18,453 nt of DNA from Azolla caroliniana (taxonomy: Eukaryota; Plantae; Polypodiophyta), in contig JBHGNT010000647.1 of the NCBI GenBank assembly GCA_043228905.1, positions 1-18,453 on the forward strand, in the 5' to 3' direction. The position numbers and the translations under genes were made by a program. This document shows positions 1 to 18,453 of the stretch, piece after piece (position 1 is the stretch's first letter; each line of letters starts with the position of its first letter). A model generated the notes under the pieces. That model saw only the letters and a list, made by a program, of their open reading frames with translations. It made no database searches and was not told the origin of the DNA.

Positions 1-1285
1 AACGTGGAATACAAGGTTTTTCGCAAGGTGAATACTACTGAGGTCGTTGCAATAGATCGTCATCGGATCAGGCACCTCCACATGCAGATCCCGTAATAGC
101 CGTTTTAGCCAAATGACTTCGCACGTAGCGACAATCACCCCTCGATATTTGGCCTTCGTGCTTGATAGTGCGACTGTCGGTTGCTTCTTGCTGCTCCATG
201 CGATTGCCACAATTCCTAAGGAGAATGCGTACCTGTATGAGGATCTATGATCGTGGGCATTTCCGGCCCAATCGGCATCCGTGTAGCCAACTAACTATTC
301 GCCTTTGCCTGCCCGATACAGCAATGCCATGTCTTTCGTGCCGCTGACATACCGTAATATCCTTTGCGTGCACTGAAAGTGTTCGGTCGTGGGCTACGAC
401 ATAAAATGACTGATCATTCTGATCGGGAAGCTGAGATCCAACCGAGTAATCGTCAAGTAAATTAGGCTTCCGACAATTTGTCGAAATCGTGTCGGGTCGC
501 ACGCCTTTCCCGAATCTTGGCGAAGATTTACGTTTTGATCTAGAGGGGTCGTGATGGGCTTATAGTCTGCCATCCCGAACTTGAAGAGCATGTTCAACAC
601 GTAGTGATGCTGGCTGATTAATATGCCTTCTGGGGAACGGATCACTTCGATCCCAAGGAAGTAATGAAGGTCTCCAAGATCCTTCATTTCGAATAATGCC
701 GCGAGTTGAGATTTTACGCGGTTGATTTCATCTAGGTTGGCACTGGCAATGACTAAATCATCAACATACAATAGAAGATAGACCGGTCCATGTCGAGCTT
801 GCCGAACAAACAATGAAGAGTCCGATTTGGACGTCGTAAACCCCATTCTACACAACCGTTGCGTAATCTTCGCATTCCAAGCTTTTGGGGCTTGTTTAAG
901 TTTGTATAGCGCCTTCTTCAATCGGCACACAACCGAAGTGTTGTGTTCGGATAGAAATCCGGGGGGTTGTACCATGTACACTTGTTCCTCAAGATCACCT
1001 TGCAGGAACGCATTCTTTACATCCATCTGATGTAGATGCCACCCCTTCGTCGCTACTACGGCTAGCAAAACACGCATGGTAGTCATCTTTGCGACAGGCG
1101 TGAAGGTCTCATCGTAATCAATGCCGTGTTTCTGCGCATAGCCTTTCGCAACCAAACGGGCCTTATATTGGTTAACCGAGCTTTCGATGTTATATTTCAC
1201 CTTATACACCCATCTGCATCCGATCGTCTTTACACCCTTCGGTGCGTTAACTAGGTCCAAAGTCTCATTATTCGTTAAAGCACGT
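1..1285 (-). pseudogene. pol: Ty1/Copia pol fragment: reverse transcriptase (RVT_2 type) followed by degenerate RNase H
   Basis: ORF 394..1329 has Copia RT motifs YKARLVAKGYAQ, QMDVKNAFLQG, LYKLKQAPKAW and LLYVDD. Reading past the stop at 394 gives GYTDADWAG and, after a frameshift, WSSKKQPTVALSS and IYCNDLSSIHLAKNLVFH (RNase H). The ORF's first ~14 codons lie in the inserted LTR. Confidence 0.95.
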
Positions 1286-1810
1286 TGTCGTGTCGTTACG
1301 CACGTACGTGTAGAAAGGGGCGGGACCACGGGGGACTTGGACCGAGGAGCGAGAGAGAGAGACAGAGAGAGAGATTCACCGACACATAGTGTCAGGAATA
1401 GTACTAAAGCAAAGATGGAATTAGTACTAAGAAGAGCAGTACTATTAGTACTAAGAGGACGGGACTACGTAAGATTCCCGAGAGAGGAAGTGAGAAGAGG
1501 AGAGAGAGAGATAGCGACGATGAAAGAGAGAGAAAGATGATGACAACAGCTAATATATTATGTGAAAAGATAAGTACAAGCGGCTAAGAGGCTTAAGACT
1601 GGGGTTGAACCAATTTGGTTCAACATAATGCCTAGTGCCTTCTTTTATAGTGTTGTCAGGAGTAATCCGGAAACTTCTAGAATGTTCCAGAGAAATCTGG
1701 AATATACATTACTTTCTTATAATAAAACATAAATGAAAATAATATCCCATGAAGAGAGCTCGACCCATATACCATAAGGTCATGGGTTCGAGTCTTGCCA
1801 TATCATGACA
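1286..1810 (-). mobile_element. 3' LTR (525 bp) of a Ty3/Gypsy chromovirus inserted into the Copia RT
   Basis: On - it starts TGTCATG (1810) directly after a polypurine tract and ends CGACA (1286). TATA-like CTATAAAAG at 1642-1650. It interrupts the Copia RT at ..RALTNNET; candidate TSD CACGT 1281-1285 (partner not in window). Confidence 0.85.
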
Positions 1811-1823
1811 CTATCTCCCCCTT
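1811..1823 (-). other. Polypurine tract of the chromovirus
   Basis: AAGGGGGAGATAG on -, between the pol stop (1822-1824) and the LTR TG. Confidence 0.85.
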
Positions 1824-3116
1824 AACGATGACAAGTGGAACTAGTCGGCGCTGATTGCGGACCGGGTTTATCTGGATACTTTCGGTGGAAATCAACAAGC
1901 AGATCCTGAGCATTGGCAACATGCTCAACGGGTTCCCAAGTGCGTTCGCTCGGACTATAACCAACCCAATCGACCAAATAATAAAGTTTGTTGCGAATAA
2001 GTTTGGAATCGAGGATGGCAACAACTTCATACTCCGGGCCGACGTCCAACTCTAGGGGGGGTGGTGGTGGTGTAACACGATCAGGAATGGTGTTTTCTTT
2101 ATAAGGTCCAAGAAGAGAACAATGGAAAACCGGATTAACTTTACCCGTAATACAGAAAGGACCGAGTCGTCGATAATCCAACTTGTCGCATGGTCGACTA
2201 GTCTTGATGTGACTACGTAAGAGCCATACTCGATCTCCGATGGCAAAAGAGGAGGGAAGCTGATGACGATCCGCGTAAGTCTTCTGTGTTTGTTGAGCAT
2301 GACAAAGATGAGTCGAGAGATCTGTCTGGATCTTGCGTAGTCTCTCCAAATGATCCCCGGCACGAGGATTGGTAGGTAGCTCCGGGGTGTCGATCACCGA
2401 CCAACGAGAATGAGAACCGGTATAAGCGTAGAATGGGGAGACTCGAGTCGAGGAGTGAACAACATTATTATACACAAAATCCGCAAAGCGGAGAATCTCG
2501 GCCCAATTGTCCTATTGATAACTCAGGAAACACCGGAGATATTGCTCCAACATTTGGTTTGTTCGCTCTGCCTGCCCATCGGTCTGAGGATGGTAGTCGG
2601 AGGAGAGGTTGTAAGAGACCTTGAGCATCTTGAAGAGATCCTGCCAAATTTTGGAGACAAATTGCGGTCCTCGGTCACTGATGATACTGTCTGGGAGGCC
2701 ATGATGCCGAAATACCTCACGCATGACTAGGGTGGCGGTTTCCTCGCTAGTGATGGCCTTAGTACACGGAACAAAATGTGCCATCTTCGTATATCGATCG
2801 ACGACGGTTAATATAGCATCGAACCCCTGCGAGACCGGCAGATCTGTGATAAAATCAAGACAAATAGACTGCCACGGCTTACTTAGAATCGGTAAGGGTT
2901 CCAACAAGTCATATGGATGGTGTCGTGGCATCTTTGCTCGACAGCAAGCATCACAAGTCCGAATGTAGTTGTCGACAAAACGGCGCATGTGGGGCCACCA
3001 AAAAGATCGCTGCACTAGCTCCAATGTCTTAGTACTACCGAAATGTCCCACCGTATGGGTGTCGTGACAATGCTGGACGATTGGAAGGTGACAGGAGCAA
3101 TCGGGGACATATACGC
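1822..3116 (-). pseudogene. pol: Gypsy chromovirus (Tcn1-like) integrase with C-terminal chromodomain, 5'-truncated
   Basis: ORFs 2512..3165 and 1822..2475 are in frame, split by one TAG. Motifs: HHCC zinc finger (HD..GH..CDAC), DFITDLP, VVDRYTKMAHF, SDRGPQF, HPQTDGQAER, KLDYRRLGPF, and chromodomain EYEVVAILDS..YLVDWVGY..TWEP. Confidence 0.93.
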
Positions 3117-3712
3117 GCTTTGGAATCGGAGCTCGTATTTTTATCTTTCCGACGCGCCTCCTCATCTAGCAAGCTCAACTTTACTCTTGCTAGGGATAGT
3201 CGTTTTCCTTCCGGCCCGGCGTTGCCCAATGTGACAACCAACGTCTCCCAGCTATCCGGGAGGGAACCGAGCAGGAGCAGCGCTAGTACCTCATCCGCGA
3301 GAGGTACTTCCAATGAAGTTGCCTAGTGGATCAGCCCTTGGAAGGCATTCATGTGCTCCGCCATGCTGGAGTGATCTTGGTACCAGAGTCTTACTAGCTT
3401 CCGGAATACCGAAACCTGATTAACAACATTTTTGTTTTGAAACATTATGCCGATCTTCTCCCAGAGCTCATGAGCCTTGCTCTCTTCATTGAAGTTGTTG
3501 TACAAGCTCATGTCGATGAAGCACCGTATGTACGCCGTTGTCTTCATGTGCATCACCTCCCATATCGCGGCATCGATTTTGTCCGGTCTCTTGACCCCGA
3601 ACTGAACCGGAAACCAGAGGTCTTTAACCACGAGCATGTCCCTCATCTTCGACTTCCACACTGAATAGTTGGAGCCGGTGAGCTTGAACATGCCGCCAAA
3701 CGATTCATCCAT
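3117..3712 (-). pseudogene. gag: Ty1/Copia gag (Tnt1-like), 3'-truncated
   Basis: KLTGSNYSVWKSKMRDML..DLW, then LLLLGSLPDSWETLVVTL..LLDEEARRK (UBN2-type gag). ORFs 3323..3712 and 3035..3313 are in frame across one TAG. It begins just after the PBS. Confidence 0.92.
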
Positions 3713-3727
3713 TTTCTGTGTCGTTTT

Positions 3728-3739
3728 GCTCTGATACCA
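3728..3739 (-). other. Primer binding site, tRNA-iMet
   Basis: TGGTATCAGAGC on -, 2 nt after the LTR end (..CGTCA). Confidence 0.95.
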
Positions 3740-3741
3740 CT

Positions 3742-4472
3742 TGACGAGAACTCAACGCTCCTTATCCGCAACGCTCGGCCACAACCGAGCTTAGAATAAT
3801 ACACAGAAAAATGGGAAATAATAAACGACACAAAGAAGAGAAGAGTACACAGGAGGTTTACGTGGAAAACCCCAAACTAGGGAAAAAACCACGGCAGCTC
3901 ACAGGCTGCAAATTGTCACTATGTAAGAATGTACAACAGTGAGTTCACGGAGGCAACGACCTCGTGCTCACTATCTTTGCCACAGCGACCTGCGGCGGTT
4001 ACAACTGAGGCAGCGACCTCTATCTCTCTCTCTCTCTCTCTATGTACACTGTTACGCGCACTAATCTCTTGCAAAACAAGAATGACAACTACTACTAAAA
4101 GTTTGCCCTAAGTCATATTTATACTAATATGAATTTTCGGCTATTTACAAATATAGCCTCGATGGACTCTCAAAAACATAATTACGAATATGTCTCTTCA
4201 TCCGGTGAGCACTTCTCATCGGGCCTGCACCATCCGGCTCTACGTAGCCGGGTACTCCTCATCCGGTTCTCACCGGGCCTGCACCATCCGGCTCTCCGTA
4301 GCCGGGTACTCCTCATCCGGTTCTCACCGGGTCTGCACCATCCGGCTCTCCGTAACCAGGTACTCCTCATCCGGTTCTCACCGGGCCTGCACCATCCAGC
4401 TCTCCGTAGCCGGGTACTCCTCATCCGGTTCTCACCGGGTCTGCACCATCCGGAGGGACCTGTCTCCCAACA
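3742..4472 (-). mobile_element. 5' LTR (~731 bp) of the Copia element
   Basis: On - it starts TGTTGGG (4472) and ends CA (3742) next to the PBS. TATAAAT near 4117-4123; (CT)n tract ~4024-4041; candidate TSD GGTAG 4473-4477. Confidence 0.85.
4213..4453. repeat. 54-bp tandem repeat, ~4.5 copies, in the Copia LTR U3
   Basis: Unit TTCTCACCGGGCCTGCACCATCCGGCTCTCCGTAGCCGGGTACTCCTCATCCGG starts at 4213, 4267, 4321, 4375 and 4429 (partial). Confidence 0.95.
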
Positions 4473-4847
4473 GGTAGTGGAACCATTATCAACACACTAC
4501 ACAATCTAAGCAGCAATCTAAACATAATAGTTTTAACAATAGAAGACAAAGATCCATAATAACAACATGGACAGTCATGGCAACAATTGTAGGGCCATAT
4601 TATGTTAAGGTTAGCTTGGACCAAAATCAGCCTCAATTTAAACTAATTCATGTTTCTCCATAAATTTGGTAGTTAGCTATGCACGCGGTGAAACCAATGT
4701 CATAAATCTACTAACCAAGTATATAAAAATAAAATTGAAACATATAGAAGATTATAAAGAATAGAATTCACTAGGTAAAACCCAAAATCTGTATTAATAA
4801 TGTGAAATCCAAACAAATCGTCAGTGTCATTTTCTTCATAGAGTCTA

Positions 4848-7800
4848 TTACATAGCAATCAATTCATCAACGCCATTTTCTTCATCATCTTGTGTAGAAC
4901 TCTCTTCGGCTATACGTGCATTGGCTTCCCCTGTTAGCCGAGCCAACGAAATATCTTCTATAAGCTCATCATCAAGCTCTATTAGCTCCCCCGGTTCGCC
5001 GGCTAACGGAGGAATAGGCTCTCGTGAAGCAGGTTGAAACCATTCTGTATTAGCGAGGTTCTTTGCACCGACCTCCTCATCCTGGTCTAGGCACTCCCAC
5101 AAAGCCTTAATCCGCATATTAATAAATATAACCTGCTCCTCGTCCTTCTCCAATGCAACTATATTTCTAAAGAGCTTCAATGCACATGCAAACGTCGTTC
5201 CTGTGAAGTAACAAGAAGATTTAGTTGTCAAACAAAAAAGATTCGGTATTGGTTATCTCAAGATCGTTACCCTAGTTCGAGGAATACCTGTGCCAGAAAA
5301 GAGATCTAATATCCAGTCTCCTTCGATAGAAAACATCTCGATCAAGCGCATCATAAGTCGTTGAGGTTTTTGATATGGGTTGACAAGTCCCCGTTCTGTC
5401 TTGGTGACATGTCGCAATTTCCATGTCACTGCTAGATATACCAACAGATTTGAACCTCCCACTTCATTAGAATTCTCCTTGATTTTCTGTTTCTTAATTT
5501 CATCGAAGTAGCCAACCGTGATGTATTCAATGACATTAATGAACCGAAAAGTTGGCCCTCTATTTACATTGGTTTTTATCCTATAAAAAATATTACATCG
5601 AGTTAAGAATAGATTGAACAACCTTAAGAAATGCAATATAGTGAATGAGACCTATAAATAATCCTTACCATGCAAGGTTCTTGATGCCATGGCAACGAGA
5701 TCTCAAAGCTTGAGATACCGAGTACCCTTGGTCCATACTATGAAAGACAACTATTCGCCACAAGGATGCAGTCGTTAGCTCAACGAAATCCTTGACCATC
5801 TTCTCCAATTGTTTAAACCTAAACGGTTCATCGTCGTATCATGACCCAACCATTCGAAATCTGTAAGGAGTATCTACAATCATTAGCGTATATTCCTTCT
5901 TTGGCACTTTTTGGATCAAGTCAACGACATTGCCGCAAACCACATTGTAGTAAAGATCTCTCGTAATATCTTTTTTGTTGCTAAATTTTTTAAAGGAGCC
6001 ATCTTCCTCCATTTCGTACGCCTTGACTAAGCGAAGATCCTTTTCTTTTCTGGCTCGCTCGAGATGTGCAAGGAAGGATGTAGGGAAATCGTGTATATCC
6101 TTAACTTCTCCTTATTTCTTGCCACGACACGGTTTCTAATAGAAGCAATAGGACATCAGGTATTATTATACAAGCTCTACATATAATGAAAGTGTAATGA
6201 AAAACCACCAATACTAACCCAATGCTTGAATGCAATAAAATACTCTGATAATGCCTTATATGAAGACGTTAGAAGATAATCCTCGGTCACTTGTTCCCAA
6301 GTTATACATCCAAGTTGTTTCATCATAACTTCTTGGATCTTCATGTACACCTTATGACTGTAAAATTAGAAATCAAGATTAGAACTTTGAATTACACCAT
6401 ATAGACTACAATTTCAGTATTTGAAAGACTTACTTATTGAACTCAGTGACCATTTCTTCAAGGCTTAAATCTTTCGCCACAACCCTTGACAAAACAGACA
6501 CAAGAAGCTGCTCGTCCTTAATACTTTGCATCGCTATCCACAGAGACAGCTTCATGTCGTCAGCCGCTTCTTCAATTGTCAAGTCAATTTTCTTGGCGGC
6601 TTGTGACTTTAACTCTAGTTGAGGGTCAACCTTACATTTCTTTTGTCGTTGACCCTTTACCTCCTTATTCTCCCACATTGAGAAGATTTGATCCTGTAGG
6701 TCCCATACTTCTCCATCTCTAAAGGCCAGTTGAAACCAAGACTCATATTTTCGAAGACCATCGGACTTAACATTATCATCTACAACAATACCGACTTCAT
6801 GCAGACATTGACGTCGTAGACCTGGATGTAGCTTCACACCAAAATTTTGTTTCACGTCCAAATACTCATGGTGGAAGAACCGTATACGCTCAATCAACGA
6901 CATTTTCTGCCTATAGTCATTATCATTATTATGGTCCCATGCCAAAAGCTTGGCCTCTTCAGTTGTGAGCCCCACATAAATTTTGCACTCGGCATACTTG
7001 AAGAAGAAAGTCGTTGGATGTTCTCTCACAAGTTGCCGACGTGCCTCTGCCGAATGCGATCCACCAATGACAAAGTAATTATATTGATCATGCTTTCTAA
7101 TATCAAAATCTTCAATGGTTTCAGATTCTTCAGGATCTACCATAACAATAAAAGGCACCACAGTGGCATGAGGATTAATTTTCATTTTTTTCTTCAGATT
7201 TTGTACATGCATGTGGTGTGGCTCTCTAATCTCAAGTGGTCTTCGACCTGTTTTTTCATCAATAGGGGGCCGATGGATGTGTGTTATAGGCAAATTAAAC
7301 ATTTGCCTTTTCCTGACTAGTTTACACTGCATTAACTCTCTCCTTATCTTATTCTGCTTGGATGACAACACACCCGATGCCAGCTCAGCTCCTGGCGTCC
7401 CCTTAGTGTCCTCCTCTTCATTTTCACTTGTTGAATCAGAGTTCGACATTTTGGTTGTCTTCTTCTTTGGTGCTCTTGATTGTACTTTAGATACCCTTTT
7501 TGTGGCCTTCACTAGGGAGGGCACTTCATCTCTTAGAGTTACATGGCCTTGTATATAAGGCCTCAAGGTAACAATAAGGTTTTGTGAGCTTTCAAGATCT
7601 TTTTTGAACGCTTCGGGCCCACAAGATTCCTTTACTAGAAGATCTTCTAAAAGGAACACTTTACGTACCCCCTTGGAGCACTCTATCATTACCAGTATGT
7701 TGGCCGAATCTGCATCTTCGTAGTCAAATCGTAGAATACGGCCATACATAAATGGGGTTTCCTTTCCAAGCTGCCCCTCCCCCTTCTTCTTTGTTGTATA

Positions 7801-9107
7801 CAATACGACTTTTTTCTTTGAGTCGACATATTGCATACACCATTCCTTGTCCATTAGATCACGGTCAGGAAGGTCTTCACCTCCAGTTGCTGCTACAAGT
7901 TCCTTTTGGCCGACATCAATGTGTGGTTGAGATTTTCACTCCTCGTTGAAGAGAAGCTTTTTTCCTCTCTTGATGGACTCGGGAGCTACTAGGGTTTGTG
8001 TTTCGATTGGAGAACCCTGTATGCGAAGCTTTATTTTCTTCACAGGTCAGTCCGACAGGTCCTCAAACGACCTATTTAAGAAAGTACATGCGAAAACATA
8101 AGTTAGGCAGTCACGTAGATTAAGGTTGTATATTAAAATATAAATAAGTAGATGAAGAAATACACTAGCAGGCGATTAGTGGTGAACTATAAATATCAAT
8201 CATGCATTTAGAGTATATGGTAGTCCTATATTCAAATATCGTAATGAGTATACAACTTAGAAAATATATATCGTAATGAGTATACAAGGTTATATATTGT
8301 CTTGAAGGGCAGGTATGACTTATATTGATTCCATAACTACATTGTAGATAATTTGCATATGATAGACTTGAGATTGGTATCGTAAAGGCAATTTATGAGT
8401 TATTTTCTACTATTTTAGGCTATAGAAGGTCATAAAACACCTATAATTAAGGCCTGTTTTTTTTAAAAAGTAAGGGAAGTCGACATAAAAAAGACTGATT
8501 TTGACAGCCAGTTTGATAAAAAATACTAAATTGTTGCCCAAAAACACAAGATATCGAGCAAAACGCAAAAATAATCCTGGAACTCGACACACGTTATCAA
8601 GTTCCTGTTTTAAACACAAATATTCCACAGGAACTCGATACGCTGTATCGAGTTCCTGTTTAAAACGCAAAGAAAACATAGGAACTCGATACGGCATATC
8701 GAGTTCCTGTTTAAAACCTTAACTTTACACAGGAACTCGATACGCCGTATCGAGTTCCTGTGTGTTCTTTGCTTTTTAAATAGGAACTCGATACGGCGTA
8801 TCGAGTTCCTATTTAGAGTTAAGGTTTTAAACAAGAACTCGATACGCCATATCGAGTTCCTGTGTGTTCTTGTTTAAAAAGAAAAGAACACACAGGAACT
8901 CGATACGGCGTATCGAGTTCTTGTTTAAAACCTTAACTCTAAACAGGAACTCGATACGCTATATCGAGTTCCTATATAGAGTTTGTATTTTATACAAGAA
9001 CTCGATACGGCGTATCGAGTTCTTGAGTGACAAAACATATTTACAAAAATGTCCACAGTGTCAGAGGCCTACCTAGAGTCCTGGCGCTCGATTCTCTTTG
9101 AAGACAT
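4848..9107 (-). pseudogene. Six-exon gene: ParB/Srx-like domain fused to a beta-class N4-cytosine/N6-adenine DNA methyltransferase (~974 aa, four in-frame stops)
   Basis: Exons on -: 9107-9073, 8071-6434, 6357-6219, 6135-5669, 5580-5288, 5200-4848. All introns are GT..AG and phase-consistent (2925 nt). Spliced product: ParB-like PFIVMV..YFVIGGSHSAEARRQL..IYVGLTTEEAKLLA..HN (~7300-6880); VVCGNVVDLIQKVPKKEYTLMIVDTPY (motif IV, 5874-5863); AWIKTN..IEYITVGY; NPYQKPQRLMMRLIEMFS.EGDWILDLFSGTGTT..CALKLFRNIVALEKD (motifs X-I-II). Stops at 8049, 7938, 6114 and 5841. Exon 1 is the least certain. Confidence 0.85.
8578..9024. repeat. Array of nine 29-bp palindromes AGGAACTCGATACG-S-CGTATCGAGTTCCT with AT-rich 22-bp spacers (one 32 bp)
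   Basis: Copies start at 8578 (degenerate), 8629, 8680, 8731, 8782, 8833, 8894, 8945 and 8996. Confidence 0.97.
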
Positions 9108-9230
9108 GGTTGATCTTGTGGCAGTGGAGGCGGAGATCACGCTTTCGTGCTTCGTGCTCTGTGTGCTCTGTCGCTCTTTGTGCTCTTGTATGGTCTTGTG
9201 TACTCTTGTGAGTGAAATATGACGAGGTCT

Positions 9231-9244
9231 TCCTTTTTATAGGG
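9231..9244 (-). promoter_or_regulatory. Candidate TATA box of the ParB-MTase gene
   Basis: CCCTATAAAAAGG on -, ~130 bp upstream of the predicted ATG at 9107. Confidence 0.5.
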
Positions 9245-9423
9245 ATTGACCATAGTGGTTAAAGTAACCATAGTCACCCTAACCAAGGTTGGTAAGTTTG
9301 AGGTTAGTTAGTTGGTAATCATAGTCACATTAACTAGAGTAACTTATGATTGCATTAATGATTACAAAGTCATAACAACTTACAATGACTTTAAAGGTCA
9401 TGAAGGAGACAATGATAGAGGTT

Positions 9424-9607
9424 CATGAATGTACCAATGATTGATTACTAAAAGCAACATTTTTATGACTCTCAATTGTTGTGTATTAAAGATGTGGGCA
9501 TGAATTAACCAATGATTGATAAGTCTAATATTTACAATGGTGAGCATTAATGAACCAATGACTGAGAGGTTCTATATCAAATATGGGTGCCATTAATTAG
9601 CCAATGA
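9424..9607 (+). promoter_or_regulatory. Four repeated CAT(G/T)AATnnnCCAATGA elements (CCAAT-box-like) between the divergent genes
   Basis: CCAATGA at 9434, 9509, 9555 and 9601, each preceded by CATGAAT or CATTAAT plus 3 nt. Confidence 0.5.
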
Positions 9608-9911
9608 TTTTAACTTTAATCCAACATATTTATGGGTTGGTAATGATTGGATTTATATTATACTTGATTTAACTTCATATAGACCTAGTTTAAATAATTA
9701 TTGATATTTTAAATACAATTACTATATTAAAAATAATATTTCTATGTATTGTATTAATATAATATTAAATAATATAGACATTCTATTGAGGGAGCTTTTG
9801 TTTAGAGAGAAGTTTATGTTTAGAGAGGAGTATATGTTTAGAGAGGAGCTTATTAGTTTTTTGGCTTAGCCTAAGCACATAACTTATAGAGCCCTATCTA
9901 GACCTTAAGCC

Positions 9912-12699
9912 ATGAGTGAAGATTCACCGTTCTCGATTGAAGAATATTGTCTGTCATCAGACTCATCGTTTTCTACTGAAGAGTATTGTTTGTCGACAGA
10001 CTCACCATATTCTATTGAAGAATATTGTCTGTCGACAGACTCACCATATTCTATCGAAGAATATTGTCTGATCTCATCTTCACCTACAGGGAATGTAAAT
10101 AATGACACAAGTGAAGAGTTCTCTATTGAAGAATACGATATTAATAAAGATACGGAGAATGAAGGTAGTGCCAATGAAACATCGAATAACATTGGCAATG
10201 GTCACAACAAAGAATTAGATTGTAACAAGGTTACACCAACCTCTATGCAAGAAGAGAAATCTGGAAGCCCTATGCATATTAGAAGAATCCCACGAAGAAT
10301 TTGTCTAGCTAGATTTAGCTTGGTGACATCAGATAAACAGATTGGATTTGATGTCAAAAAAATATGTTGTGCCCGTGGTTGTATGTCTATGATTGGAAAA
10401 TCAAAGTTGCGAGAATTAAGGTGATACTATTTTTCGATGACTGGTGATGAGCAAGAAACTTACCTCGGGTCACATATGCAACTAGTATCTGACAAATGTA
10501 CGGGGATCAAAGTATCATTCGAGTATTATATCTTCCATGCGCAACAGATATGTAGAGTTGCATTCAAAATTGCATTATGTGTTAGTAACATGTGACTACA
10601 TAGAGTACAACAACGTCTACTTAGTAGGGATCAGATGCTCAATTGTAAAGAGGTTCCAAGTATGAAAGGTGCAATTGGAAGACATGCTATTGGTTGGATG
10701 AAAAGTTACTTTCAGTTAAATTGTGAAGTAATGCCTACTACAGGTAGAATGCACCTTTCTGATAATTATACACGTCGGGAAGTTTATGATGTTTATCGAT
10801 CTGATATGGTGGGCTCACGTAATAAGTCTATCACCTATAGCCAATTCACAAGATTATGGAGAGCTCGGTGTTTTCAAATGTTATCATTCCACGTAAAGTA
10901 CGCATGGGGTATTGCTCCATTTGTGCAAATCTTAAAAGTTTGGCTAAAGGTGCAAAGACATCAATGGAAAGGATATGAGTAAGAAGTCACTACAAGAGCA
11001 TCGTGAGGCACAATCGTTAGAACGAAAGAAGGCGATGCATCATAGAGAGAAGTTTTTGAAGTGGCCCGAACAATACATGTGCTTAATGATAGATGGCATG
11101 GACTAGAAGAAGACGTGCTTGCCGCATATGCGGAGGCTCCCCAAAGATGTCAATGATGAGTGCCTTGTTCAAATGCACTTGGTGGGATGCTTGGCTTATA
11201 ATAGGTCTGTTGGACCTCACGTCTTCATTACATACCCCAATGTTCACAATGACCCTAACCTAACAGTTACAGTGATTCACCGAGTTTTGATGTCTTGGGG
11301 CCAACCTTTCCCCCCTGTTCTATACATTCAATTGGACAATACTGCTAGAGAGAACAAAAATTCAACTGTGTTTGGCTATCTAAGTATGTTGGTCAACCAA
11401 GGATTGTTTAGGAAAGTGAAAGTCAATTTTCATTTGGTTGGCCACACACATGACAATATAGATCAAATGTTTAGTACATTCTCTAGACAGTTGTCTTGGC
11501 ATGATGGTTTCACATTACCTAAACTATTTGATGTCATTTGTGATGTATATACACCACGCCCAAAAGTGTTACACTTGAAGGAGGTATATGACTTTAAGAG
11601 ATATATATCAGATGGGGGTGTTGGGAATGTTAAAGTGCTTGCCCAGTTAAACAATATAAGCTTCAATCACATTTTTATGATAAAGAAAAATGAAATAAGT
11701 GGTTCTACACTTTTGTATGCTAAACAATATTCATCTTCTACAACATGGGAACCTAAAGGTGGTTGCCAGTTATTACTTTGTATGCCGAGTACAATTGTCC
11801 ATGGAGCTAAGCAAATGCCAATTCAAAAGAAAGGACAGTTGCAGAGTGACTTGGTATCGGAACAACAACGGTTATGGCTCCAAGCCTTAGAAGAAAAAAT
11901 AAAGCATATTGAGGCCGCCAAGAAATATGCCGCACAACAAGACACGTCATGGTGGGATGTATTTTTATAGTGATTAGAAAGGAATTATAGACAATTGTGT
12001 ATTTGGCAATAATTGGAATTTGGAAATGCCATTCACATGGTCGCTGCAACATGATCGTGTAAATAGAACTCCGGAGCAACCAGCAAATGCGATTAATGAC
12101 AGCTTGGTCCATCCACAACAAAGAGACATTTATGTGGGACCAAGGATGACCAAAGCAGCCGAAGCTAGATGGCAAGGCAATTTGCAAGAGCTCACCGCGG
12201 GGATGTTGATTGCAACGCCGGCTGATGAGAACTCACATGGCCACCAATTTTGGGTTGGTAAAATGTAGAAGTGCTAATGCATGAAATAGAAAACACGATC
12301 AAGTCTATAAATGTTCATTGGTACAACACTAGAAGTGCAAATGCTTTTACAGGTAAGTATACATTGGAGATGATTGAATGCCCAACAACAAGGGGAGGTA
12401 GGAAGAGGAAGCGAAACATTCGTAACACCTCGACCCTTGATATCTCTGATGTGGATATCATCGTGTATGACTTCACCCTTACAAAAGCCGGACGATTAAG
12501 GAAGTCAACAATAGATATAATAAAAGAAAAATTACCAAGTCTACAAGGTGGCTCGAGTCAAAGGCAAACGAGATCTGCTACATATAATCTAGAGTCAAAC
12601 CATTTGGTTTATGACGAAGATAATGCACTGATTGGTACATCTGAGGATGACGAGGAGGAATCGTCATTGTATATTAGTTATAGTAGTGATTCTCTGTAA
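9912..12699 (+). pseudogene. DDE-type transposase, Sola-like/DUF7869-type, with stops and frameshifts
   Basis: Joining ORFs 9912, 10635, 11119, 12020 and 12271 gives CCARGC, CRVAFKIALCVS, RMGYCSICANL (after a frameshift at ~10870), MCLMIDGMD*KKTCLP (D at 11092), LYIQLDNTARENKN (D at 11335) and FHLVGHTHDNIDQMFS (11452/11461). The superfamily call is from motif recall, not a search. Confidence 0.75.
9921..10076 (+). repeat. 39-bp coding tandem repeat x4 (DSPYSIEEYCLST) at the transposase N-terminus
   Basis: Seen in ORF 9912..10424; a partial fifth copy (EFSIEEY) lies at ~10116. Confidence 0.9.
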
Positions 12700-13020
12700 A
12701 GGAGTGATCATGAATGTATATTTGGCTATTAAGTGTAACTACATTCCGCTTGTAACAAATCGAGTAATATAAAAGCATGTGTTTTGAGTTCTTATGATTT
12801 CTAAAAAATCGTTTCTTATAAAATAACATTGGTTGTAAAGTTTGTGATATAAATTGAGAATGTAACTTTTTGAAATTCGTCTTTTTTTAGTTACTTCTAA
12901 ATCACGAAAATAGTGGATTTTTAACCTTTTTCATAGTATGTCTGAACATGTATGATACTGGTATCAATGTGTTTTGTAAAATCATTGAAAAAGCCCTAAA
13001 ATCAACCAAGTTTTCCCTTA

Positions 13021-13628
13021 TCCTTCCATTTATGCGCAATCCTTCCACTTCTGAATGCGAACGTGTTTATACCACTTAGGTCGAAGGTGTGTTAGTTCTT
13101 CTTCTTCTTACTTTAGAGTTCTTTGAGATCTTCTTCTTCGTGTCTGTTTAGGGTTTTAGCCCGGTGAAGAGCTTGGATGTTCTGTGGGGACTTACTTCTG
13201 CTCGGCCTCCTGTGCAAGACCCCGCTCGGCGTGACAAGCCCGAGAGCTCCCCGACGGCGGCTTAGCAGTAGACTGCTGTTGTGACCTAGGCTACCTTAGT
13301 CCGGCTCGGAGCCGGAGTTATCTTTCTCTTGTACATACATATATATATATATAGTGAAGTTTTGTGCATCTGTGTCTTTGTCGATGTCTTTGGAGTTCCT
13401 TCTTTCTGGTTTCTGTACATAGGATGTGTGTGCCTAGTAAGTGTTGCGTGCACGCCCTTTTCCCCCCTCCCATATGGTTGCTTCTTGTACGTGTCCGGAA
13501 ACGCTCTGGTTGGTGTCTTGGCCGGTCGCGGGAAGAAGTGAGGCTTGACCTTCCATACCCCATCTCTCTCTCGTCCGAGACCCCCGTGGTCCCGCCCCTT
13601 CTACATGCACGTACGTCACAACGCGACA
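13021..13628 (+). mobile_element. Gypsy-type LTR (3' LTR or solo; 5' boundary uncertain) related to the LTR at 17380-17923
   Basis: Ends ..CCGAGACCCCCGTGGTCCCGCCCCTT..CGCGACA (13628). Over ~300 bp it is colinear with the reverse complement of 17380-17700 (TATCTTT..CTTGT..ATATAT..TTTGTGCAT). No PBS follows. Confidence 0.75.
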
Positions 13629-16600
13629 ACATGCCCCGTTGTTGGCCCTTCGCTTGGCCGTATGCATGCTCCGCTCTCCGCATACTGATGTCCTCAGCGT
13701 ACGAGGAACACCCCGTAGTAGCCTGCTTGGCCACTTTCATCTTGCGCTTCTGCCACCGGTTCGGAGCCTTCCACTTGCCGTCGTCCCCTCACCCCCACCA
13801 ACTTGTTATCTCGGGTTTGGCACGCCACGCCAGTCGTTGCTATTCCGACTAAGCCGTTGAGATCTCTGAAGCGGGTGTGGAGGATCCTCCTCCGAACCTT
13901 GATATTGACTCATGTCTTCAACCGTGCAGCTTGTAGTGCGCCCTCGTCCACGTTCCCGGCATCATTGTGTGTCGTCTTCTGTTCCCTTGATCGGTGCCAC
14001 CTGCACCGAACACCGTCCCTTAGTCGTGCTTTGATTCGGCCCTTGATGGCCAGTTGCATGATTCTTCTTCAGCTCTGGGTGTGCCTTTCCGGCCCTGCAC
14101 ACCTTCTCATGCTTACCTTGCCGGCCCTTCGGAAACCGTAACCGGCTAGTTAAGGTTTCGCAACCCAACTACCCCATCTTGCCGGCTCTCGTTGTTGCCG
14201 GGTCCCATTTCCCGTCGTGACCGTCTTTCTCCTTGGTCTTACGTCGCCTCGCCGGCTTGCACTACCAAGGTCTCCGGAACCGATGTGAGGACCCCCATAG
14301 GACCGGTCTTTCTTTCTCTTCTCCTGCCTTCCGCGTTGTCTTCCGGCCCGACTTCGGTTAGTGGCTGATTGCCGCCCCCTTTTGCTTGATCCCGTTCACC
14401 TGCCACCACAATCCTCCTCACTCGGTCTCACGTTGCCATGTCGGCTTGAACTGCCGGTGTCTCCGGATTGGTGTGAGGATCGCCGTAGGATCGCCCATCC
14501 GCACTCCCTACATTGCCAGTTCCCGTTTCCTACCGCCACCATGCTTCATACTCGGGCTCACGTTGCCACGTCGGCTTGAATTGCTGATGTCTTCGGATTG
14601 GTGTGAGGATCCCATAGGATCAGTCTTCTCTTTCCGCTTTGTCCCTTTTTCCATCGACCTTGCCGGAAGGTCCGGTTTTTGTTTGCGGCCGCCTCGCCGG
14701 CCCGATACCTCCTTGCCGCTCTACCTTTGTCACCCAATCACGTTCACCTGCCGCCACCGTCCTTTCCTATAGGACTCACGACGGCACTCAGGCCGACTGT
14801 TGGATCGGTGTGAGGATCTCGCGGGACCTCCCCCTTTGCCTTCCCTTGCCTTCGTCCCCTTCCCGTTACTCTAGGTCTCATGCCGGCTCTCGAGCCGACC
14901 GCCGGAATTTGTAGAACCGGTGTGAAGGATCCTCCTTGGGCTTGTCGTATTTCTGACCCTTATCCCGGGTTGTCTTTGTCCACTCGTTGCACACCCTCTC
15001 CCGTGGCACCGTCATACCGCATTCCTGGCCTCTTCGTAGGTATGCTCTCTCCCCTCTTCTGGATCGATTATCTTGAAGTCCGCTCCACCCGGTTCTCGTC
15101 CGGGTCCGACCGTCATTCTCTAGATTGCTGGGTCCCGTTCTCCTACCACCACCGTCAATATCTTGGTCTTACGTTGGATCCGATGCCGACCGCTGAAATC
15201 TCTAGCCTGGTGTGAGGTGACCCATAGGACCGGTCTTCGTTCTCTGCTTGCTAGGTCCCGATTCCTGCTGCCACCGTCCTTCTCCTTGGTCTTACGTCGC
15301 CTTGCCGGCTTGCACTGCCAAGGACTCCGGAACCGATGTGAGGACCCCCATAGGACCGGGTCTTCGTTCTCCCTATCTGAATCAGTTGTATTGGTCGTGA
15401 CCTCTACGTCCTCACCGCCACTTTCCGTCTCTTAGGTCTTCCATTGGGTCACGGACGCAACCGCCTAAGTCTCGGGAATGAGTGTGGAGGACCCATACTT
15501 TAGTCAACCGTCTCTTCCATTTCTCTCCGTTGCCGTCATCCCCCTTTCTTGCGCTTCCCCAACATCTCCCTTCTCTTTCGGTCTCACGTTGCCATGTTGG
15601 CTCAAACTGCCAAAGTCTCCGGTCAAGATCTGGGGTAACCAATTTCGTAATGACTCCCGGCGACTCGTCCCAGGCCACCGACCCTTTTAGTGGTGTCAGT
15701 GGATAGCATCCTCTCTGTGATCAACCAAGGCCCTCCTAGGCTTGATTCTCCAATGTCTGGAGTTTCGGCTCCGATGCCGATCCTGCCGGACGCGTTCTGA
15801 ACCCTTGATCACCTCCGTTTTGATTCCTGACCTTTGCCTGGTCGGTCTTTCTCCCCATGTAAAAGAGGGAGGCTCGTTCCACACCCTCTCACGTATCAGC
15901 ACCTTCATGCCGATTCTGGCCCTGGTCGAACAATCCATGACCGGATCGTGCTCCACCCGAATCGGAGCGCCGTGCGGTTCAGTCTCCGATCGGGTTGTTT
16001 CTTGGCCTCTTCGTCGACCTTCTCGTGGGCCACTTCCCATCCATCTTCATTGGCATCGTGCTAGGACTCCTCGATACCATCATCCATCTCCTCGGTTGCG
16101 TGGGCATAAGGGCCCAAATGCCGAGTTCTCCGGAATTGGTTTTGAGGGCTTTTGTCCGCTCCTTCCTTGTATCATCTCGCTGGCGATTCTCGGTCTCACA
16201 CCGCCACCTTCCTCCTCTTGGGACTCACGTGGGCACTCGGGCTCGATTGCCATTGTCTTGGGAGCAAGTGTGGGAACACACGTAGAACTGCCCGTCCTAT
16301 TTGCGCCTTTTTCCATAGCCACCTGCTCTTCGTGGTCGGTGGCCATCCCCTTACCGATTGCGTAAGCCCCGCCTGGGCTTGCTTCTCTAATGTCCGGAGC
16401 CTTGGGCTGACGTGCCCAAAACCACCAGTTCCAACGTTCCGATTCTGCGATCGATATCTCGGCCTTGTCCTTGGCCGTTCTATCTCTGCAATCCGAGAAC
16501 GTGTTTTGTTCCGCACCCTCTCCCATGGTACCGTGGTACTAGTCTTTTGCCATCTCATGGGGCAAGTCCGTCTCCTCAGCGTTGGTTTGCGGCCTCGTTC

Positions 16601-17342
16601 TTTCCTCTTCCTCGAGCATTGCCTCAAGAGCTACGAATGCCTTTGCAATCCTGACCGCGAAGCCGAGCCTTGCCGATTCACTTTGCCGTTCAACCTCTTC
16701 CCGCTGTGATGGCGCGCTTTCGCGCGCCTTCCTCCCAGTCTTCTCAGCTCGCTTGACATCTAGCCGTTGGCATACCCTTCCAACCTTCGACTAGTCCTCC
16801 GTAAGGTCATTCACTCCGTCGTCGTCTTCGAGCTCAATCCCGATGGCCTCCCGATCCGCTTGGTCGATCGACCTAACGAACAACAAGACTTTGTCTGCCC
16901 CCACCAAACCTTGCTCCCGCTCTGGGAGCTGAGCAAGCCGTCGCTCGAACTCTGGGAACGCCTTCGTTGCGCCCCGGTGGGTCTTCGTCGATGCCACCCA
17001 CTGGTCGAAGCCGCGTTGTCCCCCATATGCCTGTAGGAGCGCCTATTTGAAGACCTCCCACGAACTATGAGCTTACCGGAGCTCCTTCACTTCCGCGTGC
17101 ATACGGACGACGACGACTCGACAGAAGAACTCCAGCCTCAACGCCTCATCTACGTCTCGTTCCTCCATTTCCGCGTTCTAGGCTTCCAAGTGGAATGGGA
17201 CTTTGTCCCCGTTGAAATGGCTGACTCTTTCGACCACTCGCTCAACAGCTTGCTACGCCGTCTCTGTTCTTGTTGTTGCTCGTCCAAACTCCCTCACCGC
17301 TTCGACCAAGAGTTGCGCGAAGTCGTCTTCTTCCAACTCCAT
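13629..17342 (-). pseudogene. gag: Internal region of a tRNA-Trp-primed Gypsy element: degenerate gag followed by repeat-rich sequence with no recognisable RT
   Basis: ATG at 17342. Fragments FNGDKVPFHLEA*NAEME..WEVFK*ALLQAY, FERRLAQLPERE..DKVLLFVRSID..LEDDDGVNDLTED, and a possible protease remnant ALVDH (~15725). Many stops and frameshifts. Confidence 0.65.
13870..15640. repeat. Dispersed degenerate internal repeats (~9 copies; core GGTCTYACGTTGCC..GGTGTGAGGAYCCCATAGGACCGGTCTT)
   Basis: Core at ~13874, 14284, 14470, 14600, 14807, 14919, 15209, 15336 and 15482. 14221-14310 and 15274-15364 are nearly identical. Confidence 0.75.
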
Positions 17343-17357
17343 TCTCCCTTGCCGCCC

Positions 17358-17375
17358 TTCACATCGGGTTCACCA
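17358..17375 (-). other. Primer binding site complementary to tRNA-Trp
   Basis: TGGTGAACCCGATGTGAA on -, 4 nt after the LTR end. It matches 17/18 to the plant tRNA-Trp 3' end as I recall it (TTCACGTCGGGTTCACCA). Confidence 0.85.
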
Positions 17376-17379
17376 GAGA

Positions 17380-17923
17380 TGTCGCATTATTACGCGCGTG
17401 CGTGTCAAAAGGGCGGGACCACGGGGGTCTCGGACGAGGGAGGAAGGGATGCCGAGAAAACCGACTCCGGACACAACCCGGAGGCAACCAAACACGAGAG
17501 GGAGAGAGAGAAGAGAGAGAGAAGAGAGAGAGAAGAGAGAGAGAGAGAGCATGCGCGCGACACCGACTCTTATACACACAGGAAACAAGAAAGGGTTGTG
17601 CTCCCGGCACCACCAAATACACCAATATGCACAAACCGATACGATTATATATATAACAAGGGAAAAGATACAACCATGGCTTCCAGCTGGCTACGCTCAT
17701 TAGAAGAGAAGTTAACCTAACAACTTTGCCACCATAGCTGCGGCGCCCGACTTCGCAAGAAGGAGAAGAAGAAGAAAAGAAACAAGAAGTTACTAACCCT
17801 AGGAACCCTTAACAAAAGAAAAGACCCTCTACAAAACGGTATACCCTTACGACTCAAAATGGGCAACCCCATACAAGAGAACCCTTCCTTCCTTTTATAG
17901 CCCAAGGAGGGAAGGACGTTACA
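17380..17923 (-). mobile_element. 5' LTR (544 bp) of the Trp-primed Gypsy element
   Basis: On - TGTAACG (17923) .. GCGACA (17380); CTATAAAAGG at 17900-17891; (GA)n tract ~17495-17549; followed by the PBS. Confidence 0.88.
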
Positions 17924-18103
17924 ATGTGGGATAAATCCATATTACATGGGATCCTCTGTCCCAACTTTATTGCCTATTCGGCGCCACAAAGGCACCCCTT
18001 TGCCCTTATGCTAATTTTGTACAAGGGTGCGTGCACATGGTGCACCTTGCCGATCCTCCCAATATTCTCCGATTTCTCACTGAGGCCCGAAATCTTCATG
18101 ACA
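17924..18103 (-). mobile_element. 5' fragment of another LTR inserted in Copia pol and itself interrupted at 17923
   Basis: Copia homology stops at CTDCLV, where TGTCATGAAG begins on - (18103). The TGTCATGA terminus is the same as that of the LTR at 1810. Confidence 0.65.
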
Positions 18104-18453
18104 TCGACCAGGCAATCGGTGCACTTCTCAAGATGCACGTGCTTCACCGGAATGAGGTTGTCTTCGGCTAGCCTCCTCATCCCCTTCTCGCTCATGTGAC
18201 ACAGTCTCTTGTGTCACAACTCACCGGTAGTGTCGGAAGCAGTGTTCACTTCTTCCGGGCTTAATCGGGCATTAATCAGGTACAATGTGTTGACCTTCCG
18301 GGCCTGAGCCACTATTAGGCTCCCCTTGGTGAACTTCATGACACTGTTCTAAATGCTACCCATATAGCCTTCATCATCTAGCCGATCAGCTGATATCAGG
18401 TTCAGTCGAACCTTCGGAACGTGTCGGACATCCTTCAGCAACAACTTGCATCC
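18104..18453 (-). pseudogene. pol: Ty1/Copia pol fragment (protease C-terminus and GAG-pre-integrase domain)
   Basis: LLLKDVRHVPKVRLNLISADRLDDEGY..LYLI..L*HKRLCHMSEKGM..CTDCL, with in-frame stops. Confidence 0.9.

What the first reader, a model, noticed from the sequence alone, without database searches (positions are those of the whole stretch)
4848..6135. Intron-split beta-class methyltransferase hidden from the ORF track, with catalytic variant DTPY
Three exons reconstruct the complete order motif IV (LMIVDTPY) - WIK - NPYQKP - DLFSGTGTT - RNIVALEKD. An 87-nt intron (5287-5201) splits the SAM-binding FxGxG motif, and an 88-nt intron (5668-5581) splits the conserved Trp codon. Spliceosomal introns argue for long eukaryotic residence and against bacterial contamination. 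DTPY departs from canonical (D/N/S)PPY. Whether it makes 4mC or 6mA cannot be told from sequence.
Basis: partly seen in the sequence, partly recalled or inferred. Interest (0 to 1): 0.8.

Follow-up and report, generated by a model that had tools for sequence, protein, structure and literature searches.

The report
Broken plant transposon ParB-methyltransferase gene
This is a broken copy of an intron-containing, bacterial-type DNA methyltransferase gene carried by an abundant plant jumping element; its odd catalytic motif is a one-off mutation, while intact relatives likely use the enzyme to mark the element's own DNA, a design already described in seaweeds.

Summary
The introns and the beta-class methyltransferase are real; the 'DTPY variant' is not a family trait. 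Genome-wide, the motif-IV pattern reads DIPY at 336 places and DTPY at 1, this copy. The three exons are the 3' end of a gene of at least five exons that fuses a ParB-like domain to the methyltransferase. It lies head-to-head with a DUF7869 (Sola1-like) transposase in a ~9-kb cut-and-paste element with 36-bp inverted ends, 4-bp target duplications and a palindrome array. Of 32 other copies, 17 are open across the aligned 918 codons. A sister family at 60% identity keeps all four introns and DIPY. Fusion relatives occur in Chara, Riccia, Adiantum and Ginkgo. The same design is published for Ectocarpus Sola1-1_Ec32, and this scan has 217 notes matching 'methyltransferase' in this genome, the 8 shown all on this kind of element. 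Activity, 6mA versus 4mC, and RNA splicing are untested. Verdict: land-plant member of a known, uncharacterised kind.

The parts
4478..13067 (.). Remnant of a ~9-kb Sola1-like cut-and-paste transposon; the left ~670 bp with the left inverted repeat are missing from this contig
   Evidence: Shared boundaries with 40 fetched loci; full copies 7.9-9.4 kb; left arm absent from window
4848..5200 (-). Last exon: end of motif I, RNxxALEKD, acidic tail, stop
5201..5287 (-). Intron, 87 nt, GT..AG, at the end of FSGTG
   Evidence: GT kept in 33 of 33 rows and AG in 32 of 33; same position in sister family; relatives P0008, P0014, P0021 are contiguous across it
5288..5580 (-). Exon with WxK, NPYQKP and DLFSG
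   Evidence: Pfam PF01555 E=7.5e-10
5581..5668 (-). Intron, 88 nt, GT..AG, splitting a Trp codon
   Evidence: GT and AG in 33 of 33 rows; same position in sister family
5669..6135 (-). Exon with motif IV; two premature stops in this copy (6114-6112, 5841-5839)
5863..5874 (-). Motif IV codons: DTPY here, DIPY in the family
   Evidence: 1 versus 336 genome-wide; 1 versus 32 aligned
6136..6218 (-).
   Evidence: same position in sister family
6219..6357 (-). 139-nt linker exon
   Evidence: 139 nt in 32 of 33 rows and 8 of 9 sister-family rows
6358..6433 (-). Intron, 76 nt, GT..AG, joining the ParB-like exon to the methyltransferase part
6434..8071 (-). Large exon with the predicted ParB/Srx-fold domain (IGGSH motif); two further stops in this copy (8049-8047, 7938-7936); start codon not established
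   Evidence: fold inferred from the model of relative P0021
8581..9021 (.). Array of 9 copies of a 23-bp palindrome, mostly 51 bp apart, between the two divergent genes; candidate parS-like binding sites (inferred)
9909..12699 (+). DUF7869 transposase, broken here by 4 stops and 4 frame changes; 927 codons in open copies
   Evidence: Pfam PF25273 E=4.6e-50
13032..13067 (.). Right terminal inverted repeat, 36 bp
3741..4472 (-). LTR of a Copia-like element that interrupts the transposon's left arm (not part of the transposon)
   Evidence: TG..CA ends, primer-binding site at 3731-3739 and gag-like frame 3323-3751 read from sequence; family name recalled, not tested

Best explanation
This is a dead copy of a conserved cargo gene of a Sola1-like plant DNA transposon, encoding a predicted ParB-fold domain fused to a beta-class amino-methyltransferase with motif DIPY, and in intact elements the protein likely binds the element's own palindrome array and writes N6-methyladenine on nearby element DNA. 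Shown: gene anatomy in the DNA, element ends, copy number, selection, the DTPY change and stops being private to this copy. Inferred: splicing at RNA level, the ParB fold (from a relative's model), palindrome binding, catalysis, adenine as target, and a benefit to the element (keeping the divergent promoter region usable or timing transposition). The DTPY change has no functional meaning.
For: Element: 36-bp inverted ends, exact 4-bp target duplication in 18 of 20 copies, one 5-bp and one with a mismatch; 635 exact matches of the 29-bp end against 0 for the control. Gene open over the 918 aligned codons in 17 of 32 other copies; both genes open in 5 of 40 fetched loci. Sister family: same head-to-head layout, ends starting AACAC, 4-bp duplications in 10 of 10 loci where both ends were found, four introns at identical positions whose sequences are no more alike than shuffles, DIPY in 33 of 35 loci (30 distinct places). 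Methyltransferase domain between families: 60% identity, synonymous sites saturated (pS 0.81), dN 0.33. Model of relative P0021 (pLDDT 81) matches CcrM Z 22.4, M.BceJIV 22.1, M.MboIIA 20.9, then M.PvuII 19.2 and rotifer N4CMT 18.7, and its N-terminal part matches PadC Z 9.6 (rmsd 3.2, 99 aligned), Pnob8 ParB 8.9, KorB 8.8. Palindromes sit between the genes in all six loci examined and change symmetrically between families, keeping AA..CGAT..N..ATCG..TT. Asp-first motif is typical of N6A enzymes and Ser-first of N4C (PMC8885841 passages; PMC7544214 passages). Self-marking was proposed for the same design in algae.
Against: No activity or binding data. DIPY lacks the first Pro of (D/N/S)PP(Y/F/W), and some relatives have DFPC, DIPH or DAL. 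Transitions at CG (11.5 per 1000 site-copies) and CHG (14.0) exceed those at A/T (1.55) in 27 close copies, and palindrome CGs are not spared (16.8 versus 5.2), so the host likely methylates these elements with 5mC and any anti-silencing is incomplete. Streptophytes are reported to lack abundant 6mA, and transposon DAM enzymes gave no 6mA in E. coli (bioRxiv 10.64898/2026.05.21.726589). The ParB-like motif is GGSH without the Arg that phage fusions have (GGHQR) and that ParB-fold proteins need for nucleotide binding. The N6_N4 domain has switched between 6mA and 4mC repeatedly, and structural Z differences of 2-4 come from a relative's model.
Confidence: 0.55

Rival explanations
1. The fusion is a catalytically weak or dead methyltransferase fold kept as a DNA-binding or transposition accessory protein that docks on the palindromes without writing a mark.
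For: First Pro of motif IV is replaced across plant relatives, with DFPC and DIPH among them; host-type CG/CHG decay across the element; negative heterologous assay for other transposon adenine methyltransferases.
Against: Asp, Pro, Tyr, PYQKP and DLFSGxG are kept between families with saturated synonymous sites and in Chara, Riccia and Adiantum relatives; a phage gene annotated as DNA methyltransferase also has DVPY (1 of 6 read, activity untested); distant relatives P0134 and P0139 have DPPY.
Confidence: 0.25
2. The enzyme is active but would write N4-methylcytosine, for example on the CG-rich palindromes, and so compete with host 5mC.
For: Palindrome has four CG sites; M.PvuII and rotifer N4CMT are also strong fold matches (Z 19.2, 18.7); a land plant 4mC system exists in Marchantia (bioRxiv 10.1101/2021.02.12.428880 passages).
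Against: Known eukaryotic 4mC writers have SPPY; every motif read here starts with Asp, or Asn in 3 loci; palindrome CGs decay like methylated cytosines.
Confidence: 0.15
3. One reading: a resident host gene with a new catalytic variant DTPY.
For: DTPY is in the sequence.
Against: DTPY 1 versus DIPY 336; four premature stops in the gene and a broken transposase beside it; the gene lies inside a repeat with hundreds of copies.
Confidence: 0.02

Closest known systems
Sola1-1_Ec32 of Ectocarpus and its 1104-aa accessory protein (PMC12477816; main-text passages and supplement rows read)
   Same: ParB-like domain plus N4C/N6A methyltransferase, on the strand opposite the transposase; 4-bp target duplication; ends begin AAC (AACCG there, AACAC here); its transposase's best blastp hit is listed as Sola1-1_PPa_tp; self-marking proposed.
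   Different: Brown alga versus land plant; 21.5 kb with 282-bp imperfect ends versus about 9 kb with 36-bp ends; hundreds of young, often open copies here. Its sequence was not compared with this one, so homology of the cargo is not tested.
Plavaka accessory genes PAG2 and PAG3 of red algae (bioRxiv 10.1101/2025.02.11.637652; passages read; supplements closed)
   Same: PF01555 methylase and ParB-like domain carried by DNA transposons, with tandem inverted repeats next to the ParB gene proposed as its binding sites.
   Different: There ParB is fused to a 2OG oxygenase and the methylase to SET, in separate genes of an EnSpm element; here ParB-like and methylase are one protein.
Beta-class N6-adenine methyltransferases CcrM, M.BceJIV, M.MboIIA, M1.HpyAVI, M.RsrI (PDB)
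   Same: Motif order IV - TRD - I and fold (Z 19-23 for relative P0021).
   Different: Canonical DPPY-type motif, no ParB-like domain, no introns, 15-22% identity.
Phage ParB-fold + N6N4-methyltransferase fusions (bioRxiv 10.1101/2025.10.10.680097 passages; phage genes read)
   Same: Same two domains in the same order; 4 of 6 phage genes read are ~415-aa proteins with a ParB-type N-terminus and DPPY.
   Different: Only the methyltransferase part matched (23-29% identity); phage proteins keep the Arg motif; descent from them is plausible but no tree was built.
DAM-carrying DIRS and LTR retrotransposons (bioRxiv 10.64898/2026.05.21.726589; parts 1-4 of 5 read)
   Same: Transposon-borne prokaryote-like adenine methyltransferase thought to favour the element.
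   Different: Dam-type NPP motif, retroelements, DAM-LTRs reported absent from streptophytes; no ParB domain.
Marchantia MpDN4MT1 and rotifer N4CMT (passages read)
   Same: Beta-class amino-methyltransferases of prokaryotic origin in eukaryotic genomes.
   Different: Host genes with SPPY and proven 4mC activity; not transposon cargo; not compared by sequence here.

Membership tests
Beta-class amino-methyltransferase (PF01555) | Pfam match above the curated cut-off | tested here: met
   39.6 bits versus 26.7 on one exon; 45.6 bits reading through intron B
Beta-class amino-methyltransferase (PF01555) | Motif order IV - TRD - I | tested here: met
   definition in PMC7544214 passage
Beta-class amino-methyltransferase (PF01555) | Motif IV (D/N/S)-P-P-(Y/F/W) | tested here: inconclusive
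   Three of four positions match (DIPY); second position is I, F, A, V or L in plant relatives and V in one phage gene; effect on catalysis unknown
Beta-class amino-methyltransferase (PF01555) | SAM-binding FxGxG | tested here: met
   DLFSGTG after splicing, kept in sister families
Beta-class amino-methyltransferase (PF01555) | Methyl transfer to adenine N6 or cytosine N4 | not testable with these tools
   needs an assay
Sola1 DNA transposons | Terminal inverted repeats and 4-bp target duplication | tested here: met
   18 of 20 exact; 4-bp duplication listed for Sola1-1_Ec32 and Sola2 (PMC3627910 passage)
Sola1 DNA transposons | Transposase that groups with reference Sola1 transposases | not tested
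   No reference Sola sequence was held; DUF7869 match shown, its link to Sola is recalled and echoed in earlier scan notes; the defining paper was not held
ParB/Srx fold | ParB-CTPase fold | tested here: met
   Relative P0021 model: PadC Z 9.6, Pnob8 ParB 8.9, KorB 8.8, sulfiredoxin 7.6; transferred by homology (E=2e-80); no Pfam hit
ParB/Srx fold | Arg-containing Box II motif for nucleotide binding | tested here: not met
   GGSH/GGNH/GGGH across the alignment versus GGHQR in phage fusions; so ParB-like, not a canonical ParB CTPase
ParB/Srx fold | Specific binding to a parS-like palindrome | not testable with these tools
   Array present and symmetric changes between families; binding untested
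Eukaryotic 4mC writers (N4CMT, MpDN4MT1) | SPPY motif | tested here: not met
   No Ser-first motif among those read

The most novel reading that the evidence does not exclude
A streptophyte-wide lineage of DNA transposons, present from Chara to Ginkgo and recently active in this genome, carries a working phage-type ParB-methyltransferase that loads at its own palindrome array and writes 6mA locally, giving land plants a real, transposon-restricted source of genomic 6mA and a self-marking system distinct from VANDAL.
Probability: 0.3. Interest if true: 0.75.

Novelty: new member of a known kind. Interest (0 to 1): 0.4.

Why it matters
The specific claim (a new catalytic motif) does not hold. 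What remains is useful: the ParB-methyltransferase accessory protein proposed for algal transposons has never been assayed in the papers read here, and this genome holds hundreds of young copies with natural open genes and a defined candidate target, so the idea of a transposon that binds and methylates itself becomes directly testable. If active on adenine it would bear on the disputed existence and source of 6mA in land plants.

Tried and rejected
RNA check of junctions: no RNA holder listed, so no reads were laid; this is no evidence either way. Single-sequence fold of the ParB-like region failed (pLDDT 34). Pfam found nothing for the ParB-like exon; the ESM Atlas gave DUF3723 and unnamed eukaryotic clusters at 0.95-0.96, a lead not followed. 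A profile of the whole alignment found no PDB sequence. The motif-IV exon alone found no longer homologue, and the third homologue search returned only short fragments of close relatives, so the prokaryotic donor was not identified. Sequence look-up in earlier findings was blank. Bacterial contamination rejected: introns, hundreds of chromosomal copies, plant relatives. Host lineage not determined; earlier notes say 'likely fern', which I did not test. A 5' start exon seen in most family copies was not found in this window and is unverified. Paper searches listed no paper describing this element in land plants or a DIPY methyltransferase; three papers sought by recalled id were not held, the journal version of the Marchantia study and Iyer 2011 were not read, and bioRxiv supplements were closed, so a prior mention is not excluded.

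Full report
Observation. Pfam N6_N4_Mtase matches the middle exon at E=7.5e-10 and reads through the second intron at 45.6 bits. A profile of six phage enzymes scores the joined product 37.2 bits, against 20.5, -0.2 and 17.8 with one or both introns left in; a profile of ten relatives from other sources gives 228.5 against 211.4, 74.5 and 116.8. Junctions shifted by 3 nt tie, so exact bases rest on GT/AG. The joined frame holds two premature stops, at 6114-6112 and 5841-5839, that the finding does not mention.

DTPY. The middle exon has 1132 first-look candidates in the 523-Mb genome, of which 150 were scored and all matched. I fetched 40 of the top matches; 32 covered the gene in one piece and were aligned with the window, 8 were left out because of insertions or deletions. 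Motif IV is DIPY in all 32 and DTPY only in the window; both stops are also private. Genome-wide, the same 23-nt pattern gives 336 matches with the Ile codon and 1 with the Thr codon, which is this window. In more distant subfamilies DIPY was read in 33 of 35 loci (30 distinct places; one NIPY, one not read) and in 13 of 20 further loci (two NIPY, five not read). The window differs from the majority residue of open copies at 22 of 240 positions in this domain. DTPY is decay.

The whole gene. Two more GT..AG introns (6433-6358, 6218-6136) join the methyltransferase in frame to the upstream 501-codon frame. Over these five exons 17 of 32 other copies have no premature stop. The large exon likely extends to an acceptor at 8071, where the window has two more stops; the start codon is not established. 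A sister family at 60% identity in the methyltransferase domain has introns at the same four positions, GT..AG in 8 or 9 of 9 copies each, with intron sequences no more alike than shuffles, saturated synonymous sites (pS 0.81) and dN 0.33. That is strong indirect support for splicing and for selection on the protein. No RNA holder was listed, so direct support is lacking.

The element. The gene lies in a repeat spanning window 4478-13067. Full copies are 7.9-9.4 kb with 36-bp inverted ends and an exact 4-bp target duplication in 18 of 20; the 29-bp end occurs 635 times exactly. Head-to-head with the gene is a 927-codon DUF7869 transposase, open in 12 of 40 loci; both genes are open in 5 of 40. 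Closest copies are 99.7% identical, the window about 95% to its nearest. The sister family has 33-bp ends that also start AACAC and 4-bp duplications in the 10 loci where both ends were found. In the window the transposase is broken and an LTR (3741-4472) interrupts the left arm. Between the genes lie nine copies of a 23-bp palindrome; arrays were seen in all six loci examined, with symmetric changes between families.

Relatives and fold. The ParB-like region finds 399 proteins at E<=0.001 among 1.84 billion. Of 20 proteins looked up (19 from this search, P0008), named ones come from Chara braunii, Riccia sorocarpa, Adiantum nelumboides and Ginkgo biloba; 6 of the 24 from this search that were scanned, plus P0008, carry PF01555. 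Their motif IV is D-x-P-Y with x = F, A, V, L, I or P, with some DFPC and DIPH, and they run through both junctions without the intron stretch. Whether they sit in transposons was not checked. A model of unnamed relative P0021 (pLDDT 81) matches CcrM, M.BceJIV and M.MboIIA at Z 22.4-20.9, M.PvuII at 19.2 and rotifer N4CMT at 18.7, and, in its N-terminal part, PadC, Pnob8 ParB and KorB at Z 9.6-8.8 (searches agree for the methyltransferase). The ParB-like motif is GG(S/N/G)H without the Arg of phage fusions.

Mechanism. Most likely the fusion protein binds the palindrome array as a dimer through its ParB-like half and methylates adenine in nearby element DNA; each of these steps is inferred. 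Asp-first motifs are typical of 6mA writers and Ser-first of 4mC writers, though the domain has switched repeatedly (PMC8885841 passages; PMC7544214 passages). Against a strong anti-silencing effect, 27 close copies (six more diverged rows, the window among them, left out) show transitions at CG and CHG seven to nine times those at A/T, the signature expected of host 5mC, and palindrome CGs are not spared (units are not independent). A preprint on Dam-type retrotransposon enzymes reports no activity in E. coli and little 6mA in streptophytes. Hence the binder-only rival at 0.25 and 4mC at 0.15.

What is known. [quoted passage not shown] The Bostrychia preprint describes PF01555 and ParB accessory genes with adjacent inverted-repeat arrays. 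I read both after earlier scan notes pointed to them; the Ectocarpus paper had been in my first listing. Iyer et al. (PMC4738411; passages and section 8 read) do not describe this clade in what I read. Nine searches listed no paper on the land-plant elements; unread papers and closed supplements may bear on this. The scan itself holds 217 notes matching 'methyltransferase' in this genome, and the 8 shown describe this kind of element.

Verdict. Real feature, wrong headline. A dead copy of a land-plant member of a described but unassayed class of transposon accessory proteins. Interest 0.4; the testable system is the open family, not this copy or its DTPY.

Noticed in passing
window 8581-9021; L154 5201-6272; L147 5284-5647; L152 5027-5174: Palindrome arrays differ by family with symmetric changes and different spacing (about 51 bp here, about 46 in L154, about 31-41 in L147); L107 of the sister family shows a single strong unit in this scan.
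   Followed up: partly
window 3035-4472, minus strand: Copia-like LTR, primer-binding site and gag fragment inserted in the transposon's left arm; the LTR holds a 54-bp tandem repeat (4213-4453).
   Followed up: partly
window 394-3165: Nested Copia-like reverse transcriptase and Gypsy-like integrase/chromodomain fragments on the minus strand (names from recalled motifs).
   Followed up: no
window 9424-9609 and 9791-9853: Short direct repeats (46-bp spacing with CCAAT-like words; 18-bp units) upstream of the transposase, possibly its promoter region.
   Followed up: no
window 11978-12699: The transposase has a long C-terminal extension after DUF7869 with a WVGK..VHWY segment that looks like a chromatin-reader fold (recalled resemblance); no Pfam hit.
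   Followed up: no
P0134, P0139 (unnamed ENA and JGI contigs): Distant ParB-like fusions with canonical DPPY whose frames end just after the WxK motif, close to where intron A lies here.
   Followed up: no
P0093 (Logan): A relative of the ParB-like region carries a sterile alpha motif domain.
   Followed up: no
L111 1-1650 and 2018-4525: A family-1 transposase fragment lies next to a sister-family element, suggesting nesting of the two families.
   Followed up: no

Follow-up and report, generated by a model that had tools for sequence, protein, structure and literature searches.

A Sola1 transposon carrying a ParB-methylase gene has already been published from the brown alga Ectocarpus, and the accessible part of that article proposes that the element marks itself (PMC12477816). 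As described there, Sola1-1_Ec32 is 21.5 kb long, with a 282-bp imperfect terminal inverted repeat (TIR), a listed 4-bp TSD and 2 intact copies; its termini begin with AAC, and the gene for its 1104-aa accessory protein, ParB-like with an N4C/N6A methylase, lies on the strand opposite the transposase. For red-algal Plavaka elements, the accessible text of a second source (10.1101/2025.02.11.637652) reports ParB-domain accessory genes beside inverted-repeat arrays. In the Bostrychia PAG2/PAG3 case, as at the locus studied here, one transposon combines a PF01555 methylase with a ParB-like domain that lies by tandem inverted repeats. There, however, two separate genes are involved, one joining the ParB domain to a 2OG oxygenase and the other the methylase to SET, and the transposase is of EnSpm/Plavaka type.

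The window, that is, the whole 18,453-nucleotide stretch of Azolla caroliniana DNA that was analysed, contains a decayed copy of a Sola1-like cut-and-paste DNA transposon of a ~9-9.5 kb type (4478..13067, strand-neutral; delimited by blastn and element ends). It is 87-94% identical by blastn to 20 fetched copies, and the family numbers at least 225. The left ~670 bp of the window copy, including the left TIR, are absent, and a copia LTR adjoins at that edge; the right TIR, 29 bp long and beginning AACACG, occupies 13039..13067 (− strand). TIRs and a 4-bp TSD, the pattern expected of Sola1, are present, the TSD in all 17 ParB-selected copies that have both ends and, among TIR-selected copies that have them, in 12 of 13. 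The transposase (9912..12699, + strand) is broken in the window copy but matches Pfam DUF7869 (E 4e-50; 7e-51 for an intact copy), which we take to be the Sola transposase. It carries three Asp-bearing motifs, is open over 927 codons in 13 of the 17 complete copies and stands head-to-head with the ParB-methylase gene. The element shares with Sola1-1_Ec32 its TSD, AAC termini, the opposed strands of the two genes and, putatively, its Sola1 type, and differs from the published description in its land-plant-type genome, ~9 kb length, short TIR, many young copies, defined palindrome array and, comparing descriptions only, an accessory protein of ~974 aa. Prokaryotic contamination was ruled out by spliceosomal introns, by copies on the 22 largest contigs and by copia/gypsy neighbours. 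Two metagenome scans found no transposase linkage of the ParB-methylase gene in other species. A search of genome G000 for a second, more divergent family apparently brought back the same one, many loci being shared (best 131 of 1599 candidates scored).

The accessory gene is encoded on the − strand. Predicted exon 1 (9073..9107, 35 nt), which supplies the ATG, fits by GT donor and phase; ATG and donor are kept in 17 of 17 copies, and a TATA-like box lies upstream at ~9232-9244. Exon 2 (6434..8071, 1638 nt) encodes an N-terminal domain, the ParB domain and a helical domain, and exon 3 (6219..6357, 139 nt) a helical linker. The beta-class methyltransferase starts in exon 4 (5669..6135, 467 nt), where motif IV reads DTPY at 5874-5863, continues in exon 5 (5288..5580, 293 nt; PYQKP and the SAM-binding motif I, DLFSG; Pfam N6_N4_Mtase E 7e-10) and ends in exon 6 (4848..5200) with an acidic tail and a stop at 4850. 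Four predicted GT-AG introns are crossed between the ParB domain and the end of the methyltransferase. The window copy of this gene is dead, with internal stops at 8049 and 7938 in exon 2 and at 6114 and 5841 in exon 4, and its motif IV is DTPYR where intact copies have DIPYG. The fusion is nevertheless one open frame in 12 of the 17 complete copies, which were picked by ParB score, and in 2 of 13 modelled TIR-selected copies; one TIR-selected copy, L067, has both ends and a TSD although most of exon 2 is gone. Homologues including P0006, P0013 and P0055 have the fusion as a single protein, and some homologous gene models (P0011, P0026, P0027) do not include the methyltransferase motifs. A search with the transposase half of the copy listed no RNA source that carries it. 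RNA contigs from three runs, compared with the greater part of the element and with the methylase gene in it, showed no splice joints, a result that is silent on expression.

An earlier note on this DNA had recognised a ParB/sulfiredoxin-like domain upstream of the methyltransferase, with GGSHS replacing the arginine-bearing signature. By six-frame translation, all of the motifs it quoted fall within a single open − strand frame, ORF 7854-6430, in the order LPITHI, LEIRE (7236-7222), HVQNLKKKM, PFIVMV, YFVIGGSHSAEARRQL, CKIYVGLTTEEAKLLA, WDHNN (6939-6925) and MSLIER, with GGSHS at 7065-7051 inside YFVIGGSHSAEARRQL. Structure prediction confirmed that 6859..7311 (− strand) folds as a ParB/Srx domain. 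The AF2 model of 7332-6433 had a pLDDT of 89.9; all 30 Foldseek PDB matches listed were of Noc/ParB/PadC/KorB/Srx/SbnI type (best E 6.7e-6); and the VIA structure comparison ranked PadC (Z 10.2, rmsd 3.0, 100 aligned) above KorB (9.2), SerK (8.4) and Srx (8.0). Pfam ParB_N (PF02195) had no match in the window, among 67 aligned members or in genome G000, because the sequence is divergent and not because the fold is different; DUF6551 was touched by 5 of the 67 aligned homologues (best E 0.019). A PDB sequence search with homologue alignment A1 gave 0 matches at E 10, and a search with A1 for longer homologues, over a range of 1674-4780 aa, found none.

The all-helical domain that follows (6434..6858, − strand; predicted structure) sits where ParB/KorB proteins have their HTH and is a candidate for binding DNA. 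Over its whole length the ParB plus helical region aligned with pNOB8 ParB (Z 7.7, 203 aligned). The helical domain by itself scored Z 3.5-4.8 against ParB/KorB DNA-binding domains (KorB 4.8), level with designed or unrelated bundles, and HTH_ParB weakly matched 1 of 67 members (E 0.03). A homodimer prediction for the ParB and helical domains returned a score of 0.00 and a mark of 0.32, which speaks neither for nor against a dimer. Ahead of the ParB domain, the N-terminal domain (7525..7854, − strand; dN/dS 0.12) has no relevant Pfam match and an Atlas best score of 0.87 with low recognition; it belongs to no known family.

A profile alignment through phage relatives equates GGSHS with phage GNHT and Noc GERR, and DHN with phage DN and Noc EN, so that the missing residue maps to the Box II GxxR arginine, as the earlier note had suspected. 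None of the 66 homologue rows without a gap at this position (of 68, from Chara, liverwort, fern and ginkgo) has arginine there; the window has Ser, and homologues also have Thr, Gly or Cys. These rows rule out GGSHS as a mutation of the dead window copy and, as far as the alignment reaches, the loss is ancient and family-wide. The remainder of the pocket is kept. Among rows less than 50% identical to the query, G90 and G91 are each conserved in 44 of 48, H93 in 45 of 48, R/K98 in 42 of 48, R36 in 27 of 32 and N135 in 45 of 47. R36 (codon 7227), which we take to be the Box I arginine, aligns with the Arg of phage N-P-R, and N135 (codon 6930) is the Box III asparagine, aligned to Noc EN via phage DN. 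The sulfiredoxin motif is GGCHR, with catalytic Cys and Arg; here the window reads GGSHS, Cys occurs in a small minority of rows, as GGCH[S/N], and Arg in none. In B. subtilis ParB, R80A permits neither CTP binding nor diffusion, according to the accessible text of PMC9458438, and R-to-A removed NTP binding in all tested binders in the accessible portion of a 2025 survey (10.1101/2025.10.10.680097). On these residues, a canonical CTP sliding clamp is unlikely.

No other part of the element is as constrained as the ParB domain, which is under strong purifying selection. In 20 TIR-selected copies plus the window, dN/dS for shared substitutions was 0.04 for ParB (18 synonymous, 3 non-synonymous), 0.05 for the helical domain, 0.18 for the methyltransferase and 0.20 for the transposase core, and private variants gave 0.34 for ParB and 0.61 for the methyltransferase. 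A value of 0.02 obtained from copies selected by ParB score was discarded as biased and recomputed on this sample. The motifs are conserved across streptophytes.

Beta-class methyltransferases generally act as dimers. By motif order, PF01555 and modelled fold, the methyltransferase of this element is a beta-class N4C/N6A DNA amino-methyltransferase. Motif IV precedes motif I (DIPYG, PYQKP, then DLFSGTG in 16 of 17 copies and DLFSGIG in one), and PF01555 matches both the window sequence and homologues. The full-length model of homologue P0151 matched CcrM at E 2e-12, and CcrM, M.BceJIV, M1.HpyAVI, M.MboIIA and M.RsrI rank above N4C enzymes against the full-length homologue model. The same fold and IV-then-I order are seen in N6A enzymes (CcrM, M.BceJIV, M.RsrI) and N4C enzymes (bdelloid N4CMT, PvuII, Marchantia DN4MT1); the present one differs in being carried by a transposon. 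N6-adenine is more likely than N4-cytosine to be the target, since the D-x-P-Y motif and the top fold matches lean that way without being decisive; the accessible text of the Marchantia preprint gives TSPPY for 4mC enzymes.

The closest prokaryotic profile to the plant ParB domain is that of Arg-less GNHT ParB proteins of actinophages and prophages (18-95% probability, E 1e-3 to 7e-8, against 0.3% and E 0.22 for a canonical ParB profile of 9 sequences), a score that leans on the shared motif in a set seeded from a fold match. These phage domains likewise have no Box II Arg and keep the Box I Arg and Box III Asn, and in some the loop after the Box II helix is of similar length. Of 13 phage proteins with the motif, 11 have GNHT and 2 GNHR; GNHT also occurs in 66 of 67 parsed bacterial loci (67 of 80 were parsed), a count that is partly by construction because one of two scan patterns required GNHT. 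An Arg-less GNHT ParB is fused to a beta-order DPPY methylase in 17 of the 67 parsed bacterial loci and in gp206 of Gordonia phage RedWattleHog, whereas in mycobacteriophage Vincenzo gp1, also of GNHT type, motif I precedes motif IV. Unlike the plant gene, the phage fusions have no helical domain and no introns, and about 140 residues separate the ParB motif from motif IV, compared with 344-380 in plants, ~200 of them extra. The tblastn search with the plant ParB and helical region returned no phage match and two chance plasmid matches. P0006 matched 1170 phage records; all 85 among the matches listed begin at residue 328 or later, which is methylase only, and no record among the matches listed aligns across both domains. 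Of the earlier suggestion that a phage fusion may have been captured whole, a phage-type ancestor is supported as far as design and profile go, and whole capture is not. Phage GNHT ParB genes adjoin DNA-modification and terminase genes, and ParB-terminase context is said to modify DNA for packaging in the accessible text of PMC4738411. We have not found the Arg-less pocket or its phage link in print.

Between the head-to-head genes, in intron 1, lies an array of 9 palindromes with 11-bp arms and a 3-bp centre, mostly at a 51-bp period (8580..9022, strand-neutral), which are candidate parS-like sites. They are ~4 kb from either TIR and between both promoters. Complete copies hold 2 to 16 palindromes, and genome G000 has 2359 exact sites and 0 of the reversed pattern. 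Over 147 units, the core of the palindrome is invariant at 93-100%, and outer spacer positions fall to 30-46%; as ~9 of the 13 bases in either flanking spacer are also well conserved, array homogenisation may account for part of this conservation.

The ParB domain has lost an arginine that ordinary ParB clamps need and yet is the best-preserved part of the element, which argues that it is likely a methylase anchor and not a CTP sliding clamp. We give roughly an even chance to the model-based reading that this Arg-less ParB, spliced to a beta-class methyltransferase in a many-copy plant transposon, is an anchoring and pairing module that would hold the methylase on the element's own palindrome array. 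The helical domain would read the 25-bp palindromes of intron 1, like the ParB/KorB HTH on parS; ParB domains would pair neighbouring subunits along the array, their kept Arg-His-Asn pocket holding either the DNA backbone or a nucleotide as its phosphate-bearing ligand, with no CTP turnover of the ParB kind; and the D-x-P-Y methylase would write an amino-methyl mark on or near the shared promoter region, by which active copies might be kept transcribed or told from dead ones. Against an anchor, the conservation of the three pocket residues would fit true nucleotide binding equally well. The weak likeness of the helical domain to ParB DNA-binding domains, the small number of stop-free fusions among TIR-selected copies, the well-conserved spacer bases and the 5mC footprint given at the end, with CG sites in the palindromes not visibly spared, also count against it. 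The nucleotide-gated sliding clamp suggested by the earlier note is weakened by the arginine requirement, and we regard a non-canonical form of it as unlikely. In that form the pocket would bind NTP with His93 and Arg/Lys98 replacing the arginine patch, palindrome loading would shut the ParB gate, the methylase dimer would close the ring and the mark would spread. Such a clamp is consistent with the pocket residues shared from Chara to ginkgo (Box I Arg; Gly, His and Ala of Box II; Box III Asn), with the lowest dN/dS in the element and with the order of ParB and helical domains. GNHR in 2 of 13 phage relatives also favours it, as the family therefore toggles at the Box II Arg position. ParB-fold fusions bind CTP, ATP or GTP with a specificity unreadable from sequence, but no binder tested could do without the GxxR Arg, and the accessible portion of the survey names no N6N4-MTase fusion among its 11 binders (10.1101/2025.10.10.680097); the B. 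subtilis result agrees (PMC9458438). Canonical ParB/Noc/KorB CTPase clamps share the fold, Box I Arg, Box III Asn, domain order and nearby palindromes, but here the GxxR Arg is replaced, no ParB C-terminal dimerisation domain is seen, there is no ParA and a methylase is fused. A wider proposal, that a widespread, undescribed class of Arg-less ParB switches, with GNHT in phages and GG[S/N/T/G]H[S/T] in plant transposons, gates a DNA methylase, and in land plants loads on the parS-like array, is closed into a ring by the methylase dimer, slides and writes 6mA across its own transposon, we consider unlikely.

Apart from the anchor and the clamp, the protein could serve transposition instead of transcription, by bridging or marking donor elements through the palindromes, or by methylation that licenses or blocks excision, as Dam methylation does for bacterial IS10/IS50. 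The head-to-head transposase, the modification and terminase neighbours of the phage genes and the 5mC footprint given below, which indicates that silencing is not prevented in general, agree with this. It is made distinctly unlikely by the distance of the palindromes from the TIRs and their position between two promoters, and by L067, whose ends and TSD in the face of its exon 2 deletion mean that the gene is not needed in cis. A role of the ParB domain in small-molecule chemistry, as an enzyme of Srx/SerK/SbnI type with ATP-dependent phosphotransfer, or a role as a nuclease, in place of organising DNA, is very improbable: SerK and Srx have Z scores near that of PadC, and GGCH[S/N] in a few homologues resembles GGCHR, but Cys is confined to that minority, both domains together are aligned by ParB/KorB-type chains only and, to our knowledge, Srx-type enzymes retain the Arg. 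Hardly credible is the idea that the ParB domain or the methylase is an inactive relic that rides along, for the ParB domain already largely refuted. Although most TIR-selected copies, like the one in the window, are broken and three homologous gene models do not have the methyltransferase motifs, shared-variant dN/dS is far below that of private variants in both domains, and the motifs are conserved across streptophytes.

Enzyme-written 6mA in land plants is still debated. That question becomes directly testable with a young transposon which is present in many copies and has intact methylase genes and a defined candidate target. N6-adenine DNA methylases are said to be few in land plants in the accessible text of PMC4738411. 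Were the Arg-less switch reading true, a parS/ParB-style clamp would have been reused as a self-addressed epigenetic writer in the plant nucleus. The prior publication of the overall design for a brown alga limits the surprise of the finding. In the accessible portion of the 2025 survey, mutation of the Box II arginine is the negative control that abolishes NTP binding (10.1101/2025.10.10.680097); a family that lost it long ago, that retains the rest of the pocket and that is under stronger selection than its own transposase, is a natural test of other ParB-fold roles.

The element copies bear the footprint of host 5mC. Counted per 1000 site-copies, their private C-to-T changes are 9.9 at CG, 8.4 at CHG and 2.6 at CHH, against 1.2 for A/T transitions. 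CG sites within the palindromes are not visibly spared: each position has 5-7 of 302, which is another kind of measure and only roughly comparable with these rates.

The earlier note had read a segment fused to the methylase as a ParB/Srx-fold domain, and the observation is real and the domain rightly identified. It occupies 7311-6859 on the minus strand, with the noted residues in one open frame within the ORF 7854-6430. No ParB family was found there in Pfam when the window and the aligned members were searched. A homologue search of a 1.84-billion-protein set gave 385 matches at E ≤ 0.001 (best 150 of 385 listed), and the translation of 7332-6433, aligned with 66 homologues, gave a predicted model with a pLDDT of 89.9 and a pTM of 0.77. 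All 30 rows listed by Foldseek against the PDB were Noc, ParB, PadC, KorB, Srx, SbnI or Atu1540 (best E 6.7e-6). An independent structure aligner placed PadC at the top (Z 10.2, rmsd 3.0, 100 aligned), with KorB at Z 9.2 (rmsd 12.0), SerK at 8.4, Srx at 8.0, and pNOB8 ParB at 7.7 with 203 aligned residues spanning both the ParB and helical domains; unrelated structures begin only at Z 4.2. A viral fold library searched with the ParB-domain model returned mostly ParB-like proteins, with E from 1.9e-6. The earlier note would have been refuted by a predicted fold other than ParB/Srx, and its reading passes that check. For 6859-7311, Atlas gave resemblances to unnamed cnidarian (0.97) and molluscan (0.95) clusters and to a cluster from fungi (0.96), 31% of whose members have DUF3723, so that animals and fungi may have members of the family too.

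The GGSHS motif lies at 7065-7051 (minus strand, reading-frame translation). The absence of its arginine, which the earlier note had pointed out, is a property of the whole family: among 68 homologue rows spanning the motif, Arg is present in 0 of the 66 that are ungapped, and the commonest variants are GGNHS, GGSHS, GGNHG, GGGHS and GGTHS. In rows less than 50% identical to the alignment query, G90 and G91 are kept in 44/48, H93 in 45/48, A97 in 40/48, R/K98 in 42/48, the Box I arginine R36 in 27/32 and the Box III asparagine N135 in 45/47. Within the genome in which element copies were counted, GGSHS is found in 40/40 score-selected loci, some overlapping, and in 8/10 readable copies selected by transposon terminus (TIR). 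In a set made up of the window copy and the 20 TIR-selected copies, substitutions common to at least two members put ParB at a dN/dS of 0.04 (18 synonymous changes and 3 non-synonymous). The helical domain follows at 0.05, the methylase at 0.18 and the transposase core at 0.20; for private changes, the respective values are 0.34, 0.38, 0.61 and 0.80. Because the arginine is absent family-wide and shared-change dN/dS is lowest here, we conclude that the Arg-less ParB domain is of ancient origin and, of all parts of the element, the most tightly constrained.

From 20 fetched copies the element was delimited as 8.6-9.5 kb long, bounded by TIRs of 29 bp; a TSD of 4 bp flanks all 17 of those with both ends visible. 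Both ends lie within 10 kb in 13 of the 20 TIR-selected copies, 12 of these 13 with an exact TSD. The genome holds at least 150 ParB-domain copies at ≥95% identity (1163 candidates, 150 scored) and 225 exact left termini. On one small contig (C434:6069-18175), two ParB-exon copies lie 11 kb apart in opposite orientation. The window copy (4478-13067) lacks the left ~670 bp, with the break at a copia LTR. The DUF7869 transposase gene of the element (927 codons, E 7e-51 in an intact copy) has an open frame in 13/17 copies, is broken in the window copy and stands head-to-head with the minus-strand ParB-methylase gene, which has six predicted exons and GT-AG introns. The predicted protein of ~974 aa comprises an N-terminal domain, ParB, a helical domain, a linker and a beta-class methylase with the motifs DIPYG, PYQKP and DLFSGTG. 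Exons 2-6 are stop-free in 12/17 copies selected by ParB-domain score, versus only 2/13 modelled TIR-selected copies; in the window copy, four internal stops interrupt the gene and motif IV is altered.

The fusion itself is borne out by the predicted spliced frame here and by single proteins elsewhere. Both parts, or ParB plus methylase motifs, occur in one protein in Chara braunii, Riccia sorocarpa, Adiantum nelumboides and Ginkgo biloba; two metagenome scans for transposase linkage outside this genome gave no match. PF01555 was matched by 6/67 aligned members, several gene models being partial. The predicted model of the full-length homologue P0151 (pLDDT 73, domains ~90) matched CcrM (E 2e-12), M.BceJIV, M1.HpyAVI, M.MboIIA and M.RsrI, followed by the N4C enzymes N4CMT (2e-9) and PvuII.

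Mycobacteriophage Vincenzo gp1, rank 19 in the viral fold search, is a ParB-methylase fusion with the motif GNHT, and its domain matched 310 phage records. The motif was found in 13/16 translated phage CDS (GNHT 11, GNHR 2), and in Gordonia phage RedWattleHog gp206 the ParB runs on into a beta-order DPPY methylase. Of 133 bacterial relatives, 80 were kept and 67 parsed; a methylase motif lies downstream in 20/67, with DPPY then HPxxKP in 17/20, and the GNHT count among these loci is partly a product of search construction. At the sequence level the phage profile matches both ParB and Noc (E 6.5e-6), GNHT aligning with GERR and DN with EN; in its alignment with the plant profile, the corresponding positions are GGSHS and DHN. 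Ser94 thus corresponds to the GxxR position. Plant and GNHT profiles match at 18-95% probability (E 1e-3 to 7e-8, varying with the set and match-state rule), against 0.3% (E 0.22) for nine canonical ParBs. The plant domain is therefore likely akin to the phage GNHT family, and to this extent the suggested phage origin is supported. Capture of the whole fusion fares less well: the ParB part has no direct BLAST match to phages, no phage record spans both domains, and the plant protein has ~200 extra residues between the ParB motif and motif IV. In several phages, GNHT-type ParB genes adjoin DNA-modification genes (queuine/DpdA transglycosylase, PAPS reductase, Mom-like protein, methyltransferase), with terminase genes nearby.

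According to the available text of PMC9458438, the R80A variant of B. subtilis ParB fails both to bind CTP and to diffuse, and N112S keeps binding and loses hydrolysis; the GxxRxxA signature also appears in that of PMC13495010. In the accessible part of a ParB-fold survey (10.1101/2025.10.10.680097), 11/28 purified proteins bound a nucleotide (CTP, ATP or GTP), a capacity lost on R-to-A substitution. The same survey found ParB-N6N4 fusions to be common among phages and nucleotide specificity to be unpredictable. Since the GxxR arginine is needed for binding in ParB and the surveyed binders, a canonical CTP clamp is unlikely for an Arg-less domain, and the nucleotide-gated clamp proposed earlier is weakened. 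A non-canonical gated clamp would fit the varied nucleotides bound across the fold and would have to dispense with the arginine on which binding depends elsewhere; we regard it as rather unlikely. A role in transposition, for which the head-to-head transposase gene might speak, is a little less probable again. An Srx/SerK-like enzyme, despite Z-scores of SerK and Srx close to that of PadC, seems improbable, and a relic, despite the stops in the window copy, hardly credible beside a shared-change dN/dS of 0.04 for ParB.

To an anchor model we give about an even chance. The helical domain would read palindromes, ParB domains with a rebuilt pocket would pair along the array, and the methylase would mark the promoter region common to both genes, 6mA being the more likely mark. 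Intron 1 of the window copy holds nine palindromes, spaced mostly by 51 bp, and the genome 2359 exact sites against 0 for the reversed control. Complete fetched copies carry 2 to 16 palindromes. Several results count against this model: the HTH likeness of the helical domain alone is weak (Z up to 4.8), inner spacer bases between palindromes are likewise conserved, and the copies bear a host 5mC footprint, from which CG sites within palindromes show no visible sparing. Private C-to-T changes per 1000 are 9.9 at CG, 8.4 at CHG and 2.6 at CHH, with A/T transitions at 1.2, a 7- to 8-fold excess at CG and CHG over A/T transitions.

The overall design is already known from algae. As given in the available part of PMC12477816, the opposite-strand 1104-aa gene of Ectocarpus Sola1-1_Ec32 combines a ParB-like domain with an N4C/N6A methylase; self-modification was proposed, and green- and red-algal precedents are cited. 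The ParB-domain gene of Bostrychia Plavaka elements adjoins tandem inverted repeats (10.1101/2025.02.11.637652, accessible portion). The text available for PMC4738411 describes ParB-terminase loci in phages and, from chlorophytes, Dam joined to an HTH of ParB type; it credits land plants with few N6A-MTases. Our literature search, with most subscription journals outside its coverage, found no land-plant version and no Arg-less ParB class. New here are a ParB pocket that lacks the arginine throughout the family and is extremely constrained, the probable kinship of this domain with the GNHT family of phages, and, in the palindromes, a defined candidate site for binding.

The accessory N-terminal domain (7525-7854, minus strand; dN/dS 0.12) has no Pfam family, and Atlas gave only leads to a small phage cluster (0.87) and DUF3104 (0.84); in the relative P0084, a SAM domain replaces it before the helical domain. 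The transposase N-terminus contains 39-bp repeats (9920-10070, plus strand) encoding an acidic 13-residue repeat. Upstream, four direct repeats that contain CCAAT and are spaced by 46-75 bp, together with three repeats of 18 bp (9424-9609 and 9791-9853), are probable promoter elements. The C-terminal FWVGK...VHWY pattern (~12150-12500, plus strand) is reminiscent of BAH/PWWP-type chromatin readers; Pfam gave no such match in this region. The window DNA is eukaryotic, with nested LTR retroelement pieces on its left side (394-4472): copia RT (394-1329), gypsy integrase, SH3 and chromodomain (1822-3165) and copia gag (3323-3712). An LTR-like stretch containing 54-bp tandem repeats (4213-4482) adjoins the truncated left end of the transposon. 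The segment 13300-18453, pyrimidine-rich, mostly 55-58% GC and with many short overlapping ORFs, is probably another repeat; an insertion in the fetched copy L041 matches both the right end of this segment and window 3773-4324.
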